A model generated the notes under the pieces. The model was not told the origin of the DNA, did not search any database, and saw nothing but the letters and a program-made list of their open reading frames with translations. A stretch of DNA of 64,000 bases, taken from the NCBI RefSeq assembly GCF_018977255.1, contig NW_024704743.1, forward strand, positions 21,578,001 through 21,642,000. The letters are read 5' to 3'. The position numbers and the translations under genes are program-made. Below, piece after piece: positions 1 to 64,000 of the stretch (position 1 is the stretch's first letter; every line of letters begins with the position of its first letter). Origin of the DNA: Callorhinchus milii. Its lineage: Eukaryota.

Positions 1-830
1 ACCCTAAACCTCGTCAGGCTCCACTGTCTCCCTGTTTCCCAATGGATCAATTCCTGGTCCTCAGACTTCACTATAAATCTCGCTATCTCCCTATTTTTGT
101 GATTTTTTTCCTACTTCACTCCTGCTCAATCTCCTGTACTTGGCAAACTGGGGTCTCTGTGTGTTTCCGTCTCCCACAACTGAGCCTTCACCAACTACAC
201 CACTAACCTCTGGAACTCCCTCCCTCAAGCCCTCTGTCCTCGTCTCTTCATCTCTGTTTTCAAATCCTGCTAGAAAACATACGTTTGCAACCCTGCCTAT
301 GGTCACCTCCCTCCCTTCCTTGCTCGGCATCTGACAAGATCCCTGTGAAGCACTCTGAGACGGTACCCTACATTAAAGGAGCTTTATAAATGCATGCATG
401 TTGTTATAAGATATAACAAGTTGCAATTATATAGCACACTTCACGCGAATAGCATCTTGTTCACTTAACGGTGGTGGAGCTTGATGCTGAGCCAGGAAGA
501 GAGGGTAGGTGACTGTAGGTGCAGCCATAGAGGAAGTTCTTCAGATGCAATCAGAAGATGGACAAGGATGGCAAGGTTGAGGGATTGAAGCAGGAAGTTT
601 CAGAGTTTCAGTGCATAGTGGCTTAAAGCACGGCCACAGATGGTGAAGCAGAGGAAACAAGGCAGGTGTAGAAGACCGGAGCAAGTTCAGCAAAGGGGGC
701 ATGCAGAGTTTAGGAGGAGTTAGAGCACGAATGATTTGTGCATGAGTTTGAGGATCTTGAAGTCGATCCATTCCGCAATAGATAACAGGTAAGGACTGGG
801 GTGATGAGGGCTAGGGAGTTTGTTACAGGT
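1..830. mobile_element. Tail-to-tail L2 3' fragments (+ 1-405; - 415-830)
   Basis: TCCACTG..TCCC, TATAAATGCA..TTGTT tail and GATCTTGAAGTCGATCC. Similar L2 tails at ~15840-16110, 17720-18370, 33975-34160, 38720-39055, 45580-45920, 47890-48340 and 50520-50930. Confidence 0.75.
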
Positions 831-3693
831 GAAAATGGAGATATATACGGATATTTGCGATATTTGTAACTGTCATGACCTCATCTTTTGTTTCCAGGAA
901 GTAAAATCAAAGACAAATGATATAATTTTGTAAATTCCATTTTAAAGGAGGTAAAATGAAGAGATATTCCAACAAGGAAAAATAAATATAGTAAGCCCGC
1001 GACTGTAATGACTGAATCAGGGTCAAAACTAAACTGAAGGCCAACGGTATTTTAAAAGAAGCAAAGAAATCACCAGTATTGAGTATTCACAGTCATGTAA
1101 AAGGGAAATAGTATAATGCATTGCTATAGCAACAAGCAGCATTCAAATATTTTTGTTAAAATCTATGTTAGCTTTGTGATTCCTTTCATTCTGATACATA
1201 AAAATAGGAATCTTTGCTCTATCTTTATAATGTACTTTCCCATTATAAAGACATAGATGGTTTTAGAGACCAGGGTAATACAGAGTGCTAACAACACGGA
1301 AGGTCCTTTAAAAAGGATCACCTCGGAGCAAATATTATGGAAGTTCATGAGACGGTGGATGTGCTGAATGGATTTTTCCCATCAATTCTGATGAAGATTG
1401 TGGTCAGATTTCAGTTGTAGTTATTTTGGCGAAGAAATCTTTAACTGGAGCTATCATCGGTAGAGCTTGTGTTTCAAAGAAATTAAAGGGATAACATTTC
1501 TCTTCTCATGATGTGTACTGTGTTTTGATGACGTGCATTCATTATGAGTATAGATTGTCTACATTCCTGAATTTCTGAAGTCCAGGATCAAGCAGCGAGG
1601 TGGATTTGTATTAAACAAGGGAAGTAGCTGCAGGAAGGGAGGGAGGAGGGCTCTGGCTCCATTGAACACCCTGGAGGCAGAGTCAGCTTCACAGCTTGCG
1701 TATCTATATGCTAAAGGCCCTCACATGAAGCTATCATAGGGTTTGATAAGGTAGCAAAAATAGGCTGTTTCCACTGGTTGGGTAGTGCATACCCAGGGAA
1801 CACAAATATAAGACAGCGACTAGGGGATCAAAAAGAGAATTTAGGAGGAACTACTTCACCCAAAGGGTAATGAGACTGTGGAACTCGTTCCCTGAAGTGG
1901 TGGTTGAATCAGATGGTATAGATGCATTGAAATGAAAGCTAGACCGTGACATGAGAGAGTGAATTTGTTGTCCACTCCTCGTTCATTGATCACTCACATG
2001 GTGAATTATTGTACCAATCCACTAAAGTGCTGAAGTTTGTTGTAGCCTATGAATATTTCCAGGATATCTGTAATCAACAGCTTTAAAGCGCAAAACCAAA
2101 GTGCAACCTAGTGATGTTTATTACTCTACCTTTTACACTGTGTTTCAGATGAACTCATTTCTTCTTTGTGTTAAAATACATTACATTGATTTGAAGTTTA
2201 ACCGCTGTTCAATGTAGTGTAGTGTACAATTAACAATTGTCAAGCTATAATTTTATCTCTTACTTAAAGTATAACTTACGGTTGGATAATGATGCTAAAT
2301 GGGTCTTGTTCTACAATCTGCTACTATATGTGTAAGCTTGACAGACGTAATTTCATTCTCCGGCATTATTTAATTTGAAAGTCTGCCTTTGAGAATATGA
2401 CTTTTGGTTTGAAAGCCTTCATAAACCAATTATGAAATGTCATGCTACAAGAGAGTTCATTCAAACAGTCATGTTGTAACATTAAGATTATCCGTTACTG
2501 TATTGGTGAGCAGGTTTGGTAATGTAGAGATACATTATATTATACTTACTGAAGTGCACTTTACGTTATTCCATTTAAAAAGGTACTTACTTTAGCCCCA
2601 ATAAAATAGATATTAATTACAACATTTTTTTCCTAAACCTTTAATTCTCCTACAATCATAAAATCCCACAGCACAGAAGTAGGCCATTTGGCATTGAAAG
2701 AGCTACCAACAAGTCCCACTCCTCCGTGTTTTCCCCATAGCCTTGCAATCATTTTCTTCTCAATTAAGTTTTCAAGTTCTTTTGTTAAATATATTTTATC
2801 AAGGTTCCGAGCCGCTTCAGTAATTGACTGTATACAAATCTAGTTTAGTTTTGCTCACCAATGAAGTACAAGCACTTGCGTTTGTGATCATTTCATAATA
2901 AATAATAATCCTTGCATTTGATATGGAGCTTCATCAGGTCGTTGAAACCGTCTCAAAACACTTCACGGAATTGACTGTGAAGGATACGGACTGTGTCGTT
3001 TGTAGGAATTCTCAGTTTGTACACAGCAATGTCCCACAAACAACCATGAAGTGAATGATCATTTTTTATTTGCAGTCGTTGATAGATATGCTGACCTGCA
3101 GAGAATGAAATGCAACTCCATGCCTAGGTCAATAAATTTACCGGCACCTTCCCCTAAACCAGCTTCAGTATTTTTGAAGCTATGGGACTCATGAAGTCAT
3201 GAAGTCACTAGACTCAGATAATCTACCCTAACACTCCAATGCAGTGCTGGGGGAGTATTGCATTGTTGGGGGCACCATCCTTCCGAGTGAGACGTTAAAA
3301 CCAAGGTTGTCTCTATCTATTCAGGTGGACATTAACATTCCCATGACACTGCTCAAAATGGGAAGGGAGCTTTTCCCAGTGAATAGCACCCAAACAAAAT
3401 TCACTTCATGTTTATTTATGGGACAATGCTGTGAGTAAAGTGGCTGCCTGTTCACCTAAAAAGTATAACAATATATACTAATAATCTTTGCATTTGATAT
3501 AGCACCTTATCACGTCAATAAGACATCTCAAGTGCTTCACAGAATTGTAAAGTATATTGTGAAGTGAATTGACTGTGTATTTTGTGGGCAAAACACAGAA
3601 GTATCCTAGGAACCATAATAGATTGAGAGAATCCCAATCAATGCACTTTACAGTATATGTTGTAGAGCACTTTATGAAACGTAAAGATTATTT

Positions 3694-4073
3694 GGAGTCC
3701 TGTAGCTCAGTGGTTAGAGTACTCGCTTTGCAAGCGAGAGACCTGAGTTCAATTCCAGGCAGAGGGCGAAACCTTGGGCAAGTTTCCTTACTCCACACGC
3801 CTAATAATAATCTCTCCAAAACCAAAAACAATAATAAATTGGTCATTTTCAATCTACGACTGTTTGTGGGACATTGCTGTGCGCAATTGGCTGCCGCGTT
3901 CGCCCATAAATATACAGTCAATTCACTTTACAGTGTGTTCTGTGAAGCGCTTTGGGACGTCCTCCCGACGTGAAAAGCGCTATATCAAATGCAAGGATTG
4001 TTGTTGTTGTTGTTGTCCTCCCGAAGTGAAAAGCGCTATATCAAATGCAAGGATCATTATTATCATTATTATT
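3694..4073 (+). mobile_element. Young tRNA(Ala,TGC)-headed Deu-domain SINE, short subfamily, with duplicated 3' end
   Basis: A box TAGCTCAGTGG; anticodon arm CTCGC-TT-TGC-AA-GCGAG; B box GTTCAATTC; Deu-like core TTTGTGGGACATTGCTGTGCGCAATTGGCTGCCGCG; L2-like tail. Confidence 0.9.
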
Positions 4074-5223
4074 TGTGTGGTAGGAATTAGTCTGAGCTGG
4101 GAGCCTGAGCAAAGCCCAAGAACAATCACAAGGGTGTGTGTGTGTCCAGAGGACGGAGGAGTAACCTCTGACCAAGTACCACTCATCCCTCAATCAGGTG
4201 CGAGCCATGGAGAAAGAACTATATCAGGGGGCAGCAGCTGATAAAGAGCTCAGTCGAGGTCAGATGGATTGATCTGCAATAATCTGTGCTTCATTGAGAT
4301 ATTAGAAGGATCCAAGGGACAAATACAATGAAACACCTCTGGACAATTCTGTCAGACATTGTTGTTTCACCTCCTGCTTCAATATTGCCCTGAACCAGGG
4401 CTGTCAACATTGAGTAAATCGTAGCAGTAACATTGACAACAGTACTAAATCCAATTTAACATGTGGACTGTGCATATTTTTAAGAGTGACAAACATCACA
4501 TTGAATTAAAAAAAAACATATTGAGGGAATATGATGAGTGGCACTTGGCAGATGTGCTGGAAACTCAGTAAGTGAGCTGGGACTTGAGACCACAGCTGGC
4601 ACTCAATAAGAATCTTTACGTTTGATATAGCTCCTTTCACATCAAGAGAACTTTGCAGGATATACTGTAAAGTGTAGTAACTGTGTACCTTATGGCTGAA
4701 TGCAGAAGTTGTGGGCAGGGGATCATCCCACTCAGCTCCTGTTAGCCCTGAAAGACCAGACCCTAACAGGTAGTGTTGTCCTAGCTGGACAAACAGCGAG
4801 AAAGCTTGCCAGACAGCAGCAGGAGACAATTTGCACTCAACAATGTCCCAGAAATAGCCACGAAGTGAACAACCAATTTTATTTGGAGGCTTGTTGGCAA
4901 AGACACAGGAAGAAACTCCTTTGACTTTTCAAATAGTACCACTCCATCTTTAACATCCACCTTAAGAGGCAGGCAGACGGGACCTCAGTTTAACATCTCA
5001 TCTGTAGATATTTAAATAAGGAGAAGACTCTTTTGGATGCTGGGTTTTTTTTTCAAAACATGAAACGGCTCTCAACCTGAGGGATATTTTTAAAAAAAGT
5101 AACATCAGAGGCTTGGTTGAGGCATCACGCAGAGCATAAACAGCAGAGATATGTTGCATTATTACACACTAAAGACCATTCAAAGCATCCAAGGAGAGGT
5201 TTGAGACGAGATTTTCAAGGACA

Positions 5224-5616
5224 AATAATAATAATAATCCTTGCATTTGATATAGTGCCTTATCACATTGTTGAGACATCTCAAAGCGCTTCACAGAATA
5301 TACTTTGTAAAGTGAATTGACTGTTTATTTTGTGGGCAAAAAGCGGCAGCCAATTGCACACAGCAGTATCCCATAAACAGTCGTGGATTGAGTGACCAAA
5401 TTATTATTATTATTTGTGTTTATTTTTTTGAAGAGATTATTACCCCGGAAAAGCAATCCACCAATCGACTAACAACTGGGTTGCTACTTACTGCTAGGTA
5501 AACAGAGTCATGTGGAGTAAGGAAACTTGCCTAAGGTTTTGCCCTGACCAGGAATCAAACCCAGGTCCTCTCGCTTGGAGGTGAGTGCTCTAACCACTGA
5601 GCTAAAGGACTCCACG
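5224..5616 (-). mobile_element. tRNA-headed SINE, long subfamily
   Basis: Same head and tail, plus the internal CTGTTTACCTAGCAGTAAGTAG...TTCCGGGG segment. Confidence 0.88.
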
Positions 5617-8600
5617 ACTTACGTTCTCATGTTTGAGAAGTTCCATGTATTCACTAAAGAAACTTTGAACAAAGCAAAAAGCAATCACTTTGTTCTGTTC
5701 TCTAACAGCACCATCATGTGCAACAATTGGAAAGATAAATTCAGCATCGACTAATCTTTCACAGAAAATAAAGCACTGAGACACAGTGGGCAGGCAACTG
5801 GGCTCTTAAGAATAAAGAACGCAGGACTGAGAATTTTTCGTAGTAAGGCAATAAATCAATTTACGACTATTCTTCACTGCCATTTGCGCTCCCTGCTGAT
5901 CTGTGTGTTCTTCAGGGAGGCAATAATTGACTCTTTAAAACGTTCATCGGCTGAAATCAAATGAGGCAAGGCAAGGAAGATGGTGCACACAATAGTGTCC
6001 AAAGACTGAACGTTTGAAGGGCTAATCTGCCTTCCTCTCTGAGCAACAAGCACTTGAAAGGGATCACAGTATGAGAGCTGCGTGGGATTTACTCTCTCTC
6101 TCAGTCTGTGTCAGGAAGGTCGTCATGGAAAGGAAAGGGAAAGATTCACAGGGAAGATATCCCAGTTACAGTTATTGATGCTTGGGATTAAGGAATATTG
6201 ACAGAGGCCAGCATGTGTACTGAGGTCACCTCTCAGGCGGGATATGCCAAATTCATTAATTAAAAGATGCAGCACGTAGGAAGGTCAGGGTAAGAGGACA
6301 GTGAGTTTGCTTTGGTGACTTTTTGGAGTCCACTTAGGGGGTTGATTTGTACAATGTTGATTCCATCAGGCGGGGCAGCAAGGAATGTCCGATTGTTATT
6401 TTAATGGATGAAATTCTGGGAATTCTGTAGTTACTGCAAATTATGATCTGTTTGTAAAATTGTCAATGAGACGACACTCCCAGTGGGATCTGGGCCACTC
6501 CCTGACTAGGAAGGCAGATGGACAGTCTGTGCCACTAGCTGCTCTGTAAACATTCAGCTGGAGGCAGGCAAAGAAGCATCCAGCAGTGACTCAGTCACTG
6601 AATGTTCCTAAGGAGAAGCTCATCCCCTCCAACAATGTAGTTGAGAACAGGAATTTGTCACGCAGGGAATGCTAGGAATGAATCCTCCTCACACAGTTCG
6701 AGGTGCTACCTAATGTGAATGGCGTTATATTAATTCAAGTTGTTATTGTTGCTTCTATAGCACAGCACGTAAGGATTACCAAAGTCACTGTGTCACCGTG
6801 TTACTTGTACTTTTCAACTATAATTCATCAGGATGGTTAAAACTATTTTTTTGAGGGTCAGCCAGGTATCTGACACATGCAGAAACCAACCTCCACACTT
6901 CAGAGTATCTAAACTAGGCTGAGACTTCCGAGGATCCCTCCTACATGTTGGAAATTCCCATTTCGACCGGAATGCATACTCTCCCTGGAGGGATGCATCC
7001 TGCTTACCTAAAACCAGAGAGTATTAGGTGAGGTTGGCAAGAACCAAAGATCGCAGACCCCATATCTTATAAAACTACAAACATTATCTCTTCAACTATT
7101 TCACAGATAGTGTCTGTATGTTCAGATGGATGTTAAAGTTCTCATTGCACTTTTCAAAAAGTGTACTGGTCAAAACTTTTCTAGAGAAATTAGTCATTCA
7201 CTTCGTGACTGCTTGTGGGACATTGCTGTGCGAAAACGGATTGCCATGTTCATCTACAAATACACAGTCACTTCACTTTACAGTATATTCTGTAAAGCAC
7301 TATATCATGAGATGAGCTAAATCTGGGCAGGGGTATGCAGTATTCTGGTTTTGGAGGTGTAAGCGTGGCCTGAACCTTTCAAGCTGCAGCCCTGACAAAC
7401 AGGCTGGCCCCAGTACAATGGTTAGCATTTTCCATTTTTATATCTGGGCGTGGATTTTTATTTAAGGTTAATAAAATAATAATAATCCTTGGATTTGATA
7501 TAGTGCCTTTCAGGTCAGGGGTATTAAAGCATTTTATGGGATTTTACTGTAAACTGTAGAGAGTAGTGATTGTATATTTTGTGGGCAAACAGTTCCAATT
7601 TGCGTGGCAATGTCCCACAAACAGCCATGAGTTTGGTTTATATTGTTACGCAGTTTCCAGGTTACAGAGATGAATTTCAGTGAAGTTAACTGCTGTTGAA
7701 ATGCTGAATCTATATATCTGCTGTCCCAGATTATGCATTGATCACTGATCCAGACCACAGTACTGAATGCCTTTTGTTACAGCCCTCAGGCACACACACT
7801 GCTGTGTGACACAAGTGGGAGAGAGAACTAGTGCAGAGTCAGCTCCAGAGAGGATTGTATGTCACATTTGGTGCAGTGGGGGCATGCCTGATGGTCACTT
7901 TGTGCAGGAAACAGCAGCTGACTTTGCAGAGTGTTTGCAGTTTTAATCAGGTTAGAAAATCAGAGGGATTATGAGACAATCCAAACCTGTGGCGCACTCA
8001 AACAATCTGTGAAAACTGGTATCTATGTAACTGGGTGTCTTGTGATCTACAGCAATCATCCTTGCATTTGATATTGCTTCTCATCCCATTGTCAAAACAT
8101 CTCAAAGCACTTCACAAGATTTAGTGCAGTGTACGGACTGTTTTTTTGTAGCCAAGTGGATTCCAATTTGTGCACTGCAATGTTTCACAAACAGCCATGA
8201 AGTGAATGACTAATTTTATTTGGGGGGATTGTTGGTCAGGACACCAGGAGAAACTCCCTTCTCTTCTTCAAATAGTGCCATGGGGTTTGTAAAGAACACC
8301 TGAACAGGCAGTGAAATTGGCAATGCTGCTCACCCCAGAATTGCACTGGAGTGTCAGAATAAGACTGTGATGTTTAGGTCCTGAACTGTGTTTGAGTTCA
8401 CAGTCTTCTGACTCAAAAGCAAGAATGTTACCAACTGAGTGAGACTTGATCTAATGATGGCTTAAATATATATAAAACCACATATGGTATAATAATGAAT
8501 CCTAATTGTTACATTTGATATAGCACGTTTATTGTTCAATTGATCAAACTTTTCATTGAAACTCTTCAATCACTCAAAGGTAGGTGAACAGACTTACGTA

Positions 8601-10704
8601 TTTCAGTCATCTCTTTCAGTTAAATAGTAATAATGCTTGCATTTGATATATATATATTGTCAGGTCAGGATGTAATTTTACTCTAAAGTGTAGTTACTGT
8701 ATATTTTGTAGGTGAAGATGGCAGCCAATCTGCTCACAACAATGTCCCACAAACAGCCACAAAATGAATAACTATTTTCTAGGGGATTGCTTCTGAACAT
8801 AAATATGGAACATATATCATCATAGATTGTCATTGGAAAAATTGTGTTAGAGTACTCAAGAAGAATGGTCAAATGACACCATTTGTAGAAAACAATTATT
8901 TGCCTAAAAATAACAACATGGAGTTACACGAGGAATGTTGAACTAAAGCAGTAAATTGCTATAAATTAAACAATTGTAAATTTTCAAGCAGGATTATTAT
9001 TGCAACGAAACTTGATCAGTAGGATAATACAATTTGTCTCACAACAGTTCCCTGTTAATGGGTGAATTCTGCTTCACGATGATAAGAAGGATCAAAGAGC
9101 GTTGTCACTATGAAGCCAGTTATCCAATTATCCAGTCATCAAATGTAAGTTATCCCTGTGATACCTTTTCTGACACCTCCTGCTTAATACCCAAAAGGCC
9201 AACAGGATGGGAAGTCCCTGTTTTCACGCATGTACTGATATTCATGCTGAAAATCAAGATCAAGCCAGCCTTTTGCCCTTCTGCTCTAGTGATATTTTAA
9301 TTAATTTTGGAAACAGGCTGAACAGAAAATTATAGCAATAAAATGTTTTCCCATGTTTCCCAATATGAGGGGAAACAAGCGATTATGTGATATATGATTA
9401 TCGTCTCCCCACCCACTCCCTTTAGTAGAGTGTGTTACAGCACTGAAACAGGCCATTGGACCCAATTCGTTGCTGGGTGTTTATACTCCACACAAGCCTC
9501 CAACCATCCTAATCCCCTGCCCTCGCAGCCTCCCCCCACTCTTCTATTCCCTTCTCTCCTCATGTGTCATGCATGTATATATTTTCTAAGATTCCTCAGA
9601 GAATTTGGTCTTTATTTGCCAGAGTAGGAGAGATTAAACACGCTCAAATAAGGTTACATCTGTTACTATGTTTACACATAAAAGAAATGTGAATTTAATT
9701 GTTGAAGTGCCAATTGCTGTGGAACGTTCATGTGCAGAACATAAAGATGAAAGAGGGGAGTAGAATGAGAAAATCAAAGCATACGAGGAGGAAATCCCTA
9801 CAATTTCCATCCCAAAGACCCTTACAACTTTACTTCTAAACTTTCTGGGTTTAACTTCTGAACAGAGATCTGGACACTATGCATTCTTCAAACTTTATCC
9901 TAACCTCCAAAAAGTCAATTCATATGAAGGAGTTGGTAACTTTTTCCATAAAATCTGCAGAAAGTGCCAATTCTCCTACGTTTTCAGAGAATATGGAAAC
10001 AATTGCAATGATCTTCACATTTTCTGTAGACTGTACAGTCATAAAGGAAAAACAAATTGTCTGTAGAACGGGAAAATAGTCTAATTCCTTGTTCACAGTA
10101 AATTCCCTATTTTCATTTGGAATTTAAGCATTCAATTTTTATACACAATGTATTTAGTTTTGCCCACAGAAAACCCACATGATCACTCTACAGTAATTCC
10201 TGTGAACTACCCTCAGGCGTCCTCCCAATGTGAAATGTGTTATATCAAATGTAACGATTAGTATTTTTGCTGAAATGCAAACACTGTTCAGTTATTTGCT
10301 GCTCTCCCGTGGCCTCTAAAAAGTGTCACCATTGTGTGGTGCTATAAAAATGGCTGTAATGAAAATAGTGTTCTCCTGACAAACCCCTGTATGGCATATA
10401 TACTTGCGAGACTTTGGCTCCGATAGGAACTCAGGTCCAAATTTCTCTTATAAGCCTTCCATCTGATCCTTGACCAAGTCCGCTTTCTTCCACCTCTGCA
10501 ACATAGCCTTTCTTTGTCCCTATTTCACTCCCAAAGTAACTGAAACCCTCACCCATGTGTTTGTCACTGCCTGCCTTGATTTCAAAAAAGCTCAGTTTGC
10601 CGGCCTTCCCAGATAACCAAGAACTTGGCAGTTTTCTCCTGCACAAGGCTCCATCTCTCCATCCTCGCCAGTCTACCTCTATTCCCCAACAGATTGCCTT
10701 GAAC

Positions 10705-10885
10705 AAAATGCAAAATAACTGCAGATGCTGGAAATAACAAAAACAGAAGTCGCTGGGAACACTCAGCAGGTCAGGCAGCATCTATGGAGAAAGGAAAATG
10801 AGTCAACGTTTCGGGGTCAGGACCCTTTGTCAGAACCCTACCAGTTCTGACAAAGGGTCATGGACCCGAAACATTGACTCACCTT
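10705..10885. mobile_element. Penelope-type palindromic non-autonomous element
   Basis: CAGCAGGTCAGGCAGCATCTATGGAGAAAGG arm, then inverted GAGTCAACGTTTCGGG..CCCTTTGTCAGAAC / GTTCTGACAAAGGG..CCCGAAACATTGACTC. Confidence 0.75.
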
Positions 10886-12195
10886 GTACTATTTATACCT
10901 TTACACAGAAATACGTGAACACAAGTAGCATCTTTCCTTTTTGAAACTTATGGCATCAGTATGCTGTGCATTATTGTACGTAGCAGTGGTTTATGCTTTC
11001 ACTGTTTTGGGTTCGAAGGTACGGTTTGCAGTGGAGCTAACTCCACAAAAGATCAGCTTATTCTGTTTAGCCGAAATTTTATATTAAGAACCTGTGAACA
11101 GAGGAACCAAAGTCACTTGCATTTTATATTTTAAAGCTTGATTACTTAATAAGGCAGATAGGTTGTATTGGTTCAATAACATAGCTATCAAAGGCAGAGT
11201 TATGACAAACAATATTTGATGTTATGCTTATGTTACTCTCACTGGCTCGAACTGAACACTGAGATGACCAATTCTAACTGAACAAACTATAGTATTACTG
11301 GACCTGGTTTATAATTGTCCTTTTTTTTGAAGTCAGGATGGTCTGTGTGAATCTACATGTCCTCACTCACCTGATAGTTGTTCTCAGGCTGATTTGAACA
11401 AGCTGGGACTGTCCTTGAGTATGGTACCCATCAGCTGATTCTGATTAAAACAATGTAGAACCATTATATCAACAACCAACCAGAGAGCTGCAGCTGCGAC
11501 GAACACATTTCTTACTTCTGAACCAATCTAGCGCTTCAAGTCACACGTACGCTGTCATTTTTGCATAACGTGTTATCTAAAGGAGGACCAACAACCCCTT
11601 AAAATATACCACGCTTAGACATAAACTCTACAATTTAGTTAACTCTGATTAGGCTTATGGTGTCTATAAATTATTCCAAATACGGACTAGTATGTGATAA
11701 ACAACGTTCACCTGATTAAATAACCAAGTTATCATCCAAATTGTCATTCCACAGGTGAGCCAACAAACATAAGCATTTCTAACTGAACCAAAATAATATT
11801 TTAAGCAATAATCTATTTCTGATTCCAACACTGATATACCACTGAACATTTTCCTGAAATGCATCCTATATACAATGGTGTGAGCATTAATTGTGTTATG
11901 TTATTGCACTTGCATTTGTTGCAATGTTGCTGGTTGCATTTTATGCAGAAGCAGTGATGCTGAATAAGCACCTGGGCCCCTTAGAACCCAAAATAATGTC
12001 AGTCTAGTTCCCTTTAACTGCATTGCACAGCAGCCCATAAACATTTGGGAGAGAGAACAGGTGACTTAGAATGACTTAGGTGACTCTTATAATAGAAAGG
12101 TATGCACAATAAAAAGTAACAAAACATATTTTCCACTATTCTTTAAAGTCAACACCAACCAGCCTGCATTGATACCGAAATTGTTAATTGCTCAA

Positions 12196-13093
12196 AATAA
12201 TAATAATAATAATAATAATAATCCTTGCATTTGATATAGCGCTTTTCACGTCTTCTAGACGTCCCAAAGCGCTTCACAGAATATACTGTAAAGTGAATTG
12301 ACTGTATATTTGTGGGCGAATGCGGCAGCCAATTGCGCACAGCAATGTCCCACAAACAGTCATGGATTGAAAATGACCAATTTATTATTGTTTTGTTTTT
12401 TGGAGGGATTATTATAGTACAGGAGCGATTAATTAAAGGAAAAGAAAAGTGTGCATTTTTACCCCATCTTCCTGTTGAATGATGAGAAAACAGTTAACAT
12501 CTCTTACTCTTATAGGAGAAATGTCAAGCTTTAGACTTGTTATATTGAGTCTCCCTATATTGACATTTTTTCATGTGATCATCTTCAATTGATCAACTGA
12601 TATCTAATTGCTTCAGCTTATCCAGCTTTGGATATACTATATTTTAAAGCATGTAATAGTAAGGTCATTGCACAAAGTCACATCTTTTTGAACTTCTACC
12701 TCATTCAATCCACAATTTGAAAGCATACATCTCCTACAATTAACCTCAATGCCCTCACATTGAAATCAAATTGATTAAAATCACATCAAACTACAGCCAA
12801 TTTTGTATGACAATAATAATAATCCTTGCATTTGATATAGCGCTTTTCACATCTTCTAGACGTCTGAAAGCGCTTCACAGAGTATACTGTAAAGTGAGTT
12901 TACCCTATATTTGTGGGCAAAACACGGCAGCCAATTGCGCACAGCAGTGTCCCACAAACAGTCGTGGATTTTCTTGAGGAATTATTATTAGGCATGTGGA
13001 GTAAGGAAACTTGCCCAAGGTTTCGCCCTGCCGGGAATCGAACCAGGGTCTCTCGCTTGCAAGGCGAGTGCTCTAATCACTGAGCTACAGGAC
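12196..13093 (-). mobile_element. Two tRNA-headed SINE copies (3' half at 12196-12414; near full-length at 12812-13093)
   Basis: Near-identical to the 3694 and 46728 copies. Confidence 0.85.
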
Positions 13094-14759
13094 ACTGCCC
13101 ATCCTTCCTTAGAAAAAATATTCCAGCCACAGATTGTGTCATGCGTTGGGTAACTAGATTGGTACCTGGGCTGAAGGGAAGCAGCTTACTATAATGAGAG
13201 GTTGGGTAGACTGTAGTTATGTTTCTTAGAGCAGAGGAGGTTAAGTGGTGATGTGATTGAGATATTTAAAATAATGAAAGGAATTGATAGGTTAGATAGT
13301 GGATGACTCTTTTCTCTGGTAGAGAAATCGTTTACAAGGGACATAGCCTTAAAATCACAACCAAGATTGCTAAAACTGAGGTCAGGAAACATTTCTTCAC
13401 ATTTTTTTTGTCGGCCAGGACAGAGGGTTGTGATGATGTGGAATTGTGTAGTGGTGGAATCAATAGGGATGTTTAAAGAGACAGACTGATACAGAGTATT
13501 ACAACTAAATGCTTAAGTAGATTGTTCTGGTACCTCATCCGTGACGACTTTTTAGTACATATCTTTTATATTCATACAGAATATCCTTTGTTATACTTGA
13601 GGAGCAGAATTATTAAAGGTCATAGTGAAAGTGCAGGGTATAGGGATTAAAATATCTGCCAAGATCTAAAAATCTGGTGGGCTGATTGGCCTCTTTCTGT
13701 TCCTGTTTTCCCAATTTCCTGTTTATCCTGTGTTCCTTCTGTGAAGATCCCATACAATAGAAAAAGGGTGGCATTTTCAATTTAAAGAACCTCATTAAGA
13801 TGATAATAATGTTTGGCTTCAGCAAATGTTTTCTAATATTATTAAAGAACCAGTTGTGTGGGCCAACTATTTAAGAACAGATGTTCATCTACATATACAC
13901 AGTCAATAACACTTAATAATAATAATAATAATAATAAGCCTTACATTTAGTATCGCGTCTTATCACATCGTTGAGACATCTCAAAGCGCTTTACAGGATA
14001 TACTGTAAAGTGGATTGACCATGTATAGAGTAAATAAATACCTTGAAGCCCTTTGAGATATCCTCCTGACATGAAAGGTCCTATATCAAATGCAAGGATT
14101 ATTATTATTGATAAGAACATAAAAAAAGCTAAGACCTGCTTTTGGAAATCTGCCCATACACCAAGCAGATATATCAAAGCCCTTCACAGAGTCTAGTGTA
14201 AAGTTAATTGACTGTATATTTTGTGGGCGAAACACGGCAGCCAATTGCACACAGAAGTGTCCCACAAACGGTCGTGGATTGAGTGACTATTGACTGCAAA
14301 ATGTGCAAAGCTCCGAAATCAGGAATTAGTCTTTAATGGCCTTGATGTGGAGAATGTGGAGAATAAATCAGCTTCCACATTGCTCTAGTGCAGGAAGCTA
14401 CGTTGCCTCACCATATAAATAAACAAGTGATATGACTCAGACCACCCTCAGACTCTTGTGATTATGTGACCAACAGCACTCTGTGATTTGTTTTTCAATG
14501 AGCCACCAAGTTCCATTATACACCCTCCATATGTCAGGACTGACAGGATCGACTATAAACAGCAAAGAACTAAAACCATTACATTAAAGCTAGTTTAGAA
14601 ATGCTACTCCTTTAAAATAGGTTTAACTCTTTGAATGCCAATAGTCTTGGGACGTTCAGGCTCTCCGGGTCTACTACCTTTTTAATATTTTCAACACAAA
14701 CACTAAAGACTGCAAGAAAGTATCAAACTCCTCTTTTGTTTAAATAGTTATAGTGCCGA

Positions 14760-15558
14760 TAACATTGAAATATCTCAAAACACTTATGGTTATGACTGTT
14801 CAGTGTAGTGACTCTATTTTTGTAGGCGAACATGGTAGCCAATTTGTGCATGGCGATGTCCAATAAAGAGACATGAAATGAATGATCAGTTTACCTGAGC
14901 CGTTGTTGGCCAGGACACGGCGAAAACATCCTTCTATTTTTGAATAGTAAGGTGGGATCTTTAATGTCCATCTGAACAAATGGGATGTTTGTCTAACATC
15001 TCATCTGAAGGACAGCAGCTCTGTCAATGTAGCTCTCCCCAACACTGCTGTGGAATGCCAACCTAGACTACGAGCTGAAACTCCTGGATGTGGGACTTGA
15101 AGTGGAGTCCTGTAGTGTATTGGTTAGAGCACTCGTCTTGCAAGCGAGAGCACCAGGGTTTGGCTCCTGGGCAGGGGAAAAAATTAGGCAAGTTTCCTTA
15201 TGCCTTTGTTTACCTAACAATATGTAGGAGCTTGGTTGTTAGTAGATTGGTGGATCACTTTTCCGGGGGGGTAATAATCCCTTTTGAAGGGTAATAATCA
15301 CTTAAAAATTAAAAAATACTAATAATAATTTGGTCGTTCAATCCACGATTATTTGTGGGACACTGCTGTGCTCAATTGGCTGTCGCATTTCTCCCACAAA
15401 ATATACAGTCAATATACGTTACAGTATATTCTGTGAAGTGCTTTGAGACGTCTTGTAAACATGCGCTTTGTCAAATGCAAGGATTATTATTATTATTATT
15501 GAACTCGCAGCCTTCTGACCTAGAAGCAAGATAGGTACCAACTGACCCAGCCTGACAT
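14760..15558. mobile_element. Old SacSINE1-like DeuSINE (-) interrupted by a tRNA-headed SINE (+, 15102-15500)
   Basis: The old element reads continuously across the insert (GGGACTTGAA | GAACTCGCAGCCTTCTGAC); apparent TTGAA target duplication. Confidence 0.82.
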
Positions 15559-18500
15559 TCATAATAAATTAATGTAAGTTTTATACGCATTGATAAGCTT
15601 TTCTCCTGCATGCTCCTGTGAAACCAAAATTGCCTTCCTTCAGGAACAAAGTGGAGAAATGGAAAATAAAAAAAATTAACTGGACATTGAAGGATGTGGA
15701 TGAAAGAATGCTTCTCTCATCTTAGCTCCCAGGGGATGAGCTCAAGCTGCTGACCCTGTTGTGACTGAGTCATTTACTTTAACTATTTTCTCTCTGCCTC
15801 ACAGGGCTTACATGAAAAAACTAAAAACCTTGACCTATCCAACACTTAACAGCAAGCACACTCCGTACTAGACAAACTACGATCATGCATATGTGGACCT
15901 CTTAATAATAGCCCTCCGTGCCTCAAACCCTCCTCCTCACCTCCTTGTTATCTATCTTTAAATCCTACTTTAAAACTAACCTCTTCAAACGAGCCTATAC
16001 TCACTTCCCCCTCCTCCTCTTTCTTTGTTAGGCGTCCAACCCTGCCACTGTGCTGTGCAGTGCTCTGAGATGCTATCCTGTGTGAAGGGTGCTATGTAAA
16101 TGCTATATTGTAGTTTCCTTTGAGCCCCTTAAGCATGGTGATGTTTTTCTGCTTATGTCAGACACACAACTGAACCAAAAAAATGCAATCGGTCCCATTC
16201 TTCTCCGTCTTATTTGAGTTATTTCTCATAATGTGCAAGTGTTGGGGTTATTAAAACAGCAAAATTTCACTAAATTCATTTAACCATGATTTATTTACAT
16301 TTGATTTACATAGCACCTTTCATGTAAGAGATTTGTACCTCTGTGTTTGGGCTCGGTTATAGGACCAGGAGAAGGTTATTCACTCCATTAAACCTGCTCC
16401 ATTATTTTATTATGCTACCTTCTCCGCGTGTATGTAAATTGTTCTTTGTTAGTTCAAGGCAGCTACTTGTATTTGTAATTTTAATCCCAGTTCTCCATCT
16501 TTCTCCTTATCTCTTAAAGTCCCTATTTCCCAAGCAGGTATTTGCCTTCGACCCTAGACACTCAATAATAATATTATAATAATCGCTGCATTTGATATAG
16601 TGCCTTACCATGTCGTTGAGATGTCTCAAAGCGATTCACAAAATATACTGTAAGGTGAATTGACTGTACATTTTGTGGGCAAAAACGTGGCAGCCAATTG
16701 TACACAGCAGTGTCCCACAAACAGTCGAGGATTGAGTGAATATTTTTTTTAAAAAACGGGATTATTACCCCTGGAAAGCCAATCAACCAGCACCCGGGTT
16801 TCTAGTTAACTCACTTGCAAAGCGAGAGGACACTTCAATCCATTTTGCATCAATAGTCTTTTGGGTGTAGTGCATTACGCATTCTTAACAACTCTTTGCG
16901 TAAAGAAATGTTTTGTGGATTCACTTTAGACCAGCTCTACTCTAATTTTCAATGCTGTAGTTATGAGACTAGTTACTGAATTGCCTACAAAGATTGCTGG
17001 AATCCCCAGACATCTGGAGGAGTTGCTTCACCTGGGAACCAGAAAAACGTTAAGCGATGTTTTGACCTGATAAAATGTGATAAAAACGCATGCTTTATTC
17101 CTTTGAAGTGCACCGATGTTTCTTGTGGAGCAGCATTCCTCATTAGAAACTTCCTCTCATTATTATGTCCTGACTGGGTTTTCGTAGCCAATGCCACAGC
17201 CCATTGCCTCTGCCCCCTTGTACCCTGTTGTCATGTTGAAGACAGTAGCAGGCCTGGAATTCAGGAGCACAAAAGAATTTGTGATGATTCATCAAACTGG
17301 GCATTTATGTACAAAATCCTTTGCCAAGTCACTCAGCCCATTGAACATTGGGTTTTATCACCTACAGGTTCCAACGCTAGTTTGTGACGCTAGTTTCAAG
17401 CCTCGGAATTTTTGTTGTTGTTATAATAATATTTGCCTTTGATATAGCACCTTATCACGTCTTCGACACATCTCAAAGCACTTTACAGAATATACTGTAA
17501 CGTGAATTGACTGTATATTTTGTGGGCAAAATGCGGCAGCCAATTGCACACAGCAATGTTCCACAAACAGTCGTGGATTGAGTAACCAAATTTTTTTTAT
17601 TGTTCAAGCTTCATTGAAAAATAAAGGTGGAGCAAAATCTGATTTCTTGTGAAAGTACATCATTAGCAATGTTTATGCTCCATTGCCTACAAGAGTCATA
17701 AGAAAAGCCTTGTTATTCAGAGGCAATGATTCTCATGCCCTGCCTACCTGACTACCCAGATTCACCCTACACAAGCTGCAACCATCGAGAGCTCTGCAAC
17801 CTGTGTCCTCTCCAGCACCAGGCTCCACAAGGTCATCACTCCATTACCCCAGCAGATTGAATTATAGGAACATAGGAACGAGCCTGTATCCCCATTCTGT
17901 TAGATCATGGCTAATCTGACCTCAACTCTAATTACCCGCCTTTGCCTCATATCCCTTGATAACCTGAACTAATAAAAATCTATCCACCTCAGTCTCAAAA
18001 TTTTAATGGATCCAGCATCCATAGCCTTTTGGGGGAGAGACTTCCAGATTTCCACTATCCTTTGTGTGAATTCAACCATGTTCGAATCCCTCCATGGCCT
18101 TGTCCCATACCATTGTTATGTTCCCTGGCTGTTCCCTCTTGTTCCCTGCTGCCTGGAAGTCCCTCCACCTCACCCTCTCTCTCCCACTTTTAAACCCCAC
18201 CTTCAGTCCTATCTTTTCAACAACACTTTCAGTCATCTTTACCTCCCCTCCTCAGTTTCCTCCTCCCCACTCCCCCCACCCCCACCCCCAACCTTGGGTA
18301 TCTAGTTAGTTGCTTTAAGATGTTCCCCCTGATATGAAAGGTACTTTAGAAATGTAAATTGTTGTTGCTGTTGAAAGCCAAAGGCATACTGAAAATAAGG
18401 AGGTGCACTTGACTTGTGATTTGAGTTTGGAAGTTAAAAATCACTTATACATTTGGAGGAGTCATTCTCTTAAAATAGTGGAGAGGCATTGCATTGTGAG

Positions 18501-21144
18501 GTTCTATTATAACAACCAAAATGGTCGATAATATTTGAGAATTTTATGAGTTGTAAAGTTGTATTGTTTCAAAACAATTCAAGAGATAGAGTTTTTGTTT
18601 GATCAGCCAGGTGTCTGACACATGCGGAAACCCATCACCATGATTTAGAGTATCCAAACCAAGCTGCAATTGTAGTGGGGGATAAACAATAGGAGGGAGA
18701 TGGTCAAAGGCAGTGAAAGAGTTAGATTCTTAGATGGATTTTTGAAAGTAGATAGGGAGAGAGTTCTAGAGGCAACAGGAGGGTAGCGTATATTGAAATA
18801 TGGTCTATCGATGATGGAAAGAGAGAGGGGATGTGAAGCAGGCCTGAGGTAGCAGAGTGGAGGAATTGGGGTTTGGAGTAGGACCGCAGGAGATCACAGA
18901 GACGGAATGGGGAAAGGAGATGGAGGCATTTGAAACAAAGCTGTGTTGAACTACGTTTGTCCATATTCATGCAATTTGAAGTTAGAAACGTTTGTACAGC
19001 AATGTCAGTAATATCAATTTATGAAAGTCTTCAATCATTCAAGGATAGATGAACAGAGTTAAATCATTTCAGTCACCTCTTTCATTTAAATAATAACAAT
19101 CCTTGCATTTCATATATTGCCTTTTATGTCAGGATATCACAAATCGCTTCATAGGATTTACTGAAATGGATAAGTGATTGTATTTTATAGGCGAATGTGG
19201 CCGCCAATTTGCCTGCAGCAATGTTCCACAAACAGCCATGAAGTGCACATATTTTATGTGGGAGATTGTTGGCCAATACATTAGGAGAAACTTCCTTCCT
19301 TTTTCTTTTCAAGTCGTGCTGTGGGATTTTTAACATTTGCCTGAACAGGCAAACAGGACCTTGGTTGAACATCTCATCCAAAAAATGGCACCTCTGATAA
19401 TGCAGCGGTAATACCCTCAGCTCTTCATTAGAGTGTCAGCCTAGACTAGGGTGGTCCTACTCGCAGTCCACGGGCCGGTTTCATCCCCCCCCACACCCCC
19501 TCCATTTCATCTGGCCCACCTGCATAAACATAAACACATTGCTTTTGCACAGCTCACGGATGTTTCTCAAATAGGGCACCCGGCCCTCAGCAGCCAAAAG
19601 GTTGGACCACCTCGGCCTAGACCATTTGAGTTTAAAGTCTCAACCTAAGGTTGAACTCACAACCTTTTAAGCAATATGTTTACTGAAACTATATTATTGA
19701 ACTCACTGAAGTGGAATTTCAAAATGTCTTTATTTCTTCACACTTCGTAAAAGCCACACATTGGTTCCATAAGTTTTTCACTCTGGTGAAGAAAATTCCC
19801 ATGGGACGCACTAGTCCCAGTTATTACTGAGAAGTTTTACGTAATCCAAAAAGTCATTCCAGAATTTGTATCCTCCCCTCAGCGCACACTGCAGTAAACA
19901 ATGATGAACTGCATTGTCTTGCATGGTATTTTTGGCCATGTAATCAGGTCTCAGATATGGAACACAATAGTGTCATAAATTCATAAGTCAGCTCAGAACT
20001 GGTTTGGGGAAATGTTTTCTCAGACTTAGCAGATGTAAGCTTAAGTGTTTACTTTATGGACTTTAGAAATGATATCGGTATTTTTTACATTAGCTGATTC
20101 TATGTTTATACTGATAGGAACAAAACAGCTTTTTTTACTAGCAATGAAGCACTGCGGAGTGGAAAACTGGATTTATATTTCAGAATACAAGAACAGGAGG
20201 AAGCCTTTCAGCCCATTGATGCAGCTCTGTCAGTTTATTAGATCACGACAGAGCTTTTAAACTTTTAAGAAGCCACGTGCAATAAGTAACATCTAAACCA
20301 GGCTTAATAATAATAATAATAATTTAATGTAATTTGATATAGCGCCTTTCACATCAGGAGGATGTCTCAAAGCGTTTCAGCCCCTTGGGACGTCCTCCAG
20401 ACGTGAAAGATACTATACAAATGTAATTTTGATGCTGTTCACAGGATTCACCGTATAGTGACTGTGTATTTGTAGGTGAATGCAGCAGTCCATTTCCCTG
20501 CCTTTTTCTCTTTACTACCTTAATATACTTACTTCCCACATATCAATCCATCTCCCTCTTAATCATACCAACTGATGTTGCCTCTGCTTTCTCTTCATTG
20601 TGTTGATTCAGGCCCTTTAAAAAATACCATCTGATTTTAGAGTTATGAATACTGAAAGCAGATTTTTGTTTTTTACTATTATGAATGAGTTGGTTCTCAT
20701 TAATAACCAACTCAGTAATGCAGTCACATGAAAAAATCACACAATGAAACTTCCTGGAGAGATATAATGAGCTGTCCGAGAGCTTTCCAAGGACCACAAA
20801 GTAGCTGAACCCAATATATAATAATAATAATCCTTGCATTTGATATCACGCTTTTCATGTCTTCTTGACATCTCAAAGCGCTTCACAGAATAGACTGTAA
20901 AGTGAATTGACCACTGAGTTTATACTGCGTTTTGTGGCAAATTGGTGGTGAATTTGTGGCAATTCACTGCAAAACGTGTAGCATGAAACGTCAGACCAAA
21001 TGTTAAGACAATATACATGTCAATCTGTATATTCTATTGTACCTTTAACATAGTCACATTGACACTGGTGCAATAGAGAAAACAACTGGACCTGTTATTA
21101 GATGAGGAGTAACACATGCCATAACTAACAACTAAATCAGTCTT

Positions 21145-21990
21145 AATAATAATAATAATCCTTGCATTTGATATAATGCTTTCACATCGGATGATGTCTC
21201 AAAGCGCTTCACGAGATTTACTGTTTAGTGACTGTGCATTTGTAGTTGAACGCAGTAGCCCATTTGTGCACAGCAAAGGCCCACAACCAGCCATGAAACA
21301 AATGATAAGTTTTATTTGGGGGATTGTTGGGCAGGACAGTGGCAGAAACACTCTTTTCTTTTTGAGTAGCCAATAATAATAATAATAATAATCCTTGCAT
21401 TTGATATAGCGCTTTTCACGTCGGGAGGACGTCCCAAAGCGCTTCACAGAATATACTGTAAAGTGAATTGACTGTATATTTGTGGGCGAACGCGGCAGCC
21501 AATTGCGCACAGCAATGTCCCACAAACAGTCGTGGATTGAAAATGACCAATTTTTTATTATTGTTTTTGGTTTTGGAGGGATTATTATTAGGCGTGTGGA
21601 GTAAGGAAACTTGCCCAAGGTTTCGCCCTGCCTGGAATTGAACTCAGGTCTCTCGCTTGCAAAGCGAGTGCTCTAACCACTGAGCTACAGGAGCTAATAA
21701 TAATAATCCTTGCATTTGATATAGTGCCTTATCATGGCTTCTAGACGTCTCAAAGAGCTTCACAGAATATACTGTAGGGTGAATTGACTGTGTATTTTGT
21801 GAGAGAAGCGAGGCAGCCAATTGCACACAGCAATCACCTGAACATCACCTAAACAGGCAGACGGAACCTCGGTTTAATGTCTCATCCATAGGATGGCACC
21901 TCTGACAATATAACACCTCCCACTTTCACCCAGCATTGTATTGGAATGTTAGCGTGGACTATGTGAATACAAGTCTTGATGTGAGGCTTG
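21145..21990 (-). mobile_element. SINE pile-up: old DeuSINE interrupted by a young full SINE (21372-21693) and another SINE tail
   Basis: Three (AAT)n-CCTTGCATTTGATAT tails in series; the old-type body resumes at ~21835. Confidence 0.82.
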
Positions 21991-22504
21991 ATTGAACCAC
22001 AACACTAAATTAAAACTGGTTGTTTTCAGACAGAAAGCATGATATTCGTACCACTCCAGGTCTCAGAGGAAAAGTAAGAAGGCAGATGTTGAACTCTGAT
22101 GAATTTATCACAGATGTCATTTCCCTCAGGGGGACCCAATAGTGTAGCAATTCAGTGATTCAACATTGCATGTGTGTCACTGAGAGAAGTAGCTCTATCT
22201 AACCACTGATCAGCTTGGCTCAGCTACTAGTGCGCTCAGCTCTGGGTCTAAAGGTTGTAGGTTCAAGATGTACATCAGGTCTTCAAGCTCATAATTGACA
22301 TTGTTACTCCAGTATTATATTATCAGTAGTGTCATCTTTCAGGTAAGATGTTAAACTGAGGTCTGTGGTGGCATTTCAGATGGATGTTAAAGATTATGGT
22401 CTTGAAAGAACAGTAGAGTGGAAAGTTCTCCTGGTATTCTGACTAATATTTATTCCTGCTGAGGTACAATTCCATGGATGCTAGTTGGCATTTGGTATCT
22501 ATAT

Positions 22505-22940
22505 TGTGTCAGCTTGGCTCAGATGGTGGCACTCTAATTTCTAAGTCAGAAGGTAATAGCTTGAGTCCCACTTCAGGGCTTGGAACTCATATAGTCCAAG
22601 CTGACACTGCAATGCTAAGATTGAGATTGAGATTGAGCTGCATTGGATGAGACGTTAAACTGAGGCTCTATCTGCCTGATCAGATGGACTCTAAAGATCC
22701 TATGCCACTATTTGAAAAGAGAAGGGAGTTTCTCCAAGTGTCCTGACCAACAATCCCTCGAAAAAAAAAGCCATTCATTTCATTGCTGTTTATGGAACAT
22801 TGTGTGTAAATTAGCTGCCGGATTAGCTCACAAAAATACAGTTGCTACACTTTACAGTATATATTTTTAAGTGCTTTGGGATGTCCTCCAAACGTAAAAG
22901 TTGTTGTATTAAATGTAAGGATTATTATTATTATTATTAT
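22505..22940 (+). mobile_element. Full-length old SacSINE1-like DeuSINE
   Basis: Head GTGTCAGCTTGGCTCAGATGG...GTCAGAAGG; body GATGAGACGTTAAACTGAGG...AAAGATCC; Deu core; (ATT)n tail. Related copies at ~8070-8445, 19090-19450, 22185-22460, 33640-33975 and 49435-49790. Confidence 0.82.
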
Positions 22941-25444
22941 TCCACAAGTGCCCATTATTTAGCTGTGTGGCCCATTATTTAGTAGGCTTCTCAACTGCAA
23001 GGGACATCACTGTAAAGTTATGATCTTATCCTCACCTGATATCCACATATGTTTTTTTCAGTGGAGGAAAACAACAAATTGCATTATTTTGCGCCCTTCA
23101 CCCAGGGTAGTGTCTCAGAGCATTTAAAAGAGAAGGGGAGACAGGTCTAATTGAGGATTTTATACCTGATTCAAGGTTCCAGTACTCTGCTGAAAACAAG
23201 AAGTTACTCCATTTATAAGACAACAACATATGCATCTCCAAATCATCAAACCCAAAATAACAAAGTCAAATGTTTGCCACCTACAAGGAGTCTATACTTA
23301 ATAACAAGTACGTGATTTTATTTGACTGTGATATCTGTATTGCGAGTAAAAGGCATTTTCTTCTATTTCTGCAACATTGAGCATGTAGTAATGGATCCAG
23401 ACTGCGTTGTGGGTTGAATGGGGGCCCCAGGGGAGTGCTAGTAAAGCATTGCTCCTTATCGCGGCTCATCATGGCAGAAAGAAAACCGTAGGGACTCTGA
23501 GATCAGGTGTCTGTTTCTCTTTTAGCCAGTGATAGAGGAGTCTTCCTGTAGGACCTCTGGCTAAACTAAACGCCCCCGCATTGGGGAGGTGTAAAGACTC
23601 CTGCAGTCAGCATGAGAATGGTATATGTGTGCCTGAGGAAGCAATGAGTGTGAGTGTGTGGGGGATATAAACACCATTGGCACTGGGAAACTGATTAAGA
23701 TTAGACACTGGTTAAGCAGCAAGGAAAGTGTGTCTCTACAGTTCGTTCTTCTCAAATAGAGTACTGCAACTGAGTCAACAAAATTCTGTTCTTAATAAGT
23801 TAGTTTCCATTGCAAAAATATATCTGAAGGCCTCATCCCACAACAAACGATATTGGTTATTTGAAAGTAGACAGTGCCTTCTGTATTTGTACAGCAAAAT
23901 TAGAATTGTTTTGTGTGAACTCACTAAAAAAGTCCTTTCAATGTATTTTCTGGAATATTGTTGGGGTTTGGCACCATCTTAGAAAGAGAAAACTTATACA
24001 GTTCTTGCTTCAGTCACATAAACAGTACGTGTTTCACAAAAGAGTATTTGTCAACTGCGTTATTCTATCCGGCTGTATGATATTCATGCACATCACAATG
24101 CATTTATTTTGCTTTCATCTCTGATTGACGATTCTTCATTCTGTGTGAGGAATAAATGAGTTTCATCAGTTTCAGTTGTAAGGATTAGAATTTGTTAGGT
24201 AAAAGAAAAAAATGTCTTAAATGTTTCATTCTTATCTGTCATTTCAGAAATAACCCAGTGAAAAATAAATGGTAAATAGATTTGAAAATGCGAAAAAACG
24301 TAGAAAATTGCCATTTAAGATACTGTTGTCCTGACAATCCCCAGGCAATAATGCTAATGAATATGTGCGGCTGCATTTGGAGACACTGTACGCAATGAGG
24401 ATGAATAAAGATATATATTTTCAGGCCTCTTTAAAGACAGTCTTTTCAATGTAAACAATTACTTATCCTCATCACATGCTGCCTCTGGGTTGGGTTACAG
24501 TGACAGATGTGATGCTGAGCTTATTGCTTCTGTCCCTGTAGGATAGGCTGCCTAGGAAACGGTTCAGACTGCAGGTGCACAGAAATGAACAGCCACATTC
24601 CCTCCACCCGCCCACATTAAAAAACAAATTCCCTGCAGATTAGGAGTGGCCCTTGGATTTTCATTAATGTTTTATTGAAAATAGGAAGGACTTTTATATA
24701 AAAACACACACATTTTTCAAATGATCAGCTGTGAGTTAACAATTCTACCGCTAACAAACCATTCCCAAAGCCCTCTGCCTCACCTTTTTTTCCAGAAGGA
24801 GACATTTTTCAGCAAATTTTTAACTTCTGACTTATTTTAAAAAAATACAGGATATGATGGTGCTGTGCAAACACTTACATAGCCAAGCTGTTTGGAGAAT
24901 TATTCCAAAATAGTGATCCTGGCAATGTTGGAGATGAATTAAAACAAAAGAACTACTTAGAAGTAAAAGGATGTTTTTAATACAGATTGTTTGGACAGCA
25001 TTTGGACAAATTTTATATTTGGGCTGGTGGGTGTAAAAGCTTTGTTAAGGGCATAGCCTCAGAGCTGAGCTGTTAATACTGCATATTTCAATCCACTACC
25101 TCTTAACATACAGCTGGTGTTATTTAAGAAATTCAATCAGATGATAGTTGAAATTATTAAAATTTACCACTTCAATGAGCAGAAACCAGCCATTTAACCT
25201 ATGCAAGTCAGCTTGATGTGCAACACCGGTAGTGATAAGGGTGGAAAATAATCTGGACTCGGCACAGATAAACACGTTTTACCACATTGAAGCTTGCTGA
25301 AGTTTCCTTCTTCCTTACGCCATTCAGCCCATACGCCTTTCTTTCAGCTCAGGAGAACATACCTTCCACATTAATGTCCTTTCAAACTCCAAGCTCCTTG
25401 TATGCCCATCACTGACCCAGACCTTGATCCCAAACCACTCACAA

Positions 25445-25884
25445 TAATAAAGATAATAATAATCCTTGCACTGATATAGTAACTTTTACATCGTGAGGAC
25501 TTGTCAAAGTGCTTCACAGGAATTACTGTAGAGTGCAGTGACTGTACATTTTGTAGGTGAATGTGGCAGCTCGTTTGTTCACAGCAATGTCCTACCAACA
25601 GTTATGAAACAAATGACCAATTTTATTGATTGTCGGCAAGGGCACTGGAAGAAATCTCCCTTCTCTTTTCGAATAGTGCCATATGATTTTTAACATCCTC
25701 TTAAATGGACAGACTGGACTGCAGTTTAACATTTCACCCCCCTACAATGCAATGGATCCCCAGCATAACATTGGAATACCTGACTATGCTGATTATGTGA
25801 TTTCAAAGTCCTGATGTAGGGCTTGAAGCCACAACCTTCTGACTCAGAGGCAAAAGTGCTTCCAACTGAGCCAGGCTGACACAA
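25445..25884 (-). mobile_element. Full-length old SacSINE1-like DeuSINE
   Basis: Reverse-complement homologue of 22505-22940. Confidence 0.82.
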
Positions 25885-25899
25885 TGTCAGAATAAAGTC

Positions 25900-27390
25900 A
25901 ACAACAACAAATTGCATTTATTTAACACGTTTCACATCGGGAGAACATCCCAAAGTGCTGAACAATTGAGGGTTTGCACCTGAGCAGGGGTTTGCAATAT
26001 GGAGGAGTAGTGGCCGAGGTGGTAGGGATGGAAAGATGACTGAAGGCACGGTCAAAGAGGAAGGTCTTGAGATGGACCTTTAAGGAGGTGAGGGAAAGGG
26101 CGTGGATGGGGATCCAGAGCGTGGGGGCAGAAAGGCTGAAGGCCTACAACTGATGCTGGGGTGGCAGGGCGGAGGATATGAAACATTTAGAAATATAAAT
26201 TAAACATTGCACAGTGTCTGCCAAGCGGAGGAAGCGAGCAGGTTGTTAGGGTTTTAAAATATCACAGAGGGGATTTTAGATGTAAGGACGAGGATCTTGA
26301 ACCTGATCCTCTCGGGGATGGGAGCCAGTGGAGCTGGACGAGGATGGGGGTGATGGGCTTGTGAAATCTAGCATGGGAGAGGACACGAGCTGCAGAGTTC
26401 TGAACGGTGTGCAGCTTGTGGAGAGAAGAGTTGGGAAGTCCGGTGAGCAGAGGGTTGGTGTGTCAAACCTGGACGTGATAAAAGCATGGATAAGGTCCCA
26501 GCAGCCTGAGGCAAGAGGTGGTGGCACAGGCGGACAATGTTGCAGAGGTGGAGGAAAACAGAAAACTGGGCATGGATGTTGGGTTTAAGGACAGTTGAGA
26601 GTTGAACAAGACACTGAGATTTCAGAATGTGGAGGTGGACAGTGGATCCATGTAGATTTATGCTGTCAGCGCCTGAGCTGAGAAGGGCCTGACGAGAGCT
26701 AAGCAAGCTGGCCTCTGTCTTGTCAACATTCAACTGGAGAAAGTTAGCTCGCATCTAGGATTTGATGTCTGGCAGGCAATCGGTCAAAAGTGGAGGCAGA
26801 GAGATAGATTGGGTGTCGTCTGCATACATGTGGAAGTTCACCTGCAGGTCACATCACTAAGTGGGAGAATGTAGGAGAGGACCAAGGATAGAGCCCTGAG
26901 GAACACCGCATATGACCTTTTGGGGCCGGGTAGAGAAGCGATTGGCAGATACGAAGTGGAGAAGTTGCGATAGGTAAGAATGAAACCAAGCAAGGACAGA
27001 GCTGGGAAGATGAAACTGAGAGGAAAAGGGGAGAGAATAGAATAGTCACCATCTTGAAAGCAGCAGAGAGGTCAAGAAGCAAGAGGAGGCAGACAGAGCA
27101 CCTGGTCACAGATGGAGAGAATGTCATTTGTGACTTTAACCAGGGCAGTCTTGGTACTATGGACAGCACGAATGCTGAATTGGAGGGGTTCATGCAGGGA
27201 GTGCTGGGAGAGGAAAGAGAGAAGCTGGAAAGCAAGCAATGATTTGTTTCAATACCTTGGAAGAGGAAAGGTAGATTGGATATGGGATGTAGTCAGGGAA
27301 CAGGGATAGGTTGAGGGAAAGTTTTTTGAGGGAAGTTTATGACTGCTGTTATGAACGGGCTGGTTTTAAATGGAATAGGGGATGACAGCT
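25900..27390 (-). mobile_element. Degenerate L2-clade LINE, RT region to 3' tail
   Basis: LLLDLSAAF, MYADD-like and NFLQLNVDKTEA fragments with frameshifts; (TTG)n tail at ~25900. Confidence 0.88.
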
Positions 27391-29159
27391 GTTTTGAAGT
27401 CAACCCTCTGTGACGGTCTCAGTAGTCTGGTTCCTGAGCCAGATGGGTCTGTAATACTCCAGGGCACTGCTGATGGCAGACCAGCAAGGCTGGCTCATCG
27501 GGATGATTTGGAAGAGCAGTTCAGTTACTGGAGCAGGGATTCTTCACACTCAGTTCCTTTTCACACGCCAAGCCAAATCCTAATGGGTAGCATGGTCTTA
27601 GTTGGACTAGTAGCAGGAAGCTTGCCAAGCAGTTCTTTCAGTGAAAGCTGTGCAGTTTAGCTGGTTAAACCCCAGCAGCTCCGCAAAACACACTCTATGG
27701 TCCCCAAGGCTTGGCTCTTGCCAACATGTGCCTAATGTTCTGGAATTAAGTAACAGGATCTGTCCCTCCATGGAGAGAGTGTGCACCCAGCTGACCAAAA
27801 AAAACACAAGCCGTGTTTCCCCCCTGTAATGTAAATGAAATGGATGTTCCTTTATAACACATTTAGACAATTGATGAGTGCTGTCACTTTCTTTACTCCA
27901 CGTTGATAAATGCTCAGGGTTGTGCTAATCCTTATAGAAGAGATTTATGCTCTGAATAGCAATTCTAAACCTTGAAAATGGCTCATAGGTATTTTGCTGA
28001 AGTTGAAAAGTGATTTGTGGTCTAAACATCAATTTATTTGTGAAAAGCTCCAATCTTTTTTGAATTGAAATTGAATTTACTTTGTTAATAATAATATTGT
28101 GGCATACTTACTGTGTCGGTAATATAAAGCTATTAAAATAAGATACAATTTACAGTTACATAGAGCTTTTCACACCGAGAGTGCATCTTAAAGAGCTTTA
28201 CATTGGGGGTGGGAGCCAAGAGGGATGGAGAAAGATAATGATAATCAAAATAAGAAGCCTTGCATTTAATAAAGTGACTCATCACGTTGAGACGTCTCAA
28301 ATCGCTTAAAAAAATATATTGTAAAGTCGATTGACTGTGTATTTTGTAGGCGAAACACAGAAGCCAATTGCAAGATGACCAAAAACAAGTCCAAAGAGGT
28401 TTTTATGTTTTAAGATGTATCTTGAAAGAGGGGAGGGACCATTGAATTAGAAAGAATCCCAGAGATAGGGGGTAGAAATCTAAATATAAAATTTAGCAAT
28501 GTCAGTTCGATATTGTTTCAGTCGGACCCTGAGGAAGAATTCAAAAGTTATAAGGCCCATCATTCAAAGCTCTATTCTCCTGTGCATTGTCTCAGAGAAC
28601 TGCTGTGGATCCTTGGTCCCTGATGCAATAAAACAACTTCAGCAAATATCACATACTTCAAAGACTACTACTAATAATAATAATCCTTGCATTTGATATA
28701 GCACCTTGTCACATCTTGGAGACATCTCAAAGTACTTCACAGAATATTGTGTAAAGTGTAATGACTGTATATTTTGTGGGCAAAACAGGACAGGCCACAG
28801 CAGGACAAAGTACAAGGAACAGGACAAAGCACAAATAGTTGCACAGTGGAATGGAACTCCAGATACATTAACAGGATGGATAAAGATAGTTATAGTTCAA
28901 AATGGTAACTACATTGATGGTCTATTTAAGTGTTCCCCAGAGTTGTGAATTGTATGATCTTGCTGCAGCATTATTTTTCCATCAATCTGTGAAGATTCAG
29001 TCACACTTGTAATAAGTTTTCATATTGACAGAAAGTATTCAAACCATGAGAGAACTAGTCCAACCTGTTTTTCATGAGGATTCTGGTAAGAGGATTGTGA
29101 GTTTATGTCCCACATCAAGCCTTGTAGTTAGTTGGGTGACGTTATGTAATACTTGGGGT

Positions 29160-29445
29160 AAATACATTGTAAAGTGAATTGACTGTATATTTTGTGGGAG
29201 AATCGCGGCAGACAATTGATTACAACAGTGTCCCACAAACACTCGTGGATAGAAGTGACCAATTTATTATTTTTTTAAGGAATTATTACCCACGGAAAAA
29301 GCGATCTGCCAATTGAACAAGAGCCAGGTTCCTATTTACTACTAGGTAAACAGAGTGTGTGGAGTAAGAAAACTTGCCCGACATTTTGCCCTGCTGGGAA
29401 TCAAACCCAGGTCTCTCTCTTGCGAGGCAAGTGCTCTAACCACTT
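29160..29445 (-). mobile_element. tRNA-headed SINE, long subfamily, downstream of the ENKUR stop
   Basis: Head, internal segment and Deu core present; tail truncated. Confidence 0.82.
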
Positions 29446-29859
29446 ATGTTACTCTATAAATCCAAAGAAAAATTGCTGGCAAACATTTCCTCATTAATAC
29501 AGGACAGAATTTAACATTTGTGTACAGTACATATCATTTTGAACAATTCTATGAATTTTGTTGTTGAATCAAATACTGTAAGTATACACGGACTGATGTT
29601 TCTAAAGTAAGTTGCAGGAAATAATATTGTAGAATAATGCGTTCTAAATTGTAAACTGTAACTTTGCTACCAATTGTCATTTAATTCCTCAACGTTTTGC
29701 ACTCTTATTCATATATTCGCGAAGTATGATTACTATTGATCTGTTTTACATGAGCAACTGCTACTGTGATCTATAGTACTTGGAGACTTAAAATCCTAAT
29801 GCAATTATGCTTTATGTCTTCCAAAACAGAGGAAATTTAGGAGGCGAGTTCATAAATCT

Positions 29860-30033
29860 TTAATTATGTGCAATGTAGATTGTTTTATGCCTCTCAATCA
29901 GATCGATGTCTTTCTCTAAATTTTTCATGCTAGCCTCAAGCCTTAGTTTGTTGTTTTTCTTCGGCAGTGAATCTATCACAACAGAAAGACCCTGGAATTC
30001 ATGATGCAGCTCTTCCCAGTTCTTCTTCAGTCC
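29860..30033 (-). CDS. ENKUR: Enkurin terminal coding exon (GLKKNWEELHHEFQGLSVVIDSLPKKNNKLRLEASMKNLEKDIDLIERHKTIYIAHN*)
   Basis: 174 nt; acceptor GTTTTAG|; TAA at 29862-29860; total CDS 765 nt = 254 aa; candidate ATTAAA poly(A) signal at 29685-29680. Confidence 0.94.
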   Translation of the reverse strand, partial: GLKKNWEELHHEFQGLSVVIDSLPKKNNKLRLEASMKNLEKDIDLIERHKTIYIAHN

Positions 30034-30059
30034 CTAAAACATGAATAGGAACAAAACTG

Positions 30060-30427
30060 TTATAATAACAATCCTTGCATTTGATATAGAGCCATATCAC
30101 GTCTTCGAGACATCTCAAAGCGCTTCACAGAATATACAGCAAAGTGAATTGACTGTATATTTTGCGGACGAAGCGCGACAGCCAATTGTGCACGGCAGTG
30201 TCCCACAGACAGTCGTGGATTGAAGTGACCAATTTTTTTTAAGCAATTATTACCCCCGGAAAGGAAATCCGCCAATCGACTAACAATCCGGTTCCTACTT
30301 ACTGCTAGGTGAACAGAGCCGTGTGGAGTAAGGAAACTTGCCTAATGTTTCGCCCTGCCCAGGAATCAAACCCAGATCCCTCACTTGTGAGGTGTGTGCT
30401 CTATCCACTGATCTACAGGACTCCACT
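30060..30427 (-). mobile_element. tRNA-headed SINE, long subfamily, in ENKUR intron 4 close to the acceptor
   Basis: Full head to tail; the tail ends ~25 nt before the exon-5 acceptor. Confidence 0.88.
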
Positions 30428-30799
30428 AAATCGTTAAAACATAGCACCATTATCATCATAATCCTTGCATTTGATATAGCACCTTATCACATCTGCGAGA
30501 CGTCTCAAAGCGCTTCACAGGTTACACTGTAAAGTTGAGTGACTGTGTGCTTTGTGGGCAAAACTCGGCACACAAACAATCGTGGATTGAGTAACACACA
30601 CACACACAGTAACAGACACGCACACAGACAGACACACCCACACCCACATACTGTGGGATCTAAATAAGAGGCAATTTAGAGGAAGTGAGGTAGACACATG
30701 AGGAAGATGGGAATAGAAGGGAGGGAGTAAGGAGTAGATGGAGAGTGCAGCATGTGGAGTAAACAGCAGGATAGACTATAAATTCTAAACGTATGATGT

Positions 30800-31320
30800 A
30801 AATCATCAGTTAGACTGCAGTTAGAATATTGGTGTCCAGTATTGGTCATCCCACTTTAGGATGACATCAAGGTGATAGAAGGGTGCTGAGGAGATTTACT
30901 CAGGGGTGTTTTTTTTTGGCCTACAAGTGGAGACTGGAGGAATTGGGACTATTTCTGCTGGAACAAAGAAGGTCGAGGGTGACCTGATAGAGGTCTTTAA
31001 AATTATGAGGCGTTTTGATAGTCAACAGGGAAAAAAGTACTTTCACTGGTCGATGAGTCAGTATAACTAGAGGGCATCTATTTAAGATAGTTAATGAGCA
31101 AATGAGTAGGTTAGGAGATATTTTTGGAGAGCAGTTAGGATATGGATATAGTGGGTGGTTGAGACAAATCCATATTGGTCTTCAAGAGGGAAAAATGCCT
31201 TAGAAAGAGGCGCATGGAGAAAGGGGTGGTAAATGGCACTGAAATGATTGTTCTTCAAGGAGCAGACATAGACACAATGGGTCAAATGGCCTTCTTCTGT
31301 GCCGTAAATTTCTATGGTTC
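30800..31320 (+). mobile_element. CR1-clade LINE 3' fragment
   Basis: RLEELGLFLLEQRR..GDLIEVFKIM-like coding remnant and GGTCAAATGGCCTTCTTCTGTGCCGTAAATTTCTATG tail. Others at ~1710-1960, 13170-13500, 34165-34370 and 50010-50520. Confidence 0.8.
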
Positions 31321-31898
31321 TAAAATAGCAAGTACTGTAGATGGTTTGTCAGGAGCTTGCATTTTGAGGTTAAATAATATTACTTCAGTCAAGTTGGTAA
31401 TACTAAAAAACTAACATTAAACAGGCAAAAAAATGAATTTCAACTTCCTTTAAAGTGGAAAGGTTATTGCAGCAGTAAGAAAAAGTGTAAATTGCAACCC
31501 TTTCTGTTTGATAACTGATAATAACTGGTTAATGTAATAGATACAGCTGTAGAAAATGAGGAACTGCACTGGCCTTCAAGTAATCCAGTAGCTTATAAAT
31601 AAATTCCTGGTTTTCATATACTGTAATTAGGAACTCTGGAAGGAATACAGAGACAGCCTCCCAATGTGAAAGGCACAAAATAAATGTACATTTGTATTTT
31701 GATATTATAGACGTGATATTGAATGCAAGGATTATTTTTACTTTTATAACCCAAGCTTGGCATCACCCAACCACAACTTCCTGATTTATCTCAGCCTCTC
31801 ACCTACTCTTTTCAGCCTTGCTGAACTCCTTCATTACTAATGGACCTTGGTTTTATCCCCATTTGTCTCCACTAAGAAAATAGGATACCCCTGCCAAC

Positions 31899-32045
31899 CT
31901 GTAACACAGCATCTCGCTCCTCTTCAGTCAGCTGTTTCATAGCACCTTTCCTCATATACTCCTTTACATAAGCATCATATTCTTCTTGTACTCTTTTGAC
32001 CTCTTCTTTCCGCTCGGTTATATATTGGGGTGTTTTACCAAAGTC
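31899..32045 (-). CDS. ENKUR: Enkurin coding exon 4 (DFGKTPQYITERKEEVKRVQEEYDAYVKEYMRKGAMKQLTEEERDAVLQ)
   Basis: 147 nt, phase 0/0; acceptor TTTATAG|, donor CAG|GTTGGC; enkurin domain. Not in the supplied ORF track; translated by hand. Confidence 0.95.
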
Positions 32046-33265
32046 CTATAAAATGAATTTTTCAGATTAACCCTTTGAAGACTATTTTGCAGCAATTACA
32101 ATGCATTTTTTTTCTATTGAATATCAGTGCAGATCTATTTATTGCTAATATGGAATCAAAATGTGTTAAAAACAAATTATACAAACTGTAGGGACTAAAT
32201 GGCCTTTTTTGACCAGAATATTTTGGCCAGAATATTTTGGAGCAGAATATAATATTTCTTGACGTCAACTGGATAACATGAAGGTAAGGGGGGAAATCGT
32301 TTTTTTTTAAAAAATATTAAAAATGAATATTAATTTCATCCTTATGGCAGAAAATATTATAATAGCAATCAAAGCTCAGTAGCTCAATTACTTGGCAGGA
32401 GAATAATCAAGTTTATGAGCAGGCAGCCTGGGGGACTCTGTCAATATACTTCACACTGTACGTGTATTCTTGGCCGAGCTCTGAGATGGAGCATCGACCA
32501 AAGGTGAGGTGTTTCATTACAGTACAGAAAATAGATACAGGAAGCTCATCTTTGAATTATATTTCTTACTGAGTGATGAGCATATATTGTTATCAGATCA
32601 AGCTTCTTATCTGGAGGAAAATTGAGGGATAGTACCAAATGCTAAGAAGCAAAAAGAGTTAAAAATCTATATACGGTAATAGCTTTAGAAATGGAAGGCA
32701 CAGTTTTGGAGAGGAGATGTGGAAAGCAAGGCGAGACTTCGCATCAATAATTGTATGCACTTGAAAGGAAAATCCCAACTATGAAATGTTCTTTGGTTAT
32801 TACAGATTTGATTCAAGGAGGTAAATTGTATGCTTTGTGAAACATAAAGCACATTTTAACTTATTGAGGTGAGTGATGAAAGACCCTTAACAGTTTGGTG
32901 AAAAGTTGATTAAAATGTTGTAAAATTAAGATGAGGAAGTCATTGGTTAAGTACTGAAGGCACATGCATCAATGCATTCTGTGTGCAGTTTTGTAGCCCA
33001 GAGGGTGAGGAGAGATTCTGAGAACATTTAGTGACAATCTAATCAAATGCTTGTTGAGAGAAAACATCACTTATGACATTGCACAACAGTGACATGTGAA
33101 GAGTTTTTTTTAAAAAAAATGTTTGGCAAGCAGTAAAAACCTGAAAGCCTTATTTAACGTTTGTTGAAGGATTTTAGAAATTGATGTGACAAGTTAGCAT
33201 TCATAGACAAATAGTGCAGTGAGAAAAATCTACCCACATATTGCTAAACAAATCTAAGTCATTAC

Positions 33266-33486
33266 CTTTTTCTTCAAGTATTTATGAACGAGCCCTGAAG
33301 GTTCTAGTAGGTTTTTATTTCCTCTTTTAGTATCAACATAGATGGGCACAGGCTTCTTTGGTACTTTCATCAAAATATCCATCACATTATTATGGACAAA
33401 GTTCTTCTTACTTTGTAGTCCCATGATAGGTTTCTCATTTGTAATGGTCACCTGTCCACTGTTCTCTCGGCATTTGAATGGTTTCC
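33266..33486 (-). CDS. ENKUR: Enkurin coding exon 3 (GKPFKC...PIMGLQSKKNFV...PKKPVPIYVDTKRGNKNLLEPSGLVHKYLKKK)
   Basis: 221 nt; acceptor TTCCACAG|, donor AAG|GTAATG; strong enkurin similarity. Confidence 0.95.
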
Positions 33487-35476
33487 CTGTGGAATCAAAA
33501 TGATCACTTTCCTGTTCCAACAAGACAGACAGACCCAATTGCTTCCATTATTATTTGGCAATATGGTATCATGATTAAATCTGGTTGACTTGGCAGACAA
33601 AAGGTTTAAAGAAATGCAAAACTTTTTTTTTTTAATTTGCTAGTTTATAATACTAATCCCTACATCTGATATCACCTTTCAGGAAGCCGTGTTAAAGCAC
33701 TTCACATGTTTACCTGTAGAATTTAGTGATTGTATTTTGTAGGTGAACGCGACAGCCAATTTGTACAAAGCGATGTCCCACAAACAGCCTTGAATTGAAC
33801 GACGAATTTTATCTGGGTGTTTGCTGGCCAAGTCACCAAAAGAAATTCTCTTTTTTGAATAGTGACATGGGATCTTTAACGACCGCCTGATCAGGCAGAT
33901 AATATCTCAGTTTTACACTTCATGCGAAGGCCAACACCTCAGACACTCCACCAGCATTTTACTGGAGTGTCAGCCAACAACAACAACAACAACAACAACC
34001 ACTTGCATTTATATAGCACCCCTCACGCAGGGCAGCATCCCAGAATGCTTGACAGTGGTGGAGCACGAAGCCAAGCTGGGGGGAAGGGGGAGGTGACGGG
34101 AAGCACGGTCGAATAGGATGGTCTTCAGGAGCGACCTGAAGATGGGGAAGGAAGGGGCAAGAGTAGAACAAGAGGACACAAGTTTAGGGTTGCAAAAGGC
34201 AATTTCAAGGCAGACACCAAGAACTATTATTTATCAAGAAGATAATTAATGACTAGAACAACTTATCAGGAAGGGTGGTTGATGCCGGGACATTGGACCC
34301 ATTTAGAAAAATGCTCAATGCTGTCATGGGAAGATGGTACGGTGGGTTTTCTGGAAGGATGAGATCCAAAGGGCTTTTTCAAACAAATTTCGCTTGCAAT
34401 TTGATTAATAGAGTCTCCTTCTGGTAACCAGAAATGGTCATACCATACTGTGGGAACTCCAGTTTATTGATCACATCAGTGCAGAGTCCCCATAGGTCAG
34501 TCAGGCTGATGCACTAATGTGTAATGGCACAAACTACTACTGGCAACTTTGTTGGCCACTTTTTATATAATTATATTATAAAATATTATATTTGAAATAT
34601 TCCATTCCAATTCCATTTTATTGCAAACTATTAATCACTTTGAGAATGGATCATGCCACTATAAGACAATCCTGTTATAAACTAGGTTAAAAACATGAAA
34701 AAATGTCCACCTTCGCAAAATGAAATTAGTGGCGTCTCCTGGTGTACAAGCGCTCCGGGAAGCCCTGGGTGAAGGGCGCTGTATAAATGCAAGTTGTTGT
34801 TGTTCTACATGCACAACACATAAGAAGTAAGGTTTGTGCTGTTTCCTATGCATAGCCTATAGGAAGTACCATCAGCAGTGATCTAACAATCTGTAAGACA
34901 GTTATTTTTTAGCAGGGGATTACTGGCTGGGTAGACCATGCTTCAAGTATAGTGCACAAGGTCTGCAGTACACAGTACTAAAAATGACCTGCAATCTAAG
35001 TAGAATCACACTAAACTGGGTTGCATTATAAAAGGAATCGCCTTGTAAATGGTTTATATTATCTAAATTTGTGCTGGATATATATTGGGCCAACCTGTAT
35101 CGGGTATCTTCCAAGCGGAAGGGGATGTAGTCCAGATTCAGATAGTCTGTGACTTAAGTACTTTTCAGTGACCTCTCAGAAGGTTTGAAAAATCAGATGA
35201 TTGCAGATATTCACAATATCACCAAGCAAAGTACGGGTAGTTCATTTCTACATTGTCTAAAAACAGCCGGAACTCACTCACCCAACCAGAGAAAGGAAAC
35301 TGCAGCTTAAGAATTCGAATACTCAACCAGCAAAAGTTCAAGTTAACTGATTACAACTGTTGAGCTTTTGGACCTCTTAAATTTTAAAGCAAACAAAATA
35401 TTTTAAAGCTGAGCTGAAGTATATAGATATACAAGCACAGATATACAACATGTTGTTATACTTTACAGAGTCTTAC

Positions 35477-35622
35477 CTTCAAATGGCTTTGGTTCCTTGG
35501 AATGCTTTTGTAGAAAATATTTTGGGCAAGGCCGTTCAACTTTGGCTAATCCCATTGTTTTGTGTGAAGATTTCTTACTTTCCCACTCCTTTTCTATTGT
35601 TTCCGTATGCTTGGAAATAAAC
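35477..35622 (-). CDS. ENKUR: Enkurin coding exon 2 (RFISKHTETIEKEWESKKSSHKTMGLAKVERPCPKYFLQKHSKEPKPFE)
   Basis: 146 nt; acceptor TCTATTAG|, donor AAG|GTAAGA; KTMG.AKVE.P.PK.FL.KHSKE enkurin motif; phases fit exons 1 and 3. Confidence 0.95.
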
Positions 35623-36429
35623 CTAATAGAAAAGTATACACAGTATTGTATTATACATTTCAATTAATAATAATAATCTTGTATTGATACAGTGCTTATC
35701 ACATTGGGAGGATATCTCAAAATGCTTCACAGGATATACCGTGAAGTGATGTGATTATGTATTTTGTGGGCGAACAAGACAGCCAATTTGCGCAAGTGAC
35801 ATCCCACAAACAGCCATGAAGTGAACGACCAATTTTTATTTGTGGGATTGTTGGCCCAAATAAAAAACTGGCATTCAGTTGTTGTTTTTTTGGAGTCACT
35901 TTTCGACTCACTTCCTCACTATCTGTCTTTAAATCCTGTCAAAAAAAAACTTACTTCTTTAACTATGCCTATATCCCCCTCCTTCCTTGCTTGGCATTCG
36001 ATCCTGTTAAGTGGTTCACAAAGTTATACTACATAAAGGGCACGATATAAATACAAGTTGTTGCTGTCTCCAAAAGGATTATTTCAGTGAAAAATAATAA
36101 CAATCTTTGTATTTGATTTAGTACCTTATCAAGGCATTGAAATGTCTTGTAGAGCTTCACAGGATTCATTGTAAAGTTTAGGGATTATGCATCTGTAGGT
36201 GAACCTGGCAGTCAATTTGGGCACAACATTGTATTAAAAACAACCATGAAGTGAATGACCAATTTCATCTGGCCAGGACACTTCCTATCAGACATAAATA
36301 TAAGTATAGTTTCCAACCTTTCCATTTCATTTAGGAAATAGAAACAAGTCATGCTCCTCAGATGTTCCTGCTGGATGAAAAGGCACACAATGCTATGAGT
36401 GTTTATTTAATTTCTATGGAAGATGTTGC

Positions 36430-38070
36430 AGACAGTAGCACTTTGAGGAATGCCACCCGAGATGATGTGGGGGCTAGAGGAGAAACCATTTGTGGAGATG
36501 AAGTGGAGGCGGGGTGAGAGGTACAATCTGAATCATTCAAGGACAGAACTGTGAAGGTTGAGGTGAGAAGAGAGGCGGTAGATGAGGATACAGATTGGTC
36601 AACGGTGTCGAAAGCAGCAGAGAGGTCAAGGAAGATGAGGAGGCAAAGGGAGCCCTGGTCGCAGATGGACAGAATGTCATTTGTCACTTCGACCAGGGCT
36701 GTTTCTGTGCTGTGGGTGGCAAGGAAACCCGATTGGAGGGGTTTGTGAAGAGAGTGGCGGGAGAGGAAGGAGTGAAGGTGGGAAACAACAACTTATTCAA
36801 GGACCTTGGAGAGGAAAGGAAGGTTGGAGATGGGGCAGTAATTTGAGAGCAGAAATGGGTCCAGGGAGGGTTTTTTAAGGATAAGAGTGATGACGTCTGT
36901 TTTTAAAGGGGTGGCAATGGTACTAGTGGACAGAGAGAGGTTTATGATGTCTGTGAGTAGAGGGGCAAGGAGGTGGAACTGGGAGGTAAGGAGAGGGGCA
37001 GGGATGGAGTCGATGGAGCAGGTGGTCGGTTTCATGCGGGTTATAGTGGTGGTGACGGGGAGACAGGTTCAAAGGTTTGAAGGGAGGGATGGGTAGTGGC
37101 CGGGGTGAGAAGGGGAGATGGGCAGGGGATAGTAGACAGAAGAGCAAAGGCAGCTGAGCGGATCCCCTCAAGATTCGAGGAAGTCCAGCATTGCCTCGCC
37201 GTTGGCATTGGAGGTGAGGATGGGTGAGGCGTGAGAGGGTGGGAGGATGAGCCAGTTGGTGATGGAGAAGAGGAGCCTTGGGTTGTCCTTGGCCTCCAAG
37301 ATTGTCTTGGAGTAAAACACGATTAAACGGTGGTGAGAGCGGAGTGGTAGGATTTGATAAGGTCCAGCCAGATCTGCCGATGGACCGTTAAGTTTAACTT
37401 AAGCCAGGTGCGTTCAGCGCACCCACCTGTGCTTTAAGGGAGTGGAGATGGCTAGTGTACCAGGGTGACTTTTGTGAGTAGGAGATGGTTTGGGAAGTGA
37501 GGGGGCAAGGGAATCGAGAGTGGTGTAGAGGGAGTTGTGGAGAAGAGTGACCAAGGAGGATAGGTCATTGCGGGAGGAAGCCCAGGGGGGAAGAAGTTCA
37601 GATGACTCCAAGACAGTTGAGAGGGAGAGGGAGGAGAGTTTTTTTCCCAGGGATGATAGGAGATGGAAGTGGGTTGGGTGGCAGTGGGGAGAGGGATTGA
37701 GGAGTTGAGGGAGATGAAATGATGGTCCGAGGTCGCTTTGTCGATGATGGTGAGGTCCGAAACAGTGAGGCTCCAAGTGATCACCAGGTCGAGGGGGTAA
37801 CCGTGGATATAAGTGGCGGAGTGGATGCGGAGGGAGAGATTGAGGGAGGACATAAGAGAGGAGAAGTCAGCAGAGGTAGATCAGGTGGGGGTGAAGTGAA
37901 AGTTGAAGTCGTCTAGGATGAGGAGGCGTTCAGAGCAGAGGGAGAGGGAAGATAGGAGGGTGGGGATATGGAGGAAGGTGAGGGAGGGCTTGGGGTTGGT
38001 GATAAAGAGAATTTTGAGGGAAAGGTTGGAGGGGTGATAAAGGACAAGGTGCTTGACGGAGGGGAAGTTA
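36430..38070 (-). mobile_element. Degenerate L2 ORF2 (endonuclease end to RT start) in ENKUR intron 1
   Basis: DFNFH, HGYPLDLVIT, SDHH, LKKPSLDP..LSNYCPISNLPFLSKVLE, LDLSAAFDTVD. Confidence 0.9.
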
Positions 38071-39439
38071 GTTACCAAAATGTTTATCTCACCTGGTTTC
38101 CCCCCTCTGTACAATATCAAGGCAATAATAGATTAGGTGAACTAAAGCTGCATACAATAGACCAGATAGGATCTGACCACTCCCTAATTTGTTGATTTGC
38201 ATTCCGAATCATACCACTGTATACGTCTCTGTGCTAAAGTCACTCATTACTTTATTTGCCTTCTTTTACTGCCACCACCAGTTTCAAAGATTCATCCATT
38301 TCCTGAATCCATCCTGATTGTTCTTTAACAAGCTCTAAATTTCAGATTTGTTCATTAGGTCTTTCAAATAGACTGGCTTCACAATTGATGTTAAAATTAC
38401 TGGCTTAGTAACCAGAGCATTTCTCTTGCCCATTTAGGACTATTTCCACAGTGGTTTAAGCCAAAAGCTTTATTTATTGCATTCACCTTTTATTTGTTAC
38501 TTAGGGCTCATCATATTACTGAAGTAATTGGCTGCTGCGTTTCGCCCATAAAATATACAGTCAATTATTATTATTCCTATTATCATTTATTGACATCAAT
38601 TATCAATGTTTGTTATCAGTTTATTAATGTTTATATTATTTATTGACAATAATTTAATTTATTAGTCTATATCCTTTATCGGGTAATTGCTGTCAAATCC
38701 TGTATCTGTGTATTTCTTCACCAACCTGTCCCCTCACTCCACTCTGCAGGTACTGGCCTGTTTCACGTCCCTCGTCTTGCCTGCTCCACTATCGGCGGTT
38801 GGGCCTGTAGCCTTTCTACCCCCACACTCTGAAGCTTCATCCCGGAGCCCCTCGGCCTCACCTGCTTCCTTCAATGCCCATTTCAAGACCTTTTTCAACC
38901 ATGCCTTCGGTCATCTTCCCTTCTATCCCAACCCCTTGCCCTCCACCCCTTTCTTATCCCAACCTGCAGCTTGGGTGCAATCCCCTCATTGTCCAACACC
39001 TTGGGACCTCCTCCTGATGTGAAAGCTGCTATATCAATGCAATTTGTTGTTGTTGTATTTGTAGGAAAACAAGGCAGCCAATTTTCACACTGCAGTTTCC
39101 CACAAACAGTGATAATTGGTGGATTGCTTTTCCGGGGGTAACAACCCCTTCAAAAATAAATAAATAAAATAATAATGCTAATAATGATAATTTGGTCACT
39201 CAATCCACAACTGTGCGAAATTGGCAGCCGCGTTTCACCCACAAATATATACAGTCAATTCACTTTATGGTATATTCTGTGAAGCGCCTTGAGATGCCTC
39301 GAAGATGTGATAAGATGCTATATCAAATGCAAGGATTATTATTATTATAAAGTGAATGATTCATTAAATGGAACATCGTTAAGCCAGGATACTGGGCCAA
39401 ACTACCTTCTTTTTTCAAATACTGTAGTGACATGGATCT

Positions 39440-40190
39440 TTAACAGGTAGATGAGGTGGTGAGGAGAACGATGACTGAAAGCATGGTCAGAGAGGTAGAT
39501 CTTGAGATAAACCTTGAAATGATGTGAGGGAAGGACCGAGTCAGATGGACTCCAGGATGAAGCTCCAAAGAGTGGGAGCAGACAGACTGCCGACAGGGTG
39601 GCGGGATATGAAGCAGACTGCTACCTTTTGAGCGTAGGGAATGGATGGGTTGGAAGGGAGGGTTTGAGGAGGTTGCAGAGCTGGATGGAGCAACACCATG
39701 AAGCAATTTAAAGGTGAGGAAGAGGATCTTGAACTTGATCTGCTGAGGAGCCAATGGAACGGGGCGAGAATGGGGGCGACAGTCTTGTGGAGCCTAGGGA
39801 AAGGACATGGGCTGCAGAGCTCTGGATAGTTTGCAGTCTGTGCCGGCAAGAGTTAGGCAGAACAGTAAGCAGAACATTAGCGACAACGACGGATGGCGTT
39901 TGTTTAAGCGCCTTTTTCACGCCAGGAGGACGTCCCAAGGCGCTGGACAGTCGGGGACTCGCACCTGAGCAGGTGGGGGGGGGGGGGAGGGAGGGCGGGC
40001 AGGGGAGTGGTAGGGAGGGTGACCGATGGCGAGGTTGAAGAGGAGGGTCTTGAGATGGGTCTTGAAGGAGGGAGGGAGGGAGTGGTGGGGGGGTGCGAGG
40101 CGGAGGGGACCGCGGGACGGAGTTCCAGAGGGTGGGGACAGAGGCTGAATGGCCCGAACAGCTTCCAGCAGCACAGCACTGAGCTCTCAT
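39440..40190 (-). mobile_element. Two tandem L2 3' fragments; the promoter-proximal one is GC-shifted
   Basis: IKFKILFLTFKLLHG and FKTHLKTLLF motifs; tail at ~39880. Confidence 0.8.
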
Positions 40191-40267
40191 CAGGGACTTT
40201 CTCCGGGGGCCCCCAGTGTCCATGATGATTAAAGCCTCCCGACCCCTGTCGCTGTCACTGGGGAGGT

Positions 40268-40478
40268 CCCCGGGCTCTGGGCTGGTCCCCCCCCCCCCCC
40301 CCCGGGCTCTGGGCTGCCCCCCCTCCCCCGGGCTCTGGGCTGGTCCCCCGGGCTCTGGGCTGGTCCCCCCCCCCTCCCCCGGGCTCTGGGCTGGTCCCCC
40401 CCCCCTCCCCGGGCTCTGGTCCCCCCCCCCCGGGCTCTGCCCCCCCCGGGCTCTGGTCCCCCCCCCGGCTCTGGGCTC
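40268..40478. repeat. GC-rich minisatellite, ~9 units of CCCGGGCTCTGG(GCTGG)TC(C)n, at the start of ENKUR intron 1
   Basis: Units counted directly; the last unit runs into the exon-1 donor. Confidence 0.9.
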
Positions 40479-40480
40479 AC

Positions 40481-40557
40481 CTGGGAGGGCGCTTGAATCT
40501 CGTGACCTCCCGGGGCAGGAGGTTGTAGACGCACTCGGATGGGTAGGGCCTCTCCAT
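40481..40557 (-). CDS. ENKUR: Enkurin coding exon 1 (MERPYPSECVYNLLPREVTRFKRPPR)
   Basis: GCC-ATG-G start at 40557; 77 nt; donor AG|GTGAGC; matches the enkurin N-terminus (SECIYNLIP..PPR). Confidence 0.93.
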
Positions 40558-40559
40558 GG

Positions 40560-40700
40560 CGCTCGGGGCCGCGGACCGACACAGACACAGCCCCGGGGCC
40601 GGGATCTGGACAACCACCCGCGGCGTTGCCACGGTCACCGATCAACACGCGCGTTACTACGGACGTCACTTCCGCTGTCTGTCATTCGCGCTCATTGTTT
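40560..40700 (-). promoter_or_regulatory. ENKUR CpG-rich promoter/5'UTR with RFX X-box-like site and overlapping ETS-CRE motif
   Basis: CpG dense; GTTGCCACGGTCAC at 40625-40638; GCGGAAGTGACGTCC on the minus strand at 40675-40661; directly upstream of the ATG. Confidence 0.75.
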
Positions 40701-40724
40701 GTCTGTGACCAGGACAACAGCCAC

Positions 40725-41790
40725 AGGGAGAGAGGGGGAGAGAGGGAGTGTGAGAGAGGGGGAGAGAGGGGGGGGAGAGGGGGGAGGGAGAGAGGGAGTG
40801 TGAGAGAGGAGAGGGAGAGAGGGGGGGAGAGAGAGAGAGAGAGGGGGGAGGGAGAGACAGAGTGTGAGAGAGAGGGAGAGGGAGAGACAGAGTGTGAGAG
40901 AGAGGGAGAGAGGGGGGAGGGAGAGAGGGAGTGTGAGAGAGAGAGGGGGAGGAGAGAGGGAGAGAGGGGGGAGGGAGAGAGGGAGTGTGAGAGAGGGAGA
41001 GAGGGAGAGAGAGAGAGGGGAGGGAGGGAGAGAGAGGGGGAGAGAGAGACAGAGTGTGAGAGAGAGGGAGAGAGGGGGGAGGAGAGAGGAGAGAGGGGGA
41101 GGGAGAGAGGGAGTGTGAGAGAGAGGGAGAGAGGGGGGAGGGAGAGAGGGAGTGTGAGAGAGAGAGGGGGGAGGGAGAGAGGGAGAGAGGGGGGAGGGAG
41201 AGAGGGAGTGTGAGAGAGGGAGAGAGGGAGAGAGAGAGAGGGGGAGGGAGGGAGAGAGAGGGGGGAGGGAGAGACAGAGTGTGAGAGAGAGGGAGAGAGG
41301 GGGGAGGGAGAGGGGAGAGAGGGGGAGGGAGAGAGGGAGTGTGAGAGAGAGGGAGAGAGGGGGAGGGAGAGAGGGAGTGTGAGAGAGAGAGAGGGGAGGG
41401 AGGGAGAGAGAGAGAGGGAGGAGGGAGAGAGAGAGGGGGGAGGGAGAGACAGTGTGAGAGAGACAGAGAGAGAGATAGAGTGAGAGAGACAGAGAGAGAG
41501 AGACAGAGAGAGAGAGACAGTGTGAGAGAGAGGGAGAGAGAGAGTGTGTGTGTGAGAGGTAGAGAAAGTGAGAGAGACACTGATGGAGTGAGTGTGAGAG
41601 AGACGCGGGGGAGAGATATGGGGAGCGAGAGAAAGAGAGAGAGACATGAGGAGAGAGAAAAGGGAAGTGAGACAGAGAGAGGAGGGGAGTGAGACAGACA
41701 GATGGGGGGCGGGGGGGGGGTAGAGAGAGACATGGGGAGTGAGAGAGAGAGAGAGAGATAGGGTGTGAGTGAGAGCACTTGGGAGTCAGA
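40725..41790. repeat. ~1.05 kb polypurine (GA/GGGA) compound micro/minisatellite
   Basis: Recurrent GAGGGAGAGAGGGAGTGTGAGAGA units; almost all purine on the + strand; a smaller GA-rich block follows at ~42385-42565. Confidence 0.95.
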
Positions 41791-41799
41791 GACAGAGAG

Positions 41800-42345
41800 G
41801 CTTTTTTGGTCAGGTGGGGGTGTCCGATACACAGCCAAGCTGAGAGCTCGGTGCATCCCACCTGTACACGGAAATTCCAGAGGTGGTCACTGGGACTGAA
41901 CCCTTGTTGGAGGGTCGCATCCCGCTTACCTAGTTCTGGAAAGTATTAGGCGCCGCAAGTTGGCCCGAGCCAATGCGCTCCCCAGAGTGTGCGTCGGGGT
42001 ACTGCTGGAGTCGAACTATCTAAAAACCGCATAACTCTCCACATAACTGAGAGCACTGTCTGTCTGGCAAGCTTTCCCTCGGCTCGTCTCGCTAGGACCG
42101 CCCGACCTGTTGGGGCTTTGGCTTGCAGGGTTAACGGGAGCCGAATGGGAAGAGTCCCAGTTACTGGTCTGCCCGTCCGGGTCCTGCCAATGTGCCAGGC
42201 TGGCTGTGCTGTCATCAGCAGTGCCCTGGAATATTGCGGACCCTCCTGGCTCGGGAACTGGAGTACTGAGACCCCCATAGAGTTAGCTCAATTCTGACAT
42301 TCCGTTGCAAAGCATGTCACCTTGGTTCCAGTTTGGCTCCAAAGA
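41800..42345 (-). mobile_element. Longest copy of an unidentified A-tailed interspersed repeat (SINE-like)
   Basis: Homologous by eye to 27395-27805(+), 48430-49000(+), 6845-7050(-), 53520-53695(+), 18592-18667(-), 48335-48395(-) and 55160-55238(-). Confidence 0.75.
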
Positions 42346-44338
42346 GACCCCCCCCCCGCTTACCTCCCCCCACAAGGAGGATAGTTGAAGGAGAGACACA
42401 GAGGGAATGAGATAGAGAGACAGAGGGAGTGAGAAAGAGAGAGAGAGAGTGACATTGGGAGTGAGTTAGAGACGCGGGGCTTGAGAGAGAGAGTTTGGGA
42501 TTGAGAGAGAAACATGGGGAGTGAGAGAGATACAGAGAGACGGGGAGTGTGAGAGATAGAGACATGCACAAAGATTATTAGTTTATTATTATTTTACCCC
42601 TTTACATTGTGGAAACCAGAATGGTATAAGTTAGTCAAGGTTATGCCTGTCCTGAGCCTTGTACAGCTAATGTGTTATTTAATCTGGCCAGCAATGAGCA
42701 ACCAGTATTATACACTGAATAAATGACAAACAAAAGCAGGCTGTGCAGAATTTATTTTGGGTGCCATTCTACCAGAAGTGACATATGGTACGTGGGCAGA
42801 CAGTCTATGGAAATCAATATGATTAACTTCCATGCTGTGATGTCTGACTGTTCCATCTATTTGTTCATCAGATTATTTATTAATTTTCAGGATTAGGAAT
42901 GTGTTGATGTGTAATGCAAATAGAACCGTACAATTGTGAGAACATGCTTTTGTGCCTTTCTATGTAGTGTGTACTGTGGGCGTTTCGCCCACAAAATATA
43001 CAGTCAAATTTACAGTATATTCTGTGAAGCACTTTGAGACATCTCAATGGCATGATAAGGCGTTATATTAAGTGCAAGGATTATTATTATTCCATGAAGT
43101 TCCATTTGAATTTTTGAGCATTTTTCTTTCCAGTAAAGAAATGTTTTCTTTACTTTAAATAAGAAACATAAACAAAACCTAACTTTTAGATTTCATATTT
43201 TCATTGTTGGCAAGCATTGTCCGTGATATACATTCTCTGTGTGAACATTATCAAATTTCACATTATCTGGCAATTAGAAATTTGTCTTAAAATGGTTTTA
43301 GTTGGCCTCCAAGTACTTTACAGAAATTTGTGAATCGCTTTGAGATGTTCTTGATATTTTATCAATTGCAAGGATTATTATATGGTTACACACATCTCTG
43401 CAGTTAAGCAGGTTCTCTGTTAAACACAATTACATCTAATACAATTGTTTAGTTTATTGATCGAGTATTTTTTTTATTGGTGAAGTGCTATTTGTTGTAA
43501 AATAACATGCCATTCTTTCTCTCCTTGTGAGTCAATAGTAACGAGAGCAAAGAGTACAATTAGCAATCTCGTCTATGAGTAACTGATTCAAATACAAAAT
43601 ACCACAGGCAATAGTTTGTGTCTAATTTAATTCAGTCATTTTTTTTTAAGTTTTACTGTTATTTGTTCAAAAAAACATACTCACAGACTCAGGTTTATTC
43701 CTACGTATTACTGGAGCCTCAGCCTTTAGAATGTGTTTTTTCTTAAATTTTTCTCAATAATTCTCAGCTGAAGCTTTTTTCTTACTCCATTTTCTTCAGT
43801 GAGTCAATCCTCACGAAAGTGTGGATGTCAAAAAAAACCTGGGGGTGGAAGTGTGAATGTAGCTCCTCTTGAAAATGTGTCAATAGTCAGTTATCCACAA
43901 TATATGTTGGCACAGAACCGGTTTGCAAACCTGTTTACCCATACATTAAGAAAAACAAGATTAACTTAGCAACTAAATTAGCACGGTGGTATGAAAAACT
44001 AAATTCACATTTCTGGAAATTATTAACACAGTTCCAGACACAGTGAGACACATTTCGCATTGAGAATGTGATCATGTTGCAATGAGAGATTCTGGAAAAG
44101 AATGGGGGGGTGGGGTACGGTGTGTAAAGTAATAACTGTATATAGAAGCTGTGAAATTCTACTGCTATAAAATACACCTTTTTTCAGCACGCAGTTTTAG
44201 ACTGACACTTTAATGAGTATGAATCCATCAATGGAATCCATAATCATTTTTGATCATCCTCAATTACAGTTATGGTGTTTATCTAAAATTTCTACCTGGT
44301 TGATGTACTGCTGGGATCCTAATTTTAATAATTTTAAT

Positions 44339-45450
44339 GTGGAGTCCTGCAGCTCAGTGGTTAGAGCACTCACCTTGCAAGCAAGACACCTGGGTTCAAT
44401 TCCAGGCAGGGCGAAACCTTGGGCAAGTTTCCTTACTCCACACGCCTAATAATAATCCCTCCAAAAACAAAACAATAATAACTTGGTCATTTTCGATCCA
44501 CGACTGTTTGTGGGACATTGCTGTGCGCAATTGTGCTGCCGCGTTTCGCCCACAAATATACAGTAAATTCACTTTACAGTCTATTCTGTGAAGCGCTTTG
44601 AGATGTCTAGAAGACATGAAAAGCGCTATATCAAAATGCAAGGATTATTATTTTATTATTATAAGAGAGAATTTGATAGCACTATACTTGTTTGAGCCTT
44701 GTAACCTGTAATAATTGTAAAGAGCATATAATAATAATCCTTGCATATAAAATTGCACCTTACAGTAAAGTGGTATGACTGTGTGTATTTTATGGATGAA
44801 ACACACCAGTTAGTTTTGCACACAGCAATATTCTACATATAGATTTTTTTTTATTTGGGGGATTGTTGGCCAGGATACGGGATAAATTGGAGTCCTTTAG
44901 CTCAGTGGTTAGAGCACTCGCTTTGCAAGTGAGATTAGTGGAGTCCTTTAGCTCAGTGGTTAGAGCACTCGCTTTGCAAGTGAGAGACCTGGGTTTGATT
45001 CCTGGCAGGGTGAAATCTTGAGCGAGTTTCCTTACTCCACACGCTTGATAATAATCCCTCAAAAAAAATAATAATAAATTGGTCATTTCAATTCAAGACT
45101 GTTTGTGGGACACTGCTGTGCATAATTGGCTGCCGCATTTCACCCACAGGTATACAGTCAATTCACTTTACAGTCTATTTTGTGAAGCACTTTAAGACGT
45201 GTAGAAGATGTGAAAGTGCTATATCAAATGCAAGGATTATTATTATTATAAATTCTTTATTTGAATAGCACCATGGGATCTTTAGAGCCCACCTGAACAG
45301 GCAGATAGGAGCTCAAACAATGCAACACACCCACAGCAATGAGTGGAGTGAGCTTAGATGATATGGGTTCTAAGACCTAACCTGGGGCTAGAACCCACAA
45401 CCTTCTGATTCAGATGGGAGACAGAGCTCTTAACAGGACCAGGCTGACAC
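44339..45450. mobile_element. Young SINE (44339-44662,+), then an old DeuSINE (-) interrupted by a double-headed SINE (44889-45250,+)
   Basis: Tandem duplicated tRNA head; ATAAATT target duplication around the insert. Confidence 0.85.
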
Positions 45451-46727
45451 ACAGTGCGATGAGAGTTCCACATCTGCCAGCAAACGTACAATTACAGCAC
45501 TGATTTCCAACTCAGTATCCTATATTCCTTCAGCTTTGAAGACAATCTGAGAATATAACAGCACCATAGAACCACAACAAAAACAACAAAATTACATTTG
45601 TATAGTGCCTTTCACATTGGGATGACATCCCAAGATGCTGGACACACCGAGTTTCTGACCCAAGCTGGGGGTCTGGGTGGGGGAGTGTGGAGGGCAGGGG
45701 GGAAGCAGGGAGATCGAAAGCATGGTCGAAGAGGAGGGTCTTAAGATGGGTCTTGAAGGAGACAAGGGAGGGGGCGAGACGGAGGGACTGTGGGTTGTAG
45801 TTCCAGAGGGTGAGGGCAGAGTGGCAGAAGGCCTGCCCACCAACGGTGGGGCGGGCGAGGCGGGGGACGTGAAGCAGACCGGAGCCTGCTGAGTGGAGGG
45901 AGTGGGCAGGTTGATAGGGGTAAATAAATTGGAAAAGCCAATTTCAGTTGATTTCTAAAAAGTGAAGGTGAAACTTGAATTTCACCTCAAGTATCAATGC
46001 TATTTCCAAACTAAACTCCACGGTGGAGAAGTAAATAAAAAGTTTGTGTAAACCTCCTTGAATCCTGTCTGGAAAAACATCAAATAATCATCTACTTCAG
46101 TTCAGAAGCATGTACCTTTTTCTAATCACTGAAGGATCATGGATTGAAGAGACTAATCTTTATGTGAGATGCAGGGCTAAAAACAACAATCTTTTTGTTG
46201 CTTATTTATCATGGGATTTAATGATCAGTGACTGATAGACCAATCTTGCCCTTAGTCCTAAACTCAGACTGATAACTCAGGATTTTATACATAATGTGCG
46301 TAACTCTGAATCGATCAGTCAGGGTGGGAGGGGAAGACAGTCATAATAAATGCTGAAAGTGCAGGATTAGGGAGGCGAATATTATAGTGTATTATCTTTC
46401 TTTCACGCAGTTGGAAATGTGATTAAAGACCTGTTGACAAAGTGGCAGAGTTTCTGGTGTAAAGATGTGGGTGGAGATATTACATGAATTGTAGACAAAT
46501 CTTTTTAGGAGTATCATTTTTCTGCTAGACTGATTGCTTCCAAGTAGCTTTCTTCTTAAGTCGCTTCTTTTAAAGAGTGGGCACAGTTAAACATGAGAGG
46601 ATGCTCAATAAGATGGGAAAAGCATATTGATTTGATATATTTGGCGTCAGTTTGAAAACATTCTCTCCCTGGTTGGGGGAAGGGAATTTTGGGAGGTGGA
46701 GGAGGAATTTATTGGTCTCATATCCTA

Positions 46728-46760
<33 letters not shown>

Positions 46761-47068
46761 CCTTGCATTTGATATAGCGCTTTTCACGTCGGGAGGACGT
46801 CCCAAAGCGCTTCACAGAATATACTGTAAAGTGAATTGACTGTATATTTGTGGGCGAACGCGGCAGCCAATTGCGCACAGCAATGTCCCACAAACAGTCG
46901 TAGATTGAAAACGACCAATTTAATTATTGTTTTTGTTTTTTTGGAGGGATTATTATTAGGCGTGTGGAGTAAGGAAACTTGCCCAAGGTTTCGCCCTCTG
47001 CCTGGAATTGAACTCAGGTCTCTCACTTGCAAAGCGAGTGCTCTAACCACTGAGCTACAGGACTCCAC
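46728..47068 (-). mobile_element. Young full-length tRNA-headed SINE, short subfamily
   Basis: Near-identical to the 3694 and 21372 copies; long perfect (ATT)n tail. Confidence 0.92.
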
Positions 47069-50000
47069 AAGTCACAACCTGAGGAGATGGGCAGTTAACA
47101 TTGCTTCAAAGTGCTCTATAGTAAAGTCTTATCTGTTTAAATGAAATATCACATTATTGATATTGAAAATTTAGTTACAAATTATTCAATTTTTCTATCA
47201 ACTTCTCTTTCTGCATTTCTGTACAGACAGAGTAAATATTATCATTTGCTTGTTAATCTTGTTAGCTGTTAATGTGTCAGATTTTATGAGGTAATGTTAT
47301 AACACATGAACATTGTACTTGTCTCAAAACAAGATCTTCATCATAAAAATATGTACAAGTACAAGTGAGCTGTTTCACATTTGATACATTTTACTAACGA
47401 TAGGATAAGTAGTTTTAAGTGTTTATTGAAAATTTCTATACCTAAATGTGGCTTGAGACTTTGTAACCTTCCCTATATTTTGTAAGTCTTACTAAGTATA
47501 AAAACAAAGAATCTGTTTACATACAAATTTGCCTCACCTATATTTCTTCTACTTTTTGGAAAAAGAGAAGCGAGTTTCTCCCGTTGCTCTGCCCAACAAT
47601 CCCTCCAAATAGAATTGGTCATTCACTTCATGGCTGTTTGTGGGACATTGTAAACTGTCTGCTGCGTTCGTAACAGTATATCCCATGAAACACTTTGAGA
47701 TATCCTCCGGATGTGAAAAGTGCAAAATTAAATGTAAAGATTATTACCATAATATTATATATCAAATTCAGAAGTTTAAAGTATTTTAGTTTCTTACATC
47801 ATTATTCATAGCATCTTAGTTCAGTTACAAAACAATTTTTTTAATATAGATGTATTCTTTTTATGCTTTTCCCTCCTGAGATCTCCTGCGCTCCTATACC
47901 AGGCTCCACAAGGCTGTCACCCACATTCTCACTCGGCTCTACTGGCTTCCCATCCCCCAGTGGATCAAAGATCCTTGTTCTCACACTTAAATCCCTCAAC
48001 GGTCTTGTTCCACCCTACCTCTGCAACTTCTTTCACCCGTACCATCCTGGGCGTTATCTTCGCTCGACCGACACTAGGCTACTCCACTCACTGTGTATGC
48101 TCTACGGTTTGCAAACAGGCTTTCAGCCACTTGGCCCCTGCTCTCTGGGATGTGCTTCATTCCCAGGCCCCTCCGACTTGCTCCTTCTCTTCCCTCTTTC
48201 AAGGCATGCTTCAAAACATACCTCTCTAACCCCGCTTTCAATCATTTTTCCTCCTCCATGCCTTCCCTCAGCTGCTACCTTCAGTTCCGGTGCCCAGACA
48301 GAATTGTCAAGGGCTTTAGAATATCCTCCCACCATGTGGCTGTCAGATATGGAAATCAATCACCATACTTAAGAGTATCCAAATCAGATTGACTATCTCT
48401 CCGGGTGTGGAGGGTGGAGGGAGGTAAGTAGAGCTGAGCTGACGCTAAGGTGACACTTTTAGCAATGGAATAACGAATTTGAGTCAATCCTCTGTGGCGG
48501 TCTCAGTAGTTCAGTTCCTGAGCCAGGTGGGTCTACAGTACTCCAGGGCACTGCTGATGAAAGAACTGCCAGCCTGACTCATCGTTGGAGTGACACACTG
48601 GGGACAGAGATTCTTCCCACTTAGCGCCTGTTAACCCTGCAAGCCAAAATCCTAATGGGTAGCTTGGGCCTAGCTAGACAAGCAATGGGAAGCTTGCCAG
48701 GCAGTGCTCTCGATGGCAATCTATGCAGTTTTAGTTGGCTAAGTAACCAACAGTACTCCAATGCAAAAGCCTTGGCTCTTGCTTTTCTTTCCCTTTTCCC
48801 AAGCTTTTTCTTTGCAGTGAACTTTTGAACTAACATCACCTCATACCATATGGAATTAGGTAAGATAGGTGCATTCCTCCAGGGAGAGAGTGCACATTCC
48901 ATTCCAAATACAGGGAAATGTTCAAGTATAGATGGCACACATACACAAAACTTTCTGTCTGGATTGGGTACTCTTAATCGTGGTGATGGGTTTCTGTATA
49001 TACCACAAAGAAACTAGTCATCATACTCATATTGCATCAACAATACTGAACATGAAATTCTCTACTTTTGAAATGATTTATTTGCAGTGAACTTTTAAAC
49101 TAACGTCAAGCTATCTTGAATCTATTTATTGACCTTTCTGTTCTGGGATTTCATATGCATTCAGTTTCTTCCACAATGCACCTTTTGTTTGGTGTTAATA
49201 ATTAATGATTTAAAGCATTCTTTTTGATGTTTGAAACAATGGACTTCTTGTCTTACATTCAGTTTTACATGGATATTTTTTGAAGCTTTGGTAAAATAGA
49301 GATTGCCAAACTATTCTATTCCCATCTTTCGTGCTATTAGTTCATTAAGCACTTTACAATATACTCTGTATGAGAATACATATCTATGAGGTGTGAATGT
49401 CTTCCTTCCCCCAAGTGCCTTCCATCTATTTGCTCTAAAGTGCAGTGACTGTGTATTTGTAGACAAATTTGGCAGCCAATTTGCATACAGCTAGGACCAA
49501 CAAACAGCATGGAGGGAATGACCAATTTATCTGGGGGATTGTTGGCCATGACACCAGGAAAAAATTCCCTTTTCCTTTTGAACAGTGTCATGAGATTTTT
49601 AATGTCCACCTGAACAGGCAGATGGGACCTTGGGACCTGATGCAGGAATGGTGGTGTTTGCAGGTACCTCCAGGAATGCGGAGCTCCTCCAGAACTGAAA
49701 TGTAGTGTCAGCCTAGATAATGTACTTGAATCAACAACCTTCTGCCCCAGAGGAAAACGTGCTACCCAGCCAAACTAATCTGACACCTGGCTTAGTTGGT
49801 TACATAAATTCCTCAGATAAGGAACTTTGGTGAGAAGGTGTCATGTGGAGCTTCATTCTGGTACATGGTAGGGAGGGGTGGGGTGTAATGGAGTTAAAGT
49901 TAAAGGATGATTTCTCCTTTGGCTGCTCTTGCCTAGGTCATTGGTGGAATATAATGAGCTCTTGTCTAGGTCAATGATGGAATATAATGAGCTGAGTTGG

Positions 50001-51389
50001 TATAAGTAGAGCAGACTATTTAATATAAAGCAAAGAAGTTATGCTAAACCTTTACAATTTAACTGGTTAGGCTTCATCGAGTATTGTGTCCAATTTTGGG
50101 CACCAAACTTTAGGAAGGATGCCAGGACCTTGGAGACGGTGTAGAAGAAATCTATCAAAATGATACCAGGGGTGAGGGACTTCAGTCAATTGGAGAGACT
50201 AGAGAGGCTGGGATTGTTCGCCTTATAGTAAAGAAGGCTAAGGGAGATTTGATAGAGGAGTTCAAAATTATGACTGCTTTTGATAGAATAATTATGGAGA
50301 AACTGTTTCCTCTGGTGGGTGGATCTGTAACCAGAGGACACAGATTCAAGATAATTGTCAAAAGAACCAGAGGGAAGACTAGAAGCATTTTTTTTTACTC
50401 AGAGTGTTGTTACGATCTGGAATGCACTGCCTGAAAGAGTGATGGAAGCAGATTTGATACAGCTTTCAAAAGGAAATTGGATATGTATTTGAAAAGGAAA
50501 AAACAATGCAGGTCTATGTACAACATCAGCAGCAACATGCACTTATATAGTGCCCGCCACACAGGGTAATGTCTCAGAACGCTTAAAAGTGGCAGAGCCA
50601 GGATTGGGGGTGCTGTAAGCATGGTCGAAGAGGAAGGTTTTCAGGTGGGACTTGAAAAAGGGGAAGGAGCAAGGCAGGGGGATTGAGGGAGAGTGTTCCA
50701 GAGTTTCAGGGGTAGTGGATGAAAGCGCGACCTCCAATGGTGTGGCGGAGGGTGCGAGGGACGAGCAGGAGGCCGTTGTTACCTTGAGTGGAGGCACCGG
50801 GTGGTGGGTTGGGGAGCAAGGAGGTCGGAAATGGAGGGAGGTGTCAGGGGATTTGAACACAAGTGTGAGGATCTTGAAGTCGATCCATTTGGTGATGGGA
50901 AGCCAGTAGAGCCTGGCCTGAACTGGTGAGATGTGGGTACAGAATATATACCATGGATTAACACCACAGAAACATAGAAATTTACAGCACAGAAGAGGCC
51001 ATTTGGCCCATCGTATCTGTGCTGCTCCTTTAAGGCTCCTTTAAGAGCAATCATTTCAGTTCCATTTACTTTCCCTTTCCCTATACCCCTGCAGTTTACT
51101 CCTTTTTAGCTATTTATCTAGTTCACAGATAATTAGATTAATACTATTTTTAAAATTATTTTTAAAAGAAAACATTACAAGGTTATTTACTGCCACATAT
51201 ACTTTGGGAACAATATTAGAAGAAATACTGTACGAGCTATTGTTCAATCTTTAAGGCTATTTTAGTTAAATAAATCATGAAGACTGATGTAAATAACTCC
51301 CCAGTGACACCAACTGACAGAAAATGGCATTATAAGGTAAAACTACAACTGTAAAATTACAGATACTTTTTGGCTCTTATCAGCATCTT

Positions 51390-53212
51390 CTTCTTGCGGG
51401 TCTGGACTGCTCAACCTCCCCAGGCTCTCCCTCACACTCATCGAACCCCCACGCAGCTTAGGAGTCAGATTCGATCCCCAGCTTTCCTTTCTACCCCACA
51501 ACCGCTCTGTGACCAAGACCATTTTTTTTTCTCCTCTGCCACATTGCCTGCCTCCATCCATATCTCACAACTAATGCAGCCACACCTTTGTCACTTCCTA
51601 GCTGGACTACTCCAATGCCCTCCTTACAGGTCTCCCCAGCTCCACCATACACAAAATACAGTTAATTCAAGACTCCGCTCCCTGGATATTCATCTGCACA
51701 AAACTCTGTGCCCCCATCACACCAGTCCTTGCCAGGCTCCACTTGCTCCCAATTACCAAAAAAATAATTTCAAGATCCTCTCACTTGTTTTTCCACTTCA
51801 CTTCTTCTTCACAAACCTTCACTTCATCTCCACAAATGGCTTCTCCTCTAGCACCCGCACCATCTTGTGTGGCATTCCTCAGGGCTCTGTCCTTGGTCCC
51901 CTCCTCTTCAATATCTATATGCTCCCTCTTAGTGACATCATCCGCAGACATGGGGCCAACTTCCATATGTATGCGGATGACACCCAACTCTACCTCTCTG
52001 CCTCTACCCTTGACTCCAGGTGCAATGCTGTCCTGGCAAAATGTCTGTCAGACATCAAGTCCTGGATGAGAACTAATTTTCTTCAGTTGAACGTCAACAA
52101 GACCGAGGCTCTCCTGATTGGTTCCCGTCAGTGCCTCCTCTCTTCAGGTGCTGACGGTATCTCCATCCATGGTTGCACACTCCACCTTACTAAGTCGGTC
52201 TGGAAGCTTGGGGTCTTGTTTGACCCCCAATTATCCTTTCTACCCCACATCTGCACCATGACCTACCCTGCTTTCCCCCACCTCCGCAACATCGCTCAGC
52301 TCTGCCCCTGTCTCACATCACAGGCTGCTGAAACTCTCATATATACTTTGATTACATCGAAGCTTGACTATGCAAACTCATTGCTTGTTGGCCAACCCAA
52401 CTCGTTTCTCCATAGGCTGCAGATCATCCAGAACTCTGTAGCCCACGTCCTCTTCCGCACCAGGCTCCGTAACCCTATCACTCCCATCTTCGCCCGACTC
52501 CACTGGCTTCCAATCACACAGAGGATACAGTTCAAGATCCTGGTCCTCACTTTCAAAGTCTCCATGGTCTTGCTCCCCCCTACCTTTGCGACCTCCTAAC
52601 CCCCTACCATCCTGCTCACTCCCTCCGCTCAGCAGTCTCCGACCGGCTTCACGTCCCTGCCTCGCTCGCCCCACTATTGGCGGGTGAGCCTTCTGCCACT
52701 GTGCCTCCACCCTCTGAAACTCCATCCCGCAGTCCCTCCACCTCGCCCCCTCCCTTGCTTCCATCAAAACCCATCTCAAGACCCTCCTCTTCGACCATGC
52801 TTTCGATCTCCCTGGTTCCCCCCCTGCCTCCACACTCCCCGACACCGATCCCAAGCTCGGGCCTGAAGCTCTCCGTCCAGCACCTTGGGATGTTCTCCCA
52901 ACGTGAAATGCGCTGTACAAATGTAATTTTGTTGTTGTTTTCAAATCGCTTCATGCCCTTGCACCTCCCCTCCGCTCCACCAACGGAAGCCGTACCTTTA
53001 GCTCTATGCCCAGACACTGTGGAACGTTCTCCCTGAATCTCTCCACCCAACCCCTCCCTCCCAACTTTCAAATCCCACCTAAAGACCTTCCTTTTTGATC
53101 GTGCTTATTGTCACCTCCCCGCTCCCTCTCCCCCTGCTCGTTGTCAGCCACTATCAAGTGTTCCGCGACTCTCCCCCTCATGAAGGGTGCTATATAAATG
53201 CAAGTTGCTGTT
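51390..53212 (+). mobile_element. 5'-truncated L2 (RT C-terminus plus 3'UTR, ~51792-52941) nested inside an older L2 3' fragment
   Basis: [16 protein letters not shown] and MYADDTQLY; (TTG)n tail; the older copy resumes at 52942; TTGTTTT on both sides of the insert. Confidence 0.9.
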
Positions 53213-55239
53213 CTGTCCTGTAGAGAATGTGTTTATGTTTGTGTCTAATCCTAAATACTCCAATACACTTCTTAAGCAGTTGCTTATCCAGCTTTTTTTT
53301 TCTGAAAGAATTAACTCAGTATTAACTATTCAGAATTCTTTAATCTCTAGTTCCATTTGATAATCTTAAATCCAAATAACTCAGTCATCTGAGCACCAGA
53401 TTTGGGTTTAAATCCCATTAGTCCACTCAGTGCTGCATCGTTTTGAGGATGAGAACATTAATATTAAGTTAAAACAATAATTCTGCACTTAATTACTATT
53501 TCTTGTTCCAATATTAATTATCATATCCAGAATTAGGTAAGAAGGATGGAGAATAGTGTGTTGCATTCCAGACACAGAGAAGTTTCCATGTGTGGGTGGC
53601 ACACATACATAGAACTTTCAGTCTGATTTGGATACCGTTACTCATGGTGATCAGCTTCCCCTTGTGAGCAGACACTCAGCCGACTTAAAAAAATGCATGT
53701 GGGTACATTAAAATCCATCTGCTAAACCTTGGCCCATCTGCTGATTTGGTCCAAATCTTCTTGGGTGCTATTTGTCCTTCTTGTGTTATTCACTCCTGGA
53801 AAAAAGGTAAACATTGTTTGTGTTGAAGGTGTTATATTTTAAGATAAAATACAATTGCTTTTGGTTTCAAGAGTTAATTGCTCATCTCTACCCCATTATA
53901 CCACTCATGCACTGAGCACAGTTTATACATAGAAGGGGGATTTTGAAATCAGAAAGAGTCCATCTGTACATATACCTTCCTTTCCATCGGTCACCTCGCT
54001 GCCACATAATGGTCCAAGGACTCTGTGGGGCAGTGACAGAATATTCAGCCAATTAACTAAACAATCCACAAAGCATTTAGGTATTTCAGAAAGCTGCTTT
54101 CAAGGCAACATTAAGCACAATTATTTCCCAGGTATTTTATTTAAACAACCAAATTCAGTTAACCAAATTCTGCTGTAATTCATCACTGCAATCTCGATCA
54201 ATATAGATTACTATGGTATTACATTAATAAACTACCACAAGGGACAATGGAGCAACCTAGCAAAGATGTAGCAAATAATATCAGCAGTGTCCAGCACTAT
54301 TATTTATAATTAGGTTCCAGTTACTGAGAATTCACAGAAGCAGTTTATATTGGCTAGTTCTAGACTGTACTATCACTCCCAGGAGTAGGGAATGTAAAAC
54401 ACATCTTGTATATGCCTGGATAACCCATTACAATTTGCTAAAGCTAAAGCTTTAGGAACTTTAAAGTGCAAATTCCTTCTCATTGGTAATTAATTACATA
54501 ATGAAGGGACTTATATGACATTTGAACATGGTTAGCCCATGAGTTATTTAGTCTAATCCACGTTTTAGAACTTGGGTGTGTGTCACACTGCTTTGAGACC
54601 TCCTCCCAACGTGAAAGGTGCCATATATAAATGTGAATTGTATTGTGTAGGGCAATCCAGTTATAATGTGGTGCTCTGGGTGCGTAATTCAGACCCCGCT
54701 TTATAAAGGGACTTGATAAAAAAAATGGTCTGGGTTGTCAGGTCACCGCTGGTATCACAATCTGCACGTTGTGTACACGAGCACATTTATCTGCACAGCA
54801 TGATTGCAAAGTGCACAGAAGGTGACATCAGTGCTGCTTCCCGTGTACAGTGTGCATAAGTCTTGCGCAGGAAGTGATGCCTTCTGTGTACAGTGCACAA
54901 TGCTCAAGAAGTGATGTCAGCAGTGACCTGAATACCTAATTTTAATTTAATTTTAACTTTAGTGCAGGAAGTCAGCCAGTCAGGCCGGAAGCTGGGTGTA
55001 TTGCACTCCCAGTATTGTGCCAAAACACCCACGTGATAAGCTTGACATGTACAGGGTTGTCATGTATTTTGAGGCCATTAAGCTCAGCTTGTTGTGATAC
55101 AGTTGTCCACACAGAAGTTGATGCAGAATCTACATTAGCTTTTAGGAGGGAACCAGAATCTTTTTTGGTCAGCTGGGTGTCTGAGACACGTGGAAACCTA
55201 TCATGATGCTTAAGAATATCCAAACCAGACCAAACCAGG

Positions 55240-56345
55240 CGGGGTGTGTGGGGGTGTGGTGGTGGGGTGGGGGGGCTGTGTGGTGGTGGGGGGTGTGGTG
55301 GTGGTGTGGGGGGGCTGTGTGGTGGTGGGGGGTGTGGTGGTGGGGGTGGGGGGTGTGGTGGTGGGGGTGGGGAGTGTGTGGTGGTGGGGGCGTGTGGTGG
55401 TGGGTGTGGTTGTGGTGGTGGGGGCGTGTGTGTGGGGGGTGTGTGTGGGGTGTGTGGTGGTGGGGGCGTGTGTGTGGGGGGGGTGTGTGGGGGGGGGTGT
55501 GGTGGTTGGGGTGTGTGTGGTTGGGGTGGGGAGTGTGTGGTGGTGGGGGCGTGTGGGGGTGGGGGTGTGGTGGTGGGTGTGGTTGTGTTGGTGGGGGTGT
55601 GTGGGGGGGGGTGTTGGTGGTGTGTGAGGGGGGGGTGTGGGTGGTGGTTGTTGGTGGTGTGTGAGGGGGGTGTGTGGGGGTGTTGGTGGTGTGTGAGGGG
55701 GGGTGTGGGGGGGGGTGTTGGTGGTGTGTGTGAGGGGTGTGTGTGGGGGGTGTTGGTGGTGTGTGTGGGGGGGGGTTGTTGGTGGTGTGTGAGGGGGGTG
55801 TGTGGGGGGTGTTGGTGGTGTGTGAGGGGGGTGTGTGGGGGGTGTTGGTGGGGGGGGGGTGTGGGGGGTGTTGGTGGTGTGTGAGGGGGGTGTGTGGGGG
55901 GTGTTGGTGGTGTGTGTGTGGGGGGGGTGTTGGTGGTGTGTGAGGGGGGGTGTGGGGGGGGGGTGTTGGTGGTGTGTGTGAGGGGTGTGTGTGGGGGGTG
56001 TTGGTGGTGTGTGAGGGGGTGGTGTGGGGGGGGGTGTTGGTGGTGTGTGAGGGGGGGTGTGGGGGGTGTTGGTGGTGTGTGTGAGGGGTGTGTGTGTGGG
56101 GGGGTGTTGGTGGTGTGTGAGGGGTGTGTGTGGGGGGGGGTGGTTGGGGTGTTGTTGTTGTGTGTGGGGGTGTGTGTGTGGGGGGGTGTTGGTGGTGTGT
56201 GAGGGGGTGTGTGGGGGGGGGGTGGTGGTTGGGGTGTTGTTGTTGTGTGTGGGGGTGTGTGTGTGTGGGGGGGGTGTGGGGGGGGTGGTGCTTGGGGTGT
56301 GAGGGTGGTGTGTGGGGGGTGTTGGTGGTGTGTGGGTGGGAGGTG
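55240..56345. repeat. ~1.1 kb G/T-rich compound minisatellite
   Basis: Recurrent GTTGGTGGTGTGTGAGGGGG(G)TGTGTGGGGG units; almost no C. Confidence 0.95.
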
Positions 56346-57200
56346 TGCATCAGCCGCTGTCACTCCCTGGTGACCGCAGGTCCCGCCCCCACCCCGAGGG
56401 GGCGCTGCCATCAACATAGCACAGAAACAGTGCAGTGCGCAGGCGCGAGTGGCTACGGGAGCCGTGGGGGGGGGGGGGGGAGGGAGGAGGAGCGGCGCGT
56501 GCGACCGGGAGCTGACCGGGGGGGGCGGGGCGGGAGGTGGCGGTTGGCGGTTGGTGACGCGCTGCGCTCCGAGTCGGACGGTTGTGCGGGTTTTCCAGCG
56601 CCACCTCAGGCGCTCACAGCGTCTCCGGTGCAGACCCGGGGGTGGGGGGGGGGGTCAGCGGCCAATGGAGGCATTCAACCAAGGTCCTCCCCACCTCCCC
56701 TCCCCCCCCCTCCCCCCGGGGTGGGGAATGGGTGTGTGTGTGTGTGTGTGGACACGGTGGAGTCCTGTAGCTCAGTGGCCGGAGCGCTCGCCTCGCGAGG
56801 GGCGCGAGAGAGGGAGAGGGAGAGCCTGGGGTTTGATTCCCGGCAGCGGGAAAACATTGTCCGAGTTTCCTCGCTCCACGCCCGCGCCTCACGCCCGCGC
56901 CTCCCTCCCTCCGTCGACCCGGCGGTGAGTAGGAAGGAACCCGGCGCAGAGTCGATCGCCGCATGGCTTTTCCGGGGTAATATCTCCTCCCGGGGTGGGG
57001 GTGGGGGGTGGGGGTGGGGTGGGGGGGCTTCAACCCCCCCCCCCCCCCCCCCCCCGACGAGTGTCTTGTGGGACGCGGCTGAGCCCACACCGGCTGCGGG
57101 GTTTCGCCCACAAGGTGTCCGCTGTGCATATTCCGTGAAGCGCTTTGAGACGTCCCGAAGGACGTGGTAAAGCTCTGTATCAAATGCAAGGATTATTATC
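56345..57200 (+). promoter_or_regulatory. CpG island, probable THNSL1 promoter and first non-coding exon region
   Basis: High CpG; GC box CCCGCCCCC at ~56382-56390; CTCF-like CCCCGAGGGGGCGCT at 56392-56406; NRF1-like TGCGCAGGCGCG at ~56436-56447; about 2 kb upstream of the coding-exon acceptor. Confidence 0.7.
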
Positions 57201-57360
57201 ATTATTATTATTATTATTATTAACGATCCCATGGCACAATGCAAAAAAGAAACGGGAGTTTCTCCCAACGTCCTGGCCAGTACTCCCACCCACAGGTAAT
57301 ATTTACCTTTCATTTCCGTTGGTGAAACATTGCTGTGTGCAAAACCGACGGCTGCAATCG
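56536..57360 (+). mobile_element. GC-shifted old DeuSINE (56536-~56690 and 57225-57360) with nested GC-shifted tRNA-headed SINE (56757-57222)
   Basis: GTGGAGTCCTGTAGCTCAGTGG head and (ATT)n tail are recognisable; flanks match the old SINE head (CTCCGAGTCGGACGGTTGTG vs CTCTGAGTCAGAAGGTTGTG) and body (GATCCCATGGCAC...GGGAGTTTCTCC). Confidence 0.82.
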
Positions 57361-57429
57361 CCTGCAAACGTCTGCAGCTGCAGACAAAGGTTTTCAAAGT
57401 TAAAAACCGAATTAGCTTTGTGCTCTTAT

Positions 57430-57755
57430 CCTTCTACGCCGCCTCCTCTCGCCCCAACCTTCACGGCTCTGCCCTTGGCTGGTTCAGATCGTACCTCTCA
57501 CACCGTCTCCACTTCATCTCCGCGAACGGCTTCTCCTCGACTCCCCGCTCCGTCTCGTGCGGCGTTCCTCTGTCCTCGGTCGCCTCCGCTTCAATATCTA
57601 TAGGCTCTCTCTTGGCGACATCATCCGCAGACATGGGGTCAATTTCCACATGTTTGCGGATGACACCCAACTCTATCTGTGCCTCCACCCTTGACTCCAG
57701 GACCACTGGTGGGCTGACAGGCAGTCCTGGGTGAGAGCTAATTTTCTTCAGCTAA
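57430..57755 (+). mobile_element. L2 RT fragment, CpG-rich
   Basis: HGSALGWFRSYL..ANGFSS; homologous to ~51820-52085. Confidence 0.82.
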
Positions 57756-58081
57756 CTGAGCTCAAATGGAATTTGTGCTCTTTTGGAACAAATTGTGCAC
57801 ACATGGAATTTGAAGCTGTAACCTTTTGATCTGAGTGCTTCAGTATTTCTAGCTTTACATACTCGTTCAAGGGTCTGTCTCCAACTTGTCGATCAGCTCC
57901 AGGTGTCGTGTCAATGAAGACAAGAGGAAGGAGCGATATTTACTGTAATTTAAACAATAAGGTTTATCTATTATTTTCGAGATGCGTGGAATACTTTGTG
58001 CATCCGGCTTCGCGGAGGAAATGTTTGGAGTAAATAACAAGTTCTGTAGCTCCGGTCTCTTGTTTCTTGATCGTGTGCGAG

Positions 58082-58100
58082 ATCGCCACCTAGTGGCGAT
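58082..58100. promoter_or_regulatory. CTCF-like motif within a perfect palindrome
   Basis: ATCGCCAC-CTA-GTGGCGAT; the minus strand reads CCACTAGGTGGCGA. Confidence 0.6.
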
Positions 58101-58259
58101 GGACCGGTTGGGGACCCCCTGCACTTGTTGATCAGGGAAAGATGGATCACATTTCTTTTAAAAGAGTATTGCAAATATTGCACAGAATGGAATGAACCAG
58201 ATGAGAGATTTGATGGAATTCAGGCTCCTTTTGTTTCCGTCCAAACCTCTGTAGCAAAC

Positions 58260-59030
58260 TCTCACCTGTGAGTTAGAAGGCTGTGGGGTCAATCCCCATG
58301 TCGGGACTTAATAATAATAATCCTTGCATTTGATATAGCGCCTTATCATGTCTTCGAGATGTCTCAAACGGCTTCACAGAATATGCTGTAAAGTGAATTG
58401 ACTGTATATTTTGTGGGTGAATCGCGGCAGTCAATGGTGCAACGCAGTGCCCCACGAACAGTCGTGGATTGAAGTGATCAATTTATTATTTATTTTTTGA
58501 AGGAATTATTACCTCTGGAGAAAGGACCTGCCAATCCACTGACAATCGGATTCCTACTTACTGCTAGGAAAACAGAGGCGTGTGGAGTAAGGAAACTTGC
58601 CCAACATTTCGTCCTGCCGGGGATCGAACCCAGGTCTCTCGCTTGCAAGTGAGTGCTCTAACCACTGAGCTGCATGACTTAGAACCCATAGAGTCTTTGC
58701 TGACACATCAATGCAGTACACTGCATTGTTGGACATGTGGTCCTACAGATAAACTGAGGTCTTATTTGCCTATCCAAGTGGATGTTAAAGATCCCATGCA
58801 CTTTTCAAATAGAGAAGGGAGTTTATCCTAATGTTCTGGCCAACAGTCCCCTACTCCCCACAAAAATTTTAAAAAAGTAATTCACTCCATGTTTTTGGGA
58901 CATTGCTGAGTGCAAATTGGCTGCCATATTCGTTGACAAAATGCACACAGTCACATCACTTTACAGTGTATCCTGTGAAGTGCTTTGAGATGTTTTGACG
59001 ATACAAGACGCTGATCAATTGCATGGATGA
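58260..59030. mobile_element. Old DeuSINE (+) interrupted by a long-subfamily SINE (-, 58310-58675)
   Basis: The old element continues on both sides; possible GACTTA target duplication. Confidence 0.8.
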
Positions 59031-59215
59031 TAAAGGTGTGTGTTTTCATTTGATGAAAAGTGCAAATTGATAGAACTTATTTTATCTTATTTTCTATGGG
59101 GTAGAATAGATTAAGACTGTCTGAATCGTTGTTGTTATTTTAAACAGCCTTATTCTTCATTTTCTTTCAGTTCATGGCATTTGTCAGCGTCTGACTGCTT
59201 TTTTCAAGAAAGGTC

Positions 59216-61468
59216 ATGATGTCCAGGTCCATTTATGCAGGCGTGAGTCTCCTGGCAATGAAGTTTTTTTATAGATGTATGTCCAAAAAATGTTTGAGTC
59301 CCTGCAACAGGAACTCAGGCTTGCCATTTCTAAAAATATTGTTGATCTCTAGGCGCACAAAACCTCTGTCCACATACAGCTCGCTGGTTGGTGAAAAGAA
59401 CATTGTACTTATGGGTGCTCCTGGTGCAGGGAAGACAACAGTGGGGAGATTTGTTGGTCAGATCACGGGTCTTCCTGTAATAGATGTCGATGATGATGTC
59501 CTTGAAAAGACTTGGCTCATGTCTGTAGCAAAGAAACTTCAAGAGGTTGGCGGTGATCTGTTTCTGGAAGAGGAGGGAAAGGCCCTTCAGAGGTTTTCAA
59601 CATCTGGAAGTGTTCTTAGTCTCACTGGGTCCAATCCCATGCATCGTGCTAGTATGCAGCACATGAAAAGCAATGGAATAGTTGTCTACCTTGACGTGCC
59701 TCTTGAAGACATATTAGAAAGACTCGAACGAATGAAGGTGGATCGCATTGTTGGTCAAGAACCTGGTGTTTCAATGAAAGAGATTCTTCAGTACAGGCGA
59801 CCGTTTTACCACCAGTGGTACGATGTCCGTGTCCTGTGCGAATCTGGTGAATCAGCAGAAGCAATTGCCGTGAAAGTCCTTGAAGCTGTGAAGAGATATC
59901 AAGACATTACACCTGAAACATTTATTTCTACAAGAAGTACAACTGAAGACTCAGAGGCAAGAAAAGACCCCGTTTTCTTTAGTGATGTGGTTGTTGAAGG
60001 CCTGGCTTCAGATGGAGGACTCTACGTGCCTGCAACGAAGCTTCCAAAGCTGACTCCTGGCGAGTGGCAACGGTTGGTTGACGTACCTTACATTGAACGG
60101 GCACAGGTCTTGCTGGAGTTGTGCATCCACCCCAGTGATGTACCTGCTATCAAGTTGCAAGAGATGTTGGCCAGAGCTTACGGACAGAACTTTTCCTGTA
60201 CAGAGGTAGCACCAGTTAGGCATTTAACTGGTAACCAGTTTCTTCTGGAGTTGTTTCATGGGCCCACAGCTTCTTTCAAGGACTTGGCTTTACAGCTGCT
60301 GCCACAATTGTTTGCATTCTGTATCCCACGAACTTGTAATTATCTGATACTAGTAGCTACATCTGGCGATACAGGCAGTGCTGTTCTGGATGGTTTCAGT
60401 CGCCTCAGTGACACTGACAAAGAGAGAATCTCAGTGCTCACATTCTTCCCCGAAGAGGGAATTAGCCAAATTCAAAAGGCACAGATGATTAGCTACCAAG
60501 ATAAAAATGTAGGAGTTATAGGTGTCCAGTCTCATTTTGATTTTTGCCAGTCAGCTTTAAAACAGATATTCTCAAATCCCGACTACACTGGTTTCCTGAC
60601 AGTTGAATATGGGACAGCCCTGAGTGCAGCTAACTCTATAAACTGGGCCCGACTATTGCCGCAGTTGGTCTATCATGCCTCTGCCTACCTTGATCTTATC
60701 AGCCAAGGAATAATTACATTTGGAGACCCAGTAGATGTTTGCATCCCTACAGGAAATTTTGGAAATGTGCTGGCAGCTGTGTATGCCAAACATATGGGGA
60801 TTCCAATCAGAAAATTTATTTGTGCTTCAAATCAAAATAACATTCTAACAGATTTTATAAGGACGGGTAATTATGATTTGAGGCACAGAAGCGTAAGTGT
60901 TTCTTTGTCACCAGCTATAGATATTCTCAAATCCTCCAACCTTGAACGCTACTTGTATCTTATCACACATGGTGACGGGCGGCTGATGAGGGAGTTGTTC
61001 TCCCAGCTGGAAGAACAACACTATTTTCAGGTGGCGAGGCCACTGCTGACGAGAATTCAGGATGACTTTGTGGCAGACTGGTGCTCGGAGGAAGAGTGTC
61101 TCGCTGCTATCTATTCTGTATACAAGTCCTGCGGTTACATTCTAGACACGCACACGGCCGTTGCAAAAGTGGTAGCAGATCGCCAGGATGACAGGTCCTG
61201 CCCAGTTATCATCTCATCAACCGCTCATCCTTCCAAATTCGCAGCCGCTGTGATGCAGGCTTTGAAGGTTGAAGATGTGAAACAAAGCCCAGTTGATCAG
61301 ATCCAGCTCTTGAAGTGTCTCGACTGTTTGCCTCATGTGCACACGGCTTTATTGCAAAGACTTCAACAGGCCCACGTGCAAAAGGGGGAGATCTGTCCAG
61401 CAGATGTTGATGCTGTTATGGATCATGTAGAAAGCTTTATTCAACACAATTTCATCAACGTTCTTTAA
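59216..61468 (+). CDS. THNSL1: Threonine synthase-like 1: basic N-terminal presequence-like region, shikimate-kinase-like P-loop domain, PLP-dependent threonine-synthase domain
   Basis: Uninterrupted 750-aa ORF; GAPGAGKT at 59414-59437; FHGPTASFKD with the PLP lysine (K355, 60278-60280); ATSGDTG, NSINWAR and PTGNFGN motifs; splice acceptor TTTCTTTCAG| at 59170; head-to-head with ENKUR as in other vertebrates. Exact start Met uncertain. Confidence 0.96.
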   Translation: MMSRSIYAGVSLLAMKFFYRCMSKKCLSPCNRNSGLPFLKILLISRRTKPLSTYSSLVGEKNIVLMGAPGAGKTTVGRFVGQITGLPVIDVDDDVLEKTWLMSVAKKLQEVGGDLFLEEEGKALQRFSTSGSVLSLTGSNPMHRASMQHMKSNGIVVYLDVPLEDILERLERMKVDRIVGQEPGVSMKEILQYRRPFYHQWYDVRVLCESGESAEAIAVKVLEAVKRYQDITPETFISTRSTTEDSEARKDPVFFSDVVVEGLASDGGLYVPATKLPKLTPGEWQRLVDVPYIERAQVLLELCIHPSDVPAIKLQEMLARAYGQNFSCTEVAPVRHLTGNQFLLELFHGPTASFKDLALQLLPQLFAFCIPRTCNYLILVATSGDTGSAVLDGFSRLSDTDKERISVLTFFPEEGISQIQKAQMISYQDKNVGVIGVQSHFDFCQSALKQIFSNPDYTGFLTVEYGTALSAANSINWARLLPQLVYHASAYLDLISQGIITFGDPVDVCIPTGNFGNVLAAVYAKHMGIPIRKFICASNQNNILTDFIRTGNYDLRHRSVSVSLSPAIDILKSSNLERYLYLITHGDGRLMRELFSQLEEQHYFQVARPLLTRIQDDFVADWCSEEECLAAIYSVYKSCGYILDTHTAVAKVVADRQDDRSCPVIISSTAHPSKFAAAVMQALKVEDVKQSPVDQIQLLKCLDCLPHVHTALLQRLQQAHVQKGEICPADVDAVMDHVESFIQHNFINVL

Positions 61469-61679
61469 ATCCTATGTAACTGTGATTGATGTGTAAATCC
61501 TCCTGATTATGAGAAAAGATTGAGAGATAACATGGGGGCGGTGGTTAAAGGGTTTGTGGTCCATCTCAAAGAGGCAAATGTACTGGCCATCCCTAACTCT
61601 GCGATTGGATACTGCAGGAGTACCTATATAAACAGAATCTTTGTTTAATATATTTAATGGGTTTCGGTTTTCTTAACAA

Positions 61680-61891
61680 AACGCAAAACACTGTATAGAT
61701 GCAAAAACAGAGGTCGCTGGAAACACCCAGCAGGTCAGGCAGCATCTATGGAGAAAGGAAAGTGAGTCAACGTTTCGGGTCCACGACTCTTCGTCAGAAC
61801 ATGAAGGGCCGTGGATCTGAAACGTTGACTCACTTTCCTTTCTCCATAGATGCTGCCTGACCTGCTGAGTGTTGCCAGCAACTTCCATTTT
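61680..61891. mobile_element. Penelope-type palindromic element in the probable THNSL1 3'UTR
   Basis: Perfect 49-bp inverted repeat, 61728-61776 with 61819-61867, extendable imperfectly to ~85 bp. Confidence 0.8.
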
Positions 61892-62984
61892 CTTAATCTA
61901 ACCAATATTTGTCATGCCCCCACCGCTCAGCCACCTCAGGCCTGCTGATGAATATTGATGGATATTAATTTTTTACTGATTTACACTAATCATAATTACA
62001 ATTATGTTTTTGATGTATTTGAAAAGAATACATTATGGGACATTGTTGTGCGCAAATTGACTGCCACATTTGCATATAAAATTACCATTTCTGCACCTTT
62101 CAGTAAAGCGCTTTGAGATGTCCTCCTGATGTGAAAGGTGCTGCAACAAATACAACAATTATTATTGTAGTCCGTGCAATCTCATTATCCTTTTATGATG
62201 ATACATGTTACATATTTTAAAAGAGTATTGCTTACAAAGCAATGTTAAGGGCTATTATTAGGTGCTAATGTTTGTATTCGAGGGATTCAGAAGATAATCG
62301 CAAATATAATTCATTACTACTTGAACTGTGCGAACTGCTTCATTGTAAACATATACAACATTTACATATACTGTAAAGCGGAGTAAACTGTGTGCTTTTG
62401 TCTGCAAAGTTTGCTCAATACAGAAGTATGGTCCTGCTTACCAAATAAACGAACAGAAATGGACAACGTAATTAGAATCCACCTGGCTTACTGTCAGGCA
62501 CAAATTTAGTGAAGATGGAATTAAATTAAAATTGACTTCTTTCTGGAATGTGTGTCAATAGATAAAGCAATAAAGCACAAGTCATATGGCACAAATACAG
62601 TGTTTAAGGTTGATACTATTACTTATAAATTGCGTTTGGTGAATTCCACCCCCACCCTGTCCACCGGAGTCGTAAATATTTGTGCTGCGTTTGGATCCTG
62701 TCACGTCACTTTGGGTGATGGAGAAAAAAAATGAAATTGATTTGTACAAAGTTCTGCATCTTAAGAAATTTTTTCTGTTTTTCTAATTGTTCATTCTGTT
62801 TGATTTGGGTTTCTAGTGATTGAAAAATTGTGACGCAGAATGTTAAAACAGATGTTACTATCCTATTCAAACATCATGAGAATATTCTGTTGAGAGCATT
62901 TCCAGTGTTTTCTAATCAAACCAATGCAAGCAGCAAACAGCTGTCAAGATAATAATAAGAAAAGCCTTGAACTGGCAGCTTTGA

Positions 62985-64000
62985 TGAGCTCCATTATATC
63001 AGAGAACTGGTGGAGGCTGTTCGAGTGCAGATGGCGGAAAACTGGCCTGACAGTTCACCGCCAACTGGCTCGAGCATCTCCACAGCTACCGTCGTTCTTT
63101 GGAGCGCGAGAAAACGGTCTTCTACTCCAACATCATCTTGGAGGTTAAAAACAATCCTAAGATCCTTTTTTCCACCACCCACTACCTCCTCTGTGCCTCC
63201 CCTCAGGCCTTCTCAATTTTCACATCCAATGCCAAGTGCGAGGAAGTCATGGACTTCTTTTCATCCAAAATACACAACATCCGCCAAGCAGCCTCATCCT
63301 CCTGCCTCTTGTCACCCACCACCACCCCCTCTCCGTCCCCCTCACTCTCCCCATCATCTGCTCCTACCACCACCCCCATCCTACACCCCTTCCTCCCCAT
63401 CTCTCCCTCCCTCTCACCCACCATCATCTCAATGAAACCCACCACCTGCTGCCTCGATCCCCTCCCCACCAACTTGCTGGTCACCAGCTCCCCCTCCTCT
63501 GCCCACTACTGGCTGATGTCATTAACCAGTCCCTCTCCTCTGGATCAGTCCCTGCCCCCCTCAAAACTGCTGTCATCACCCCCCTCCTCAAAAATCCTTC
63601 CCTAGATCCCTCAAACCCCAGTCACTACCGCTCTATTTCAAACTTGCCCTTCCTCGCTGAAATCCAAGAACGCGTTGTTGCCAATCAACTCCACGAACAC
63701 CTCTCCACTCTCTCTTCGAACCCCTCCAGTCCAGTTTCTGCCCTGCCCACAGTACAGAGACTGCGCTTGTGAAAGTCACAAATGGCATCTTTATCTGTGA
63801 CCAGGGCTCCCTCTGCCTCCTTATCCTCCTGGACCTCTCCGCCACGTTCGACACAGTCGATCACACCATCCTCCACCTCCTTTCCTCCGTCATCCACCTC
63901 AGTGGGACCGCACTCGCCTGGTTTGAGAACCTACCTCACTAACCGCCAGCAGTACATCTGCACAAACGGCTTCTCCTCCCGCTCTCACCTGGTTACCTGC
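62985..64000 (+). mobile_element. Degenerate L2 ORF2, continuing past the window end
   Basis: KPTTCCLDPLPT, KTAVITPLLKNPSLDP, YRSISNLPFL, LDLSATFDTVDH. Confidence 0.9.

Follow-up and report, generated by a model that had tools for sequence, protein, structure and literature searches.

Directional A/T-to-G/C rewriting of nested SINEs within a CpG island at the ENKUR/THNSL1 locus of the elephant shark Callorhinchus milii

In a CpG island at the ENKUR/THNSL1 locus of Callorhinchus milii, a tRNA-derived SINE that is inserted into an older host SINE has been rewritten, predominantly by changes from A or T (weak, W) to G or C (strong, S). The window that we analyzed comprises 64,000 nt of DNA, and all coordinates are positions within it. 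The nesting of the two elements, the direction and the rates of the changes, and the local confinement of the bias are apparent from the alignments. Judged from these sequence data, we think it probable that biased gene conversion, together with break-repair mutagenesis at an unmethylated, long-lived meiotic hotspot, has rewritten the nested SINEs. This kind of process has been well documented in dogs and other vertebrates; what is new is the lineage. The locus shows AT-rich repeat sequence that was made into CpG-island DNA after its insertion: the island SINE contains 41 CpGs, compared with 6-15 in its long sisters and nine in their consensus, and CpGs that are absent from the consensus repeat arose after the element had inserted.

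The island SINE (56757-57222, plus strand), delimited by alignment with long sisters, possesses a 70-bp internal segment and has four of five diagnostic columns in the long state. By these traits it is assigned to the long subfamily, and the sisters named in the initial annotation of this DNA to the short one. We used the five long copies present in the window as comparators and polarized the substitutions against their consensus, leaving out the indel zones 56797-56825, 56877-56908, 56990-57056, and 57116-57128. Polarization by repeat consensus sequences is an old method. The first 22 nt at 56757 are, as had been reported, identical to those of the copy at 47068. Within the next 21 nt, seven sites differ from the 47068 copy and all of them are W-to-S, again as reported, but two (56792 and 56794) correspond to the C state of the long subfamily and only five are derived. 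The W-to-S changes described for an internal motif are real (seven at 56909-56933); the motif is, however, absent from the three sisters that had been named for comparison, and the quoted sequence occurs in four long copies (four matches, none expected). The AT-rich linker, which was said to have been replaced by G and C runs, has indeed been lost to a (GGGGTG)n stretch (56992-57027) and a C run (57034-57055), but these are expansions of the slippage type and not point substitutions. ARAGORN scored the heads of five sisters as tRNA-Ala but not the head of the island SINE, which supports the A/T state as the ancestral one.

Relative to the consensus of the five long sisters, and with the indel zones excluded, the island SINE carries W-to-S changes at 30 of 143 sites and S-to-W changes at two of 133; at 26 of these 30 W-to-S sites, none of the sisters has G or C. 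When TpG/CpA and CpG contexts were set aside, W-to-S changes were 3.9-fold more frequent than in the sisters (20/108 vs 33/703, p = 3e-6), and S-to-W changes were reduced to 0.20 of the sister rate (2/117 vs 57/653, p = 0.007). The claim that directional rewriting goes beyond simple CpG protection is supported by this excess (W-to-S:S-to-W of 20:2 vs 33:57, p = 5e-6; the tests were post hoc and concern one locus and a five-copy consensus). It thus persists when ancestral CpG sites are excluded in this manner, but only 7:2 vs 26:36 (p = 0.07) is left under the strictest mask, which discards gap-adjacent sites and every site that has a CpG in at least one sequence. GC* amounts to 0.92 for the island SINE and to 0.35 for the sisters, a logit difference of 3.0 (bootstrap 1.8-4.7). 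The sister rates are somewhat lowered since each sister contributes to the consensus; leave-one-out pooling gives 42:68 and a GC* of 0.33. A conversion coefficient (B) of 3 predicts a 3.2-fold increase of W-to-S and a reduction of S-to-W to 0.16, so that one parameter fits both directions. A count of 61:4 obtained with MAFFT was discarded because this alignment forces the G/C runs onto the AT linker.

Exchanges between W letters were not raised (4/124 vs 12/795, p = 0.25), so greater age of the element alone does not fit the data. Exchanges between S letters, in contrast, were five times as frequent as in the sisters (10/133 vs 11/738, p = 4e-4), with some of them located in loosely aligned stretches. 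As such exchanges are GC-conservative, a second, mutational process is needed. T-to-C and A-to-G changes were balanced, with 13 of each. The 30 W-to-S changes are strongly associated with CpG: 19 lie in a CpG, while 8.8 are expected if the same types of change are placed randomly (P = 1.5e-4), and five CpGs arose through a pair of changes (0.74 expected, P = 5e-4). Fifteen of the 30 have a changed neighbor (5.8 expected, P = 0.0015); clustered changes were found in none of the five sisters. A sequential model in which CpG-forming changes were weighted one- to six-fold did not reproduce the doublets. Context-blind conversion predicts neither the CpG excess nor the doublet excess nor the S-to-S excess, all three of which the initial annotation had overlooked.

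The CpG island extends from 56311 to 57220 (910 bp, GC content 0.67, 76 CpGs, observed/expected ratio 0.75) and passes thresholds of at least 200 bp, at least 55% GC, and a CpG observed/expected ratio of at least 0.65. Repeat-derived DNA accounts for 629 of the 910 bp (69%) and for 56 of the 76 CpGs, counting the G and C runs within the SINE, which bears out the assertion that most of the island consists of repeats. From left to right, the region consists of a G/T array, a non-repeat core, the 5' part of the host SINE, a (GT)n stretch, the island SINE, the 3' part of the host SINE, and a LINE fragment. The adjoining array (55241-56347, plus strand) is a G/T-rich low-complexity tandem repeat with TRF periods of 13 and 21 and G4-type motifs. 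The core (56311-56535, no strand assigned), recognized by its composition and left unmasked by self-BLAST over 56348-56756, has a GC content of 73% and contains 18 CpGs and GC boxes. Within it, a palindrome at 56437-56446, which we take to be NRF1-like, is the sole match in the window (0.04 expected), while a match at 56392-56405 is presumably CTCF-like; CTCF-like matches occur window-wide at chance level (10 vs 8.9 expected). Another CTCF-like match, with one mismatch, is located at 58083-58096 on the minus strand, where the GC-shifted zone ends on its right side; the DNA there is unique and has retained CpGs.

The 5' part of the host SINE (56536-56700, plus strand) was delimited by alignments with 8-10 sisters from the window, which are looser over 56620-56700. 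Within the island SINE, TRF detected a 13-bp side-by-side duplication (56877-56903, plus strand; 2.1 copies, 100% identity), and alignment and TRF revealed the expansions of G and C runs in place of the linker (56992-57055, plus strand). The element has grown from 371 to 439 bp, with gain of large indels. A pattern scan found a GTGAGT sequence that resembles a splice donor, the use of which is putative (56925-56930, plus strand); the long sisters read GTAAGT at this position. The host SINE continues on its 3' side at 57223-57395 (plus strand), followed by a CpG-rich LINE fragment (57401-57740, plus strand), presumably of the L2/CR1 type; both were defined by alignment. Rfam yielded no match in 56300-58300. 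A contig from run X2 carries the island sequence 56350-56654, and one from run X5 carries 56760-56954 with two differences; independent recovery in both runs makes an assembly error unlikely. Near the island, at least four unpolarized single-copy variants are present among those listed.

The head of the host SINE has been rewritten likewise, as the initial annotation had proposed, with 12 W-to-S and two S-to-W changes against 29:50 in eight sisters (p = 9e-4). The ratio is 7:2 without CpG transitions (p = 0.026) and 10:3 when every CpG is masked (p = 0.006), the alignment used for the latter including spurious columns; a count of 22:4 was discarded because of spurious columns beyond 56700. The shift is weak in the 3' part of the host SINE, at 57223-57395 (10:5; p = 0.056 for all sites and 0.046 for non-CpG sites), and in the LINE fragment an overall ratio of 17:7 falls to 8:7 without CpG sites (p = 0.41). 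Compared with the genome-wide majority, the L2 fragment shows 7:1 among the rows listed (40 of 418), but as the sister SINE at 58309-58679 gives 6:3 there, this is weak support. A self-BLAST map of the window found GC* above 0.7 in only two of 43 one-kb bins with enough sites, both in the island, and among 51 window copies of the shared SINE tail the island copy ranks first (9:0). A second long SINE (58309-58679) is likewise nested in an old SINE (58240-59031), 1 kb from the island. It is hardly GC-shifted, if at all (15:13, leave-one-out), which sets a limit to the extent of the effect. The bias is confined to about 56.3-57.7 kb.

Targeted alignment with 2-6 comparators identified two diverged fragments flanking the ENKUR island that the self-BLAST map had overlooked (GC* 0.29 there). 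One is the 3' end of a LINE (39845-40150, plus strand) with a W-to-S:S-to-W ratio of 26:11 (14:7 at non-CpG sites, p = 0.016), the other a repeat fragment on the opposite side (41790-42300, plus strand) with 41:13 (21:12 at non-CpG sites, p = 0.079). By these alignments, the bias appears to span families, namely the SINE, the host SINE, and the two unrelated fragments at the ENKUR island.

The gene setting was defined by homology. C. milii enkurin matches five minus-strand exons at 100% each in tblastn searches, and the first coding exon (40557-40480) marks a head-to-head promoter island at about 40.4-40.8 kb. Just 5' of this exon, the sequence GACGTCACTTCCG at 40660-40675 resembles, we presume, a CRE/ETS composite of the kind found in bidirectional promoters. 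The THNSL1 coding exon (59151-61468, plus strand), recognized by its Pfam SKI and Thr_synth_N domains and by homologues, is a single one with an open frame at 59195-61468 and an acceptor placed from the sequence at about 59151; the 90% cluster of THNSL1 includes two C. milii records. The rewritten island lies 16 kb from the first coding exon of ENKUR, which has its own CpG island, and 1.9-2.8 kb 5' of the THNSL1 coding exon. Its designation as a promoter in the initial annotation is thus not established: the island could be an orphan one within the 5' intron of THNSL1 or else an alternative promoter. Run X5, which we guess to be RNA, had similar depth over non-coding and coding parts and provided no usable splice joint that would place the start of THNSL1. 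If THNSL1 starts in the island, the GTGAGT at 56925-56930 would be a possible exon end. For run X15 (organism B), coverage among the pieces listed comprises the THNSL1 coding exon and one repeat only. At position 59287, in the THNSL1 N-terminus, runs X1 and X2 show an A/T difference from the window, in keeping with a K/N difference seen relative to another record from C. milii.

Substitution counts alone do not distinguish conversion from selection for GC or CpG, under which the patch would serve as an enhancer or an alternative promoter of THNSL1, and changes that create CpGs would have been favored in the adjoining SINEs. The surplus of CpG-forming changes is in line with selection, as are the NRF1-like motif, the GC boxes, and the donor-like site in the island; orphan CpG islands have moreover been linked to enhancer activity (PMC11170920). 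We nevertheless regard selection as unlikely: 11 of the 30 changes create no CpG, and W-to-S change is not significantly more frequent at TpG/CpA (10/35) than at the remaining W sites (20/108, p = 0.23). The large indels and the increase in length are unlike constraint, and unrelated fragments at the second island, that of ENKUR, carry the bias too. The clustering of adjacent changes, the five-fold S-to-S excess, the duplications, and the runs would follow from local mutation bias without conversion, in which DNA synthesis that is error-prone in the vicinity of G-rich, G4-prone, or transcribed stretches generates more W-to-S changes, C/G exchanges, and doublets, all of which lack of methylation preserves. 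The G4 motifs and the adjoining 1.1-kb G/T array fit as well, and hypermutability has been described for human start sites (PMC13712754). Elevated mutation does not, however, lower non-CpG S-to-W changes five-fold, and W-to-W exchanges are unchanged. The human start-site study itself attributes composition to mutation bias plus gBGC and needs gBGC to fit the GC content, and we hence consider a purely mutational origin quite improbable.

That the differences were passed on by a GC-rich master element, either distinct or older, rather than gained in place has been largely refuted and is very improbable. The island SINE has five minority letters in common with another copy (29161-29460), and of its 52 differences 14 recur in one or more of 11 sisters; the remaining 38, however, are private among these 11 window sisters. 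At 80% likeness, depth over 56866-57037 (with 56988-57064 skipped as repeat) was 33, 17, 4, and 2.5 in four runs and thus near single-copy in all of them; in X1, where the depth of 33 compares with 9-19 over a single-copy exon, the sister at 58414-58757 reached about 8e5. Over the stretch covered, contig depth across the genome speaks against a dispersed GC-rich subfamily, which the initial annotation had named as a finding that would refute it. The host SINE and the unrelated fragments shift likewise, and the heads of the sisters are tRNA-like. Simple CpG protection, i.e., retention in an unmethylated island of ancestral CpGs that the sisters have lost, is consistent with the absence of decay of consensus CpG letters to A/T in the island SINE (0/16, compared with 16/85 in the sisters) and may account for much of the excess in the L2 fragment. 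For the SINE it is refuted as the sole cause, a reading to which we attach hardly any probability, but it remains a contributing factor: just one of the 10 TpG/CpA changes has G or C in any sister, 20 changes lie outside TpG/CpA, and the consensus has nine CpGs where the copy has 41.

Conversion combined with break-repair mutagenesis, the reading that we prefer, would operate as follows. The lack of decay among the consensus CpG letters suggests that the island escapes methylation in the germline, and new CpGs would consequently persist there. The island would attract meiotic breaks, and conversion would fix G/C alleles; over many rounds of heteroduplex repair, fixation of W-to-S changes would rise and that of S-to-W changes would fall, with a net B of about 3. 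Error-prone repair of the breaks would supply the extra C-to-G and G-to-C changes, the doublets, the duplications, and the G and C runs, and the doublets could represent tandem mutations that were converted together. The SINE letters would thereby enlarge an island that probably started from its non-repeat core (56311-56535). The preference for CpG could come from mismatch repair in a CpG context or, alternatively, could stem from selection.

The best-studied parallel is found in dogs, where W-to-S substitution is raised four-fold in CpG islands and gBGC is thought to make new islands, mostly off genes (Berglund 2015, PMC4350167); a self-reinforcing loop has been proposed for these islands, and most dog SINEs were placed near average recombination (Auton 2013, PMC3861134). 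The elephant shark island resembles the dog islands and GC peaks in its W-to-S rate of about four times the background, its suppressed CpG decay, its location away from an annotated gene start, and the self-reinforcing growth proposed for it (PMC4350167, PMC3861134). It differs in that it belongs to a cartilaginous fish in which PRDM9 is disputed rather than lost, in being polarized by a repeat consensus rather than by outgroups, and in its AT-rich SINE substrate. The locus appears to work like a dog GC peak; membership in that class is not proven, the S-to-S exchanges being raised here. In mammals, including those that keep PRDM9, GC* peaks mark PRDM9-independent hotspots (Joseph et al., 10.1101/2023.11.17.567540). 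The narrow GC* peak at a CpG-rich locus is like the placental-mammal hotspots of that study, but their rule for masking CpG leaves 7:2 here, and ours is a single locus.

According to PMC11170920, orphan islands often overlap gBGC tracts and can be gained by gBGC or by transposon insertion. The island studied here likewise combines repeats and W-to-S substitution outside an established promoter; unlike in gain through transposon insertion, the CpGs did not arrive with the repeats. Meiotic-break hotspots of humans exhibit C-to-G and A-to-G changes, an insertion bias, and side-by-side duplications (Hinch 2023, PMC7615360), and the island SINE recalls these signatures by its surplus of C/G exchanges, its 13-bp duplication, its net lengthening, and its runs. 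The human signature was, however, defined at PRDM9 hotspots from rare variants, and we did not find an excess of WW-to-CG doublets in the part of that report available to us. SINEs of the elephant shark are normally methylated in a liver, and hence somatic, methylome (PMC5437953). As for PRDM9 itself, C. milii has been reported to possess a KRAB-SET form without SSXRD, whose zinc fingers are not fast-evolving and which was undetected in testis RNA (Baker 2017, PMC5519329), whereas another study counted it as complete (Cavassim 2022, PMC8892340). Since these published accounts conflict, the premise of the initial annotation that recombination proceeds without PRDM9 is not established. We entertain, tentatively, the possibility that an elephant shark with an SSXRD-less PRDM9 sends breaks persistently to unmethylated islands and converts the adjoining AT-rich SINEs, with a drive directed toward CpGs and doublets and not blind to context.

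In the literature that we surveyed, mostly by title, we came across no report of gBGC at CpG islands of chondrichthyans or of SINEs turned into islands, and the parts of PMC3068003 available to us did not contain polarization by repeat consensus. Where recombination takes place in cartilaginous fishes is treated as an open question in the literature surveyed. Since close outgroup genomes are scarce, repeat consensus sequences offer a practical means of polarizing substitutions in this group. With B at about 3 throughout the lifetime of a SINE, the implied hotspot is a stationary one, which is not expected of hotspots directed by PRDM9. A single locus proves little; if the interpretation is true, the abundant SINE copies would map hotspots and the growth of islands in a cartilaginous fish, with dates and without recourse to outgroups, and they would test whether a PRDM9 without SSXRD directs recombination.

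Several further features of the window deserve mention. Both of its CpG islands adjoin a G-rich tandem array of about 1 kb, GA-rich at 40728-41681 and GT-rich at 55241-56347; both arrays are G-rich on the plus strand and contain many G4-type motifs. Shorter arrays of 16-77 bp are present at 40256-40474, and a perfect 51-bp tandem duplication of the SINE tRNA head was observed at 44888-44985. Three LINE fragments, at 45701-45910, 52491-53020, and 63791-63990, meet the CpG-island thresholds. The two at 45701-45910 and 52491-53020 have no marked W-to-S excess and are therefore probably CpG-rich by descent.
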